From Klebsormidium nitens (lineage: Eukaryota; Plantae; Klebsormidiophyceae), in contig DF237441.1 of NCBI GenBank assembly GCA_000708835.1, positions 1 through 64,000 of the forward strand: a DNA stretch of 64,000 nucleotides. Direction: 5' to 3'. Position numbers and translations under genes: made by a program. Positions 1 through 64,000 of the stretch are shown here, piece after piece. Under the pieces are notes generated by a model. That model did not search any database. It was given only the letters and a program-made list of their open reading frames with translations, and was not told the DNA's origin. Position 1 is the first letter of the stretch, and each line of letters starts with the position of its first letter.

Positions 1-84
1 TTACGGTATATGTTCGAACTTCGAAGTTTTTACCGTACCAGCGCTTTGCATATCTGTTTGCATGCAGGCAGCAGGCCTGTCTAA

Positions 85-800
85 GGGTCTTTACACACAG
101 AGCGGGTGAACTTGGTTTTGAGCGACGGTACAGCAGGGGTTGCGGTGCTCCCGTCGCCAAGAAAACACCGCGGGTGAACTCAGGTGACCTTTTCAATTCG
201 CCGGCAAGTACGGCCTGACGTCAGCTTTTTCACCGCGGTGTTCCAAAGTGCTACCAGGGGGACCAAACACCCCAGGTAAATAGGTTTGCATCCTGAACCA
301 TGTGCCAGCAGCCAAACCTCTAATTGCCCCAACCCAAGAACTGGTGGAATTAAACCTCCGAAGGGTCTTGTATGTAACCCTCGAATTTTGGGTTGGGGCA
401 AGAAGGGGTTTAGGAGCTATACTGTGCCGATTAAGGAATGTTAACCAGGCATAATTGCTCAAACTACTTGATAACTAACCACTAGACCCAATCCGCAGCC
501 CGACCGGGGTCCCTTCAGTGCTCGGGACACTCCATAATGCAATCTAGACTGTCCGATTGAGGCAGTTTTTCATCGGACGGCGCGGAACATGGTTCCGGCT
601 CTCTGAGTGGGGTTTGGTCCCCCTGAGTGCTACCCCAAAAAAAGCCTGGTGACGGTGGTGAACTTTTTTGGACCGTCGCGCGGGACTACTTTTACGTGCG
701 GCAGTTACCCCCCGGAGTGACAAAGTAAACTTCCGCAAAACAACACCTTCGGTTCTCGGCGAATTCACCTAAAGTTCACCCTCTCTGTGTGTATAGACCC
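85..800. mobile_element. Non-autonomous DNA transposon (MITE), probably PIF/Harbinger (Tourist-like), 716 bp
   Basis: 29-bp terminal inverted repeats GGGTCTTTACACACAGAGCGGGTGAACTT (85-113) and AAGTTCACCCTCTCTGTGTGTATAGACCC (772-800), 27/29 match. Flanks are TAA (82-84) and TTA (801-803). No convincing ORF inside. Confidence 0.7.
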
Positions 801-927
801 TTAGGGTCTTTCGCGGATGAAAGGCGAGGGTGAGGTGAGAGAAGGCATCTGGACAAGCCCCTTGCCATTGATCGAGTTGCCGTAACTTCTGCACGAGCGC
901 CAGCCGAAACTTCGCATTTAAGCCTTG

Positions 928-3900
928 ATGCCAAAGCACGGGCATGGGTTTGCTGAGCGACCAGCACAGTCTCCATTTGCTACAAGCTCATCCTGCTCTC
1001 TCAAAATGGATGATGGAAACATGAGCCCACAGCCTTCTGATCTGAAGCGCAAAGCCACCGCTGCGTATTCTCTCTCCAATGACGATAGGGACAGAAGGCC
1101 GCCAAAAGTGGCCAAGCTGATTGATCCCGCGGACAAGCATTCGACAATGTCAGATGTCATCGGCAGACAAGCAGTACCACCATTGCCATCGGAGCCCTTG
1201 CAAGGCTTTCAAGAAAGTGCTTTCCACGATTTCAGGGAAGCAGGAAAGGACACCACTCAATTTGCACCACCTTTGGAAAACAAGGCAGAGAAGGAATCTC
1301 TAGCTCTGCTCGAGCCTTCTACTGGCGAGTCTAGAGGAGAGACACCGGGCGAAATTGATGATGGAGGGGTGGTGCGAAAAGTTTTTAAAGAGGCAGCCGA
1401 GAGGGTGCATTCCACCGGAGGAAGTCATGATACAAACGGTGCAGCTTGCGCAGCTGATGCGGCGCCTTCGATGTGTGCACCAGAAGGGCAAACTTCCAAG
1501 GGCGTGCCTGACGGAACTAGAGAGGGGCTGGGATTGGCAGGACAGGCGGTGCCGGATCTTGCTGCTAAGGGGATGGACTTGGACAATAAGACGGCGAGCA
1601 AGGAGACTCAAATGCAGCGCGATGGGGCCCTGTGTGCGCACTTTTTAAAGAACCAATGCCGGTAAGCTTTTGGTGCGGTTGGTCTGGAAACAAGTATTCG
1701 TCCATGTTTGGAACTCAAGCCTGCACTTACTTATGTTGCCGACTTCTGGTGACGAAAGAACTGATTCTGAGATGTGATTGAGGATAGAACAGCACGGCAG
1801 CGTAATAAGGTTTGGGTTTCGCCTGCGTCTCCTGACATGACTTGGTTTCGTTGGAAATAGCTGATGCTTTGTGGAGGTAATCAGGCGCTGTATTATCGAT
1901 TGGACTCGGACCCTGTGAGGAAGGACATCTGTTCCCACTCTTAGCTGCATGCATTTGCTTGACAGCACTTGGTCCCTGATCGCTGAGATGCCAGTTGACG
2001 AATGGGATTACCAGGACCAAAAAGTGGGTCCTTCTGAACCAGGACGCTAAAACAGATGGCTAAACTCAATAACACCCGGCCATTCCCCATCTACCAGCTT
2101 CAGCCTTTTGCCCCTGCTTTACGTTCCTTGTGCATGTCCAGCTAGGGTCCATGTTCGCCCATAGCAGTAGGCTCAACGGTTGCTCGCCAGAAGGTATTTT
2201 CTGGCACCACCGCAGCTTTTCAAGTCTCGAACCTTTGTCGAGGAACTGGCAGCACTGCGACAATGTCTTCAGCATCCCAGAATGCTGATCACCTCTTCTT
2301 TTTCTCGCTTTTCAGCTTCGGCAACACTTGCAAGTTTTCTCACTCAGCGGGAGAGTCTGTGCGCCCTGATTCGAAGCACACCCTTGGGCCAGTCAATTCG
2401 AAGGGCAGTGACAGGTCCTCAATGAGCGCTGCGGAATTGGGTAAGAGCCGCAACTTTGATTGCCAATGCCACCCGTTTATTTCTGCAATTCCCGCTTGCG
2501 TACCAGGACTTTTGATCAGCCACCCCAACATTGCTATACTTTAGGACTTTCTGCTCATCGGAAGGTTTCTAATGAGACAAAAAGACCCTCAGAAAAGTGC
2601 GGTCTGACGCAATTCTCGTCTGGTGTCGTTTGTCCACCACACGAATGGTTCCCGTCCTCACCTCTCCTTATTGCAAACTAAAAGCGCTGGTACATTGTCC
2701 AGATTTGCCCTGTCTTTTGTCTTCACATGTTTCCAGAGCGGCAGAGAATGCGCCAAGCGTCCGTATGAGCACACACATGGAAAGGACGTCCGGTATTGAA
2801 TTGCAGCTTCAGGTGTCTTCTGAGCTAGTTCAGTTGTTGCCCTGAAAACATAATCTTCATAGGCGAGCAGCTTCATATGCATATGCTTCACCACCGCCGT
2901 GCGGTCCCTCCCCATGATCATACAGCAACATCACGATTCCATCCCTAGTTTTCATATCAAAATTTTCACAAAATGTCCAAGCCTTCGCTTGGCAGAAGCT
3001 TTTCCGAGCCCCCATCTATCTAAAACGGGCCGCCTCTTCCAAATTCCTTTCATTTTCCATGAGCTCTTTGAGGGCTCTTTTCAAAGTCTATTCTCTCACA
3101 TCTCTCAGCTGCCCAGTACGGCCTGCTCAACAAGTGCGTGATCAATGTTCCCAAGCACTGGCTGACTCCCGACTTCAAGGCGTTTGTCGACGCGCTCGGT
3201 GTCAAGTACCAGTCCCTCAAGAAGCAGAAGGGCGCGATTCTCGGATTCCTGACCTTTGAAACTGTTGCACAGTCCGACGCCGCAGCAGCGGTTCTGTTGA
3301 AACAAACGCTCAGGGGCAGTCACTTGAAGATCAGCGAAGCGCGGCCGAGAGCCTGGGAGTTGCGCGCGATGGCGCAGCCGGGGGGGCTGGTTCGAGGGGC
3401 AAAAAGACCCCCTGGACAGGAGGGAAATCAGAATAATCGGACGGATAGTAGGAAACGGTCGGAGAGAGGGTAGCGAGGAAGGGGGAAGGCGGAGGAGGGG
3501 CCGGCGTGAGAGTTGGAGGAGGGGGGATCGGGGGGGCAGGTTATGATGATGACATCAGGAAGGATATCCGGGACGCGGTGACCCCCTGGTGGCGGACGGA
3601 ATATGCGAAGCAGCTAGAGCAGAAGGAGGCGACGATCGGACAGCTGCTGAAACGCCTGGTAAGGAGGAGTGCACATTGTTTCTATACTTTGAGGATGCTT
3701 CCAAAACGCTCATTTACGAATCAATCAAGCCGGGTTCTGAAGTTCCAAAAGTGCACACAACAATGTTTCTGAGTCTTTTCTGAACACACCAGATTTACAG
3801 TTCTGCTAATTTGGACACTCAGAACCTATCGCCCGCAGTGGACATGCGTGTCCTACGCTCTCATTTTCAGGTTGTGGAGAGAAGCAACCTAGCTCTGCCT

Positions 3901-6900
3901 GGTTGACTGCAGATGGTTACGGTTAGAGAGGTTTAGAGACAAACCTTAGGGCGGGCTGTAGATTAGACCACCAGGTCTTGTCCCCGTTGCAGTGTGTAGC
4001 CCTAGGGGAGCCTCGGGGCTTCCGTATTGGTGCTCCGAGCGGGGGCCTTATACTTCTTGCCTCTTTTCTACCCAACCCACTTGATTTCATTTTTCAAGTT
4101 TTTGTGCTGATCGAAGCAGCCTCGCACCTCTTGTTTAGCCACACTTCCGCTTCAGTGAATCAGATGAGGTCCAACTTTCTTGGTATCTCCTGATGAAGTG
4201 AAGCGTTCCTTTTTACCTGGACGGTTCCGATTGAGCTTCCCCACACGCGGTCGACATGTGAACTACCTCTCGGACTCAGCCCGAAACATTATCTACGAAG
4301 CTATTCAGTCTGCGTCTCGCGTGGCCCCAGGGCGTTCCTTCTTCCGAAGACAATAAACCCCTGAAGCGACGAAACCCTTAAATCTGGAACCCCATAAAAT
4401 ACATCTTGGCCTGCATCTGTAGCTCCGAAAATCTTGTAGAGCGTGCCCCAGGGCGTTTTCTCTGCTTCCACCGTAATCACAAAACGACGACTGATGTTAT
4501 TGCGGAACCCCGGAAGAACAGAGTTTGGCCTGCATCTGCGAAGCCCCAAGCTTTCTGTCTTCAGAAACGAAACTGCAAAATGACGGCTCCCTGAAAGTGT
4601 AGCCTTGGGCTCTTACCGCAGGTCCGAAAAGCTCGCAAAGCCTGGCCCCAGGGCGTCCCCTCCCCCGCGTGGTTGCGTCACTCCAAGAAGCACACGGGCA
4701 TGGCGTGCCCCCTGCTGGGGATTGTCGCGTCTCCGGTTACGGAGGGGTACCGGAACAAGTGCGAGTTCACGATTGGGCTTGGCATGGACGGCCAGAGAAC
4801 GGTGAGGGGTTTCGCAATAGGCGGGCGTTGATGGGTTTCGAGATTTTGGGTTTGCGAATGACGAGCTGGGTTTGTGCCTGAGGTTCGAGCTTCGAGATAC
4901 AAGTTTTGTGTTCCTGGGGATAGCGTTGGTGCAAGGAACAACCTTCTGATTTTGCGATAGGCAAAGTGGTCGATAATCCGGAATACCTAGTAAAAAAGGG
5001 CGGTCTGATGGTAGCTTTCGACCATTACCATCTTTGAGCGGAGATCGCTCCAACTCGAGATGCTGGATGGCCTCTGAGCAGTTTCTTCGCTGCAAAAAAT
5101 TTCGGACACCTCACACAACAATTTTGGTACTGCTTTCGACGTTCTCCAAAAGTAGTTGGTCTCGAAGCAGCCCGTGCTTGTGTGCTTAGCACTGTTTTGG
5201 GTCGACTCGATGGACTTCCGAAGGTGCTCCATCCGTTGTGGAGCTTGTTGTGCTGATTGCAAGGACTCTTTGCACGGGCGCCACCTCTCTAGTGAAGCGA
5301 TCCGTTATCTGTATTGCTTACCAGATGATCCTCTAGGGGCAGGATCTTGAAGATACTGTGAGATCCTGGCCGGCAGGATAAGTTGTCTCAGCTTGGGCAC
5401 TTGGCTTCCCGGCCAAGTCAACGTCTGAGAAGCGTGTTTACTTTCGATCGTGCAGGTTGGCTTTCAGCTGGGGTTGTTCCGAGAGGGTTACACTGCCATC
5501 GCATCGCCCCGGGAGTGCCTGAACGTGTCGCCGGTCTCGAAAGCCTATGTCGAAATCATCCAGGTGAGCTTGCCATGGCTGTTTTTGACTCTCCAGATCC
5601 TTTAGAGGCGGTTTCTTGTATCTGCAGATATCCCGGATCCCGGCAGATACAAGAAACGGGCCCGTGAAGTGCAGGGACAAGATGCCGCATCGGCAAACTG
5701 CGAGGTTTCTGGAAACGACGATGTACTCGTTCTTTGGTCTGATCGAGATGACACTTTGTCGAAAACAAATGTGGTACCTGCGTTACTAACGAAGCCTGCC
5801 TGAGATAGATGGGTTGCCTTGCAAGACCGCGGCCTTGCGGCTGACTTCCGCTAGAACTGCTTCTTGTGACAACCGGTCGAAAAAGACGTTCGCTTTCAGG
5901 TTTTCGAGCCGTTCCCTTGTTGTTCCCATCCGGGTCTGCCACGGGTGTTATGCTCTTTCAGTCCGGTCGACTCGTTAATTTGGAGCTCGTTGATGGTTGT
6001 CTGTCTCTCTAAGTGTTCACGCTCTGCGAGACCGGTTCTTTTGCCAAACTCAACTCGAACGTCCGAGCTGATTCATAGAGAAGAATGAGACGGGCGTATG
6101 ATGATTGCTTCTGAACGTACGATTGCGCTTCTGCAGGACTTCATTCGGACGTCCGAGCTCAGCGTGTGGGACAAGAAGGAGAATAAGGGCGTTTGGCGAA
6201 TGGTTACGATACGGGAAGGGCGGGCCGCCGCCGAGGGCGGGCCAGAAGACGGGAGCACCAAGATTGGCGAGGTGGGAAATTAGGGAACGAGTTTCCTTCG
6301 CTCTTAGCACCTGGAACATTTCCGAACATTTCCAATGTAACCTGAACCCTATTTTCAGCATGCCATTACAGCCCTTTCATAAGTATCATGATCTGCAGCT
6401 GAATCTCTGACTGGAAATGCGACAGTGTCCCGAATGATTCTCGTCTCATAATCTGCCAGGATTGACGACTTCGGAGCCCCGGGTTCTTGACATCAAGCCC
6501 TTCTCGTGTCAAAATTTGACGAAACAGAATTCGGGCTTTAGAGGTCGCAGAGACCGTTGCAAGTTCATATGCAGGTTCCATCCAGTGAACGAGCTCAGTC
6601 TCTGCCCAGAAGCATTCCTACATTCCCCGCTGGATCGCAGAGATGAAAGCGTAATCCCTTGTCAATTCTTTTCAACATTACGAGCACATTTGAGAGACGT
6701 GCGGCTTTGCGTGGCCCGATACGAATATGTTTCCCCCTTCTCGAGTGCAGCCTTCCACTATTTCGCACCATCTCTGCAACCTCCTTATCGCTTGGGAAAG
6801 TCGCAACTTGTCGATCTGACTCGTCTGCCTTTGTATGCCGTGCGGATCATATGCTAAGAACAGCTTACAGAGTCCAAAAAAATTCCGTACCTTTCGAGGC

Positions 6901-9900
6901 AGCAGTGTCTCATATAAACGACGGGCGAGTCTTTGGACGGAGAGTGTAGGCAGCTACGGCTTGATACAGAAGGAGGTTTCTCCCACATGCATTTCTGCAC
7001 ATGCAGACAAGCAGTGCAATCACCGAAGACTCTCCTCTTCGTCTTACTGCTGGAATTGGTAACAGTTCAAGTGCGAAGTTCCACACTTGACAAGCAGCGC
7101 AATCGTTTCAAGACTCTTTTGCTTGTTTCCTTACTGCGGTTACTGCTGATGGTTCCGGTGAGAAGTTTCACACTTATGAGCATGTAGACAAGCAGTGCAA
7201 TTGTCAAAGAAATTTGTTTTCTGCTTCTTACAGCAGGTACTGGTGATGATTCAAGTGAGCTCGAGGGACGCCCCCAGCGCCGACGCGCTGCAGTCAGAGT
7301 ACGGGCGGCTGACGGAAGCGATTTTCTCCGGAGCAGCTGCGCAAAGTCTGCCGTTAACGTATCTGGTAGTTCAGGTAGGCTCAGTTCTTCTTTTCTTTCT
7401 TTACCATTTGGGGACTCCGGCTTTCAGCGGCCAGGCATCGTCCCAGCAAACGTCATCGGACTGGTGTCAGAACGGATGGAAGGAGAACTGCCTTTGCCGG
7501 TGAACTCCCTGGTTACCCCCTGCATCTAAAACCCTGTGATCGACGGTCAGGTTTGGGGTTTTGCTCAAGTCAGAGCGTCGATCTGAAGAGGGTTATAGTG
7601 AGGAGGGGTCTCTAATGTCGGCTCGGGAGTTCATGTTCTGTCTCCATCCGGTCTGTCAGATGGGGTGTCGAATTCACAAGTGACATATGAATCGATAGGT
7701 TAGGTATAATAATCTCAAATTAGACAGGGTCGGGTGGGGTTAGTCAGGGGTTTTAGCGTGGGGAGGGGTTCGGAGCAGGTAAATGTTTGGGTTCCGGTTT
7801 TTGTTCGGTGTTGGGTTGGTCCCAAGACTTGGCTTGGATTCATCATGAACATACTAGAGAACCTTAGATGTTGGTAGACCGGTTAGGGCGGCTCAGAAAG
7901 TGAAGCCAGAGAAGGACCAGATTGTGGTGGTCCTGCCAACTAGGATGGGGCAGAGTTGATCTGCATCTTGCATATCAATGAAAAGCAAGTACTCTGCGCT
8001 GCTTGCTCCCTACTATAACTCAATGTCTCCTGTGTTATCTTTCAACGAAGGGCGAGAAAATTAGCCGGATTGATGTTCCAGACGCATTCCATTGTGTTTC
8101 TATCGAGCAGAAAAGGCGAATGACGTCAGTCAATTGAATTCGCAAGACCCACGTGCCAATCCACGTCACTTTCCAGGTGCACGAAGGCGTCTCCAACGCT
8201 GCCCCACCAGACGCTCCCCAGATCATTCTCGTGAACAACCGTACGGAATCCGGTGGGGTCTCAAATGGAACGGAAGCTTCGACCTCGAGTGACGCCGCGC
8301 ACATTTTCGAGCACATGTGCGGGCTCAAGTTCCGGCTCTCGCTATCGGCCTTCTTTCAGGTGGGCATTGTCTCGTGCTCCTCATAGCAATCTGCTTTTCA
8401 GAACTTTGGAGGTGTTTCTGAAGCAGCTTCGTTCGAGGGGCACTAACCAGATTGTCGGCCCTAGGACTCAAACCAGATACTGCCTGTAAATCCGGGGGGG
8501 TAATTTCAAACCCGGCTTCCACTTTTTCGGTCTTGTAGGCAGTGGGATGTTGCGTGTTTTGCCGATATGGCGACATTTTGATTGTACTTCTTGAGAGCGT
8601 CTGCTATTTCTCGACTTTCTCTCAGAGACTCTCGTTTTCAACGTTGTGTGTTAAGCTAGCCAGTTTACTCTATCCTGTTTTCATCCGCCATACTGAAATG
8701 TCTCCTGAAGTCGTCAAAGGACTTAAAGCTTAGGCCTTTGCGATATTCCAAATCAAAGTGTTGAAAGCCACGTTGGTTCATAGTCGAATAGTCGCGCCGC
8801 AAATGGGCAGCTTTACCAGCAGGGCAGCGTTCGGCGTGCCTCAACTCTGAACTGAAGTCATACATTTTGAAGCTCCTCAAAGCTCCAGACAGCAAAAACG
8901 CCGACTCTCAGATGTCGATTCCCAGTCGTTTCCCTGAGAAAGCTGTGCTGCCTTGCCGGCATGTCTCTGCGCCGCAGGTATTCGTTTTTTTAGTAGTTTA
9001 GGAGTGTCGTGCATACTTCTTAAGAGCTTTTACTCTCATTGTTCAAGGTAAACACCGCTGCGGCTGAGAAGCTCTACCGCCTCGCCGGCGACTGGGCGGG
9101 CCTCAACCGGCGAACCCTCCTCTTCGACGTTTGCTGCGGAACCGGAACGATCGGACTCACTCTTGCGGGGACCGTGGGCAAAGTCGTCGGGATCGAGATG
9201 ATTGCTCCGGCCGTCGAGGACGCACGGAAAAACGCGGAGCTGAACGGAATCCGGAACTGCGAGTTTGTGTGCGGGAAAGCGGAGGCGGTCCTCGGGAAGC
9301 TGCTGGCGCGATACGCGTCCCAGGTGGCGCCTGCTGACGCGGCGGCTGATGCGGCAGCCCGGGATGACGTCACAGACGGAGGAGAAGTGGGTGCTGACGT
9401 GGCGGCTAATGGTGGCCGCCAAGCGGCTACTACTGAGGTGGCGCCAGCAGAGGAAGCGCGGGGTTCGGCAATTGGGGCTGCGGATGAGGAGATCGGGGAA
9501 TTAATAAACGCTGACTTGGCAGCGAAGGGGCCAAGAAGTGATGACGTGGCGGCCAACGGGACTCCTGGGACGGACACGTCGGCCGCGAAGGAACGAGCAA
9601 CGCCGAGCGTGGCTTCGGGCCCGGAAGCACCAGCCGCCTCGCTTGAAGGGGTTTCGGAAAGACGAAAACGCGGAGATGACGTCAGCGGGGCAAGCGGCGC
9701 TGCGGTGGGGGCCTCTGGCGAGGACGTCAGTGGCGGGACCGGGTCGGCTTTGCGCGGGGAAGACGGAGAGGAGGCGCTATTCTCGGACGTCGTCGCAATC
9801 GTGGACCCGCCCCGCTGTGGGCTGCATCCGAACGTGAGTACAATGCTGCCTATTTTCTGGATTCCCTTGAGCGTCCTTCTTACAGCCGCAGCCAAAACTT

Positions 9901-10499
9901 GTGGTGTCGGGGCTGGATGACAGCTGTCTGATGTCTGTTGTGCGCTCCTTTTCCGAAGGCGCATAGGTTGGTGTGAATGAAGGGTGCGAAGCGGAAAAAA
10001 GGGCTATCCGTTGAGTCTAAATTGCGTACAACGATCGGTCCAGCAGCCAACAGCAACAAACCAGCATGCATCGATCTTCCACGCATGCTTCTTAGTACCA
10101 GAAAAGACGTAGCCACCTCTCAAAGAGCTCAACCTGCTCAGACCATTGCCTTACCCCTTCCATCCGAGAACAGCAGCACTCAAAACCGCGACGGTTCAGC
10201 GGGCATGATCGGCATCGTATGAAACATTACGACGTCACCAGGATTTGCATCTGTTCCCTCAGGTGCTCAAAGCGCTGGCGGCCCACGAGCGCCTCCGGCG
10301 GCTCGTATACGTATCCTGCAATCCGGAGAGCTTATTGACCAACGTGCTCGAGCTATGCGTTGCGAGTGGGGGGGCAAACCAGGGGCGTGGAAAGGGGGGG
10401 GCCAGGGCGCCCCCGCCATTTCGACCAGTGAAAGCGATGGCTGTTGATCTGTTCCCCCACACGCCACATTGCGAAATGGTCATGCTACTTGAGCGTTAG
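928..10499 (+). CDS. TRM2: tRNA (uracil-5-)-methyltransferase, TRM2/TRMT2A family, plant-type CCCH zinc finger + RRM + SAM-dependent MTase; about 1,030 aa
   Basis: Phase-consistent GT-AG exons: 928-1661, 2316-2440, 3109-3447, 3540-3658, 4622-4801, 5456-5563, 6137-6271, 7237-7374, 8177-8359, 9048-9833, 10263-10499. CCCH finger CAHFLKNQCRFGNTCKFSH is joined across intron 1. RRM-like KCVINVPKHW...GFLTF. Motifs GYRNKCEFTIG, SAM-binding LFDVCCGTGTIG, VDPPR, catalytic YVSCNP and DLFPHTPHCE. Confidence 0.95.
5611..5657. repeat. Perfect 15-bp inverted repeat (hairpin) in a TRM2 intron
   Basis: GTTTCTTGTATCTGC (5611-5625) and GCAGATACAAGAAAC (5643-5657), with a 17-nt loop. Confidence 0.9.
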
Positions 10500-12024
10500 G
10501 AGCCGACCACGCTGGGCAGGCCAGGGGCTAATTGGTGATGACGTCACATTACCAACCGTATTGCTTGTTAGCTGGAAGTAGGGAAGCTGACATGTTTACG
10601 GCTGGCTTTTTGCAGTCTTTAGAATGGCGAAACAATCTGAATAATCGGTACGAAAGCTTAGCGAGAGTTCAATTTGTCAAATGAGCGTCTCAAGCCTGAA
10701 TGTGCTATACGTCGATCCGAGTTCGGTTTCATGCAATTGATTATACTTCAAGTTCAGCCACGATCGAGCTTCAATGACTTGCAACGGTTGATGGTATTGG
10801 TACGTACCAGGAAGGTCGATGCCAAGACCAATGATCCAAGTTTTGTACCATTTCCAATTCCATATTGAAGCGATTGAGCGCCATCATTGGTGTTCTTCTC
10901 TAGCTTAATATAACATTTCGATCAATGCGCATGATCGGTTACTAGACGGTCGCGATCGATCTCCTGCATATGCAGTATAACGTGGCGCCGGGTTTGTGAT
11001 CAGCGGCGAGTGGCGAGCCTAGATGCATATGTCATGCTGAATGTACGTGAGTACGTCCATTGCACTTGCTCGATCCCATCTTAAAATAGGGGAAACTTAG
11101 GCACCCATGCCACCGTGACATCGGCCGGCAACCGTATGCGTTTGCTTCAATTTGCTAATCGACTAAGGTCTACGCAATGAGCTATAATCTCCTATTGTGG
11201 AAGGCTTTTCCCTGACGTTCTCCCATGGAATAGAGTGGTAGTCGATCCGCTACCGTTTAGGCGACGATGGGGCGAATGTCGTACAGCCTGTGTGTGCTAA
11301 ACTTACCAATTCTCCTGGAGTCTACCGCTGGCTCAACCACAACATTGAAAAAACTGCGAGATTTGATGCGTAAATCAACTTTTCTGCAGCCTGAAGGTCG
11401 GCGGCTTTGGGCTGAAGCAGCTCTTTGGGTGTCTGCACTGCAGTCATCGGCACCGCGCAATGCATGCAGTGAAAGCCTTCAAACCATATGCAGACTTGCG
11501 GTACACCCTTATTACATATCATCGGCAGGGGAGTCAGATTACGAGTCTCCTTTCAAGATGCTCGTAGCGCTCTGCTCGACGATCATCATGCCGTCGGATA
11601 CCTGCAACACAAACCGCCATGTGCTCATGCTCATGCTTCCGAAGATCAGAAGTTCTGATCTTCCAATCGTACTATCCAAGCCGATACTATGATCTCCTCC
11701 GGCCGATTTTAGAAATGGGTGAGGGAATAAACAAGCCCTGAAATGCTTTCTCCGAGATCGTGCTTTAACCCTGCGCAAGTACTGTGGGCACTTTCCTACA
11801 TGCGACAACCACGCCTGACTTTGTAGGCCACCGCAAAGGCTCTAGTTAGAGTAAGAAATCTGAAGCTCAGACGCTTCAAGAGCATCTCAAGAGCACGAGC
11901 GGGTCTTGACCAGACAAGGACTCTTCCGCACATACTGAATCAGCCGTCAGCTCGAAAAAGCGCCGTACTCCACGTTCTTCTCTCAGTCACCACGACCTTG
12001 CGCACATGAGGCGGCAACTTGAAG

Positions 12025-14380
12025 CTAGAAAAGAAGATGGCTCGAAATCACGTGACCAACTTGAAAGAGCTCACGCTTGGGGCCGGCCAGGCTCAGGCTT
12101 ACCTCGCCAAACCGGTTGAAGGCGCAGTCTGCTGTGCTCAAGTCTGACGTGAGGTAATCGTCATCCGTGCTCTCCAAGTACTCCCGGTGGAGGAGGCCCT
12201 CGAGAGTGCCCATGGCCAGGCGCTCGGTAGCTGCGCCCGGGGCGAACATCTGCCCCAGGAACTGCACACGAGCGGAGCGGCACGGATTGGTCAACGGCCT
12301 GCAACTGTCATGTGAACTTTTTCGAAGTCCACATGCAAGGTTTTGAATGCCGTTCTGGGGTCATACACAGAAAAATCACAACATCACAGTGTAATAAACC
12401 CGAAGGCATCATGCTCTACAAGATTGAAACACGTCCACGTTTACCCCGGGTGACAGCAGGCGGGCCGTTTTGAAATAGCGTCAAATCTGCAGTTCGCTTC
12501 CGCGTACTGGCTCATTTGAAGTAGCCGACGTTTGTTCCGAGCACTCGGAAGGTTTTGACTACTGGCAGCCCTCGGAATATCGGAAGGACAAAGAAGGATC
12601 ACCATTGAAGGAGCCCACTTCGCCCTGGCTTCATCGCGTGCCCTTCTCTCTAGCTAGCGAAGCTGGTCAAGTCCTGGTTGTGCATTTGTTAACGTGTTTG
12701 TCTTTCGACAGGAGAGGTCGAGGTGCGCTCACTCCGTGCACGTCTGTCCATGTCGCCAGCCGTTTGACTTCGAAGTTGAGGTAATGAATCGGCGGATCTG
12801 CTATGAGGTCCTTCCTTGAGTCGGACGCCACCTCCAGAAGCAGGATGTCCGAAATGGAAACGGCGAGAGCGTTCGGTCGTCCAGCCAGGCGGCTGATTGT
12901 GGCCATGCCGTCGGGCCTGATCCAACCGGAGGGGGCAGACTCCAAATCCTGCAGGTGAACGGGCTGGAGATCAAACCAATTTCACCTTTGATCAAAGCAC
13001 TTTCATAATCTGTACGTTTTCAAAGGCGAGGGCCGGAAGAAAGAGGAAGGAAAAGAAGGCGCCCGTTCGAGGCGTCAAGCAGACCTGTGCAGAATGCCAA
13101 CGGTCGCGAGGGCCTCGATGCACGTCAAATATTCTGAAGATGACAAAGTTCGTCTGCTTTTCCCCGACCTGGCCTGAGGTCCGCTTCGTCGCCTGCCTCG
13201 CCGGAGGCGCTCCTGCCCGTGACAACGTCTGTGGGTCGAGTTCGAGTTGGCGAACCCGCAAACAGACTCTAGCCTCTAGCAAAAGCATAGACCGCACCAT
13301 AATTTCAAGACCGATAACATTTGGACCTGCTTCGCGTTGGAGAAACTTGGGTCCTGATGAAAGGCCACCCACCAGGAATCGAAAGCACCAGTTCTGAAAT
13401 AAACGAGCTGGACCAAAGTATTCAAAGAATCTGGATATAAAACGTATATAGCGGCAAGCGAAAGCGCAGGGACCTCCGGAAGTAGCGACCAACACCTTAT
13501 TAATAAAAGGATCCCTCCGAAGGTCGCGTTGAAAGGAAATTTGCGTGCGCGATCACGCGCAGGGTCCAGCCTAATGGTGATGCTCTTCTGCTCTCCAGAC
13601 TGGTCGAGATATAGAATACCAAACCCGGACATCCACGTCCCGTCGAAGAAGGGTTCCACAGAATTGTCTCTGGTATCCTTGAGAATCCGGCTGCCGGCGG
13701 GGACGCCAAACATGAGGACGTTCAGCTGCAAGAGCACGTGACAGCCTGTTGTTCGGTTGTACACCCAACGGCTGCCTACCGCAATATTATTTATGTGTAT
13801 GTCCAAAGATTTGAACCTTGGTCGCTGGTCAAGCGGTGCTTGAAGGGAGAGTGGTTGTGGCCGAGCCAAGGCCCGAAAAGTGCCACTCGTAGGGCGAAAA
13901 CATTACTTGCGCCATTGATACTCTATCTCCTTGAGTAGACGGCTAACTTGGCTTTTGTTTACACTTTCAGCAGGCGGCATACAATCAGTCTTGTCCCTTC
14001 TCTTGAATCCTAGGGACGGCCATCACATTCATCACATGCAGCTGACGTTCTCGCTGTTGGGTCCCCTGGAAAGGGAACCCGAGCACAGTTGTCTGCTTTC
14101 ACGCCCCTTTTGTGAGTCTCTACAAGCTCCTTCTTCCGGAACATCCCACGAACATCCATGGGAGTAAGCCATAACGGAGGCTTGAAATAGCGCCTCACCT
14201 GAAGACAGCTGTCTGAGATCATGCAGTACGTCCTGCCGGCCTCCCCGTGGAAGTCGAAGGACAGCGGTCGACCCTGCGTCTCAGCCAAAGTAACCTCCAA
14301 ATGGGGGTCCTCAATGCCCATAATCTCAGCTGCAGAGAAGATTTTCAACGGAATGATCGAAGGGCGCAATTCCAAGCTCT
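12025..14380 (-). CDS. Unidentified multi-exon protein-coding region; may be the 3' part of the Kelch gene or a separate gene
   Basis: Protein-like open segments, several bounded by AG or GT, near 14380-14200 (SLELRPSIIPLKIF...SDSCLQ), 13745-13500 (HVLLQLNVLMFG...FNATFGG), 13260-13085, 12950-12700 (DLESAPSGWIRPDG...) and 12290-12025. No family recognised and the exon chain was not resolved. Confidence 0.4.
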
Positions 14381-14948
14381 AGCATTTCTCAGAAGATCGA
14401 AAGGAAGTAAGCTAAGGCCGCAAAAACGGGTATGGAAACCGCAGCCAGAATTAGCCGGGGACCTGATGAATCCACGCTGGACTGCTTTTTTTGCTGAAGG
14501 AGGAACTTTGCACGGGAAAGATAGGCGCACCTTGGTTGACTCGTTGTTTCATTGTCGTGCGCTCAACCTACTTCAGAGATTAGTGACCGTGGCTTATGCG
14601 CAGGGTGGCACCTTATATTGTCCTTAACCCGACTTTGAGGTAGGTGGGCTTCTCAAACAACATTCTCTAAGTGACGACCTTGTGCTCATGCATGGACGCG
14701 ATTTGTAAAATTTGCGACTCAAGGCTCCAAAGACTGAGCGTGCCAATTTGGCCCTGCTCGATAATTTTAAGGTCTACATATGCATTAGAAGCGCATGGAT
14801 ATTCGACAGGAGATTAAAACGTGCTCATCTTTCCTGAAAGATGTCAGGAAAAGGGTTTCAATCGCTTAACCTTGCAGAAGAAGGGGCACAGTCCTCGTAC
14901 ATTGTGTGCAACAGACAACGGCGCCTTTTTCTTCTTTAGCGCACTTAC

Positions 14949-16713
14949 ATGGCGTGTACAGCTCTGCCGAGGTGGTGGCTCCGGCTCTGCCAAGGCCGCC
15001 TGCCAGAAGCACTTTGCCATTGTCCAATAGAGTATTTGTCAGAAACCGTCTTGAGGATGTCATTTGGGTACCTGTGGTAGTCCCATGCTCCAGTTGCGGG
15101 GTCGTAAAGCTCTGCCGGCTGAGGATTGTTTGCAGTGTCTCGGCCCACGGCCATGAGTACCTGTCCACTGCGGAGGGTGGTCCCGCCATTATAGGTATCC
15201 GGGCCCCTCCCAACCGCCATCTGCCCCACCGAGACCCATGTGCTGGAACTCGGGATATAAACCTCAGTGGACACTAGACTTAAACCCTGATCGCCGGTTC
15301 CACCTGCAACGAGCACGCCACCCACAACCAGCTTGTTTGCACTATGGTATGCCCGCGCAGTATTCATGCTGCCGGTGGCGGTCCAGCGATTTGCATTCAC
15401 GTCATACAGCTCCGCTGAAGCCGTGTATGCGTCTCCGCTGGTACCGCTGCCAGTACGTCCGCCGGCCACAAGCACTTGCGGGGGGTTTCCAGGTAGCAAC
15501 GTTGCCGTGTGGAATTGCCTACTCATGCCCATGTTGCCGGCAGCAGACCAACTGTTTGTTGTGGCCGAATACAGCTCCGCTGACGAGACAAGAATTAGAT
15601 CACTGTCCAAAACTCCGAAGCGCTGCCCCCCCATCACAAGCACGGTGTTTGCGTCTCCCAATGCAACAGCCTGAAAGGTATGCCCTCGCTTCCGCCATCC
15701 GATTCGTGGTTACCCCCCAAGTGTCTGTTGCTACATTATAAACCTCTGCAGTGTTCAGCACTGTGCCTGCAACACCGTAGCCACCGGCAACCAGTATGAC
15801 CCCGCCGCCGGACGACAGGTATGTTGCCGTATGAGCGTGTCTTGCAGTTGACAAGGATCCGGCGGGGCTCCACATACCGGTAGCTTGGTCATACATTTCT
15901 GCGGATGATAGAACCCCGTCGATCCCAACTCCACCAACGACCAAAACTTTCCCGGTCCCAGGAATCAACGTGGCGGTGTGGAGAAATCTTGACTGGGTCA
16001 TAAAACCGGTTGCAGTGAATGTTCCCCGTCCATTATAACTGCACGGTGAAAAGTCAGAATTGAAAGTTCCAGGATCCCCTTGGCTGTGTTTGCAAGCAAG
16101 TAGCAGCTCTTAACAGTTGCATTACCTGAACCGATTTTGAGGGGCCAGACCGGGCATTGAGACAACTTGGGCGGCCCTCAGCCTAATCTACAATAGTGCA
16201 TAAAATTCGGTTGAAGGAGCACTGACCAGAAAATCCCTACACTCAAGCACCTAAAGCTGCCACTTTTATGCAGCCTCTTGTCATCCTAATGATCAAATTT
16301 ATGTGCAAAAAAACTGTTAGACAGGTCAAAATTGTGCTAGCGTTAGTAGAGATTTCTGCTTTGTGGCTTTGTCGTAACACATACAATCCAACCTAGAACC
16401 TACAGGAAAGACGTCCAAAGCAGATTGACCATTGGATGGCAGAGGCAAGCAATCAAATTGATGGAACAGACATGCAGGCCGACTTATCTCATAAGCTCAT
16501 AATGACAGCGGCCTACCATTCTTCAAGGCCTGACTTGGATCAGTACTCTAGCTCAGGCTTCGTTTGATTCCAACCAACGAGAAGGACGATCAAAGCAGAG
16601 GCGTGCATCTCACCGGGCTGTGCTGTTATGCCTAACTCATTCCAGCCAGTAATCAGCAGATAGCTGACCAGGAGAGCAAGGACCAAACTGCGGCAACTAG
16701 ATTTCCGCGCCAT
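14949..16713 (-). pseudogene. Secreted seven-bladed Kelch (galactose-oxidase-like) beta-propeller gene with two +1 frameshifts (pseudogene or assembly error)
   Basis: Exon 1 (16713-16614) encodes signal-peptide-like MARKSSCRSLVLALLVSYLLITGWNELGITAQP with a phase-1 GTGAGA donor. A phase-1 acceptor at 16039/16038 opens one exon with 7 repeats of type RxxHTATLL...VLVAGG...AELYD...W. Extra C at ~15677 and extra G at ~15083. GTAAGT donor at 14948. Confidence 0.85.
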
Positions 16714-17941
16714 TGGCCTGTAGGACTGGTTAGTGTTTGATTGACATCCTCGATGGTGTAAGTGAAGTGCTCAGGCTTGACTAGAGGTGAGTCAAACATA
16801 AAAAGCTTCCTGCCAGAAGACCCTTTATAAACCCACCCCAGCAGAAACTGAAGTGGCAACTTTGTTTGTCACACATGATCTGTCTCCAAATAACCCATAA
16901 TAAAGCAAGGATGTCTGCAAGCAACCCTATACAAATCCAGCAGCTAAAGAGCCTGGTGCACTTCAGATCATTCACTCATTTAAAAAGAAGTGTCACCTAG
17001 AACTCACTGTGGTTCAACAGCTGCTAAGTGTTCGGCTTGCTCGACCTCCACCAACGAGAACGCTTGGCAACTGCGCAAGGCAAACAAGGTCGTGTGACGA
17101 CATTGCAACTTGAGTCCAGCCATGTACAGACAATTGGAAGGAGGGCAAGACATATTCTCTATCTTAGCCAGCCCAGAAGCCTTTCAATGAAAGGCGGACA
17201 GCAGTCAAAAACTTTAACAAAAGTTTTGGAGTCTTTGGACACCCCTGTATGATGCATTCATAGAAAAGTATACGTAGCATGAGTTAGCTTTACTACCGGC
17301 CATTGCGCAGCAAAGGTGGCCCCAACTACGGGCCAGCTCCTTGCAGGAAGCTATTACTCAACCACAAGATCCAACAAGCAGCTATGTTTTCAATTGTTGA
17401 ATAAAAACTTCTCCAAACCACAGGCAAAGCAAAATGCACAGGGCATGGCAAGACTAGATGGCTACAGCAACAAGGTATTGGAGACCAAGCCGTGCAGGCA
17501 TTGTCTCAACAAGGAAGGCAGGTTCTCATTGCACTCAGTCTGCACACGCTGCCGGGTCAGCGCTGCCATGCCTCCAACTTGAAGTCACCAGAAAGAAGAG
17601 AATTCAACCAAACAGAAAGCTTTAAGCTACATAGTACTTGCATTGCTCCGGTGTACATGAGCTAACGGGGAAGCTAATCTAGTCAACTGCGACACAGGCA
17701 TCCTCCTGCTTGTATCAGCACACCACTCCTGCACGTGCGCTGCACCGAAATGCTTCACATATTTGGAGTTGTTTCTGTCACCTGGTGGGCAGCCTAGGTG
17801 TCACCGGAAGGGCACGGCCCTGGCCGTCCCCTGAAGAGCACCGCTAGGGGACCGCTAGCTTTCGTAATATTGATAGGAAAAAACGGGGACCAGGCCACCA
17901 TTCAATGATTTGCAGCCTTTGAAAATGGACTAGCTAGAAGC

Positions 17942-18046
17942 TGCGGTGAAGGTAGATAGAATGGAATAGCCTGATAGAATGGTATAGATAGAATGCGGTG
18001 AAGGTAGAAAGAATGGAATATATAGGATAGAATGGATTAGGTAGAA
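17942..18046 (+). repeat. Two ~52-bp tandem repeat units built of ATAGAATGG-like subunits
   Basis: TGCGGTGAAGGTAGA(T/A)AGAATGGAATA... starts at 17942 and again at 17994. Confidence 0.8.
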
Positions 18047-19464
18047 GAGTCGGATTCGGAAAGAGGCACATACGTACAGGCAGATACGAGGCACGTCACG
18101 TCACCGGATCGATGTCTTAGAACGAGACTTCCCCAGCATCAGCTCGAGTCTTTGTCTCTCTAGTCCTAGTTTTAGAGTCAGACGGACCCTCTAGCTCTAC
18201 CAAAGGTTGCGCCGCGGCGACCTCAAATGTGACCACCCTATCGGTGCAAGCAGGGGTGCGCACTGCGCTCTTATGTACGGACAGTACGGTTGTAGTACGG
18301 TACGGAAATTTATGGTGGTTGGTAGTGTAGGTAGTACTACAGTACTTCCAGTACTGGTACTAGTACTATTACGAGGATTAGCTGGGGTTTGAACATTGGT
18401 GCATCATGCATGTGCGCCCACCCCCCCCCATTGGTGCCACTAATAATAGCAGACTCCAGAGAGCTCGCCACCGGGCCACCGGGAGAAACAGTGGCTCCGG
18501 GTTGGCCGGTACGTCGTCACGTACAACAAAAGCTGAAAGCGTGATCCTTTCGTGCCACCGGTATCCAAGAAGCGGCCGGGGGGGCCGGCGGCAGCGGCAG
18601 TGGGCAGCGCGTCACCGGCGCCGATCGCGACCGGGGCGGTACCCAATGTTAGCGCCCCCTGCACTCGAAGCTTGGACCTCCGGGGGCCGGAACACCGGAA
18701 CAGGCCCCCCCGGCGGGAAAGTTGTTCATGCGGTTTGCGGGGGCCGGCGGTTACTTACCTATTTGGCCTGGTCACGAGTACGTCACGAATTGTCTCGGAA
18801 GTGCGGGGCCCGGGCCCTCAATGCCTCGATACCCCCGGGCCCTGGGGGCACCAATGTGGACATTTGTATTTGAATATTTTAACGTGTATACGGTACTGGT
18901 AGTCGAGTACCTATACAATATTGAGTCCGATACGTAATGCATCTCCTCATCTACAACTTGATATAAGCGAGTGACGTGGAAAGGAGCAAACTTCATGTAC
19001 GGGATTGGGGTAGATGGCTAATTAATCGGATGATTGGAGTCTGGGAGTCTCTATATCTAGGTCGTTCATCTTTTCAAACTTTCAAATCAACGGAAACTTT
19101 CAAAGTTTCTACGGAAATCGCCGGAAGTAATTTCCCCCCCCCACTTTTCTTGTTATATTTCGTTTTCCTGTTTCTATTTTTATTCTTGGATTATTTTTTG
19201 AAAATTCTTCATGCAGAACAGTTCTTGCTGAGGTCAGCATCAGTGACGTTAGCATAGGGTGCATTTTGTATTGTGTCAGACATGCTGCGACGGTGCTAGC
19301 TGACGAGACAGTACTCGCAATCTGACAATATTAATCTCATTCCGATCAGCGTGTCGCTCGGCGGCACACGAGATGCACTTGTACTCAGAAACAGCTGTGA
19401 ACGATGTAAATGCATGGGACAGTAGCTCCGAACGGCTGAAGCATCAATACGATCGTCGACTGCT

Positions 19465-19548
19465 CCGTGTTTCCCATACTCACCCTAGTAGTGAACCTTT
19501 AATCTCGAGATTGAAGGTTCACTACTAGGGTGAGTATGGGAAACACGG
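19465..19548. repeat. 84-bp loop-less palindrome (one mismatch) that includes a hAT-like transposon end
   Basis: CCGTGTTTCCCATACTCACCCTAGTAGTGAACCTTTAATCTC|GAGATTGAAGGTTCACTACTAGGGTGAGTATGGGAAACACGG, centred at 19506/19507 and followed by (ACGGGG)n subterminal-like repeats to ~19573. Confidence 0.9.
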
Positions 19549-22500
19549 GGACGGGGACGGAGACGGGGACGGGTGATCACCCGTCCCCGGCCCGGGCAGT
19601 TAGCGCCGCACTTATCTGCGCCAGCTTACGATATTGGGATTTCCATAGATTTTTAAGAGTCGACGTCAGTCTCATGATGCGGCTTCTGATGGGGCCAATG
19701 GCTGCCCAAGGCCCACAGACCTGGCCCCCCTGCCCCCCTCAATCAAAAGGGACACTTTTCCAACTTTACAAACTTCAGCCATACATGATTCGGTAAGGAA
19801 TCATTGGAAATATGGTCTGAAGGGCCGGTAATTTTTCTTTTGTTGATTATCTAATTACTTGTTACTAAGACGCAGATACCGATGAAGCCATCTTGAAACA
19901 GTATGAAGTTTGATAATTCGGAACAGTTGACTTGAAACCTGTTGCTACTGAGGCACTGCGCACTGCACCAGATGGCCCTTCTTTGCAACCACGCACTCAC
20001 TGGCATGAACGCACGAGACTTGCTCGAAATTGCAACATATATATCCAAACCCTGCCCTCCGACTTGGTTTGATTGCGGTCTGACGGTTCCTGTAATCAAG
20101 GGCCTGCATTGATTTTACAAGAATCTGAGTGCAGCTTTGGGTTGCTACTCATAGAAACCACTCTGCAACTCCTGCTGTACTAAGACGACTACGCATGAGA
20201 AGTGCCTAGCTTACTCTTCAAAGTGCCTTCAACTCCAAACCCAGAATGTCGAGTTCTTGAAGAACTCTCACGAGCGGGGTCCTGGTTTTCAGCCTGACCG
20301 GACCATCCTGATTGACTCCATTTTGTCTCGTTCGCAGAATAATTGCCCTCACCAGGTGTATATGAAAATAGCGCAAAACTGGCGTATTCTAGTCCACATT
20401 GTTCCCATAGCTTTCCTGAAATCTTGATGACGCCACCAACTGCAAACCAATCCTTGCATGCCTGCCCGTCAGGTTCGCTCCTTTAGAATCTGAAACTGGA
20501 CGCGACGGCGAAGATATGGCTGCCCGCACGGGGTGCCTTTCCAAGCATGCGGCTCAAGGTTGTCATCGGTGCCCGGGGCGTGGACGCAGAGATCTTTAAT
20601 TCGTGGACAACGCAGCGGTGCGCGGCTTCATCGGAGCGACACTGGGGGCTCCCGGAAAGTCCGTGCGTACTACGATCGACATGGAGTCGTCCGCCGTCGC
20701 CATCATGGTGTGTTCAAATTCGTGGTCTCGGGGCTGTAGTACACCGTGTACCTCTTTCTGGCAAGTCGAAACCTGCTGAGCCCCGGCAATCGAGTCCGAG
20801 GCTGCCAGCTGGACGGTCGAACGGTCCACGTTAAGCGGGGCAATCAATGCGTAAACCCAAGAAGACTCGTTTGCGCAGCTTCTCTTGGTTATAACGTCTT
20901 GACTCACTTAATGCCAAACAACTTCAAGGAACCCTAGTGTAACAGCCACAAGAGTAGCTGCTGCCATTTCTCAAAGAAGCCGTTACAATTTGAAGAGCTC
21001 AGTGCGTTTGCATTGAATCTATTAAACTCGTTGTTAGAACACGTCTACTAAGCAAAGAAAGAAAAGTGGAACGGTTTTGAGACACGCTTCGTGTTTGAGA
21101 ATTGACCGCCTGCAGCTGTCGTGCACGAGACCGATCGTTGCTCGCAAAAACAGATAATTAAGTACTCTACAAGATATATGAATAAGTTGGTATGCTCGGA
21201 GCCTGTCCCTGCAGGTCGCGACGTCGAATGGCCTTCCGTTCATCGTCTTAATTTATTCCGATCCGTCTCCGACCTGGATGGGGGCGGACCCCAATCGAAC
21301 GAGGTAGGAGATACGTCAATCCGTTTCTTGATTAATTAGACTGTGGCCTGACCCGGAACGCGATAGCAGCATCGGAAACTTCTGTGTGCAGGGGACTGTC
21401 GCATGGGCTATCTTTAGTACGAATCTGCCACCTGGCCCTCAGCGCGTGCTCTACTCGCGCTTCAATGTATGACAAGCAAAGGGAGGTTGGCACTAGAAGC
21501 TCTTCCAAGGCTCTGACGTACGGAGGCTTTTGTCCCGTTATCTGCAAACCGTCTACGCACTGTCAGGATAGAGCGTGACAACTTTTGTAAGGCAGACAGA
21601 ACCCAGATTCTGGTTTATTTGGGTGTCGACCAAGGGAAGTAGCTTCAAATACTTCAAGGTGAAATTGCCTGCAACTTGTGCAAGTAAGATATGTGGACAA
21701 AATCTTTACTAGCGGGCCAGACGTACATGCAGACTTATTGAGAGCTCGCCCAAAACTGGTCAGGAGACGACCTTCACAGGGCCGGGATCAGAACAGCAAG
21801 ATTCAAACCTCTGTTTATCCATACAGGCTGGGAGCCTCTTTGGCCCCGCCGCCTTGAACGCCTACAAGGTCCTCAACGCGCTTATCGTGGCAAGACCTGG
21901 ATACCAAGCTGCACGCATGCTGGGACTGGCTACAGACGTTTAAAATGGACTCAAGGCGGGGTTTCGATCTAGTTTTGAAAGCTAGCTGAAGTTTTCAATT
22001 CAAAAGCGTTGATCGAAGTCGGCGTTGCATGGGCCTGACTCCGTTCTGCAAGTTGACATAATGTACAGACCGCCATAGAGTTCCGGAGAGGTTTCCGTCA
22101 TGCAAACTGCATGCAGAATGCAATGTCGCGTAGTAACGTTCTGCGGATCAGACGATAGTTGCCAAGGAGAGACGCTCGCAAGAGCTGAGCTGTAAGGAAT
22201 TCAGTGGAGTTGCTTAAGTTCCAGACCTCCAAAGCCGCGAAAGTGGAGAAAAAATCCCAAAAAGAGAGTCAGACTTTAGGTATGTGTTCAAACTTCATCC
22301 CGAGCGCCGTGTGGGGCAACTCGAGTACGTAAGTCACTTAGAATAGTACACGAATGTTCTCAAATCATGAACGTGAGTGAGCAAGAGCCTACCGGGTCAG
22401 CTATAAGCACACGCTCTAACATCCTGGAAATAAGATTTCACTTTAACCCGAAGAGGCGCTGGTATGATGGCACTTAGTCAAAGACAGAATAGCCTTCAAT

Positions 22501-23569
22501 CGATCTTACAACATTCAGTCCGAAACATGAGCACGTACACTGCTGGAACGGCGCAAGGCTCAATACGTATAGCGGCACTCCCTAAATCGTGGAGACAACA
22601 AGTTTGATACCTTCTAATTTGGCGACTCACAAGTTCAACTGTTGCCAATGAATGCAGAATCAGTCGATTCGATCAAAGTTTATTCAAGGGAACGTTACAG
22701 ACTCCGTTACCAACAATGTATGCTATTTATGATTTATCTTCCTTTCATATAATACTTATGATCGATTATTCAACTAGGTCTTTGTCTTTTATCTTGTCCT
22801 CGTTGGCTTCGAAACTAGATCGAAAGGTGGTCACGACAACCCCGGACGTCCCTGTCCTGCATTTTAGTAAACATCTAGAATCATTTCGATGGCAGTTGAT
22901 CAAAACCCCATTCCCTATAAAGCACTAAGTGCAAATTTGTCATGATACGTTACGCCCACAGCCTTTTGCCTCGAATTAAGAAGATGGCGTGCAATTGAGA
23001 CAGTCGATTCCAACAGAGGAAAAATTGACGTTTATCAAGGATGAAGGTTATTTTGGTCACGTGTGACGCCTATAAGTGCATGGGAAACTATTCTGCTTAA
23101 ACAGGATCTAAGATGCTCGGCCGAGCATGGTATCTACAAAAGAATTTTGAGTCCAGCAAACCGGTAAAGACCTTTCTCAGAGAATCCAAATATAGACGGT
23201 GCTCCTTGGGCGAAGTTCAATTGTATTGAAAGCTTTCGGCGTTTCCGATGCGGGACAGAGCGCTTCTTTCGTGCTTCTTTCGCGGCTCTTTCCCGGCCGT
23301 TGATCAAGACACACGGAGCCCGCCAGAGCCCAGGGGAACGAGCGGAGGGGACGCATGAGATTGGCCATTCAGGGTGACCCAGCTGAAGCTTCGCAACAGG
23401 CAGCGGGAGGCGAAGTGGGGTGTGGTCGCCAAAGCCTAAGGGGAAGCGTTCCAGCGGGTGCCACGTGTCAGGCAAACAAGCGCCCTGCATGCGCAACGGG
23501 GTTGCACCGAGTCTGGGCCTCGCAGGGTCAAGCAGCTGCCGTCTCCAGTTACCTTTGGATGGCTTATGC

Positions 23570-24090
23570 AGCTAGCTGCAGACAAGCTCTCAGAGCCTAA
23601 GAGCGACCCGAGCTCTCGAGAACGGACCCGGACCTTCCGCGCAGCGTGACGTCAGCCTCTCCCGGGGGCCTGCGCGAGCGCCCGGAATGTCCTCCAAGCG
23701 GCGGGTCCAGAGCCCTGGACCGAGCAAGTCGCCGCTCTGAGGGGCTGATTCAAGCAACCGAGACGGGGGGCCGGATGATCGGGGCGGGGCTGGGAGCGTC
23801 CCTCCGAAGGCTCGCGTTGCTGCGGGATCGACGGCGGACTGAGGCAGGGGGCCCTAAATGACCGGGGCGGCAGACCGGAACGCTGAGCGTCAAAAGAGCC
23901 TTCGCGCCTTGTGCCTGACCGGCCACGCCAGCTTCCGAGAGCCACGGACAGTCTCCCCTGGAAGTTATCCCCCAGGGGCGCGAAAGCGCGAGGGATGACG
24001 TCAATAAGGGCGGGTCCGAGGCGTCAGCGGCGGAGGCGCGCTGTGGACGGAGCTGAGAGTGGCAGCAAGTGGTCAATTGGAGCATGAGGT
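23570..24090 (+). pseudogene. Decayed GC-rich low-complexity exon
   Basis: Reads as disordered protein (GPSAQRDVSLSRGP..., ESARDDVNKGGSEA...) like the intact exons here, but has several in-frame stops and a frame change. It ends at a GTGAGG donor-like site near 24089. Confidence 0.3.
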
Positions 24091-25539
24091 GAGGGAGGAT
24101 TTGGGCTTCAATGGGGTGTGACATGTCGAAACTTCGTTCCGACCAATTTCGTTTGACGGGCTTCCTGTGGACGTCAAAACGGCAGGCTTGCACGAATTGT
24201 GTTCTTTCTAGTCTGCACAAGTAAGTCTCACAAGCTGGGCACTTTTGTAAGCTCATCGATAAAGGGTAAATTTGATGACCGGCTATATCTTTTTCATTTG
24301 TACAAGGCCCTGTCCCAGCCACAGGCTGTTGGGGTCTGCGAGCATTCAACAAGTCCGGAGTCCGTTTCTTTTCAATTAAGGGTTTCCAAGAGACCCAGCG
24401 CCCTGTCTGCGCTACCCAAGCGACGGGACTCAGATGGATATAGGACCCGGCCAGCGGCCAGAATAGGTAGCCCCAAAAACCTGGAAGCACCTAGCCTAGT
24501 CAACCCTTAGTCAAGTTGGCGGTAAACATTATGAGATACATGCATGGCGCCACTTAATTGAATCTTGAATGTTGAATGTTGAACCGCGAACCATGCGTAT
24601 TATATAACAATCATCAGACGACGGTACGGTTGCATCCCTGTCTGCGCAATTGTGGAGGAAACCAAAGTGTACATCCGCACCTTCGCCATGCAAACGTACC
24701 GGGATCCTCTGGCCGGGCCGCCTGCTTGCAGTTGAAAGCATGCCAGCCAGCATGGTGGATGCATGGCTCAGCTTGTCCAGCCTGGGACTCAACGACGGCC
24801 GTGACTATACATTTGGAAATTTTCATTCTCATTCTCATTCACCGCGGTCATGAGTCGATATCGACCTTTGAGTCGGAAATTGTGTTGATTAGTCAATCAA
24901 GACTTGAGTTAGCGGGCTTAATTCACATCAATCAATACTTCCGTATATGTCGCGCTCACGGTCACCGGGTCATAGCCGCTAGATCGGATATGCGATTTCG
25001 CCGGTCAGATAATTGGCTCCAACCGTTCGATCTGAAACTTGAAAGGGAGGTGAGTCCCAGTCGGAATGTTCAACAATGTCCGACGATCGCGCACATTGAA
25101 CGCCTGTCACCGTCATGGATGGCCAAAGTGTATGTCGACGGTTCCGGACGCGGCGGCAGCCATGCAACGTTGCCATGATCATGGCATGCATGTGCACATT
25201 GACTTAAGAGCGTGCATGAGAATGAGCTGGATTCGTTCAACATTGCTCAATGCTACTAGCCGTGGCACGCTCATCCGCTCGTACGTACGAGTTACAAGCT
25301 TTAATGGTGTGATAATCACTCCAGTCCAAATGTTGATAATGTGACGAAACATTTCCGCCCTGCCGGTCGGAACGGATTGCCGAGTCCAGTACAACCGCCG
25401 GAAGCGCGACCGCATTTGTATCATCAAACGCCGACACAAGCTGAGCCAGGACTACTGAGCGGTCGCGTATGCGGGTGGGGAAACAGCAACTCGTTCAGGA
25501 TCAGGTCGACTTCCTCGGCAAACCAGATTCAGCTTGGTC

Positions 25540-28500
25540 AGACCTGAGGGCGAATGTGGACGTGGTCAGTGTAAGGGAGTTTGAGCTCGGCAATATGCTT
25601 TGAAAAGGTTTTTGATTTTTCGAGGACTTCGCAGAGAACAAGCTTTTGTTTAGTCGTGCTTTTGGATGGGAGTCGCAAGACCAGAACAATTGTGGAAGAT
25701 TGTGAAGGATCGGGGACAAACTCAAGAAGAGTGATCAACGAAAGCATCGTGGGAATGAGGGTCCTCCGTGCGTCCAGGCAGGTTGCTTTCGTTTCTCCTC
25801 AGAAACTTCGAAACTATGTTCAGGGTATGGCGATTCATCAGAAGGCACAGCCTTTGAGTAATCGGAATTTTACAGAATTTTGTACGTTTTTCGAGGTCCT
25901 GCAAACGAAACTACTGATGTTCCTCGAAAAAGTCTCTGAATTCGGATCCGCGGGCGAGCAGTTTTGAGGAGGTTGAAAGTTCTTGTCAAAACGTTTGTCG
26001 ACTTGCTCGGGCCAAATGTACCCGCAGGTCTGCGAACAACCTTTTTTTTGCCACCTCATGTCTCGCCCGGCTTTCAGAAATATATCAACAAAGTTGCCAC
26101 ATTTCTTTACATCTAGTCTTTGGCATCATTTGCAGGTTGGTCGAAAGAGACTGTGGTGGAGTACGTCAAGTGCGCGTGTCATATATAGAACCAGGCGAGA
26201 CGACTAGTCTTAAAGACAGGGGAACTGATGGAAGACCGGGACAGCCTTACACGCACCTGTACTACGGCCGGAAGTTGCCGTGCTGATGAGGGGTGTGGCC
26301 TTGACTCAAATCGGAAGCAACCTTCAAGGCCAGGAAAAAACCATCTTGCCGTCGAAGGCTGACTGCAGAGGAAGTTGCAACAGCTCAGATATGTACGAGG
26401 GCGGAAAAAGAGAAGGTGGGCCTGTCGATTGTTATTCTTCGACAAACATTGCTCGAGAGAGGGCTTTACATAGGCGTACTGGATCCCCGTTGCACAGCAC
26501 CGTGACGTCTTGCATGCCCCCAAACAGGAAAAGCGTCAAGTCCGCGTCCTGGGAACCAAGCGACCCGCAATAACAATAGCGGTAAAAGGAACGCAACTGA
26601 AGCGCAGATTGAAGCTGACCAGGGAAAGGTCGACACCAGGGTTCCGATCCTCTAAACGAATATGCTCGTTACCAGACCAGTCAGTCGGTCAGAGCCAACG
26701 ATAAGATGGCGCACAATTGACAGGGTTCTGAAGGCTCAGAAACAGATGACGACTGGAGAAAGTTTCCTTACGTGCATTCAGCCGATGCTGTCAGCCGGCC
26801 GCGGCCTCGATCCTGCGGCATCCTCCTCGTAAAGCGCGCGTCAAGACCCGCCAGCTTCTCACGAAGGCCACGTTCCTGCCTTTGCCGCAAATAGGTGATG
26901 TCCTCAATTGATGACATAACAGGAATTGGTGACGTCAGCAGAACCGCCCATAATCTGATACCAAGAACCGCTCTTCGTTCCCGGGTCGAATCTGTTTGGG
27001 AACCGGGGCACGCTTCCTGAGGACCGTCTTCTCCAGCTCACGAGTGACGCATTTAAGCGTGGAATGGAAAAACCGTGACCATGATTGCACCGGCTCTTCT
27101 TCAGCTCCAGCGCACCCAGCTCTTGTCGTCCAGCTCTTGTCGTTCAGAATAGGTCACGGCTGTGCTGAAAGACTTCAAGAGAATGGCACAAGAACCTTCC
27201 GCAGCTGCTGTCACCTCACCGTGCCGCGACCGCCCGAGAGTCCTCAACGGTTGTGATGTGCTTCAACCGCCCGAGAGTCCTCAACGGTTGTGATAAGCGA
27301 ACGGTTGTGATAAGCCAGAAAACCAAAGGACAGTGAGATCGGCGAGACTCTGAAAGACCGGAGTCCAGAAGGCAAAACGCGTCACAAAGAGGTCGGCCCT
27401 GTTCCCTTGGGGAGCTTGCAGACTTCCAGCTGACAGTATAGGTTAGTCTTATCACGCTCGACAAGCCCGGGCATGCGAAGCAGACACAATAGAAGGCAGA
27501 CTATATCAGCCGGATCCGTCCCGATTCTGATCTTTGCAGCAAGCGTTGGTTCGCTGCAAATATCGACCTAAGTTTTCTAATACGTCTCCACATCTGGCGT
27601 CTGGTCAGAGGTTGGATAGGGCAAAAACACTTGAACCCTTTCAGTTTCCACCTTCATCATTACGCACTGCTCAAAGTTCTGTGAGTGGCACAAACGGACC
27701 GAGTGTTCACTATAGTCGGAGATCGCCGTGTAGATACTCACAACAAAGTGCCTCATAGGCCCGTCTCAACTTCCAAGCGGGTGGCTCATGAGGCCTACAA
27801 AGGAAGTTCGCCAGAACTGACCTTTACCCCGGCTATCCTTGCCCTGGCACGTACTTCTGCGGCAATGGCCCCCATGCTGCCAGGCCCGCATGGCACCAGC
27901 CGCGGTCGCCCCCACCCCCCTTCGCACCGCGCGCCCCAGCCCCGCTCCTCTATTCTTGTCATTTATATTAAGACCTTGCACTTGCTGGTAAGTTGTCGAG
28001 AAAAAAACCGCAGGCAACTTCGTGCTAAGAAAAGCAACTAAGCAACTAAGGTCTTTGGTATTGGGTCTCATGGTGCAAAGCGCAGAGGTTGTCCAGAACC
28101 GACTTTCTTCTTTACTTCTACTCCTCTTTAACAGATTCGTGCCAAAATAGTATTCAGCGTTCTTGATACTCTGAGGCGGAGGCAACATGAAAAAGGAGGA
28201 TGCCGCAGAGTGGAGATCCCGTTGTCCACCAGCGCTTTCTTTTAGACTAGCATTTCTGTTCCGCAGATACTTAAGATCTCCTTTGTCTAAATGCTCCTTG
28301 ACCCTGTTCTGAAAAGTTACACTCCTCTTTCAAGTTTCCAACCCTCCTTCTATGCATAACAGAAGCAGTCTGTTCCCTCAACAATGCAGAGCAATGCTTT
28401 TAACAATGCAGAGCAATCAGGTCTTTGGAGCTCAAGGGTTTCTCCTTTGTTTCCAACCAAATAATGAAAGAGCCTCACACAACGGCTCCTTAATTCATCG

Positions 28501-29305
28501 AGACAGGCCTCGCCTCCAAGCCAGAAAGCTCAACGGAAAGCTCTTACGTTTTTCAGACTCTCACGCTGACGACATGAAGCCGAGGAAAAGCGTGGAACAC
28601 CTGAGTATGGTCTTCAAATCTGAGTTCACGCCCAATAACTAAACATGAGGCTTCTATTCGCTCCAGAGTTCTGGGGAGATACACGTGCGGAACTTACCCG
28701 CCGCAAGCACGTGCTAACTTCAAAGGAGGGTGAATCTCCGGTGTCTGTTTTGAACAGGTATCACAGGTGAGGTTAAAAAACTGCCAAGGCACTCACTGCA
28801 CATTTTCCTCATGGTGTAGGTCACATACCCCGGCCCAGTCTTCGTGCCCCGCGTTTTTCCCTCAACGCCGGAACCTTTCTTGGCTCCATCTATGACCGCA
28901 CGTACACCCCCCTTGTTCTTGCCTTTCCCTCCTGCAAATGCGCCAGTCCCCTTCTCCTAGCCGCAGCGGAACCGAATTCTGGCCGTCTCCTGCTGTCCCA
29001 CCTCATATGCAATCTTTAAAGTTTTGGCCACATTTTCAAAACCTGCAGCAGGGGGATCCCCCAAGTCAGGCCCCAGCACAGCTCGACTCCCACTCCCCTC
29101 CCACTGCCCCACTGCTCTTTCCAGCGCTGCCGCCCGCCCTTGTAAACTGGCACCGGCATTGACTTATCGGAATACCACTTTGCTGCGGCTCTGATTCGTC
29201 CTCCGGATTGTAGAGTGCAGCTTGCAATGCCATTCTTCCCCCTGCAAACCTGTTCAGCCGTCCTTCTCTGCTAGTGGCCTCTGCTAGCTGCTTGTTCGTT
29301 GTCAT
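25540..29305 (-). pseudogene. Probable decayed multi-exon gene of unknown function
   Basis: ATG at 29305 (MTTNKQLAEATSREGRLNRF...) with a donor near 29175. Further exon-like blocks near 29120-29045, 28930-28795, 26910-26770 and 25750-25545, with stops and frame breaks. TATA-like TATAAATA on the minus strand at 29472-29465. Confidence 0.3.
27229..27315 (+). repeat. Short tandem duplications (29-bp x2 plus 16-bp x2, overlapping)
   Basis: ACCGCCCGAGAGTCCTCAACGGTTGTGAT at 27229 and 27266; AACGGTTGTGATAAGC repeated up to 27315. Confidence 0.85.
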
Positions 29306-29464
29306 TCACTGCTTGATTTAGCCCTAGGTTGCGTGAAGGTTTTCTGCACTTTGCACCCTTTGCATGGCCTTTGAGTCTGACATTCCATTGAACTTGAACT
29401 TGAACTTGAAGCTAGGAAATCGCCATTCTCATGACTAGTCGACTCTATGCTGACGAAGGGGCGC

Positions 29465-29472
29465 TATTTATA
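29465..29472 (-). promoter_or_regulatory. TATA-box-like element upstream of the 29305 ATG
   Basis: TATAAATA on the minus strand about 160 bp upstream of the putative start. Confidence 0.35.
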
Positions 29473-31645
29473 CCGTCGGATGCTGTGCTTTGATACATGG
29501 ACGGTGTAGGTATATGAGTTTCGATATGCACATGCCACACCCTGACCTTAATCTTTTGGAGAAAGCCTCCCGCTGCTAGTTGCTAGCTCGCAAACTGGAG
29601 CTCCTCTGGACAGACTGCCTCATGATCATGCCTGAGCACTCAGGAGCTTGCATTTGCAAATTGCAAGGAGAGAGAATTTCTCATGTGCCACTGCTGGCAA
29701 AGTGAAGGCTGAAGGAGGCGAAGGTTGAAGGAGGCTTTGAAGGCCTGATCGATTGCCAAGAAGATCTGGTCACAATGTATGTAAGATGCACAATGTGAAG
29801 TCTTAGGAAGGTGGGAAACCTCAAGAAGTTGCTTAGAGAAAATTGCTACAAGTGCCTAAAGCTTTGGCACCACCATCAGCAGAGTGTCATGAGGGTGCTG
29901 AGGCCGGACCGAAGATAATGTGATTGAAAGTTGTAAACATCTGAGAATTTTGCGGAGGTCTTGCCAATCAGGGTCAAGAGAGAAAGGTCAGGAGACACTG
30001 GATTACCCTAGCATTTTTAAAATCTGGCAGTCCTTGGCTCGCGCCAACATGCGAGCGTGCTGAGAGAAGCAGGCCTTGCAATGCAGGCATATGTTCCGGC
30101 TGCTATTTGAGATTAGGGTAAGCACCAGATACGCAATCAGGTGTTGAAAGTTGTGGCGCAGGGGCTTGATACTTTGTCTAGCAAAGTGCGTGTCGGAAGC
30201 GCATATTCTTACTTGATTGATATGATATAAGTCCCTGCTGTGCCAAAGTGGCGACTATATTGTGATCTTGTCAAGAAATAAGGTCTATCAATGGAAGCAA
30301 GTAAATGCAGACCAAAGTGAGCATTAATAGAGCGTTTTCACAGCATCAATTGTCTGCTTTTCGTGTTTGGCTCCTTTCCTTGCGCCACTTGCTTTGTCAG
30401 CTTAATTGTTTTATTGTCAATGCAGAACTGTGCTTGGTAGTGATGATAAGAAAGATTTGTACATTGAAGGATATTCCTACAAAGTCTTGAGCACCTGCTT
30501 GTCATTTGCGCCTCTTTCCTGTCAAATGCCATCATCACAAATGCAAATTGATGCTTCAGGATAGGCCACTGCCTCACACTTCGACCATGCAACACCTTCA
30601 GAACTGCCTCTTTCATATTCAGGGAGCACGGCCAGCAATTGCATCCATGCTTGAAGGATGTTTAGGCCGGTGGCTTCATTTGAGCCCTTGGTGTGCCGCT
30701 CAATGGAGGCAAGCCCTCTACTAGCAGCATGATGCTGCCAGAGGTAAGCACAGCTCCAAGGTTATGCCATGGCCAAGTTTTAGCGTGCGTTGCAACTCTT
30801 GCGGTTGTAATCAGAGCAAGATTGACCCTGCAAATATGCAATTTAACACAGTCTTTGCCAGTATAGGCCCTATCATTACAGTCTAGCCTATGCGTCAGTT
30901 GTGAATGCTTGCAGCCAGCTTCTGGTAGGTACTTTGAAAAGGGCCTGTACATACCCCTCGTTGTCAGAGGGGTATTTGATTATTTGCATACTTGATGTTG
31001 GAAGTTCGCTTCGAGATGAAATAGTATACCGTTGCAAATGCTCAAGCTGACAAAACGCGGAAAGCTGACTGTTTCTTTTGTATCTGTTATTGCGAATAAT
31101 AAGGCTGACATTTCAAGAAGGTTGTTGTTTCATCTCTGTTGCGTTGCTGCCCCAAGGGATTGGATCGGGTGCTTTAAACAACGGACTTCAGGAAAAGGAA
31201 TTTTTTGCTGATGCATTTTTGCTATTCAAGAATGCTGGGAACCAGTTCAGCATCTGTCTGACTTCCCACCTGTTTAATTGTCAAAAGAGCAGAGTAGATC
31301 CTTTCACATAAACTTCCAGCTCTTCTTACAACTTGCTTTTGAGATGTGGCTGTGGATAGATGCAATCTTTTCCCATGTATGGCCACCCTCAATAGAGGTC
31401 AACTCCAAGCATCTTTCAACATTTCTCTTATTTGCATTGCCTATCCTTTCAAGCAGCCGCTCATGTCAATCTCTGCCGGTGTCTGATCAAGAAGGTAGCT
31501 CGATAACCCCGATTTCTTTCCTCATGTTCAGTCTTGCTGTCTCCCTTCGTACAGATGACATCATTGCCCCCCTGCCTTCAATTGCGCTTTTTTTACTTGT
31601 CTTTTACTTTTCCTTTCAGCAGAGCTTGTCCAGCATCCAAGCAGG

Positions 31646-34600
31646 ATGAACAACACCATGGCTGGCCCCTCTTCCGAGCACCTGTTCCCAAGGACATTCC
31701 AGACCACACCCGCCCTCAACAGCCATCGATGCCGAGTCTGCAAGAGAAAGAAGAGCGATCCCTGGTTTGTCCTGTTAGAGGACGACTCGAACCTGGTTTG
31801 CGAACTCTGCCAGCGGAAGCAGACGAAACCTGCCCCAGTGTCCGCTCTCAGCCAGCCGAGCCTGCTTCGTCCCCCAACCACATGCAGGAACCAGAACCAG
31901 CCGAAGCCCCCCTCAGAAATGAGGTCGTCCAGAACAGCGGCGAGGTGACCGGCAGCATCCCTCTGCACCCCGAGGCGCCGATTGCGCAGGCGAATGTACG
32001 GCGCAGGCGCTTGGCGGGGGAGCAAGCGGCTGCGGTGGAGGCGCTTGGCACCTCGCTGGGGCCTGAAATTTCTCTAGGGGGACCAGTCATGGCTGAGGGT
32101 CGTCTGGGGGATCCCTCTCTCGGCGAGCGGGTCAGCGACGCGGCCGGGCAGTCAGTGGGGCAGCAGGAGAGTGCACCGGACGAGGGAGAAGAGACAGGGG
32201 GAGTTGGCGGACTGCAAGAGGGGGGGGAGCATGATTGGGATGGTGTGGGAGGCGACGGGCCCATCGGCGGTGCTCGACGGTGGGGACTCATCTCGGGCGC
32301 TAGAAGGGGCCAGCGGCGCAGTCGGAAAAGTGGTGAGAGGGGGCCGGTGAGTGACTCGCTGACGTCAGCAGGAGGGCCCCCCGATTTCGCGGGCGCAGAA
32401 GGGCCTGTGAGACAATCGAAACAGGGGCCACCGGGAGTCGGCCAGGACGTGCGAGGAAAGAACAAGTCACTTGCTGAGATTGAAAAGCTGCCCGACGATA
32501 GTGCGGGGCAGGCTGAGGGGTCAGTTTTTACTGAAGAGAAGCAGTGCGCCGAGTGCAGGACGACGAAGTGTAAGCGCTGGTGTGAAGATCTGAAGGGGGG
32601 GTTCAAGTGCGAGAAATGCTACATGAGGGGGAACGAGACGAGCGGGGGAGGTCGACCTGCGCGCGGGACAGAGAAAATGGAGGAGGTGGATATTCGGACA
32701 CCTGAGTCGGGCAGGAAGAAGCCCGCGCAGACAGCAAAAGAAGGCGGTGGCCCCAGGGGTCTCCCGGGCGCGAACAGGAAGGCGGGAAGCGGAAGCCCAA
32801 GAGAGCCTTGTTCAACGAACCAGAGCGCCCCCGGAAGAAACGGCACGCTTCGGCTGCGGAAGCGGAGGTTTACGGAGTTCCCCTGGACAGCACGCTCGTG
32901 AACAGGCGGGTGGAAATCTGGTGGCCTCTTGACGAAAGGTAAGGTTCTGCCCTCTCTTTCGTCTTCTTGACCTGTCAGATTGCGTATACATTTTGGACTC
33001 CTTTCCCTGCAATGCGTTGAAACGACCTGTAAATTCGTTGCTCTCTCTGTCTCTCTTTTGTTGTCTTCCGAACATTTCATCTTTAAACGTTACTTTCAAA
33101 TGAGGAATAGAATCCAAAGCTTCCTTTGTAATAGCCCCTGCTCGTTCGTCTCAAAACGACCGGTTCCGAGAGATGTGCGCCGCATCGCCCGTTTTTTAGA
33201 GGCCTCTTTGTTCTGATGATTTTAGCGCGACTTCTTTCTGCTCGTCACACAAAGATTCACGTGTCCACGTAATATCTGCTTGGATTGTTACGCGGAGAAT
33301 GGCTGACGCCGACGACTCTTGATCCCTTGCTTCGTCGCACCCGGATGATTCTCCGTCCTGGGTCTGACGAGCGCCTTTGCGGTGTCGCAGGTACTACGCC
33401 GGGCGGGTCACCCAGTTTGTGAGCGGCAACAAGCGGCATGAGGTACGAGTACTTCCCTTTCAAGTTGATCGCGTTGCTGGTTGTAGATAACCAACCTGCA
33501 AAGTTGTCGTCGCTTCTACTGAAACTCTTCTTCGTTTGAGTTTCATCTGGCAGGTGGGGACGAGCCAACACGTTCTTTGTTCCGCGCATTCTCTGTCTGC
33601 TCCGTCGCAATCCTTAAAACGTGCAGACCTCCTGTGCAAGAGTAGCTTTCGAATGCATAGCGAAGAGGCTCAGGCTCAAAAGGAAGATCGACACCGTCCA
33701 CTTCTGAAGCGACCCTGGTATTTTTGTGAGAAGCAATTAAAGCATACCGCAGTCAGTTAGCAGAGTGCACATACCAGTTTGCCTGAGGCTTTTTCTCGTT
33801 GACGTTGGTATCGGTTCTCGTATCCGCGAGATCCGTAGTGGCCCGATCTCTAACACAGAACATATAAGGTATTGCAAATACTCTATGACGACGGAGACCT
33901 AGAGACAGTAAAATTCGCAAAGGAGCGCTGGAAGCTCGTAGAGGAGGAGGACAAGAACGAGAGCGGAGAAAAGAGCAAGGTGGAGGAAGAGGGGTCACAG
34001 AAAACGGAATACTTCAGAGGTGAGGCTGAGGGGGAGGGGGAGCCCAACGGACAAGGGCGTAACAATGAGGTCACGGCGCTCGCGCAGACAGTGCTGGGGC
34101 CGGGTCACGCAGTCGCTTCCTCGAAGAGGATCAAGGTGACTCCCAAGCGGCCGCGCGAAAACGGCCAAACTACTGCGGGGACGAAGAAGAAGAAGAGCCG
34201 GCGCGGAGAGGGTGATCGAGGGGGGCCTCCAAAGAGCGCCGGTTCGGCAGGGGGGGAGGCAAAGCTAGTCACATTTACGGATGGGGGGGGCGGCGACACG
34301 CTTGGGCCTGGGCCTGTGGGACCACCTCCTGCGGAACATCTGGAGATCTTGCGCCACATTTTTGAAATGACGTCTGAGATGGAGAGGGACGGATGCTCGA
34401 GCGGCGGGACAGTGGGCGGTCAGAGACCACGCAGCGGCAAAGGGGCGGGAGAGCGAGAGAATGGCGAAGTTGAGGCTGTCGCGAGGGCGACGGAAAAGCG
34501 ACTTGGCGCTGCGGAGCGTGAGGCCGCTGGTGGAGAAGCTGGGCCGGAGACGCTGTCTTCCGAGGAGCTGCCCTCCGCAAGCCTGGTGAGGAAGGATTCT

Positions 34601-37600
34601 ACGTGGAACGTTTTTTTTCCTAATTTGGATGGATAATGCCAGGGCGCAGCTTTACTGGGTTTGGACGTGTGTCTGCTGTAACCGGATGTTGCCTTAATCA
34701 CTAATCATGGACTTCTGCATCACATCGACAGATCCTTGCTGACCTGATTGTTCAATCTCCGCAAAAGCTCTCTGCCGGCGCCGGCTTCCTGTTGTCTACC
34801 GTTTGACTCTGCCACGGTGCCTTTCGTACGTACCGGTTTTACAACTTCGAAAGCTGACATCTCTGCATGGTCTGACTCTGCGGCCCGGCTCAACGTCTCT
34901 CTCGTTCGGGCTGCCGACCACACGGTCGTTAATTTCAGGAAAGGAGCGTCCTGTCCAGCGCGTAGAGAGTGTTATTGAGTCAGGAAAGATCCGAATCCCG
35001 ATGTGCACAGGACGAGAGATCACTTCTAGGAGGTTCCTTCTTTGTGCGTGAAACGATTGTTTGATTGACGTGTTTAGGGAGTGGGTAAATTTGGTCTATG
35101 CATGGTGAAATGTCTCCTTCCTTGAAGAGAGTGCATCTCGAACGACACGACTTTGTCATTGGCCTGAGACTGGAAGACAGAACCAATACGTCGCTGTCCT
35201 TTGCTTTAGAGAAGCACCAAATGCACGTGTTTGGATGCAAGATCTTCACATTCTGATGCCTACGCAAGCTGCGCAGCAGAAAAAAGTTCCGAGAGCTCCG
35301 ATTGGCGTCCGTATTTCAGATTAAATGCTCCAAAGACTGTTCCCGTTTTCTTCGACTCAACCAGTTCGCTGAAAGTCGCTGAAGTTTGGCAGATTCCTTG
35401 TTACGGTCGTGCCTCACATCGCAAATGCTTGACGTGCTTAGTCTTCTGATTGCTTCTTCAGTCTGGAGAGCTGCAGATCTTCTATTGAGTTCGCTGGAGC
35501 GAACCAGGAGAGCAATACGCGCAAGTTGGTGCTTGATGCAGTCTTCGCTCAACCCTTCGTGCGCTACCTTACAGGCGCAAGTGCACTTCGCGCCCTCCAA
35601 TCGCTCCGACTGCCCCCGACATGAAGCGCCCAGCCCAATTTTTTCGGGTGCAGCGAATCTTCGGGTCATTCCTGAAGAAGTAGTCGGGACTTTCTCCCGG
35701 GGGACAGCGGATGCCGGAACAGGAGCACCCAGGGAACCCGTCTCACCAGCTGTCCTGGACAAAGGTGTGGGCAAACCGGGTGTGGACAAGCAGCCCCGTT
35801 ATTGCAAGCAGGGAGTCAGAAAGAAGAAGGAATTTGAGGTCGCTGGGAAGCCCGGGCAAGGGGAGCGGAGGAGGGGTGTCAGAGGACGGCAGGCTGCTGA
35901 GGAGGCCCCGGAACCGATGCTCGGGTCAGCGGAGCTGGCGGGGAAGAAAGAGACGAGAGGCATGTCTTTGGCCGGAACTGCAGGAGGAGAGAAAGAGGGG
36001 TCTGCCGAGGACCCGGGGTTGAACGACGGAACGGCTGAACAACAGAACGGAAGAGCGCTCCAGCAGGTCAACCGAGACGAGGGGGCTGCGGTTCCAGTAA
36101 GTGCACCGAAAGCACGGGCTGAGGTAGGGGTGACGTCACGGAAAGCAAGGAGAGCAATGGTTCCGGTGCAGAACGAAGAGTTTGGTGCCGATCGCACGGA
36201 GCAAGCGAATGAAGCAGACGGAAACGCCTCACCGGTCGGAACGGAAACGGAATTCGCTGAGGATGGGACGGCTGCGTTTGGAGAGTGTGAAAAGGCGGAC
36301 GTAGTGACGCAGGGGGCCGTCAGATTTGACGCTGGCGAATCTGCGGAAGGGCCAGTGGAAGGGCGGGTGTCCGGAGCGGTTGTCCAAACGGAAGCAGACG
36401 AGAGAGGCTTGCCGACAGTGGGCAGGGACAATTCTTGGGGAAATGCTGACGTGGCGGCGAGAGAGGGGTCTGACGTGGCGCCGGGCGTGGGTCCTGGGGT
36501 TGGAAAAGGAGGGGGTGGTGACGTCACTGATGATGGCGGTGCTGACTGTGACATGGAGGAGGCGGCTAAGGGCGGGGCGGGAAGAAGCGATTGCGAGGCT
36601 GCAGGGAACACGGCTGAGAGGGGAAGCGCCGAGAAGAAGACGTCAGTGGAGGATCTCTCAGCTATCATTGAGCGGGAGATTCGCGAGAGAGAGCGGGTCA
36701 TTGAGGAGAGCGCGCCGCCCGGGGGCCCCCTGCCGTTGGAAGATGGGGGCGGCGACGTTCTGGCAGAGAGGCCCGCTGACGTCACTGCAAAAACGGACGG
36801 CGGAGGGGAGGCCGGATCTGGTGCAAGCGGAAAAGAGCAGGTGCGGGGGAGCGGCTCCAGTAGCGTACGGAAAACGAAAGAAGAAGAAGAAGGGGCGGGT
36901 TCCGCGCTGATGGGAGAAGGGAAAGGACCGCGGCCGGCCGTTGCAGGAGGCGGAGTGAAGTTTGGGTCTGGCACCCAAGTCGTGGCAGCGAATGGAGAAG
37001 GAGAAGAAGTGGCGCGGAGCAATACGAAGACTGGGGCGCGGGAAGCAGAGGCGCGGAATGGAGCCGAGCAGACTGCGGCGGCAGGAGTTTCAAGTCCAGC
37101 CCAAAACGGTCGAACGGGAACAAGAAGCACGGAAAACGGCGGAGGACCTATTCGAGGGAGTGAGAGGACAAATGCAAGGATGGAACAGCCCCAGTCCGAT
37201 AATCCGGCCCCTGAGAGCGGTCCGTCTCAAGTTCCGCAGCAAACAGCGGAAGGCGGAGGGCGGTGTGTGGTCAGCGTAGAGGGAGCTCCCGAGAGCAGCG
37301 TTCCTGGTGATGCCACGTGTCTGCCGAAGAATGGCCCAGAAACGGGACCCCTCAGTGCGGCGGGTGCCCAGCAATTCCAGTCAGGCGCGGGCGCTCCCCC
37401 TCGGACAGCGCATCCGGCCACGCGCTCGGCGTCCGAACGCGGGGCCCCTTCTGAGCAGCGCGCCGGAGGCGGGTCCGCCCCCTCCCCCCGGGGACTGTCC
37501 GCGCGCTCGGAGATCGTCTCCGGGGCGAATGTAAAGACCAGGCCTAAGGTTGTCGTCGCCGTCAGGGGCTTGATCGAAGCCACTCAGGAGTCGGGCCGAG

Positions 37601-37872
37601 CGTTCCTTGCGGGGCTGGAGACGCTTCTCCAAGCAGTGGAGCCCCTAATGCAGAGGCAGGGACTCAGGGGAGTGGGCACAACAGCCTTCCAGATTGCAGC
37701 CCCGAGCTCCGGGCGAGTCGCTGAGCGTTTCGCCCCCCGGGCCACGCCTGCCGAGAGCTCCGGCCAGGGCACCACCGCGGTGGGCCTTCCTGGGGCGACG
37801 CGGGATGACGTCAGCGGCGGCCGGGCCGAAGGGTCTGGCAGGGGTGGGGCGGCTCTGCAGGCGAAGTGCTGA
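31646..37872 (+). pseudogene. Large chromatin-type gene: two GATA-like C4 zinc fingers, a plant-type Tudor domain and long disordered regions (~1,450 aa); two frameshifts
   Basis: ZF1 CRVC-x19-CELC (31730-31810); ZF2 CAEC-x17-CEKC (32545-32619). The Tudor domain is split over phase-consistent exons ...32938, 33391-33442 and 33869-34585: LVNRRVEIWWPLDER|YYAGRVTQFVSGNKRHE|VLQILYDDGDLETVKFAKERWKLV. Last exon 35575-37872 is G/A/E-rich. Frame changes at ~31830-31860 and ~32785. Confidence 0.75.
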
Positions 37873-40559
37873 AAGTGCGCGGTGAGTAGACTCTGTTATA
37901 TGAGAGCATTCGTCAGTTCTTCGACTTTTTCTAGCATTTGCGCGCTCGCTATGCTGGTGTGTGTGTGCCTCCCACCTTATCTCCTCAAGCTGCAGACCCT
38001 TTCATTTTCTTTCAATATAGTAGATTTGACGATTGCTGCCCTCTGATCGCACCTGCGCACTACTGGCGCCTGCTCGATCTTGATCTCACAAAGTGCTGTC
38101 GATGGCCCTGCCAAAGCAGGGTGCTTTATGGATGACTCGTTGCTCGTCAAACTCTATTTGCCACTTGAATTTCTACCCCTCTCTCAAAATAACCTAGACA
38201 GAATACCGAAATATGGGCTGACCTGCCTTCAAAATGGTGTCAAAGCGCCATCCGCTCAGTACTTAAAAACTAAACTGAAACAACGAACATGTGGCTGTCA
38301 GTGCCTAGTTCTCAAGTAGCACCTGAAAATTTCTACTGAGTCGGTCCGTCTGAGTTGGTCCGGCTGTCAAAATGAGACCGTATATTATCTCCGTCTCAGA
38401 TCGCCTGATCTTCGCCTATGCAGGTTGAGCGCTTATGGGCATGCTCTGCTTTCAGGTTGAGCACTTCGTGAGCGGACTAGTGAGGTCCTCCGCCCTCGTG
38501 AGAAGTCTAGGGGTTTTGGACGCTTGTGTAGACAGATTCCTGGTCAAGGAGTCGTATATATGGATACGTGGCAGCTAGCGCAACCAGGGTCTGTTGCTCT
38601 TTTTCCACATGATTGCATGTAGATCAGGATTCTGTAGTCTCAGCGAGCGCAGGACTGGCAGCAGTGGAGTGCCTGAAACCGCGCGTTACCCGTCAGACCA
38701 GTTGTGCTTGGAAGCCTGGCTCCGAAGGTGGAAATAGATCCGTGTAGTCCCAGCTTCGAATGTACGTAAGTTTCTTTGTGAGAGACACTTTAAAGATTTG
38801 CAATATTCTTGAAGTAAGAGCCTTTTGTAGAATAGGAGAGACTGTACGCTCGAAAATGAGCATTTGACTTTTTGTAGTAGAGCTTGCATCTGCGTAATGA
38901 TCGGACAGAGCCTGTACAGAAGACTAGTAACGGTTGATAGACCAGGCTTATACAATCTATCCTAGCCTTCATTCTTCGGTGTTTTTCCAGAAAAGAGGCC
39001 AGAACGAGAGTATATAATACAGCGCCAGTTGAACTTAGGGTAATCAGTCGCACACTCAGGATACAAGCAACGTACTCAGACGGTCGTCATATTACATTCG
39101 ACAGATTGAAGTCACCTTCAGTATATAGCTCTCTAGGGCAATGAATATTGCATTGAATCCATGCAAGGACACATGGATTCGCACATCTCAAGTCGAGGTA
39201 CTTCCGCGCGCCTGGCGACAACATGGGGTATGTTTGGGATGACGCACTCAACTGTCATTTCGATGTGCGTCATCTCACTGGCACTGGCATGACTGGTACG
39301 ACGGTCATCATATGATATAGTGATTGCACATGACCATACGCGTGTCTGGCAATTAAGTTATCTGACTACCAGGCCGGTTTATATTGAACGCCGGGCGATA
39401 CGGTAGTAAGCCGGTACGTACTACGAGTCACGCAGGAGCGCAGCGCACAATCTCAACCGCGCACGCGCCGGCCATTCAATGCATGGCTGCGGGCGGCGGC
39501 CGGACTAGCCAGAATCACATGATGCGCTAGCTGGCATGAAAACATACTAATGAATTACTTTGTTTAAATTTAAACCATGCATGTGTTACGAATGCAAGCT
39601 AGTGCAATAATGTTTTAGATTCAGATCAACACCGTGGTAGATCGGAGTACTTATGTACCGTCGCAGTCTCACTCGGTACGTCATGCCAGGCGTCACGGTG
39701 CTACACCACGTGCATGACGTATCCCAATATACTATGATAGCTGATGTTCTACTATAGATATACCAAAAGTGAGGATCCGACTCAGCTTGTCAACTAGAAA
39801 AAGGTTTGCCAGCTAACAAGTCACGGTCGAAACCTCGATCTGCTGCGCATCTCTGAACACATGAATACCGTCACGCCCAGCGCATTGAATACTTGTTGCC
39901 AGGTCGAGAACTACGATACTATAACCTTTATCTGAGATGTTTGTGTAAAGAGCAATTAATCAACTTCGGAGCTCCGAGTCAGCCGAACCATGCCGCCGCG
40001 TGCTGCTGCTATCACGATATCAAGTCAAGCCAGCTCAAGATCTCACAAACGCTTTGCCGGCGTGGAATTCTCTGAACAAGCGATCGATGCCAGTGGACAC
40101 CACGACGGTTCCTTACTGAGTCTCTCTGATTTCAAAGCATGCGCCAGAAGACGCGGACTTATGAATCTTGGTTAAAAGAGATAGGGGTGTGTAGAGTTAG
40201 GGCGTCAGGACTGATACGGAGTCGACAGTAAAGCGGATCTGCTTCATGATAATAGGCAATGTCTTTTCTTGATGTGGAAACCAAATCTAATCAGATGACG
40301 GAGCCATTGCCTGCTGGCTCTTCATCAGCAAACCGAAGTTCGGAAGGGATCTAGGCCACTGCTTCTCAGAATCTGAAGCAAATGGATTGTAATAAACAAG
40401 GTCAGCAGTTTGGTCAATCTCTAAGTCGCAAGGCCAATAACGAAGACATCAAAAGCGAGCCTCGACGAACTTGAAGTAACGTCGGAACGGATCAACTAAA
40501 TCCTGAGGCACTTACATGTCATGATTCCTCGACGTGCCCAAAATAGCGGGTCCATGAAG

Positions 40560-41750
40560 GCCAGCATGGTGTCCTCGATCGAGAAGATAAGGACTGTCAG
40601 TAGCCATGATGTACACATCTTCAAGACATCTGTTGCAAACTCCCAGCTAGCTTCGAAAGTCTGCAATCTTGTCTGCGCAACCTTTTTCTTTTATGGGATG
40701 ATTGAATATATCGCGCCCGGCCGTTGTTGGCGCTTCAAGTTGTGCCCACCGCGGACGCCTCAGCAACTTCTCGCAGACCAATCCTTTTCGAGGCATCAGC
40801 CCAAAGTCGGAGACCAACCGTCTTCCGCCCCTTGCCCGAACGCCGACCCTACCAGCTGCATATTCGGACCAGAGATGTTCGGCACAGCTCTCACCCGGGC
40901 CGGCAACCCCAGTCCCTTCTTCTATTAATGCAACTCGCGTCTCGCCGGATGCGCCGCCACCGGATCGGCCGCAGCCGCGCCGGCAGGTTGGGGTCCGGGG
41001 AAAGGGGCACGGACTTTGCGCTCGTGACGTCGCCTTCTCCTTCCTCGGTTTGTTCTGCAATATGAGGCTCTGTTCTCATTGACGGCGGACGGCACAACAA
41101 TTAATAAATCCTTTTTTGCCCGGAACTTGCCCGGAAGTGCCCAAAAAAGCGAAAAGCGTGAAGTTGTGCCGGCCGCAAGTGAAATCACACCACGGCACAA
41201 GTCCTGGTACAAAATCGGGAATTGCCACGCTGGCATGCAAAACCCTAAACCCCGAGCAGGCAAAAGACCAGCTAGGTACCCTACAGGCTATCCTACAGCT
41301 GCTGTGCTTGCCTCCTGTGCACAGTCATCACTACGTTGCAACTTGCAGCCCTGGCGCGCCAGAATCTAGCACCTCGGGCTGTGAGTGGCCAGTTCAACCA
41401 CGTGGTTGCCCGGCACAGAAAAATAGGAGTTCGACCCGAGGGGGCACAAGGGTCGAACTTTTAATATTTTTGTGCCGCTGACGTAAGCATTTTTTTATCG
41501 AGTTCCGCCGGCACAACTGCTAGTGGAAGCGCGGTAGAAGTTTTCCACATTCGCCGGAGCCAATCAGAAGATTTAGATTAAAAATTGTTGTGCCGTCCGC
41601 CGCTAATGAGAATAGGGCCTGAAGCCGCCAAAACTTGATGCATGCGAGGGATGACCAAGTCCTGCTCGCGCACACCCTTCGAAAAACTGCAGTTTCTTCC
41701 GGGGGGTGGGTTGAAGACCCATGTCTGCTACTGGAGCAGGGGCCGACTAA
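40560..41750 (-). pseudogene. Decayed gene copy, paralog of the 46745-47720 copy, interrupted by a MITE
   Basis: Encodes VREQDLVIP...[MITE]...EEGEGDVTSAKSVPLSPDPNLPARLRPIRWRRIRRDA...EGTGVAGPGESCA, matching the plus-strand copy at 46.9-47.2 kb. Frame breaks and stops. Confidence 0.6.
41066..41619. mobile_element. PIF/Harbinger-type MITE, 554 bp, with 3-bp TSD TGA
   Basis: 37-bp TIRs GGCTCTGTTCTCATTGACGGCGGACGGCACAACAATT (41066-41102) and its inverse at 41583-41619 (33/37). Direct TGA at 41063-65 and 41620-22. About 8 internal GGCACA/TGTGCC motifs and an internal 10-bp inverted repeat AGTTCGACCC...GGGTCGAACT. Confidence 0.9.
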
Positions 41751-44256
41751 TTGGCACACGGAAAGGTGTCGGTCCGCATCGCCGGGGTGCACTGGCATCG
41801 TCAGTAAATCCACGGAAACAGGTAACCAACTTCGCTGTCTGACGGGTTGTATTTAGATGGTTCAACGGAGTATCCAAATTAAACCCGAAGAACTTGCTGC
41901 GACGGACGGGAAAAGAAAGTTGCGAGTCGAGCCACAACTCTGAAGACTTGACGTTTGGTCCGTCCGACCGAGTAAAGTTTTTCTTCAGGCTTTCCAGTCA
42001 CTACAAAATCAGGGCAAAAGCTGCCAACGAGTCTCACATTTCAAAGGTAATGAAATCGAACCTAACATCTCCAAAACGCCACTTGAATAATGACCTGAAG
42101 AAAGGAAAAAGTCCGTTCCGGTCTCTATTGGGAGACAGAAGCAGCGAAGGCACGAGGTGGGTGATTATAATTGCAACATTCATAAGTCTTTTGTTTCCAA
42201 GCTCAACCTCTTTAAAAGCTACGTCGGACTTCCTGAACCATCTGAACGTACCGCAAACCCAGAACCTTTCAAACGTTCACCGACAAACAACAGTACGTCT
42301 CTCTCGTCTACATGAAGCGCCTGGCACGCGGAGCGCACGCAGTGCGCACAGTACTTCAACCGGCTGCGTTTCCACTAAGATACTGCAGGGAGATATACAG
42401 GCTGGGGAGCGGCCTAGGCGATCGTTCACACATATCCGCGGCTTTGGTTTCCGACAAGCCGGTGACGATCTCTGTTTGTTTCAGTAATGCAATCATTCAA
42501 ACTTGTACCATGTTTGCCTGTTGACGCGTCGAAGCTGTGCACGGACTGGCAAGTTTGAAGGCATCATGCCCCTCTCCTTCGGAAGGATTCCAGGTCCGCT
42601 TACCGCTCGTTTTAGAGCAGCGGCTGTAGAGCGCGCTTTCTATAGAGATGTGACGGCATCCCTGTTCTTTCACGACATAGAAAGAAGTCGACACGGAAGA
42701 AAGAAGAAAGACTTGTCGTCATTGCCAGGAACCGCTAGCTTCAAAGCAGCCCGAACACAGAGTGTATAAAAGCTTAATTCGGAACCCAGCCGACCCAGAT
42801 ATTACGGTAAGCAGGCTCTTTCCGAAAGGTACTAGCACAAGGCGACAATATGCAAGAGGATATGCAATATCCTGTAAGCATTGAAACCAGGCGTCCCGGA
42901 CCTGGATTTAACGATGCCCCAATTGGAAGCAGAAATAATTGTCGAATCTGAGAGCTCTACTTGCACGGGCTTTCCATGATGAGCTCCAGCCTGTACAGGT
43001 ATCAATGGTCCTATCATCCGGTTAGCCTCGTTAGACAATTTGCAGACAATCCGCCTTCCCGGCTTCACAATTGCATGTCAAATAGGAAGGCCGGGGAGCT
43101 GCGGTGCCTAGATTCTGCGCCTATGATCAAATAATTTGACCCCTGCACTGACATGAGGATGGTGTTGTCAACGGAATCTAATGCACGTTGCCGGCAGCTA
43201 GCTGGCCTTCCAGGCGGCGCTGCCGGGCGTACACCTGCTATAAACCGCAGTTTTGGAGGGCGAATAAGGTTTTCAAGGGTCTGGATGACTCGGGACTCAG
43301 AGGGCTCTTGTACGGGTTTCGGGAGGTCCGGGCAAGAATCCAAGTTCCGGAGAGAACGGCGTTGACATTCTAGCATCCAGTCGCAAATACAACCATAGTG
43401 CAGCGAAAAATGAGTGGGTAGCTTAGTCTCCAGCAGGCTGATCGTCCCCGGCCGGCATTGAACGGTTAGTTGTGTATACGAGTCACATCAAAGTGTGGAC
43501 ATTTAAGCCTATAGTAGTAGCAGCGCAGCGAGTCGGGCGCTGTGCGGCAAAATATGATTATTGCCACATCACCTTCAAGTTGACGAGACGACCTTGACTC
43601 CGGCTTTTTCTACTTGTTGCTGGATAAGGTCTTGTCATCCCTTTTGTGGGCTTATTCCTTGCATGTAACGTGGTACAAGTTAAGCGGGTAGTCGCACATC
43701 ATCAGATTTGCTGGTCACGTACTTACAGGTGAGCTGGTCTTGTCAAATAGCGCGCGTTCCTCGCTTCAAACAAACGTGCATGTTCCTTTCCTCTATGTCG
43801 AGCGCTTTTCGATCAGCCACCTTCGACCCTGAACAAGCTGCAAGCGTCAGAAGACAGCAGATTGTGTGCGGTATACCGTTCGAGCAGACCAGTGAAGCAC
43901 TCTCCCGAAGGCAATAGTTCCCAGCTTTCACGACAAAGTGACGTCTTTGCATAATTAGTAGCGTCCTGAAGCAGGCACTTTCATTCAGAACGAACCCAGT
44001 CATTCCAACTTGACGGTCTTCCAGCATAAACGCAGGGCAGTGGGGCATCTACTTCGCAAATTGCACGCCAGTTCCTTGTGGATCAAAGCTGCTGCTAAGA
44101 AGCCATATCGGACCCTGTCATAGGTGACGGCACGCCTTTCACAAGCCAAGCTTCTTCTAGAAGCACAGAGGCAAGAATAGACGTCACATCATTTCAGCAC
44201 ATTTTTGTTCCGTTGCTTCACTAGTTAGCGTGTGCAGTATTGACGAGCCCGACGTA

Positions 44257-45045
44257 ATGGCGACTCTCTATGTGGGTAACTTCGTTTTTGCTGGTGTGAG
44301 CGAGATTCACCTGCGGCGTGCCTTCCAGACCTTTGGGCCCCTGCGCTGCGTCCAGATGAAAAGAAACTATGCATTTGTAACATTTGCGGACGTGCGCGCA
44401 GCTCAAGAAGCAGTCCACGCCTACAGGGCGGGCCTTGTTTTGCACGGGGAGCAAATACTGGTCAGGTGGGTGCGGATGCACAATGCGCCCGGGGGAGGCC
44501 TCCGGGAGCTTCCCACGAGCTTCCAGACGGTCGCATACAACGACCGGGCCAGGCCCCATGGTTGTAAGCGCTTTACCGGCTGTAGAGATAGTTTACGGCA
44601 AGGGGCGCCTGCAGGAAGCTTTTGTACCATCTATGGCAGGGCGGGCCACTCGACCGCTGCCTGCCGCTACAACGTGAGGACCATAAGGGCCGGGGGCGTT
44701 GACATGGCACGCGCCAAATGCGCTTGGGATTCAGAGGTAGCGAAGCGCGGGGACGGAAACTTGGCGAGCGGCAGTGGAGCAAGGCTGGAGGGCGGAGTGG
44801 AGCCCAGACCGAACCTGAGGGGAAGGGGCTGTTCAGCAGGGAATGCGGGACTCGGTTCAAGGCAAACGTCTCCCAAAAAGATATTTGATTTGGATGAGCC
44901 TGATGCGAGGATGAAGCCGCCTTCTGGCGGGGATCGGAGGTCAGATTTTGTGGTGAACGGTGAGCTGATGCAGCGAGCGAGCGACTGGTTCAGAGGTTAC
45001 CAAAGGAGGGAGCCGAGTATGAGCAGGGCCATCCCCAGGAGGTAA
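44257..45045 (+). CDS. Intronless RRM protein with a degenerate CCHC zinc knuckle; RS2Z/RSZ SR-protein-like, probable retrocopy
   Basis: RNP2 LYVGNF and RNP1 region VQMKRNYAFVTF (compare VDMKRDYAFVEF of plant RS2Z). Knuckle CTIYGRAGHSTAAC has its second Cys replaced by Tyr. No introns and no RS-dipeptide tail. Confidence 0.7.
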   Translation: MATLYVGNFVFAGVSEIHLRRAFQTFGPLRCVQMKRNYAFVTFADVRAAQEAVHAYRAGLVLHGEQILVRWVRMHNAPGGGLRELPTSFQTVAYNDRARPHGCKRFTGCRDSLRQGAPAGSFCTIYGRAGHSTAACRYNVRTIRAGGVDMARAKCAWDSEVAKRGDGNLASGSGARLEGGVEPRPNLRGRGCSAGNAGLGSRQTSPKKIFDLDEPDARMKPPSGGDRRSDFVVNGELMQRASDWFRGYQRREPSMSRAIPRR

Positions 45046-46744
45046 GGCCTCCAATCCCGGCGTTGGGGAAACATTAATTGTGCGCGTTTTGACCAGGAAA
45101 TTTCGGAAAGAGAAGAGCAGTCTGCAGGACGTGAATTTCTCTTTGTCTGGGCAGCTATACTTCTGGCCGGATCAAGCCCAATTGGTCTGCCAGACGGTGG
45201 AGATCATGCCTCAAGAGCGGCTTTCTCTCAGAAATTCAAGATTCAGGACTGTTTTGCGAAATAATACATGAGATCCAAAATACCGCTTGGACCGATCGCT
45301 TGTCTATCTCCACTGGCAGTGCTTCCCTTCCTTTTGCCTTCAGCCTGACCACTGGCACGTTCCCGCTGAGAATATGCCTTTTGGTTCGCGACATTACATC
45401 CTTTGTCCGATAAAACCTCCATTAGTAGCATCCATCGCTTTTTGAGTTCCAGCCGTGCGCGGCCACCAAGCGAAGTCGGCATGCGAATCAAGCCAAAAAC
45501 GACCAACTTTCAAGAAGGACCAAGTCGAAGTCATCGATCCGAACTGACTTTCATGAGATACTTCTACACCCCTCCGTTGGCCTAGCTTTTTAGCAGACGT
45601 TACGCCTACTCAGTGGCAGGCTTGATAATCTGGCGGACTGACGGACTAGTTCTCAATGTCTCCAAGTTCTTGTCTCCCTCTCTGCAGCGGTCAATCTTCC
45701 GCGGGCCTCAGTCTGACCCGGTGCTCGGACAGCCGCTGCAGCTGCCAGTCTGACACCAGCCTCTCCTCCCCGTCTTCGAGCGACACCTTCTCCTCTTGCA
45801 ATGCAACATTTCTTACCCCAAAGGACGGGGTCAAAGGGACCAACAGACGCTCCCCCTTCAAAATGTAGACCAAGAAGCATCCCCCGAAACTTCTAATTCA
45901 GCGGAGTCTGTCGGCGCCCGTGGTGACGGGAAAGGTGCCAGCGGCCGGCCGAGTCTTCCGGATAACCACGAGTGGCCCACGGAAGCAAAATTAAGGGACT
46001 CGGAATTGTAGTCTGCAGACGACTGCACCTTCCGAGGGCGGTACACCAAAGAGCTCCTCTCTCTGCCGAGAAGGGTTCAAGTACGATTAAGCTCTTCGGA
46101 GCGAATAGGAGGAAAGCGGAAATTGAAGACGAAAGAGGGTTTGGAAGGACTCTGTGATGGCCGCAATACACTGACGGCCCGAGCAAGAACGGGTAAAGCT
46201 CAATGCCCGCTAGCCATTGCTACTTTTTGGGACGAAAAGGACCTTATTGGCCACTGGTATTATTGACTATTGACATCCCTGAAAATGGAAGCCCACTTAC
46301 TTTGTCACAGGTGCGCGGGCCACTTTGCACTTTGGCTGCGCCTTTTCACCCCAGACTGCATGCGCTTTTATTGGACACTTGAAATTTGAGTATCAGCAAA
46401 GATGCCGTACATGTAACACCGGTTGTAATCAACCAGCCTATCAGAGGCAAAAGCTGTAACTCACGAAAGCCAGTACTTTCGCTTTCCGCAGAAGAGTGAT
46501 CGTTCCCTCTGTTCAAGAGGTAGTCTGCCGCTTTCTTTGGTGAAAATAAAGTGGGGGAGTGAGAAACCTTCCAAGTGACCTTATTTTGGAAAAGTGGTCG
46601 CGGTTCCCTTCAGGCCGCAGCCGGCAGGAGTGGAACCTCTAGTCATATCCTATCCACTTAGGTCGTCCAGGTCCATAGCAGAGGTTTCAAATGCACTTCC
46701 TTTGAAAAGCCAGTCGACCAAGCATCAACTTTTCAAAACAGCTC

Positions 46745-47720
46745 TTGACTGACGCACCGCACCATACGGCTCCTAACAAGTACTTCCGTCGGCTTGCAGA
46801 CGATTTGCCCCCGGCAAAACGGCTCCACACCCTACCTCCTCGCGCCGAGGCGGCCCCTCCCCCAGACGGGGCTCCTCAACCGACTGCCCCGAAACGGCTG
46901 CAGCTCGACACTGTGCGAGAGCAAGACCTGATCATCCCTCAAATCACAGAGTAGCAGTTTTACACAGCCGGGGAACTCGAGGAACTAGATGGCGAGGTCA
47001 CGAATGCAAAGCACGTGCCCCTCCCTCCGGGCACCGACCTGCCGGTGCGGCTGCGGCCGATCCGGTGGAGGAAGTCGGTGAGACGCGAGGCGCAGGGGGC
47101 GCTGGGCGAAGGGGCTGGTGTTGCTGGCCCGGGTGAGCGGTGTGCCGGGCGTCGTCGGCCTGGATAAGCGGGTGGAGTCGGCGGCACGGGAAAGGGGCGA
47201 ATGAGACGCCGCTTCAATGGGGTCCTATACCTGGGCTCCAACTCGAAGGGGACCAGACGATCCGCGAGGTTTTAACGTCGCCAAAACAAGTGCAGGCTGC
47301 ACCGTGACGCGCAGCGCATGCGCGCCTCGTTAGATTTCTGACTGACCGCAAGTTTGTAAAACGGAGTCTCATACAGTTCGTAAGCACTCTCAGCTTTGAT
47401 TTTGATCGACTTTATGATTGAAGACGATTCGACCCTTGCGGCCGGCGTCGTCGGATGAACGAAGGCGTTCAAGTTCCTTCCGCTCGGTGTCGATAAGGAG
47501 GATTTTCTCATTGTGCAATAGTTTATTCCGAAGGAAAAGTAGCGTGTTTTTTAATCACGAACTTGGAAGTACGTCGCTCTGGACAATCGGTATCGATCAT
47601 GATACAGAACTGGGTCACCTTCAGTATAGAGCGCGCCGGGACTCTGCCGAGGAACTCAAGAGCGATTATTCATCGAGACTGGAACGTTTGGTGGCGATAC
47701 CCGACTCGAGCAGACGCGCA
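46745..47720 (+). pseudogene. Decayed gene copy, paralog of the 40560-41750 copy; 3' part possibly BAH-like
   Basis: KRLQLDTVREQDLIIPQITE*...EELDGEVTNAKHVPLPPGTDLPVRLRPIRWRKSVRREA...EGAGVAGPGERCA, then LILIDFMIEDDSTLAAGVVG*TKAFKFLPLGVDKEDFLIVQ*FIPKE with in-frame stops. Confidence 0.55.
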
Positions 47721-48024
47721 ATTCTCGAAAACTGAATTGGAGACAGTAAACTCGAACGCGCGCGCGGTCACTGGGTCGTCCAAGCTTCTTAATGTCTCCG
47801 TGTCATCCGTGCATATATCATCTCACACATCTCACACATCAATTCTATGTTTGCGAACAAGACGCGCACGTTCTCCGTAGGTTTGATCAGATATGAATTG
47901 TGGATGATTACAGTGTCGCTCTTGGCGCTTAGCGTGTGGAAATCCAATCACATTTTAGCCGTTATCACAGGAAGATTTGGCTTTCAGCGGGGGTATGAGC
48001 CGACCAGGTACCCCGGCTTTTTAA

Positions 48025-49760
48025 CCCTTTAACAGCGGGTGTTGCCTTTTGTTGCCTTTCGCAACAACATGGATATATTCGCGTCCAACGGCCTCCAAAT
48101 CACTTCAAATGACCCTAGCACTTCGGGCATGGGGTGTCAACGGCCCAAAATAAAAATATAAAAAAGCAACAAAAAATTTCGGGGGGGTCCGGGCCTATTT
48201 AAGGACGTGACCCCCCAGTAGACTGTTGCCTGTGTTGTTGCCCCAGGCAACAGGCCTGCGGGGGGCCAACCGGGCAACATTGAGGTATTGTTGCCGCCAG
48301 ATCTAGGGCTACGGCTCTGCCCGGGTCATTTGGCCGACCGTCCATGAAAGATTGGGGGGGGTTTGTGTAAGAGTCCTTGTTGCAATGTGTCAGTCATCGG
48401 CACAACAGGGCAACATATACATCCAATCGACACCATTGGTACAGGCAGGTGACTTGGAGGCAACACAGCGACAACGGGGCCCTTGGTTTTGACTCTATGG
48501 GCAGTCGAGAGTGAGTCTACGGGTGCGGGCTTACGTTATCTTGTTGCCTTTTTCCCTGGCAAAAGGGCAAAAAGGGCAACAATAGAAACGGGGCCTAGAA
48601 TGTAGCAGACTGGCGCAGGGCATCGTGTCAAAACACATTCATAGCGGTGCACTGAACTCCGATTTTCCGGGGTTTCGAGGTGGGTATGGAAGCCGGTTTT
48701 GGGTTGAACCGAAATCACTTCGAAAGGGTATGGAAGCCGGTTTCGCCGTTTCGCCGTTTCCCCTCTCTAACTCAGGCTATTTCGGGGGCGGGGTTATGGA
48801 AGCTGGTTTGAGGTGTTATGAAACGTGATCGAGTACGTCATATCAAGACGAGCCACGCGTTCTGGGTGTTGTTTATCCCGCAAAATTCACCCCAAGGAAG
48901 GAGCATGTGTCCATGAAAACAGATCGCGTTCCCGACAGCTTTCCGTTATTACGCATGTGACTGGGGCTCGAATGCCCCCTGACCAGAGCGAAGTTTTAAC
49001 TTGGTTTACTGGAATACGCAAAACCTTCTAGGCATTTTCTGCAAGCCGAAACAAAGGTGAGGGGGAGGAAAAGATGGGTCTGAACAATAGTACTACTAGG
49101 GGTCGAAATTCCGACTAAAGAGACCCCCCCCCCGGAGGCCGGTTTTAGATGCTCACTGGCCCTGAACCGGCCCCCCTGGAAGTCGGTTTTTTCACCGGAG
49201 TTCAGTGCACCGCTGCAAACATGTTCTGACACGATGCCCAGACTGCAAATACATAAGCAACATTGCAACCCCTTGGAAGCAAAGGACAGGCCCCGTTTTG
49301 AACAAAGGCAACACTCCGAACGCGGCGCGCGGGCGCGCTGCAGCAGAAGCTATGAGCAACATACATATATGATATTGCAACAGGCCGATACCTATGGTTG
49401 GGTGTGTTGCTCTTATGAATGTTCCAAACCTACCGGTCACAATGTCCAAAGCAACAATAGCAACAAGGCCTTTCGGAGCCTAGGCCAAGCAGACTTGCAA
49501 AGCACCTTCTTTGGCATGCTCGGAAAGGCCTTGGAACAGCAGAGGTGGGGCAGCTCGCAGGGCCGAAGCCTCGGAGCCTCGGCCAGCTCGAGATCGGAAT
49601 TTCCAACCGGCATCGACCGGCGCGCCGGACCGTCAACTTTTCCGATCGGCGCCGTCCGATCGAAATAGTCTCGCCGATCGAACGGTTAATTTGATTTTTG
49701 CGATTATCGATAATAATCAAGTACGGCGATCTTGACGGGTTTTACCCCGCTGTTAAAGGG
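48025..49760. mobile_element. Non-autonomous piggyBac-like element, 1,736 bp, TTAA target-site duplication
   Basis: TTAA (48021-24) | CCCTTTAACAGCGGG ... CCCGCTGTTAAAGGG | TTAA (49761-64): perfect 15-bp TIRs starting CCC. More than 10 subterminal TTGTTGCC/GGCAAC motifs. No transposase ORF. Confidence 0.85.
48644..49214. repeat. Internal inverted repeat (nested foldback or MITE) in the piggyBac-like element
   Basis: Perfect 19-bp AGCGGTGCACTGAACTCCG (48644-62) and CGGAGTTCAGTGCACCGCT (49196-214), extending outward imperfectly to ~45 bp. Confidence 0.8.
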
Positions 49761-52420
49761 TTAAAGCTGGCCCGGCTGAAATTCCCGGCTCAGCTGTGAG
49801 CCGACCACAGGAACAACGCAGGGTCGGCTCATGGCCCCGATCCACGGCTCATGCCTTCGAAGCCCGGCTCACGTCCCCAGTCACTCCCTACTAGTCACCC
49901 GGCTCAGTACCGGGGGATCCCCGGCCGGGCCTGGCTGACCGCCGCGGCCACCGCGCGGCCGCGACTCACGCACTCAGCTCACAAACTCGATACCGTGACG
50001 TTGCAAAATGCCTGGTAAAGTGGCTGTAGAAATGGCGGACAATTCTGTCACTACATCAACCGATGTTCTTTCAGCTGAAAGTGGTAGGGAAATTTGAAAC
50101 AAAGCTCATGCCAGAAGGGTATTACTGTAGAAGTAGTGTTTGACATGTGAGAGCTGGGAACTCGCCTAATATTGTTTAATCCCAAATTAGAGTGCTCTGG
50201 AATGCTCGTGTCAAAACTTATGATCATGTCCTGAGCTGGCCAACAACCGCGGGTGGACAATCATTCTCAGTTTCTCATAGCGTTGCTAGCTTGCAGAACC
50301 CCCTGGTATGGCAGTGCTCTCTTCTTGAAAGCGCTACGGGCTTAGAGATTGGCCACTCTTTGTGGGCAACGGTCTTGTCCACAGCGGCAGCCGTATACAA
50401 TGCAGTGGCACACGCGTGATATCTGGTTGGCGCTGGGGCATGTGGTGTTCATTCATGGGACAGGATGTGACAGAAGGTCCATCCAGGAAGCGCGCTTTGC
50501 GGAGATGGAATGCCATCTAAAGAACCCTTCGCCACTTTGAAGGTGGGCATTCAAAGAACAGAAGACTGGCCTCGGCAATATGACCCCCAAGACCTCCTAT
50601 AAGTTCTTGCATGCAACCATTCAAAGCGTACATGCAAGTCAAGATTGAACAAGCCGCTTGTTATCTGCCCTTAGCATGTCAACACATAGGTACTTTACCG
50701 CTGACAAGCTGGTTACCCGAGGAAGGGGATGAGCCAGCAGACCTTGAAGCCTGTAGAGTTAGGGTCTGAGTAGGGTTCGTCGCATCTGAGGGAACCGCAG
50801 CAAAGTTGTGCTTATAGTCAGAACGTAAAAGCCAATCACTTTTGCCTTTGATTTTCTCGAGAAACCTCAAATTGCCTGGTCATTTGAAATGAGGCATGGT
50901 GATTTGAGGTAATATCCAAGCAGTTATACCTTAAAGGTTTGCTACTAGCTTCAAACTTTGTTCAATCTTTTCGTTTGGTAAACGAGTCTCTGACTTTCTG
51001 ACAGGCTGCAAAACTCTCTTTTTACAAGCCTCCTTCCCTTTTAGTTTGATACGTCGGTGTCCATGGTCCAGACCAGAACACAAGAAACTCAAAATTCTTC
51101 TGATGTCAATATCCAAAAGCTTGAATCAATGTGCAAAAACACCGTCACGTATTGCTGCAACAAAGCGTCATGTTTCTTGCAAGGCCGCAGGCACTCCTGT
51201 CGCAGCGAGGCTGCATCAAGGGGCGCCGTGCTCGTGGACACATGGGTGCCAAGGACCATCGTAGGGCGCATGCATGAAATGAGGAGTGTGGTCACGCCCA
51301 ATGCGCTGCAGTCCAGGAAGCCACATTGAGGTTAGTCGCCTCTTCATAGTCTTTATCTGGGGAGGGTACTTCCGTACAGTACAAGTGAAGGTGGTTTACA
51401 CTTGTCTTGGTAGCGAAGTATTCCGTTCTGAAAGTAGCGGCAATGTGTTGACCGGAGGGTGGCACAACTGAAGCTGACCTCTGTCTCTGATCAGAGGACC
51501 CTTTTTGGATTCCTTTTTTATTCATTGCTCATTGCAATGTAGAATAGATCTCATGGGCAAGTAATATGCAGTTGCGCTCGTGGTCCAGCCTCCGTCTTTG
51601 CTCTTAAAGAAAAGTCATTTCGGAAGAGGCGAATGCTGCACAGAATTTATCTCAGAAGGCCTAGCAATCTCTTCAATGTATTTTTTTGAAGTTCATGCAA
51701 GCAGCCAGAGGCACTTTGAAACCATTGCTTCATGAAAGATGTCAAGAAGGGTTCTTGAAACTCTGCATGACAAGCATCATAACCAGTCAGTGATCAGCTC
51801 AGGCTAGTCGAATGGTGACAGCTTCGCCAACAAGTGTCTTGCTTCCATCTTTGTCGCTTTGACAAAACTGAGTGTGGATTGTTTCCTTGGAGGGTCTGGG
51901 TAGCAGTCATCAGAACTTTGTACAGTAGGAGAGAACAGTGAGCGGTTTTAGTGTTCCAGTCCGCTCTTGAGAATCGTCAACGAGGACTTCTGTCCTTCTT
52001 TGCTCCCGTTCCTGCCTGTTGGCAGGCTTGGCCAGCCATATCCCCCAACAAACACTCGTCTGCAACATCCAATTTAAAATATTGGCAATCTGGTATCTCT
52101 TATTGCGCGCTGCAAGAACCGGGCCCTTTGCTGTCGTTAACGAGCCTCAGGGTTGATTCCGTGTTGTTTCTACCAAGCTCTTCACCATTTCGGACAGTTG
52201 TAACCTATTCATAATACTCGCTGTTTGAAACCCAGGTCTCGAGTCATCAAGGCACGCCCGAGAGCCTCGACTCCAAGGGCAGCATCTTCTACCATTGGCA
52301 CCGCAGGGACTGGACGCATCGACGTGTCTTAATAGGTGCCCACGTTCGGCGCCGCGCTACAGAGGTTCAGGCGTTTGGGGATGGGGACTAAGCAGCGCTC
52401 GCGAGGGCGCCGATGATAGT

Positions 52421-52720
52421 GGACATTGTCGAGCCCTTCTGGGTAAGCCTCTAAGCCCCTCGCCAACTCTTGAATTAATTGTTTGCTGTCGAGCCCGGCT
52501 ATGGGTGACTTCGGGGTCCGCTGCCTGCTCCCGGTTTGACCGTTTGCTGCCGAGTTTTATATGGTGAGCTTCCGAGTCAGTCGCTTACTCTTCGGGTTCA
52601 GCGTTTGCTGACGAGTCTTCTGAGATTAATTGCCGATGTGTCGCTCACTCTCGGTTTGAACATTCTCCTGTCGAGCCCATTAAAAGGAGCTGCCGCAATA
52701 TCTGTCGACTACTGTCAGGT
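52421..52720. repeat. Degenerate minisatellite, ~5 units with 60-61 bp period
   Basis: Core GTTTGCTG(T/C/A)CGAG(C/T) or its remnant at about 52421, 52481, 52542, 52603 and 52663. Confidence 0.65.
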
Positions 52721-53959
52721 TGTGTCCTTGCTGTTCAGTTTATAGGGTAAGCTCTCCAAGTACGTTTCCTTCTCTTGGAGCAACTCAGCCTCATCTGAAT
52801 CTCATCGTCTTTCTGTCAACCGGTCGTATGCCGCAACTCGAAGGGGTGGCTTTCATGTCGTAACGGGCTGTGCGTATCCGGGTTCCAAAGACCGTTCTCG
52901 ACACTCTTGCATTCGAGGACATTCGTCAAGTCTCCCTGCAATAGGCTGCAGACGTCGTTTGAGAGCTTCTTCGGGTGACGCCGCCTTGTGGCAAGACTCA
53001 ACCACCCTTTGTTTAGTTCTCGAAACTAATGTAAAAGCAATTCGCGGATTTCAAATCGATTAGTAAAGAAACATAGGAGGATGGCGCCTCAAAACAATAA
53101 CACTTCTTCTCCTTCGTTCCTCAGATGTTGGCACGATCGCTTCGCCCCCCCGCTTACGCTATTTGACTCCTCCCCTCCCCCCCCCACCGGACCCTTTCGG
53201 ACAGTCCCCGGCGCTTCCCTCGCCGCCTGAATCCGGACAATTGACTGGTTACCGTTCTCGAGGCTTGCTCGCGAGCGTCGTCGAGCGCGGCGTCCCGACC
53301 GCGGGCACGCCCACAGAGGCGTGCGTCGTTCTCCGGGTCGTAATATTGTAGTGGAGAGGGCCGCCCGAATGATTGTGACGGGCCGGGCGAAGCATGGTGC
53401 AAGGCGACAGCTAGAGACAGAGCATCGAGAACGTTCGGGGCCGCCAAGGGAGAATCGGGGCCCGCGCTTCCGGCTTCGCCCGACACAAACTCCTACACCC
53501 TTCCCGGGCCTCGACTTGCGTGCCGAACGGCGCGCCACCCGGGCAGCGAAGGCGACCCGAGCGACGGAAAGCTTTGGGTGTCTTGCTCTCTGGAAGGAGT
53601 GCAGCTCCGGGCGCGTCACCACGACATCGTCGTGGTCCTCCGGGGGTTTGGGGCCGAGCCAGACTTGTCGGCGGAGACAGGCGGTCATTCTGGAGCGCAG
53701 GAAGCAGCGAGGCGGCGTGGTGCTGGCGCTTATGGATGTTGTGGTCGGCCCGGAACATGACCGAAGACTGTGCCTTGGGTGAGGGCTCAGAGGTTGGCCC
53801 CAAGTTCGGCCAGAAGTACATAAAATGCCCCCAACATTCAGCAGTTTCTGGCGCTCCTTTTAGAACGTTCGCAGCTCCCTCGATTCGCATCCGACCTTCC
53901 TTTTGCTTTGATCGTGTATCTTCGGAATGCAGTCGCTGGGCTGTGTTTGCAAGGGTTCT

Positions 53960-54113
53960 GATGCGTTAAAAGAGTCCCCTGTGAATGGCATATTGCAGCG
54001 GCGCTAATGAGTCTTTTGGATCAGGTACCCTGTAACGATGCATTAAAAGAGTCCCCTGTGAATGGCATATTGCAGCGGCGCTAATGAGTCTTTTGGATCA
54101 GGTACCCTGTAAC
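53960..54113 (+). repeat. 77-bp tandem duplication (76/77 identical)
   Basis: GATGC(G/A)TTAAAAGAGTCCCCTGTGAATGGCATATTGCAGCGGCGCTAATGAGTCTTTTGGATCAGGTACCCTGTAAC at 53960 and 54037. Confidence 0.95.
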
Positions 54114-55961
54114 AACATTGAGTTGCCACAGTACTTGTCAGCCGGTGATCCTCTCCTTTGAGGCGCTAGGACTGGACCGCTGGCTTTCCTTGAGAGGCCT
54201 GATCTAGCCTACTCGATCCTTCAGCCTACCCGATCTTTTTGGTACTAATCGAAGGTGTCTCGTTTGTGTTTGCAGTTGTTGCCTTGTTGCGAGCGTGTGC
54301 CTTGGCTGGTGGGACGGTGCTGGACTAAGCCATGAATTCCTCTTTTAAGCCCCAATCTGGCCACCACGCATTCGCACTATTGAGCAGAAGGTAAAAGAAG
54401 GCGTTCCAGTCCTTCAGACGACAGGCTTGCTTGTAGGCGGGCTTGCGCTTGCAGCCCGGTTGGTCAGGTCAACATTAGTGATAAGGACGCTGACTCCCCT
54501 CAATATGTTATTGAAGTGCATGTATATTTCTCCGTCTGAAATCTTAAACGTTTGAGTCAATGTAAGCTGTACCGTGCATTGATAGTTGTGTGCGTATGGT
54601 AAGCAAACCACGTCGGGTTGCCTGATCGGTTTTATCGTGAGGCTTTACTTTTGCTAGGCTGAGAGATTCGCGCTTAGTACTGCGCAATTGTGCATAGGCT
54701 ACATGGGTTGTTGATTCGATCGGTCGGATTAGCGAATAAAATACTCAATTGATGCCAGTGTCGTACAACTTTGCGGGATCGTGCTATGCCTATGAAACTA
54801 ACGGTGATGCTTTGCATAAGCCCACCGGCGTGCCAGCGCGGCAGCCGGCGCTTCCGTGCGCGTGGGCGCAGCCAACGTAATTTACTGTAATACCACTGCG
54901 ATGTTGCTCGAGTCGGATCGGATCATGGCATCGGAATGATTGAATGATAATCGTTGAACCAGGCTAAGTTTCCATGGCATTTGATCTATAGCAGCTCATT
55001 CAATTACCTTCATGCACCCCAACTTAATTCACCTCCTAGAAATCTAGGTAGACTCAGTCCATTTACTTAAGGATAGATTTACTTAACATATATATGTATT
55101 CCTGAATATAATGTTGTTATAAGTACGGACAAAGAACTTTCATGATGTGATTCCGCGGTTCCACACATCCGATCAGATACAAATTAAGCAGCCGGTACCT
55201 GACTCCGTTGATCGGATTGATATCCTAAGTTTGAAAAAAGCTAAACCAATTGGCCGCGTTACTTCTGTCAATAAGTCGTATACGTTGTGGCATGCGTGCG
55301 CCGCACTGTCTCGGAGTGGAGTATGCTTCGTATATTTTGAATACAAGTAATCTACGATGCACCCTCAATCGATCCGAGGCTCTACTACGCACTACGTGCA
55401 TACGGTACATCTAAATAATATATATTATCATAACCACGGATGGAGGACTTTTCGTGATATCATGTAATCGGTTCAACCGCACATGCTTCCATCATATTTA
55501 CCAATTAATTATAAGAATTGTCATCATACATAACCAGGGACGCGTAGTTTACAAATGTGCCAACTATGCCATGATCACAAATGCCGATATTGTTCTCTTC
55601 AATCGAAATACCAAACATATTTGGAACAGGATGATGGAGCACGCGCTGATCATCGCCGTGCAAAGAAAAGGGAAGCTTATTTCTATCATATTGCATTCGT
55701 GGACACGTTATCAGCTTCGAAGCACTGGCGGTTCATTGCCAAGGCACAAATCTTGTCTTGTACGATCCTTATAAGCATTACGCAAGTCTACAAAACCCTA
55801 AAAGCAAAAAAATCACATACACTCAGAATTGTGTTCTGCAGGACATCATTTACAGCTCACCGCGCCATCTCCAAATCCGCGTCCTCTAAGCGACTTTTGG
55901 ACATCAGGCGCCTATAACCTAAACACATTCGAACCCGACTGTGTACCAATGAAACATCTAC

Positions 55962-58900
55962 TTAAACAACGACTCTACCCCCTCTTCTGCCGCGCGGCTT
56001 GTAATCGATGGCAGCCGCCGCAATCTCATGCTCCGCGCGCTCCCCCAGCAAGGCCTGGTCCTCGAGACGCTTCCGTTTCCACTCCCGTTCAGCCTCTGTC
56101 AGCATTAAGCCGTTGTCGGTTTCCGAGGTGTCCCTCTCCTCCCGCCGCCGCCACGCAATCCGGGCCAGCTGCTCGCTCGTGCCGTGATCGGTCGCCTCTA
56201 GTGGGGCACCATTGGCGACCTGCAACGCCTGCATGTGCAGCGAACGACCGTGGTCCTGCAAGCCAGGGAAGGCCGTCCGGATGACCGCCTCGGCGAAGAA
56301 CACCTCCTCGGCAGGGGTGTTGAACTGGACGACGACGGGCAGGATTCGGGACACCATGGAGGCCTTCCAGAGGTTGTTTCGGGCGAGGAACTTTTCCGCC
56401 AGCTCCGGATTGTAGTTGGTCTGGAGCATGACCAACTCGTCCGGAATCTCGAAGTCCTGCCAGAAACCCCGCCCCATGTCTCCCAGCCCCCGCACTGGCA
56501 CGGGACCGTACGTGTCCCGGCCCTCCTTTTTGTTGAGGAAGCGCGGCACCATCTCGTCGTCGTCCGCTTCCAAATCCACCGACTTGGCGTCATCTTCGGA
56601 CTCGTAGTCCGATTCCAACCTTTCCCCGTTGTCCCCTTCCCCGTCGTCCGCCTCCTCCTCCTCCAATGACCCGCTTTTTTGCGCTCTCTTCTCCTTTCTC
56701 CGGCTCGCTTGCGTTTCGCCCGCCTTCCTCGGAGTCCCTCTGCTCAGCCGCCAGTGGGTCGGCGCCATTCAGCGTGTCGGCCAAGATCCGGATGAAGCTT
56801 CTCCTGAGCTCCAGATGAGCGCCTCCGGTAGCCTCGCACTGGTACACCGCCCTTTGCATAGTCTCTTCCAACGGCAGCTCCTTCCAAAGTGCCGTCCGCA
56901 CGACCACCTTGGCGAGCTCGTCGGGCGTTCTGCCGGTCATAAACATCTCCCCAGGCTGGACGACTAGCTGCGGAGCAGCTGCGGCCACCGTGATCGCCCC
57001 ACTCGAGCTTGAAGCCGCGCCTGCCGCGGGCCCTCCATCTAGGAGCGCACCTTCGTACCCAATCGCCCGAAGCAGGTTGGGGTCCGGCCGCGCGCCCGTC
57101 GGCCTTTCCCGCCAATGGAAGACCTCCCTTCAGCTCGAACCCATCAAACTCCGGCTCCCCTTTCTCCCGGTCCCTTCCGCCCAGCCGCTTTGCATCCCGG
57201 GTGAAGCGGTACAGTGTTAGAACGTGGGAGTTGGTGCCGGTGGCGTACTTCAGCTGCGTTGCCGAATAGTACGGCCCTAACCCCTCTAACACAAACACCG
57301 GGAGCTTTCTCAGCATGGCTACCACCGTCTCCACCTCCATCTCTTGATGCGCCGCTTCACTGAGCCCCTCATTGGACCACTGCTTCCTCTGCGTCTTCCA
57401 GTCGATGACGTGCAAGGGTGGGGAGACCCACTCCTCTTGTTCCATCCGGGCATTGAGGACGTACAGAATTGCGTCTTCGAGGAACGCAGTCCGCCCCTCC
57501 TGCCCCGCTCCCCATCTCGAATCCGCTGGCGCCCCGTTCAAAACCCCCTGCCCCCGTCTCGCCGTCCCCTTCAAGAACAGCTCGTGGATGTTTCTTAGCC
57601 GAAGCCTCCACCTGTCCCCGTCGTCCTCACCTCCAGCTGCGGCAAGGAAGTAAACGCAGATTTCAGAATCGTGAACCCGCACGCATCATTTCAAACAAAC
57701 GAGCTAAAGAGTCGAAATTTGATATGCCCCGCTTTGGCTAGGGTACCCGCAATATGGGCCTGAAACGTCAATATTCTTGTCATGTTGGAAACATGCGATT
57801 CGGGAGAACGAGGTGCTGCAGAATACTACCATCACGCCATTGCTTTTACAACATGTTAAAGACTTTGAGTGTTGGCTGATGCTTGGACCGGTAGAACGCC
57901 ATCTTCCAACGTTTCAGACACTTGCATCCAATGGGCATACGTTGAAAGGTACCTGAGCGGATGGCCTTTCGCCGCGGGCCTTCCAAAAAGTCAACCATAA
58001 CGCCGATGGCCACTCGGCCATCCGGGGTTAGCTCTCCCTGCCACGCCCGCCGCCACGCGCTGTACAGCTGGCTGTATACTGAGCTGCCGTCCAGATCCGC
58101 TGCATTAGCGGCTAGCGTCGCGGAGACGTCGATCTTGACATTGAAGAACTCGGGGGGAGGCGCAGAATCTACAAAGTTACCAAACAGAATCGTTTTATGT
58201 ATATGATGCTCGCGGCATTACTCATTGCTACATTTGGATATGGCATAAGCAGCGCGACTCGGAGAAGGAGTTCTGTTCGAGATAAAGCACATGAATGAAA
58301 CGAAAGGATGCCGTTAGATGCGTCAATAATATCAATATTGTTTAAGTATTTAATGCAGTTGCCTGTCTTGCTTGCCGGGTCTTTTATGATCCTACTGCAA
58401 ATGTGCCGACAAAGAAAGTCTGCCCATGCACAACACAATACAAAAACGTGTATGACAAGATCGGGACAAGATCGTTCTTTTCGAAACCAGCAGTTTAACA
58501 AACTAATACTCAATCGAAACAAACAAAGCAGACGCACCACTAACTCCCCCAGCACCACCAGTTTCTTTCTCGTGAGTGTCGCCACCTAGGCCCCGGCCAC
58601 CCGTCACCACATCTTCCGCCTTAGCGGGCCCCGCCCCTTTTGTAGACCCCACTCGTGCACCTAATCTACTCGGATTCCCCTTGCCCCGCGCCATATTTGC
58701 CCCTTGCCCGAGATGCCACCACCTATTTGCCTTGCTTCCCCCGCTTGCTTCCCTCTCTCTTCTGCCGCCTTGAACGTTTCAGCCCCGCCTTGCGCTGCCT
58801 CTTGAGCGGCAGCGCGCTCCCGTTCCCTTGCCTCTCTCTCCTCCCGCTCGATCTGCTTCGGCGGCTTCCACCTTTCCGCGCCAGCAGGCAGATCAGGGTA

Positions 58901-61696
58901 GTACTCCCTCTTGTCGTAGGAGCGCCCGTGCTCCACCTCCCTCTGCAAAGGCATTCTGTTGTTGTCGTCGTCGCGGATCACGCGGATCCGGCGCGCTAGG
59001 TCCAAGTCCTTCGCCTGGAGGGTCCTGCGCTTGCCGTGCGCAACGCAGAAGATGGCGTCCCCAAAGAGGCCCACGGTAAAGTCTTGGCTCGCCTCCAAAA
59101 GTGCGTCTAGAGCGGACGACTGCCACCTGCAAGATTTTCAAAACAGATTAGGATGCTCGAGATTTGGATATCCCTCCGCCCGAACGATTTCCAAATGCAC
59201 ATTCTGTTACGCACTTTTGGAACTGGACCGTCCGATTGGAAGGACAGGTNNNNNNNNNNNNNNNNNNNNNNNNNNNNNNNNNNNNNNNNNNNNNNNNNNN
59301 NNNNNNNNNNNNNNNNNNNNNNNNNNNNNNNNNNNNNNNNNNNNNNNNNNNNNNNNNNNNNNNNNNNNNNNNNNNNNNNNNNNNNNNNNNNNNNNNNNNN
59401 NNNNNNNNNNNNNNNNNNNNNNNNNNNNNNNNNNNNNNNNNNNNNNNNNNNNNNNNNNNNNNNNNNNNNNNNNNNNNNNNNNNNNNNNNNNNNNNNNNNN
59501 NNNNNNNNNNNNNNNNNNNNNNNNNNNNNNNNNNNNNNNNNNNNNNNNNNNNNNNNNNNNNNNNNNNNNNNNNNNNNNNNNNNNNNNNNNNNNNNNNNNN
59601 NNNNNNNNNNNNNNNNNNNNNNNNNNNNNNNNNNNNNNNNNNNNNNNNNNNNNNNNNNNNNNNNNNNNNNNNNNNNNNNNNNNNNNNNNNNNNNNNNNTT
59701 CTGTTACGCACTTTTGGAACTGGACCGTCCGATTGGAAGGACAGGTGTAGAAGCACATATGATTCCGGGAGTTGGTTATTTCTACCAGTGCAAAGAGACC
59801 CGCATACTTTTGCTGCGCAAATCATGCTAGTTGAGTTGCCGCTTCCTTCGGGAGATTGTTGCCCACATGATCAGAATGCTTGCATTTGCAACTTTGTTTA
59901 CCTGCCAGCTCAACGACAATGTGGGCAGCTCATTTCAAACACCAGATACCACAAATTCCTGCCCAAGTTGCTCGTTCCGACATGCTTGAAGCTCCACATC
60001 ACAGCCCAACGTAGTAATATCGAACAATAGACGTCAACTACTCGATTTCAACTGAGATGCTAACCTGCGGCCGTAGCTCTTTCCCCTCTTGTTCCACTCC
60101 GTGTCGCACAGCTCACGCACGAGCCGACCGAACGAGAGCCTGGGACGACAGGTTCCGTGCTCTTTTGGTACTTCCGGATCTCCCTGAGGGCTAGGGTGCC
60201 TGGCCTGTACCGATGCGGCTTCTTTGGATCACGCTTGGAGGTGGGAGCTGGACCTTCTGGCGCCTTGCGCTTGTTGCCTGCAAAACAAACAAAGTGCTTA
60301 TACTTTGCAACAAACCAATTGTATTAGGTTTACACAAGAGCCCACCATACTAAACTGAGACCATACACTAGTAGTTTAAACAAACAACCTAGCTGGAGCA
60401 GCTATGAAACCATTGCCTTGACCACCAATTGGCAGCTGGACCAAAAACGCCGCAAGTACCGTGTTTTAGGGACCCTCCGCTTGCAAACTAGGCCCAAGAC
60501 GCTCATGAAGTGATCAAATTGAGCTCAACCTTTACAGCCCATATACCACAAACTGCTTCTGCACTCTGTTTGGGAAACAACCAGCTCGTCAAGAATGCTC
60601 AAACCAAGTGCACTGAGCTGACAAAAAGATCCTCATGATCTTGCAGCTCAGCAAACATGCAGGTGCTTTGAACAAACCCATCATAGAACAAAGAAGGAGG
60701 TGGTCGTATTTTGGAATAAACCATATGCATTCCGATCAACATGAGCGCCCACCACTTTAAAACGAGAGTATGCACCATGTTCTGAATAAACTCCTAGCTG
60801 AAGTTGCTAAAGTACCAAAGCTTTGACGACAACTTGACAGCTGGTCTAAGAGGCGCCGAAGCATCATGTTCAAAGACAACCGGCGTGCATCTATCCCTAG
60901 GACGCTCATGAACCAGTAACATTTGAGCTCACATCTACAGCCCATTTACCATCAACCGCTCATGCAACCTGTTTGGGATACACTGAACCCGCTAGCTAGG
61001 ATGTTGTAACCAAGCGCATTGAGCTGACAAAGCGAGGCCTAGCAAATTCAAAAGCCAATACCTGCTGCCGCCTTCTTTGCCTCTGTCTCCCGTGCTGGTA
61101 GGCTTCTTGGTGCCTTGCTCTGGAACTTGTTCTTGCCCTTATCCCCTGCTTGCTGGCTGGCTCCTTCTGCTGCCTTCCCCTTGCTGTTTCCCCCAGTGGT
61201 GGCACTGCCGGGAATCCTTGGAGCACCGCTGCACCAGGCCTCAGCCTTCCCGTTGCCCCGAGCTTGGAAAAGGACTTTCTGTTAGCGCCCTTTTTCATTT
61301 GAGGCCCGGGGCAGCTTTGCTCGCTGCTTCGAATGCCGCTAGTGCGGCCGCCTGCCCCTTGGCGTGCTTCTCTGCCTTTCTAGCCTGCGCCGCTTTGTAA
61401 GCCGCGTGTTCTTCTTTGGTGACGTCGTCTGCAAGTGCAATCTGCTGCGCAAAAGTCAAGGGCTCTTGCTCCTCCTCTCCGGTGACTTCCGTAACTTCTT
61501 CAACATTCTGCAAGGGGATTGACATAAGAAGAGGTCCCTTTTCCAAGGGCGATCTCTTGCTATATGCGGCTGCCTCCAAATCCTCCGCTTCCTGCTGATT
61601 TAGATTTGCTTGCTCCGACAGAATGTTTGGATTCTCTAGCCCATTGACCTCTTCGTCTGGAATGTCATCGCTTGAAGACCGGACAACTGCTCTCAT
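55962..61696 (-). pseudogene. Giant histone H3/CENH3-fold gene, copy A (~1,100 aa when reconstructed; several frameshifts)
   Basis: Exons 61696-61062, 60277-60065, 59126-58538, 58168-57953 and 57636-55962, all GT-AG with matching phases 1, 2, 1, 1. H3 fold: [24 protein letters not shown]...[11 protein letters not shown]...RWQSSALDALLEASQDFTVGLFGDAIFCVAHGKRRTLQAKDLDLARRIR. Frame breaks near 61290, 60143, 58700, 57125 and 56664. Confidence 0.8.
59250..59698. other. Assembly gap (449 N) with an identical 48-bp sequence on both sides
   Basis: 59202-59249 equals 59699-59746 (TTCTGTTACGCACTTTTGGAACTGGACCGTCCGATTGGAAGGACAGGT). Confidence 0.95.
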
Positions 61697-62185
61697 TATC
61701 AAGCGCAGTGAAAGCAACGCCAATGTATGTTCGCGGCTGTTTTGAGCGCCTTCCAACTTTGAACTTCAGAAACCTACCATGCAAGCAACCTGAATTTTGG
61801 CCGTGCATGGGCCGAGTTTGAAAGTCAATTCAAGACACTTCGTAATTTGCGTTCGATTTCGATAGCTTGACAGGCTGCAGCGTAGGTGTAAAACCCACTA
61901 TTCGTCGACCTATGACCGGTTTCGATGTTGTGAGCCTTGAGTCGACCTATATAGGCTGCAGGAGCTATATCGTCGAAAATGAAGTAAAAGAGCGGGAGCG
62001 TGACATTCGCCAAGCGTGTGAGACCCTAAGCAAACCCTAATTTAATCGAACAATCCATTGCAAGCTAGTTCGTCAAAAGTCTGCCTTGAAACATAATTTT
62101 TCGTGGTCTCTTTCGCGGAGGGCGCCGCCTCCGATCAGCCGCAAGCTTCCAACGCTTCCTTCATTTGCAAAGGCCGTGCATCAGC
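61697..62185. promoter_or_regulatory. Candidate bidirectional promoter between the two H3-fold genes
   Basis: ~490 bp between divergent ATGs. Central palindrome CCTATATAGG (61946-55), telo-box AAACCCTAA (62032-40), E2F-like TTTCGCGG (62111-18). Confidence 0.45.
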
Positions 62186-64000
62186 ATGCGACCAAAATTG
62201 CAACGGGGCCACCAAGCGGAGAAGGTGGCCGCAGCAGAGGATGAGGTTGGTAACTTGGAGAACCCGGGGGGAGCGCAAGTCCCGAGGGGGTCCGAACCTA
62301 CAATCGACATACTAGAGCTAGACGAGTTTGGCCTTCATGCTAACTGGGGACTAGAGGGTTATCTGTCATACGTGGAAACCCTTGCTACGCAAAACAAGTG
62401 GTCCCCAGAGAAAAAAACGGAGGCGGAAGCTCATTTTCTAGCACAATTTGCAGAGCTTCGAAGCGGGGAGCAATCTACTCCGCCAGAGACCATGCAGACA
62501 GAGGAACGGGCTCCGGAAGAAGTCCGAAAGGAGCGGCGCATTATGAGCTCAGAAGAATAACGGGCTCAGATTGACGACATTGCACGGAACAATGCTCCAT
62601 TTGAGAACCCCCTCGGTCACTGAGAACCTGAGGAAGACGATCCTCAGAAAAGCGGACACTTGAATGCGGCGGGGGAAGACGATCCCGATGCGCCCACCGA
62701 ATCGGAGCTGCAAGCCGAAATGACGTTCAAGCAACATGCACGAGGGGAGGAAGCGCCCGCAGAGGATGAAGAGGAAGAAGAAGGGGGGGAGCTGCAGTCG
62801 ATGTTGGGAGATCCTGGTCGGGATATGGACCCAGCAGAGCAGCACAGGAGGCACAAGGCAGCAGTAGCAAGCTTTCGAAAGACCTCGAGAGAACTTGTGA
62901 CGGCCGGCAAGCAGCCTCGAAAGAAGCCGCAAAGCAAAGCAACAGGTCGAAAGCCATCAAGCGTCTGGGCCGTGGTGGGGGCCTGGTGGGGGGCAAGAAG
63001 CCGGTGGCTGAGGCGGTGGCGCTTGCAGGCAAGCCGGAGGCAGCAGGGGCCACGGGGCAGAAAAGCTCAGGGGGTGCCCAAAAAAAGAAAGTAGCACCGA
63101 CGGGCGCCATTGGGAAGCCGGCAGCTGGGGAGGGGAAGCAAAAGCTCGCGATGGGAGGCAGTGGAAAGGCGGTGGTTGGAGGCAACCGGAAAACATTGGC
63201 GGCGCTCAGGCGCTGGGAGTCCGCGAAGAGGCCGCGGCGGTACAAGCCGGGCACCGTAGCGCTCAGAGAAATTAGGAAGTACCAGAAGAGCACGGACAAC
63301 CTTATTCCACGAAGCACATTCGCCCGGATCGTGAAGCGCCTGTGCAACACGTGAGTCGAAACGAGAAGACCTCATGTAAGTTTTTTGATGATGTGGGCGG
63401 TCGTTTTTTTGGACTGAAAAGCTTTCTCCATGAAGTTTAATGGTTTTGAAAGCATGCGGTCTGCTTTGCTCTGGGCCCAATGATCCGATCCGGCAGCCAG
63501 CTTTCCGAAAGTGATTACTCGGACAAGACTGCGGCCGGGCCATCTCCGAAAGTAGGCGGATCATTGTGATTTTGGATTTCATGAGTGAGAACCTCTGCAA
63601 CACTCGAGCCGTGGACCGGCTATTTTCCGAAAGCGGGTACATTGGCGGGGTTCCGGACATCATGCGGGAGATGAACTGGTCAATGTTCGAGCTTTGCACT
63701 GATGTCTTGATGACTATCTTGCAGGTGGCAGGCGTCGGCGTTGGGGGCCTTGTTGGAGGCAAGTCAGGACTTTGTCGTAGGGCTGTTTGGTGACGCGATC
63801 TTCTGCCAGGCGCACGGCNNNNNNNNNNNNNNNNNNNNTTCTGCCAGGCACACGGAAACCGGAAGACTCTGATGAAAAAAGAACCGCACCTGGCGAAACG
63901 GAATCGAGGCATCCGTAATGAGGACAACAAACTCCCACTGCAAGAGGCTGTAGAGCACGTCGTGGACCGACGTGATACCAGGGTCTATGACCCGGACCCA
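62186..64000 (+). pseudogene. Giant histone H3/CENH3-fold gene, copy B (runs off the window end)
   Basis: Acidic N-terminal region with in-frame TAA (62558) and TGA (62621), then GKQPRK and a frameshift before ~62990. [42 protein letters not shown]; donor at 63351 or 63376; acceptor at 63724. Then WQASALGALLEASQDFVVGLFGDAIFCQAHG and, after the N gap, NRKTLMKKEPHLAKRNRGIRNEDNKLPLQEAVEH. Confidence 0.85.
63819..63838. other. 20-N gap whose flanks overlap imperfectly
   Basis: Left TTCTGCCAGGCGCACGGC versus right TTCTGCCAGGCACACGGA (16/18; both differences are synonymous third positions). Confidence 0.9.

What the first reader, a model, noticed from the sequence alone, without database searches (positions are those of the whole stretch)
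55962..61696. Giant histone: an H3/CENH3 fold embedded in a ~1,100-aa spliced protein
Five exons join with canonical GT-AG sites and matching phases into: ~210 aa acidic then Lys/Ala-rich N-terminus with H3-tail-like words (KAPR, KRKAP), the histone fold, and ~750 aa of further sequence. The last part includes apparently globular orphan blocks (FFNVKIDVSATL...AWRRAW; FLEDAILYVLNARM...; FWQDFEIPDELVML...). The alphaN segment matches plant H3.3 at 23/24 residues ([24 protein letters not shown]). The fold carries the substitutions used to recognise CENH3: Q68>G, F84>W, T107>A and a loop 1 six residues longer. C110, H113 and LARRIR of the H3-H3 interface are kept. H3 and CENH3 normally end a few residues after the fold and start at ARTK (absent here), so this would be an undescribed class of histone-fold fusion, possibly a nucleosome-incorporated effector or a chaperone/centromere decoy (inference). 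This copy has at least 5 frame breaks, so a functional version would be elsewhere or the breaks are assembly errors.
Basis: partly seen in the sequence, partly recalled or inferred. Interest (0 to 1): 0.85.

Follow-up and report, generated by a model that had tools for sequence, protein, structure and literature searches.

The report
Transposon-carried histone H3 fusion, decayed copy
This is a broken but still transcribed copy of a Klebsormidium gene family that joins a histone H3-like fold to a roughly 600-residue unknown module; the family nearly always sits beside a Plavaka transposase gene, so a jumping element probably carries its own histone.

Summary
Window 55962-61696 (minus strand; Klebsormidium nitens DF237441.1) is a five-exon gene. 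It encodes an acidic and basic N-terminus, an H3-like histone fold with the CENH3-type substitutions, and about 750 further residues. Spliced RNA contigs support all four GT-AG introns. The N gap lies inside intron 2, between two identical 48-nt flanks, and does not touch coding sequence.

This copy has about six frame breaks. GenBank already annotates it as 'histone H3' (877 aa). A paralog on DF237958.1 (806 aa) is open in every assembled exon.

In 8 of 9 loci, spanning three diverged subfamilies, the C-terminal-module gene is followed by a convergent Plavaka transposase gene. In 6 loci an H3 gene or H3 exons lie directly upstream. In the most distant subfamily that H3 is a separate, near-canonical gene with its own stop.

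The best reading is an accessory gene of a Plavaka DNA transposon that captured H3 and later fused it. The window copy has no transposase and is decaying. The fold evolved under purifying selection (dN/dS about 0.1). The C-terminal module matches no known family or fold.

A true centromeric role is neither shown nor excluded. First-stage notes flagged similar genes on other pieces of this genome (s1-305507, s1-334322, s1-326893).

The parts
61062..61696 (-). Exon 1: ATG at 61696, an acidic region of about 130 aa, then a Lys/Ala/Pro-rich basic tail. It is broken twice. The first break is the in-frame TGA at 61297-61295, which calls for a frame shift near 61306. The second is a shift at about 61225-61195.
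   Evidence: Three-frame translation and tblastn of P0031. An RNA contig of run X5 lacks 2 nt at 61306, which joins the acidic frame to the MKKGANRK frame. The donor is supported by the joint 60276>61061.
60278..61061 (-). Intron 1 (GT..AG).
   Evidence: Spliced contig in run X2, with 23 letters on the shorter side.
60065..60277 (-). Exon 2: end of the tail, alphaN ([24 protein letters not shown]), alpha1 and the start of the lengthened loop 1. There is a one-base frame break near 60141, between alphaN and alpha1.
   Evidence: Translations and Pfam Histone E 3e-06. A contig of run X3 and the paralog L002 carry one extra G behind 60141, which restores the frame. A contig of run X1 does not carry it.
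59127..60064 (-). Intron 2 (GT..AG). It holds the assembly gap 59250-59698, which lies between identical 48-nt flanks.
   Evidence: Joint 59124>60063 in runs X1 and X3, the 48-nt direct repeat, and the gap-free paralog aligning to both flanks.
58538..59126 (-). Exon 3: alpha2, loop 2 and alpha3 of the fold, then the conserved post-fold stretch (IRDDDNNRMPLQREVEH ... YYP ... ERWKPPKQIERE), then a Glu/Arg/Ala/Gly-rich low-complexity region. The fold frame stops at 58663-58661. The distal donor at 58538 needs another frame. An alternative GT donor at 58722 (the exon would end at 58723) keeps the fold frame open into exon 4.
   Evidence: Pfam Histone E 2.1e-13 and the frames. A 9-letter overhang in a run X1 contig joins 58538 to 58168. 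The annotators' model P0034 uses the proximal donor. The post-fold motif is shared with copies B and C and with subfamily 2.
58169..58537 (-). Intron 3 (GT..AG, 369 nt).
   Evidence: The loose end ACTAACTCC at 58169 equals the reverse complement of 58539-58547. Unspliced contigs also exist, for example run X2 58376-58538.
57953..58168 (-). Exon 4: the first conserved block of the C-terminal module (FFNVKIDVSATLAANAA ... AWRRAW ... VMVDFLEG). The open frame has no in-frame ATG upstream of the conserved block.
   Evidence: The block is homologous to P0011, P0022, L008 and L004. The joint 57636>57953 is seen in three runs.
57637..57952 (-). Intron 4 (GT..AG, 316 nt).
   Evidence: Spliced contigs in runs X1, X2 and X3.
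55962..57636 (-). Exon 5: the rest of the C-terminal module, about 555 codons, ending at the stop 55964-55962. It is read in three frames because of net one-base insertions near 57105 and near 56680.
   Evidence: The paralog's exon 5 (L002 9687-11333) is one open frame of 549 codons. There are 28 representative homologs of the last 268 aa. No Pfam family matches, and no fold matches.
55259..55961 (-). 3' flank still shared with the paralogous block on DF237958.1. Homology stops at 55259. In the paralog this is where an assembly gap and then the 3' end of the Plavaka transposase gene follow.
   Evidence: blastn of L002 against the contig. tblastx finds no Plavaka or KDZ similarity anywhere in DF237441.1.
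62165..64000 (+). Head-to-head paralog (copy B): acidic N-terminus, basic tail, alphaN and alpha1 at about 63226-63351, an intron, alpha2 from 63725, a 20-N gap at 63819-63838 between duplicated flanks, then alpha3 and the same post-fold motif. It runs past the window end. No C-terminal module was found in the assembled sequence downstream, part of which is a 1.4-kb gap.

Best explanation
Shown:
- The stretch is one member of a multi-copy gene family of Klebsormidium-type algae.
- Its product joins an acidic and basic N-terminus, an H3-like histone fold, a conserved post-fold motif, a charged low-complexity linker and an orphan, mostly helical module of about 600 aa.
- The orphan-module gene is part of a conserved unit in which a convergent Plavaka transposase gene follows it. 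An H3 gene or H3 exons lie directly upstream wherever the upstream flank is known, with one exception (L005).
- The unit recurs in three subfamilies that share only about 30-40% protein identity, and it sits in unrelated flanks.
- In the most distant subfamily the H3 is a separate, near-canonical gene with an ARTKQTARKS tail and its own stop codon.
- In the two other subfamilies the H3 frame runs on past alpha3. In this subfamily it is spliced to the module.

Conclusion from this: the gene is an accessory gene of a Plavaka-type (CACTA/EnSpm-related) DNA transposon that captured a histone H3 gene and later fused it to its older accessory module. The window copy sits in a duplicated block of about 14 kb that holds three H3-fold genes and no transposase. 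It has about six frame breaks but is still transcribed and spliced. It is a decaying, non-autonomous copy.

Inferred:
- The fold keeps the residues that canonical H3 uses to contact DNA and to form the H3-H3 four-helix bundle, and it has been under purifying selection. It probably still pairs with H4 and enters nucleosome-like particles, carrying the C-terminal module with it.
- The likely purpose is to set the chromatin state of the element or of its insertion sites, for example to escape silencing or to target particular chromatin. Other Plavaka elements carry chromatin-modifying accessory genes in the same way.
- What the orphan module does is unknown.
For: Family and fusion:
- There are 28 representative homologs of the last 268 aa, and the one that carries a source name is K. 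nitens.
- P0031 (806 aa) and P0034 (877 aa, this locus) combine PF00125 with the module.
- Spliced RNA contigs support all four introns, including the fold-to-module junction.
- Exon 4 has no in-frame ATG upstream of its conserved block.

Synteny with Plavaka:
- Precomputed PF18759 hits lie downstream and convergent in L002, L005, L007 and L008.
- I confirmed two of them directly, at 74.5 and 42.5 bits against a cut-off of 26.3.
- Homology to the Plavaka gene also follows the module gene in L004 and L006 and in L009 and L010.
- That makes 8 of 9 loci. The window locus is the exception.

H3 upstream:
- H3 exons or an H3 gene lie upstream in the window, L002, L004, L008, L006 and L009.
- In L006 and L009 it is a complete, near-canonical H3 with its own stop.

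Mobility:
- L004 and L008 are colinear through the H3, module and Plavaka genes at 70-79% nucleotide identity. Their upstream flanks are unrelated.

Selection between the two A copies:
- dN/dS is 0.09 for fold exon 2 and 0.14 for fold exon 3.
- It is 0.48 for exon 4 and 0.39 for exon 5.

Fold conservation:
- R69, R72, R83, K115, R116, T118, C110, H113 and LARRIR are kept.

Precedent:
- Giant Plavaka elements carry chromatin-related accessory genes (bioRxiv 10.1101/2025.02.11.637652).
- Plavaka occurs in streptophyte algae (PMC13519894).
Against: - No terminal inverted repeats or target-site duplications were found, so the limits of the mobile unit are not defined.
- The window locus itself has no transposase within 55 kb on one side or about 9 kb on the other.
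- The fold-to-module splice rests on a 9-letter overhang in one contig plus the annotators' gene models.
- In this copy the fold frame stops at 58661 if the distal donor is used.
- Two assembly gaps hide parts of the 'intact' paralog: its N-terminus and its post-fold linker.
- All RNA evidence comes from contigs that differ from the window by up to 5%, so some of it belongs to paralogs.
- Nothing here shows that the protein is made, binds H4 or enters chromatin.
- The subfamily-3 H3 keeps the K9 and K27 ARKS motifs, so a simple 'unmarkable histone' idea does not hold for the whole family.
Confidence: 0.7

Rival explanations
1. It is a host centromeric histone family. Under this reading the genes are true CENH3 paralogs with a lineage-specific C-terminal extension, and the Plavaka genes lie nearby only because centromeric regions are rich in transposons.
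For: The fold carries the three substitutions used to recognise CENH3 (Q68, F84W, T107A), a lengthened loop 1 and a non-H3 tail. Fungal CENH3 score about as well as canonical H3 against it. The loci lie on short, repeat-rich scaffolds.
Against: - There are many diverged and broken copies, not one or two conserved genes.
- The same gene order and orientation relative to the transposase is kept across three subfamilies and in unrelated flanks.
- The most distant subfamily carries a near-canonical H3 instead of a CENH3-like one.
- The tree gives no grouping with CENH3.
- I could not find out whether K. nitens has a separate conventional CENH3.
Confidence: 0.12
2. Fold and module are two separate genes that were wrongly joined. 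The H3-like gene would end at the 58661 stop, and exons 4-5 would belong to an independent downstream gene, as in the subfamily where H3 has its own stop.
For: The fold frame of this copy stops at 58663-58661, and an RNA contig identical to the window covers that stop. In L006 and L009 the H3 and the module are separate genes. Unspliced intron-3 contigs exist.
Against: - A run X1 contig joins 58538 to 58168 at a GT..AG intron.
- An alternative donor at 58722 keeps the frame open into exon 4.
- Exon 4 has no start codon before its conserved block, whereas the separate genes of subfamily 3 start with their own Met.
- In L008 and in copy B of L002 the fold frame runs on for 150-200 codons without a stop.
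Confidence: 0.1
3. It is a decayed canonical H3 pseudogene next to unrelated open frames, or an assembly or gene-model artefact.
For: The copy has several frame breaks, there are two gaps in the region, and the annotators' model dodges the breaks with extra introns.
Against: - The same architecture recurs in an independent scaffold and in assemblies of other samples.
- The fold has dN/dS of about 0.1.
- The module has 28 representative homologs.
- The introns are confirmed by RNA.
- The gap is an overlap artefact inside an intron.
Confidence: 0.03

Closest known systems
Plavaka accessory genes (PAG1-3 of red-algal giant Plavaka elements; TET/JBP genes of fungal Plavaka/KDZ elements)
   Same: The genes are carried next to a Plavaka transposase gene inside a large DNA transposon. 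They deal with chromatin or DNA modification, and most copies are degenerate (bioRxiv 10.1101/2025.02.11.637652; PMC12730594, listed).
   Different: Those cargoes are enzymes or DNA binders: an adenine methylase with a SET domain, a ParB-like domain with a 2OG oxygenase, and TET/JBP. Here the cargo is a core-histone fold plus an orphan module with no Pfam or fold match. The papers I read and the searches I ran turned up no histone cargo.
CENH3 / CENP-A
   Same: It is an H3-derived fold with Q68 lost, F84W, T107A, a longer loop 1 and a tail unlike that of H3. The four-helix-bundle residues are kept.
   Different: The family is multi-copy, linked to a transposon and often broken. It has a 600-750-aa C-terminal extension that CENH3 lacks, and an acidic N-terminal region. 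The tree does not place it with CENH3. Centromere localisation is untested.
macroH2A (from my own knowledge, not tested here)
   Same: It is a core-histone fold followed, through a basic or charged linker, by a large non-histone C-terminal domain, and it still enters nucleosomes.
   Different: macroH2A has an H2A fold and a macro domain, and it is a single-copy host gene. The case here is an H3 fold with an orphan module on a transposon.
VANC anti-silencing proteins of VANDAL transposons (cited)
   Same: It is a transposon-encoded accessory protein thought to act on the element's own chromatin state.
   Different: There is no sequence or fold relation, and VANC has no histone fold. The parallel is functional only, and it is inferred.

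Membership tests
Histone H3 superfamily (histone fold, PF00125) | Significant match to the core-histone profile over alphaN to alpha3 | tested here: met
   PF00125 matches at E 2.1e-13 (exon 3) and 3e-06 (exon 2), and at 2.3e-30 over profile positions 12-122 for P0031. The best solved relatives are H3.3 and H3.1 at E about 1e-30.
Histone H3 superfamily (histone fold, PF00125) | DNA-contact and H3-H3 interface residues kept (R69, R72, R83, K115, R116, T118, C110, H113, L126-R131) | tested here: met
   Read from the alignments. R63 is replaced (P, with R at 64).
Canonical H3 (H3.1/H3.3) | ARTKQTARKS tail with K4, K9, K27 and K36, and a length of about 136 aa ending shortly after alpha3 | tested here: not met
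   Subfamily 1 has no ARTK start and no ARKS motifs, and the protein runs on for about 750 aa. The transposon-linked H3 of subfamily 3 (L006, L009) does meet it.
CENH3 / CENP-A | Signature substitutions (Q68 lost, F84W, T107A/C/S) and a lengthened loop 1 | tested here: met
   G68, W84 and A107 are present. Loop 1 is 6 residues longer in the window copy and 7 longer in P0031.
CENH3 / CENP-A | Groups with known CENH3 rather than H3 in a fold phylogeny | tested here: inconclusive
   Copies A, B and C form one clade (100/100) on a long stem, unresolved against 6 canonical H3 and 10 fungal CENH3. The subfamily-3 H3 groups with canonical H3 (92/99). A single origin of all the transposon-linked folds is not rejected (p-AU 0.11). 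No plant CENH3 were available to include.
CENH3 / CENP-A | Low-copy essential host gene whose product marks centromeres | not testable with these tools
   The multi-copy, partly broken, transposase-linked state argues against it. Localisation needs an experiment.
Plavaka (CACTA/EnSpm-related) DNA transposon, accessory gene | Constant linkage and orientation to a Plavaka transposase gene (PF18759) across diverged copies | tested here: met
   Found in 8 of 9 loci. Pfam was re-run on two of the ORFs and gave 74.5 and 42.5 bits against a cut-off of 26.3.
Plavaka (CACTA/EnSpm-related) DNA transposon, accessory gene | Lies between the element's terminal inverted repeats, with target-site duplications at the ends | tested here: inconclusive
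   No terminal repeats were found in the sequence at hand. Scaffolds end or have gaps at the critical places.
Plavaka (CACTA/EnSpm-related) DNA transposon, accessory gene | This particular copy belongs to an element with a transposase | tested here: not met
   tblastx finds no Plavaka or KDZ similarity in the whole 70.5-kb contig. Homology to the paralogous block stops at 55259. The copy is therefore non-autonomous or rearranged.

The most novel reading that the evidence does not exclude
A lineage of Plavaka transposons encodes its own histone H3 variant. In some sublineages the variant has taken on CENH3-like features and is fused to a targeting or effector module. The element would then build its own kind of nucleosome on itself or at its landing sites. 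This could be a silencing-proof or centromere-like chromatin patch, possibly giving the element a home at centromeres or some influence over where they form.
Probability: 0.2. Interest if true: 0.9.

Novelty: new variant of a known kind. Interest (0 to 1): 0.62.

Why it matters
Transposons are known to carry readers, writers and erasers of chromatin marks. A transposon that carries a core histone itself, kept under purifying selection and fused to a conserved 600-aa module, would be a different strategy: it supplies the nucleosome rather than modifying it. The family also records the steps. In one subfamily H3 is a separate, near-canonical neighbour. In the others it is a diverged, CENH3-like, fused fold. 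That makes the case useful for two questions: how CENH3-like features arise, and whether they can arise outside centromere function. It is also a practical warning, because these genes are annotated as plain 'histone H3' in the public K. nitens proteome and could be mistaken for CENH3 in comparative surveys. The window copy itself is a decaying member. The interest lies in the family.

Tried and rejected
- Pfam on every exon piece, on P0031, P0022, P0011 and P0005, and on all 15 members of alignment A1 gave nothing but Histone.
- AlphaFold models were only moderately confident: pLDDT 61.6 for the module's first 411 aa and 60.6 for its last 182 aa.
- Foldseek against the PDB gave no hit with E below 0.001. 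VIA-align wide gave a best Z of 5.9, with short helical matches below the noise level stated by the tool.
- The ESM Atlas gave no usable feature hit, and its own model is poor. A second Atlas call failed because the machine was busy.
- The last two word-indexed protein searches, run with the fold, returned mostly mis-predicted tandem H3 models from animals and plants. They showed neither the K. nitens paralogs nor a conventional K. nitens CENH3.
- I tried to rebuild a paralog's exon 3 from the listed RNA differences to see whether it is open. Two of its nine differences were not listed, and the result still had stops, so it is uninformative.
- The search for terminal inverted repeats by self-comparison of 45-70.5 kb, and at the left edge shared by L004 and L008, found none.
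- I found no paper describing a transposon-borne histone or these Klebsormidium genes. This covers only the library that was searched.
- The idea that the tail is made 'unmarkable' to evade silencing was set aside as a general rule, because the subfamily-3 H3 keeps its ARKS motifs.
- The TTAGGGTTT motif in the shared promoter occurs 3 times in the window against 0.35 expected, but 3 of 100 shuffles reach that count. This is weak.

Full report
WHERE THE WINDOW COMES FROM

The window is Klebsormidium nitens NIES-2285, GenBank scaffold DF237441.1, bases 1-64000. Window coordinates equal record coordinates. I know this because the annotated protein P0034 maps to 55962-61696 of that record. The scaffold continues to 70517, and I read that part as locus L003.

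CHECKING THE OBSERVATION

On the minus strand there are five exons:
- 61696-61062
- 60277-60065
- 59126-58538
- 58168-57953
- 57636-55962

Pfam finds the core-histone profile in the exon-2 piece (E 3e-06) and the exon-3 piece (E 2.1e-13), and nothing else anywhere.

- The alphaN word differs from a canonical H3 at 1 of 24 residues.
- Residue 68 is G, 84 is W and 107 is A. C110, H113 and LARRIR are kept.
- Loop 1 is 6 residues longer here and 7 longer in the paralog.

I laid contigs of four public runs from two studies on 55810-61800. The contigs carry GT..AG joints, so they come from RNA:
- 57636>57953, in three runs.
- 59124>60063, in two runs.
- 60276>61061, in one run.
- For the critical intron 3, one contig ends at 58169 with nine further letters. 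These equal the reverse complement of 58539-58547, which is a 58538|58168 junction at a GT..AG intron.

The support for intron 3 is thin but specific.

THE ASSEMBLY GAP

The N run at 59250-59698 lies inside intron 2. Its two flanks are an identical 48-nt sequence. The paralogous scaffold has no gap there, and a single stretch of it aligns to both flanks. RNA contigs splice across the whole intron. The gap is an unmerged overlap and is irrelevant to the reading frame. The 20-N gap in the neighbouring gene (63819-63838) has duplicated flanks of the same kind.

STATE OF THIS COPY

Compared with the paralog, the copy needs frame changes at these places:
- about 61306-61295
- about 61225-61195
- about 60141
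- about 57105
- about 56680
- within exon 3, if the distal donor is used

The fold frame stops at 58663-58661.

The RNA contigs help in three places:
- A run X5 contig lacks 2 nt at 61306. That joins the acidic N-terminal frame to the basic tail, so the acidic region belongs to the protein.
- A run X3 contig and the paralog carry an extra G behind 60141. A run X1 contig does not, so that break is real and is expressed.
- Every contig over 57105 lacks one base, including contigs that otherwise differ from the window by 1-2 letters. That break may be an assembly error.

An alternative GT donor at 58722, used in the annotators' model, keeps the fold frame open into exon 4. Overall this is a transcribed, decaying copy.

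HOMOLOGS AND THE FUSION

A search of 1.84 billion representatives with the last 268 aa found 28 relatives. The only one that carries a source name is K. nitens GAQ92529.1. The rest come from unnamed assemblies.

A second search, with a long relative as query, returned two K. nitens proteins named 'histone H3' that carry PF00125:
- P0034 (877 aa) is the annotators' model of this very locus.
- P0031 (806 aa) lies on DF237958.1.

P0031 has a complete fold and a last exon of 549 open codons. Two gaps hide its N-terminus and its post-fold linker. So the architecture is in public annotation, but I found no paper on it.

Exon 4 has no in-frame ATG upstream of its conserved block. This fits a fusion rather than an independent gene.

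I fetched nine loci that encode family members. In eight of them the module gene is followed by a convergent Plavaka transposase gene:
- L002, L005, L007 and L008, by precomputed Pfam hits. I re-ran two myself and got 74.5 and 42.5 bits against a cut-off of 26.3.
- L004 and L006, by DNA homology to those genes.
- L009 and L010, by tblastx.

L005 also has a KDZ transposase gene on the other side.

An H3 gene or H3 exons lie directly upstream of the module in the window, L002, L004, L008, L006 and L009.

The three subfamilies share only about 25-40% identity in the module. L004 (K. nitens) and L008 (another sample) are colinear through the H3, module and Plavaka genes at 70-79% nucleotide identity. 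Their upstream flanks are unrelated: a MatE gene in one, a Tc1/mariner-type ORF in the other. This is what a mobile unit looks like, not a host locus.

The exception is the window. Its roughly 14-kb block (55259 to at least 69453) is colinear with DF237958.1 and holds three H3-fold genes. Homology stops at 55259, just where an assembly gap and then the transposase gene follow in the paralog. The whole 70.5-kb scaffold has no Plavaka or KDZ similarity.

HOW THE FUSION AROSE

In subfamily 3 (L006 and L009, two different samples) the upstream gene is a complete two-exon H3. It has an ARTKQTARKS tail and a stop right after alpha3. The module gene starts a few hundred bases later with its own Met.

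In subfamily 2 (L008) and subfamily 1 (the window; copies A and B of L002) the fold frame continues past alpha3. It runs through a shared motif with W-x-PPK and a Glu/Arg-rich stretch for 150-200 codons.

The likely order of events is this: the element captured an H3 gene next to an older accessory gene, and later the stop was lost and the two were spliced together. That ordering is inference.

SELECTION AND FOLD QUALITY

Between the two A copies:
- dN/dS is 0.09 for fold exon 2 (66 codons).
- It is 0.14 for fold exon 3 (62 codons).
- It is 0.48 for exon 4.
- It is 0.39 for exon 5 (536 codons).

One partner is a pseudogene, so these values overestimate the true ratio. The fold has been kept as a protein. 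The residues that canonical H3 uses for DNA contacts and for the four-helix bundle are present. From general knowledge, H3 tolerates C-terminal fusions such as GFP in nucleosomes, so a long C-terminal extension does not by itself exclude incorporation.

IS IT A CENH3?

The signature residues and the long loop 1 say yes. The rest does not:
- There are many copies, some broken, on a transposon.
- A near-canonical H3 sits in the same position in the sister subfamily.
- In a tree with 6 canonical H3 and 10 fungal CENH3, copies A, B and C form a clade (100/100) on a long stem with no resolved partner. The subfamily-3 H3 sits with canonical H3 (92/99), and subfamily 2 is a very long branch.
- A single origin of all the transposon-linked folds is not rejected (p-AU 0.11).

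The CENH3-like features may therefore be convergent results of fast divergence. I could not include plant CENH3, and I did not find the conventional K. nitens CENH3.

THE C-TERMINAL MODULE

The module matches no Pfam family. The models are mostly helical and of moderate confidence. There is no fold match above noise and no Atlas lead. Its best-conserved part is the last 180 aa, which has an invariant Trp and Glu and a GLG-x-MGRGFW-x-DF-x-IP block. Its function stays unknown.

MECHANISM I COMMIT TO

This is a Plavaka accessory protein that acts at the level of nucleosomes. The fold pairs with H4 and is deposited in chromatin, carrying the module. The purpose is to shape the chromatin of the element or of its target sites.

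Shown: the family, the fusion, the linkage to the transposase, and the constraint on the fold.
Inferred: H4 pairing, deposition and purpose.

Giant Plavaka elements of red algae and fungi carry chromatin-modifying accessory genes, which makes this reading plausible.

EARLIER NOTES OF THIS SCAN

First-stage notes on other pieces of this genome already pointed to CenH3-like genes beside a Plavaka transposase (s1-305507). Others pointed to clusters of long-tailed CENH3-like H3 variants (s1-334322, s1-326893). I reached the Plavaka link independently before I saw them.

LIMITS

- No element termini were found.
- The fold-to-module splice rests on a single short overhang.
- The RNA evidence comes from contigs only, and some of them belong to paralogs.
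- There are no protein-level data.

Noticed in passing
window 62165-64000 (+), continuing to about 64300 of the record: Head-to-head paralog (copy B) with the same acidic N-terminus, tail, fold intron and post-fold motif. Its alpha3 is degraded here (KEPHLAKRNRG, against KDLDLAKRIRG in the DF237958.1 copy). Its loop 1 is shorter than in canonical H3. A 20-N gap at 63819-63838 has duplicated flanks, so it is an overlap artefact.
   Followed up: partly
L003 2240-2798 (record about 67720-68276, minus strand), outside the window: A third H3-fold copy (C) in the same 14-kb block. It has an in-frame stop in loop 2 and a long acidic loop 1 (ETARRLGTDEDGKF).
   Followed up: partly
L006 5279-6141 and L009 573-1786: Complete two-exon, near-canonical H3 genes with an ARTKQTARKSTGGK tail and an altered K36 region. 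They sit between unrelated sequence and the module gene of Plavaka-linked units in two different samples. This is a transposon-linked H3 that is not CENH3-like.
   Followed up: partly
L005 1580-8559 (-): A 1453-aa KDZ-type transposase gene (PF18758) lies on the other side of the module gene P0014, which also has a Plavaka gene downstream. That puts two transposase-type genes in one 16.5-kb scaffold.
   Followed up: no
window exons 2-3 versus exon 5 (compared with L002): Synonymous divergence between the two A copies is about 0.30 in the fold exons but about 0.12 in exons 4-5. Intron 1 is only 70-77% identical, while the 3' half is 87% identical. This suggests gene conversion or a mosaic origin of the block.
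   Followed up: no
window 62032-62040 and 55793-55801; L004 about 7550-7590; L008 about 2980-3010: Telomere-repeat-like TTAGGGTTT words occur in the shared promoter between the head-to-head genes, in the 3' flank, and upstream of the subfamily-2 genes. There are 3 in the window against 0.35 expected, but 3 of 100 shuffles reach that count.
   Followed up: partly
window 53960-54113: A 77-nt unit repeated twice in tandem at 98.7% identity, just beyond the end of the duplicated block.
   Followed up: no
window 44230-45045 (+): An open frame with an RRM domain (PF00076, E 2.2e-07). It is unrelated to the finding.
   Followed up: no

Follow-up and report, generated by a model that had tools for sequence, protein, structure and literature searches.

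A Probable Decayed Copy of a Three-Gene Cluster of Long Histone H3-Like Genes in Klebsormidium nitens

Introduction

The usual variants of histone H3 differ from H3 in a few residues or in the N-terminal tail. The centromeric variant CenH3 (CENP-A) is recognized in the literature by three diagnostics (Malik and Henikoff; Dubin et al., 2010, cited in PMC5579357), namely the absence of Q68, W (or Y) instead of F84, and A, C or S instead of T107. Divergent histone gene pairs (H3-H4, H2A-H2B) are arranged head-to-head around a short, conserved spacer and share a promoter. Blocks of several chromatin-related genes, present in multiple and mostly degenerate copies, are carried as cargo by giant Plavaka/EnSpm elements. 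For Plavaka elements, chromatin-modifying accessory genes (methylase/SET and ParB/oxygenase) were reported in a red-alga preprint, which reports no histones (10.1101/2025.02.11.637652).

The locus described here shares features with all of these systems. The window, i.e., the whole stretch of 64,000 nucleotides that was analyzed, corresponds to the Klebsormidium nitens scaffold DF237441.1:1-64000 and is identical to DF237441.1 in the overlap. No published account of a long H3 family with an additional tail was found in the literature searched.

Organization of the Cluster and Its Copies

Two H3-fold genes are arranged head-to-head in the window: copy A occupies 61696-58661 of the minus strand, and copy B starts at 62186 of the plus strand (Table 1). 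The Pfam Histone domain PF00125 matched both halves of A and of B, which confirmed the original prediction of a divergent pair of H3-like genes. The pair is part of a three-gene unit (A, B, and C), in which A points leftward, B rightward and C leftward, with C located just outside the window.

Table 1. Features of the long H3 locus on scaffold DF237441.1.
Feature	Position	Strand	Description
Copy A last exon	58661..59126	-	W84 to fold end, conserved C-terminal module, charged tail
Assembly gap, last intron of A	59250..59698		About 48 bases of flank duplicated on both sides
Copy A H3N exon	60065..60277	-	Helix alpha-N, helix alpha-1, long loop 1
Copy A exon 1	61062..61696	-	ATG 61696-61694; acidic N-terminal region, then K/A/G-rich tail
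A/B spacer	61697..62185		489 bases, between the two start codons
Copy B exon 1	62186..63375	+	Acidic N-terminal region, basic tail, helix alpha-N, helix alpha-1, loop 1
Copy B intron	63376..63724	+	Phase 2; conserved donor of the family to acceptor tcttgcag
Copy B last exon, start only	63725..64000	+	W84 to fold end and first part of the extension
Assembly gap, 20 N	63819..63838		18 bases of duplicated flank, 2 mismatches; overlap artefact

The cluster unit was identified on at least three further scaffolds, with lesions in the covered parts of each. The block 58282-64000 recurs on DF237790.1 with a nucleotide identity of 84-92%, introns and spacer included, and further copies of the block were located on DF238231.1 and DF237929.1. 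The dispersed block, which measures at least 10 kb, is thereby present on at least four K. nitens scaffolds with identities of 78-93%, and the order A, B, C is kept on three scaffolds. Neither end of the copied block was located. Each of the four K. nitens clusters that were fetched has lesions in at least one covered gene, and no fully intact copy of A, B or C was found among them. The C gene on DF237441.1 also carries lesions; A, B, and C on this scaffold are all pseudogenes. The annotated public models at the locus, two 'histone H3' proteins of 877 aa and 242 aa, are wrong and represent patched pseudogenes.

All searches were run exon by exon, on separate exons. Intact exons were observed only in relatives and in exon 1 of L005. 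Metagenome contigs with 80-90% identity to K. nitens carry intact family exons, as seen exon by exon, and in the environmental relative L011 the two genes are likewise head-to-head, with both reading frames intact. The single Logan contig that was fetched retains the intron. A scan of JGI metagenomes using the last-exon alignment yielded no relative.

The length of the A/B spacer is kept in L011 (476-489 bases), and its identity to L011 is 88%, compared to 85% and 77% for the flanking exons. The spacer core (61947-62046) is 96-100% identical and contains two TATA-like elements as well as ACCCTAA motifs. As far as its sequence indicates, the spacer probably acts as a bidirectional promoter. The layout recalls that of histone gene pairs with both partners being H3-like, as proposed before, and PF00125 in both genes together with the spacer kept in L011 is in agreement with this. 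In contrast to the divergent pairs, the two partners are not the two histones of one dimer, both genes are interrupted by spliceosomal introns, and there is a third H3-like gene next to them in tail-to-tail orientation.

Structure and Lesions of Copy A

Exon 1 of copy A ends at the donor CAG/GTATTG and contains two uncompensated +2 indels compared to an intact reading of 212 aa in L005, both outside simple homopolymer runs. The H3N exon scored 28.6 bits against PF00125 (curated cut-off 26.4 bits), and its frame is shifted by a 1-base deletion in a C run compared to L002 and L003. The last exon scored 54.3 bits (same cut-off), carries an additional base in a G run and ends with the stop codon TAG (58663-58661), about 20 codons beyond the family end GK(K/Q)GK-stop. 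In total, at least four frameshifts were detected in A. Open A exons were found in L002, L008, L011, and P0218-P0220. Two of the indels sit in homopolymer runs (C and G), where a sequencing error is possible.

The gap in the last intron of A was classified as an overlap artefact, because L002, L003, and L008 read through the site.

With sizes of about 625 aa (B-type) and about 410 aa (A-type), the description of both proteins as giant is correct, although a model of about 1,100 aa is not supported. Such a length for A (877 aa in the NCBI model) was rejected, the stop after GK(K/Q)GK being kept in L002, L008, and L003. The open reading frames at 55965-57682 were likewise rejected as exons of A: they contain no Pfam domain and have no counterpart downstream of B or in any other copy fetched.

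Structure and Lesions of Copy B

In intact relatives, exon 1 of B comprises 396 codons (396 aa in L007), and it is open in L005 as well. The exon of the window copy scored 44.1 bits against PF00125 (cut-off 26.4 bits). Copy B is not an open gene: two stop codons, TAA at 62558-62560 and TGA at 62621-62623, replace Y and S of the relatives, two frameshifts result from insertions of 11 bases (near 62978-62988) and of 1 base (near 63352-63356), and a transposon interrupts the last exon. An alternative genetic code or small introns as a rescue of the stops were rejected, because the relatives read Y and S within a single frame of 396 codons.

A phase-2 intron immediately before W84 was correctly predicted for both copies. 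The acceptor tcttgcag/G TGG CAG, at which the codon for R83 is split in phase 2 immediately 5′ of W84, is common to A, B, and all relatives. The donor assumed for B (AC/GTGAGT, exon end 63350) had to be revised, however, since it arises from the 1-base insertion. The donor of the family, CTCAG/GTAAGT, is found 25 bases downstream and reads CTCAT/GTAAGT in the window (exon end 63375), the final base of the exon being changed from G to T. From the conserved donor placement it follows that the intact loop 1 is CNTYSKxEDLR-W.

The last exon of B extends on the scaffold to about base 66780 and is interrupted by a DNA transposon of 2.25 kb (64089-66336), which starts 89 bases past the window and shows terminal repeats and a 2-base target duplication. 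No more copies of its terminal repeat were found in the window or the other loci. With the transposon removed, B ends about 190 codons beyond position 64000 within the same exon. The question whether B shares the downstream exons assumed for A was thereby answered in the negative. L001 has an open last exon, and so has L007 as far as the first 200 codons, which were the part examined.

At the 20-N gap in this exon, the peptide FCQAHG is read twice owing to the repeated 18-base flank. The contigs L001, L007, and L003 cross the site without additional sequence, and collapsing the gap gives the reading GDAIFCQAHGNRKTL, which keeps the frame and follows copy A colinearly.

Comparison of the H3 Fold and Its Extensions

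For the alignment of the fold, the first 136 aa of P0075 were used as canonical H3. The long H3s (about 410-625 aa, compared to 136 aa) are colinear with canonical H3 (H3.1/H3.3) in alpha-N, alpha-1, loop 1, alpha-2, loop 2, and alpha-3, including one nearly identical stretch of 21 residues. There is almost no difference from canonical H3 in helix alpha-N and the K36-K56 stretch, and the fold end (RIRG) is found at the same position. The kept residues (R69, R83, C110, H113, R116, T118, D123, L126, and I130) cover the H3-H3′ bundle and the DNA-contact loops. P0007 matched PF00125 with 44.7 bits, and H3 chains in the PDB matched residues 83-135 (E about 1e-10), with canonical H3 slightly ahead of a CENP-A homologue.

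In the same alignment, Q68 is replaced by A in B and by G in the A-type, F84 by W and T107 by A, so the changes that the original prediction had listed for both copies were recovered; A or G, W, and A at these positions also hold for the C-type. Loop 1 is longer than that of canonical H3 by 2 residues in the B-type and by 7 in the A-type. Further differences from canonical H3 are 130-330 additional N-terminal residues, the absence of the ARTK and ARKS tail motifs, and a conserved module of about 45 aa plus a charged tail past the C-terminus.

The N-terminal regions are acidic and lineage-specific. No relatives outside the family were found among 1.84 billion representatives, and the ESM Atlas gave no usable match for the B-type region. 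The basic tail that follows is K/A/G-rich and without canonical H3 modification motifs. A shared N-terminal motif, (D/E)EV(NG/GN)LENP, had been proposed for the two copies, but the similarity was not significant (BLASTP E = 0.065 with 6/11 identities; hhalign E = 0.073). The site reads EEEENGLEDP or is missing in A-type relatives and reads EDVVQVGDSENP in B-type relatives.

The proposed common extension past the fold, on the other hand, was clearly detected. The conserved module LPLQ..VEHG..Y.P..RWK..QIERE contains residues that are invariant across the A, B, and C types (P-L-Q, V-E-H-G, Y, P, R-W-K, and Q-I-x-R-E-x-R-E). An AlphaFold2 model of the last exon of A (10-row alignment) was unusable (pLDDT 49.7) and suggests only a long charged helix at residues 90-132.

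Selection on the Long H3 Genes

For the dN/dS analysis, the last exon of B was read in file coordinates after collapsing the artefactual gap and omitting the transposon. Between the three paralog types, dS of the extension ranged from about 1.1 to beyond correction (saturated) and dN from 0.37 to 0.56. Because the extension is kept among the three types despite saturated synonymous sites, the long form represents an old family and not a chance read-through, as had been suggested.

Within types, dN/dS of the extension was 0.16-0.24 (A-type) and 0.10 (C-type), whereas the extension of the window copy of B compared to its relatives gave neutral values of 1.0-1.3. Selection on the extension is thus supported for the A-type and the C-type, but not for B's own copy. 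The C-terminal half of the fold showed a dN/dS of 0.05-0.17 within types, exon 1 of A 0.40 (p = 3e-5), and the whole last exon of A 0.10-0.28 (Fisher p ≤ 4e-4), with 0.24-0.28 for the window copy against relatives. For the B-type, the values were 0.77 (exon 1) and 0.56-0.73 (last exon), neither significantly below 1. Selection is therefore clear for the A-type (0.1-0.4), while the B-type is near neutral, and the case for the B-type rests on the open reading frames in relatives and the between-type conservation.

Discussion

The window probably contains a decayed copy of a Klebsormidium-specific three-gene cluster of long H3s, which was block-copied to at least four scaffolds. An intact member consists of an acidic N-terminal region, a basic tail, the H3 fold with the module of about 45 aa behind it, and finally a charged low-complexity tail. 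Intact long H3s would pair with H4 and replace H3 in nucleosomes. The C-terminal module may protrude from the nucleosome and offer a partner a place to dock, by analogy to the short C-terminal tail of CENP-A, which serves as a docking site. If true, this would be a new way to build a specialized nucleosome, in an alga closely related to land plants. Its novelty would lie in the hundreds of N-terminal residues and the selected post-fold module, encoded in a three-gene cluster with a putative shared promoter. A cluster with CenH3 hallmarks that was amplified and then decayed also bears on the origin of centromeric or selfish chromatin proteins.

It is possible, but not favored here, that the three genes are the cargo of a large Plavaka/CACTA DNA transposon, so that the copies are dead insertions and the histones serve the element. 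The recurrence of the block (at least 10 kb) on four or more scaffolds, mostly in decayed form and with intact versions in relatives, fits the usual pattern of transposon-borne genes. Moreover, the remaining copies are located on short, repeat-rich scaffolds beside LTR retroelements, and a C-type fragment adjoins a Helitron Rep/PIF1 gene. However, no transposase domain was detected in 104 open frames of at least 110 aa (window positions 1-58585) or in the flanking ORFs tested, and neither inverted terminal repeats nor a target-site duplication bounding the cluster were found. The right end of the cluster is not visible because the scaffold stops at 70517, and on the left, homology breaks off at 58282, where L003 has a probable LTR-element insertion. 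The other recognizable domains in the window are of host type (Kelch, methyltransferase, RRM), and the cluster is here the target of a transposon insertion and not visibly part of a transposon. Only tentatively can the trio be regarded as a mobile chromatin kit, which might wrap element DNA in nucleosomes without host silencing marks and with a private docking module.

That the long H3 genes represent the Klebsormidium CenH3 together with paralogs that were copied inside repeat-rich pericentromeric DNA appears unlikely. The three classical diagnostics are present together with a longer loop 1, and long, rapidly evolving N-terminal regions next to a constrained fold are typical of CenH3. Unlike in CenH3, helix alpha-N and the K36-K56 stretch are H3-like and not divergent, and the slight lead of canonical H3 among the PDB matches points in the same direction. 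The C-terminal addition comprises tens to about 190 residues and not a few, and its conserved 45-aa module is not known from any CenH3. A repeated cluster of three paralog types, many copies of which are pseudogenes, also differs from CenH3. An entry for Klebsormidium CenpA was not found in the supplement of a kinetochore survey (PMC5579357).

Compared to these alternatives, the decay of a long H3 cluster remains the preferred reading, and it is very improbable that A and B are working genes at this locus whose stops and frameshifts stem from errors in sequencing or assembly: the artefactual gaps with duplicated flanks, the two homopolymer indels of A and the dN/dS of its last exon would fit such errors, but the two substitution stops, the 11-base insertion and the 2.25-kb transposon of B are not homopolymer errors, the extension of B is neutral, and the two +2 indels of A lie outside simple homopolymer runs.

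The long H3 family and its shared modules

Copies A and B both gave a Pfam Histone match on the two sides of their intron. In an alignment to canonical H3, substitutions were seen in both copies at the three positions named by the original prediction: Q68 is replaced by A in copy B and by G in the A-type, F84 by W and T107 by A. Loop 1 is extended by two residues in the B-type and by seven in the A-type compared to canonical H3, and the helix alpha-N, the interface residues and the DNA-contact residues are retained. The proposed phase-2 intron lies immediately 5' of W84 in every copy, with the acceptor tcttgcag/G TGG CAG. The last exon matched H3 chains of the PDB (E about 1e-10); the match reaches as far as RIRG, the end of H3 proper, after which the extension begins. 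The extension predicted for A and B was found to be common to three paralog types (A, B and C), with invariant P-L-Q, V-E-H-G, Y, P, R-W-K and Q-I-x-R-E-x-R-E. The N-terminal motif attributed to both copies was not upheld (BLASTP E = 0.065, hhalign E = 0.073) and is not conserved in the relatives.

The long H3 family is a variant of the H3 kind; among the papers searched, none was found on long H3 variants in Klebsormidium or on histone-carrying Plavaka elements. Family searches were run exon by exon. For the first 240 B-type residues, no relative beyond the family was found with phmmer among 1.84 billion representatives. Farther members, P0031 and P0220 with 40-47% identity, came from ENA and Logan assemblies; JGI metagenomes, scanned with an alignment of the last exon, yielded none.

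Selection

The dN/dS values demonstrate that the family is under selection. For the C-terminal half of the fold, dN/dS within types was 0.05-0.17, and dS between types ranged from 0.6 to saturated. The claim that the extension is selected applies to the A-type (0.16-0.24) and the C-type (0.10) and does not extend to the B copy of the window, which evolves neutrally compared to its relatives (1.0-1.3); the environmental B pair gave 0.46. Values for A were 0.40 in exon 1 (p = 3e-5) and 0.10-0.28 in the last exon (p <= 4e-4). For B, neither exon 1 (0.77) nor the last exon (0.56-0.73; read with the transposon omitted and the gap collapsed) was significant. The B-type protein is only weakly constrained, though its reading frames are open in relatives.

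Copies A and B are both dead

The predicted feature is real, yet both copies at this locus are dead. Compared to the open 212-aa exon 1 on DF238231.1, copy A exon 1 carries two uncompensated +2 indels. Its middle exon, with the first part of the H3 fold (H3N), has a 1-base deletion, and a +1 indel displaces its stop. The public model of 877 aa patches these lesions and fuses two unrelated ORFs to the gene. These have no Pfam domain and, since they are without counterpart in all other cluster copies, probably belong to a separate gene. Within the first intron of copy A, at 60301-61031, a unit of about 325 bases occurs twice in tandem, in diverged form; several cluster copies break or have insertions near 60390-60398.

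Exon 1 of B is open in an environmental contig (L007) and on DF238231.1, as a single frame with about 396 codons, whose translation runs to ...CNTYSKxEDLR at the donor CTCAG/GTAAGT. Compared to these, exon 1 of copy B has four lesions: a TAA where the relatives have Y, a TGA where they have S, an 11-base insertion and a 1-base insertion. In addition, the final base of the exon is changed from G to T. GTGAGT was rejected as the donor, being a product of the 1-base insertion; the family uses a conserved site 25 bases further downstream.

The flanks of the gap in copy B repeat 18 bases with 2 mismatches, hence FCQAHG is translated twice. Three independent relatives (L001, L003, L007) are continuous here without extra sequence, and the collapsed gap reads GDAIFCQAHGNRKTLMKK, in frame and matching copy A residue for residue. 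The copy A intron gap is an artefact of the same type.

The last exon of B is split by a transposon starting 89 bases beyond the window end. Its terminal repeats CACAGGCTAG...CTAGCCTGTG are inverted and 18 bases long (CACAGGCTAGTTATATGC...). Repeats of GTTGGCCAAC lie in subterminal position, the target duplication is 2 bases (GC), and a gap of 1,403 N falls inside the element. The same three relatives show the empty site. With the transposon left out, the exon is colinear with the relatives for about 190 codons and reaches a stop; extension to the right showed no counterpart in B of the downstream exons proposed for A. P0071 is the annotated model for the copy B product. Its contig, scaffold DF237441.1 of K. 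nitens NIES-2285, agrees completely with the window wherever the two overlap and adds 6.5 kb of readable sequence to the right, so the window corresponds to DF237441.1:1-64000. The public model of copy B (242 aa) patches over the lesions.

Coordinates of the features at the H3 locus (L010 is DF237441.1 52186-70517) and in other contigs
Feature	Location	Strand	Remark
Copy A	61696-58661	-	
Copy B	from 62186	+	
Two long ORFs	55962-57682	-	268 and 312 aa
Tandem units, copy A intron	61031-60707; 60625-60301		69% identity
Gap, copy A intron	59250-59698		449 N
Gap, copy B	63819-63838		
Most conserved spacer part	61947-62046		
Transposon	64089-66336 (L010:11904-14151)		non-autonomous DNA transposon, ~2.25 kb
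Gene C	67451-70005 (L010:15266-17820)	-	third long H3-like gene, tail to tail with B
Tandem duplication	L005:7936-8682 (DF238231.1)		end of B exon 1
C-type last-exon fragment and Helitron gene	L009:2955-9263 (DF237391.1)		~1 kb apart

A three-gene cluster and its copies

Gene C combines the C-terminal module of A and B with a separate acidic N-terminal ORF of 304 aa. The gene is broken on DF237441.1 by one stop and one frameshift; its position and orientation are identical in L003 and L006. DF237790.1 carries the block in the order A, B, C, with 84-92% identity to 58282-64000, and further copies were found on DF237929.1 and DF238231.1; the covered parts of each copy have lesions. The dS among the K. 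nitens copies was 0.04-0.17, compared to 0.18-0.21 against environmental contigs; this closer mutual similarity points to a recent amplification. The peculiar public model P0006 (516 aa), where the tail and the N-terminal half of the H3 fold are repeated, is accounted for by the local tandem duplication on DF238231.1.

The main rival explanation, that the cluster is cargo of a Plavaka-type transposon, was kept because the multi-copy, decayed pattern is compatible with it, but is considered rather unlikely. No transposase domain in the ORFs tested and no inverted repeats bounding the cluster were found on DF237441.1, and the Pfam-matching ORFs in 1-55000 have host-type domains (Kelch repeats, an RRM protein and a methyltransferase similar to tRNA U5-methyltransferase), with no transposase or reverse-transcriptase domain among ORFs of at least 110 aa. 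On DF237391.1, the Helitron gene encodes 1,612 aa with Helitron_like_N and PIF1 helicase domains, and no H3N exon was found for the neighbouring C-type fragment. The fragment may be a Helitron-captured gene piece, and its place beside a Rep/PIF1 gene may indicate a further dispersal route.

The A-B spacer

The head-to-head layout recurs in a metagenome contig (L011), with exon 1 of A and the start of B both intact and separated by 476 bases. Its spacer is 88% identical to that of the window (core 96-100%), compared to 85% and 77% for the flanking exons; this higher conservation fits a shared promoter. Within the most conserved part, a near-palindrome (CGACCTATATAGG / GAGCTATATCGTCG) includes two TATA-like elements, and the ACCCTAA motif, which resembles the telomere repeat, occurs twice.
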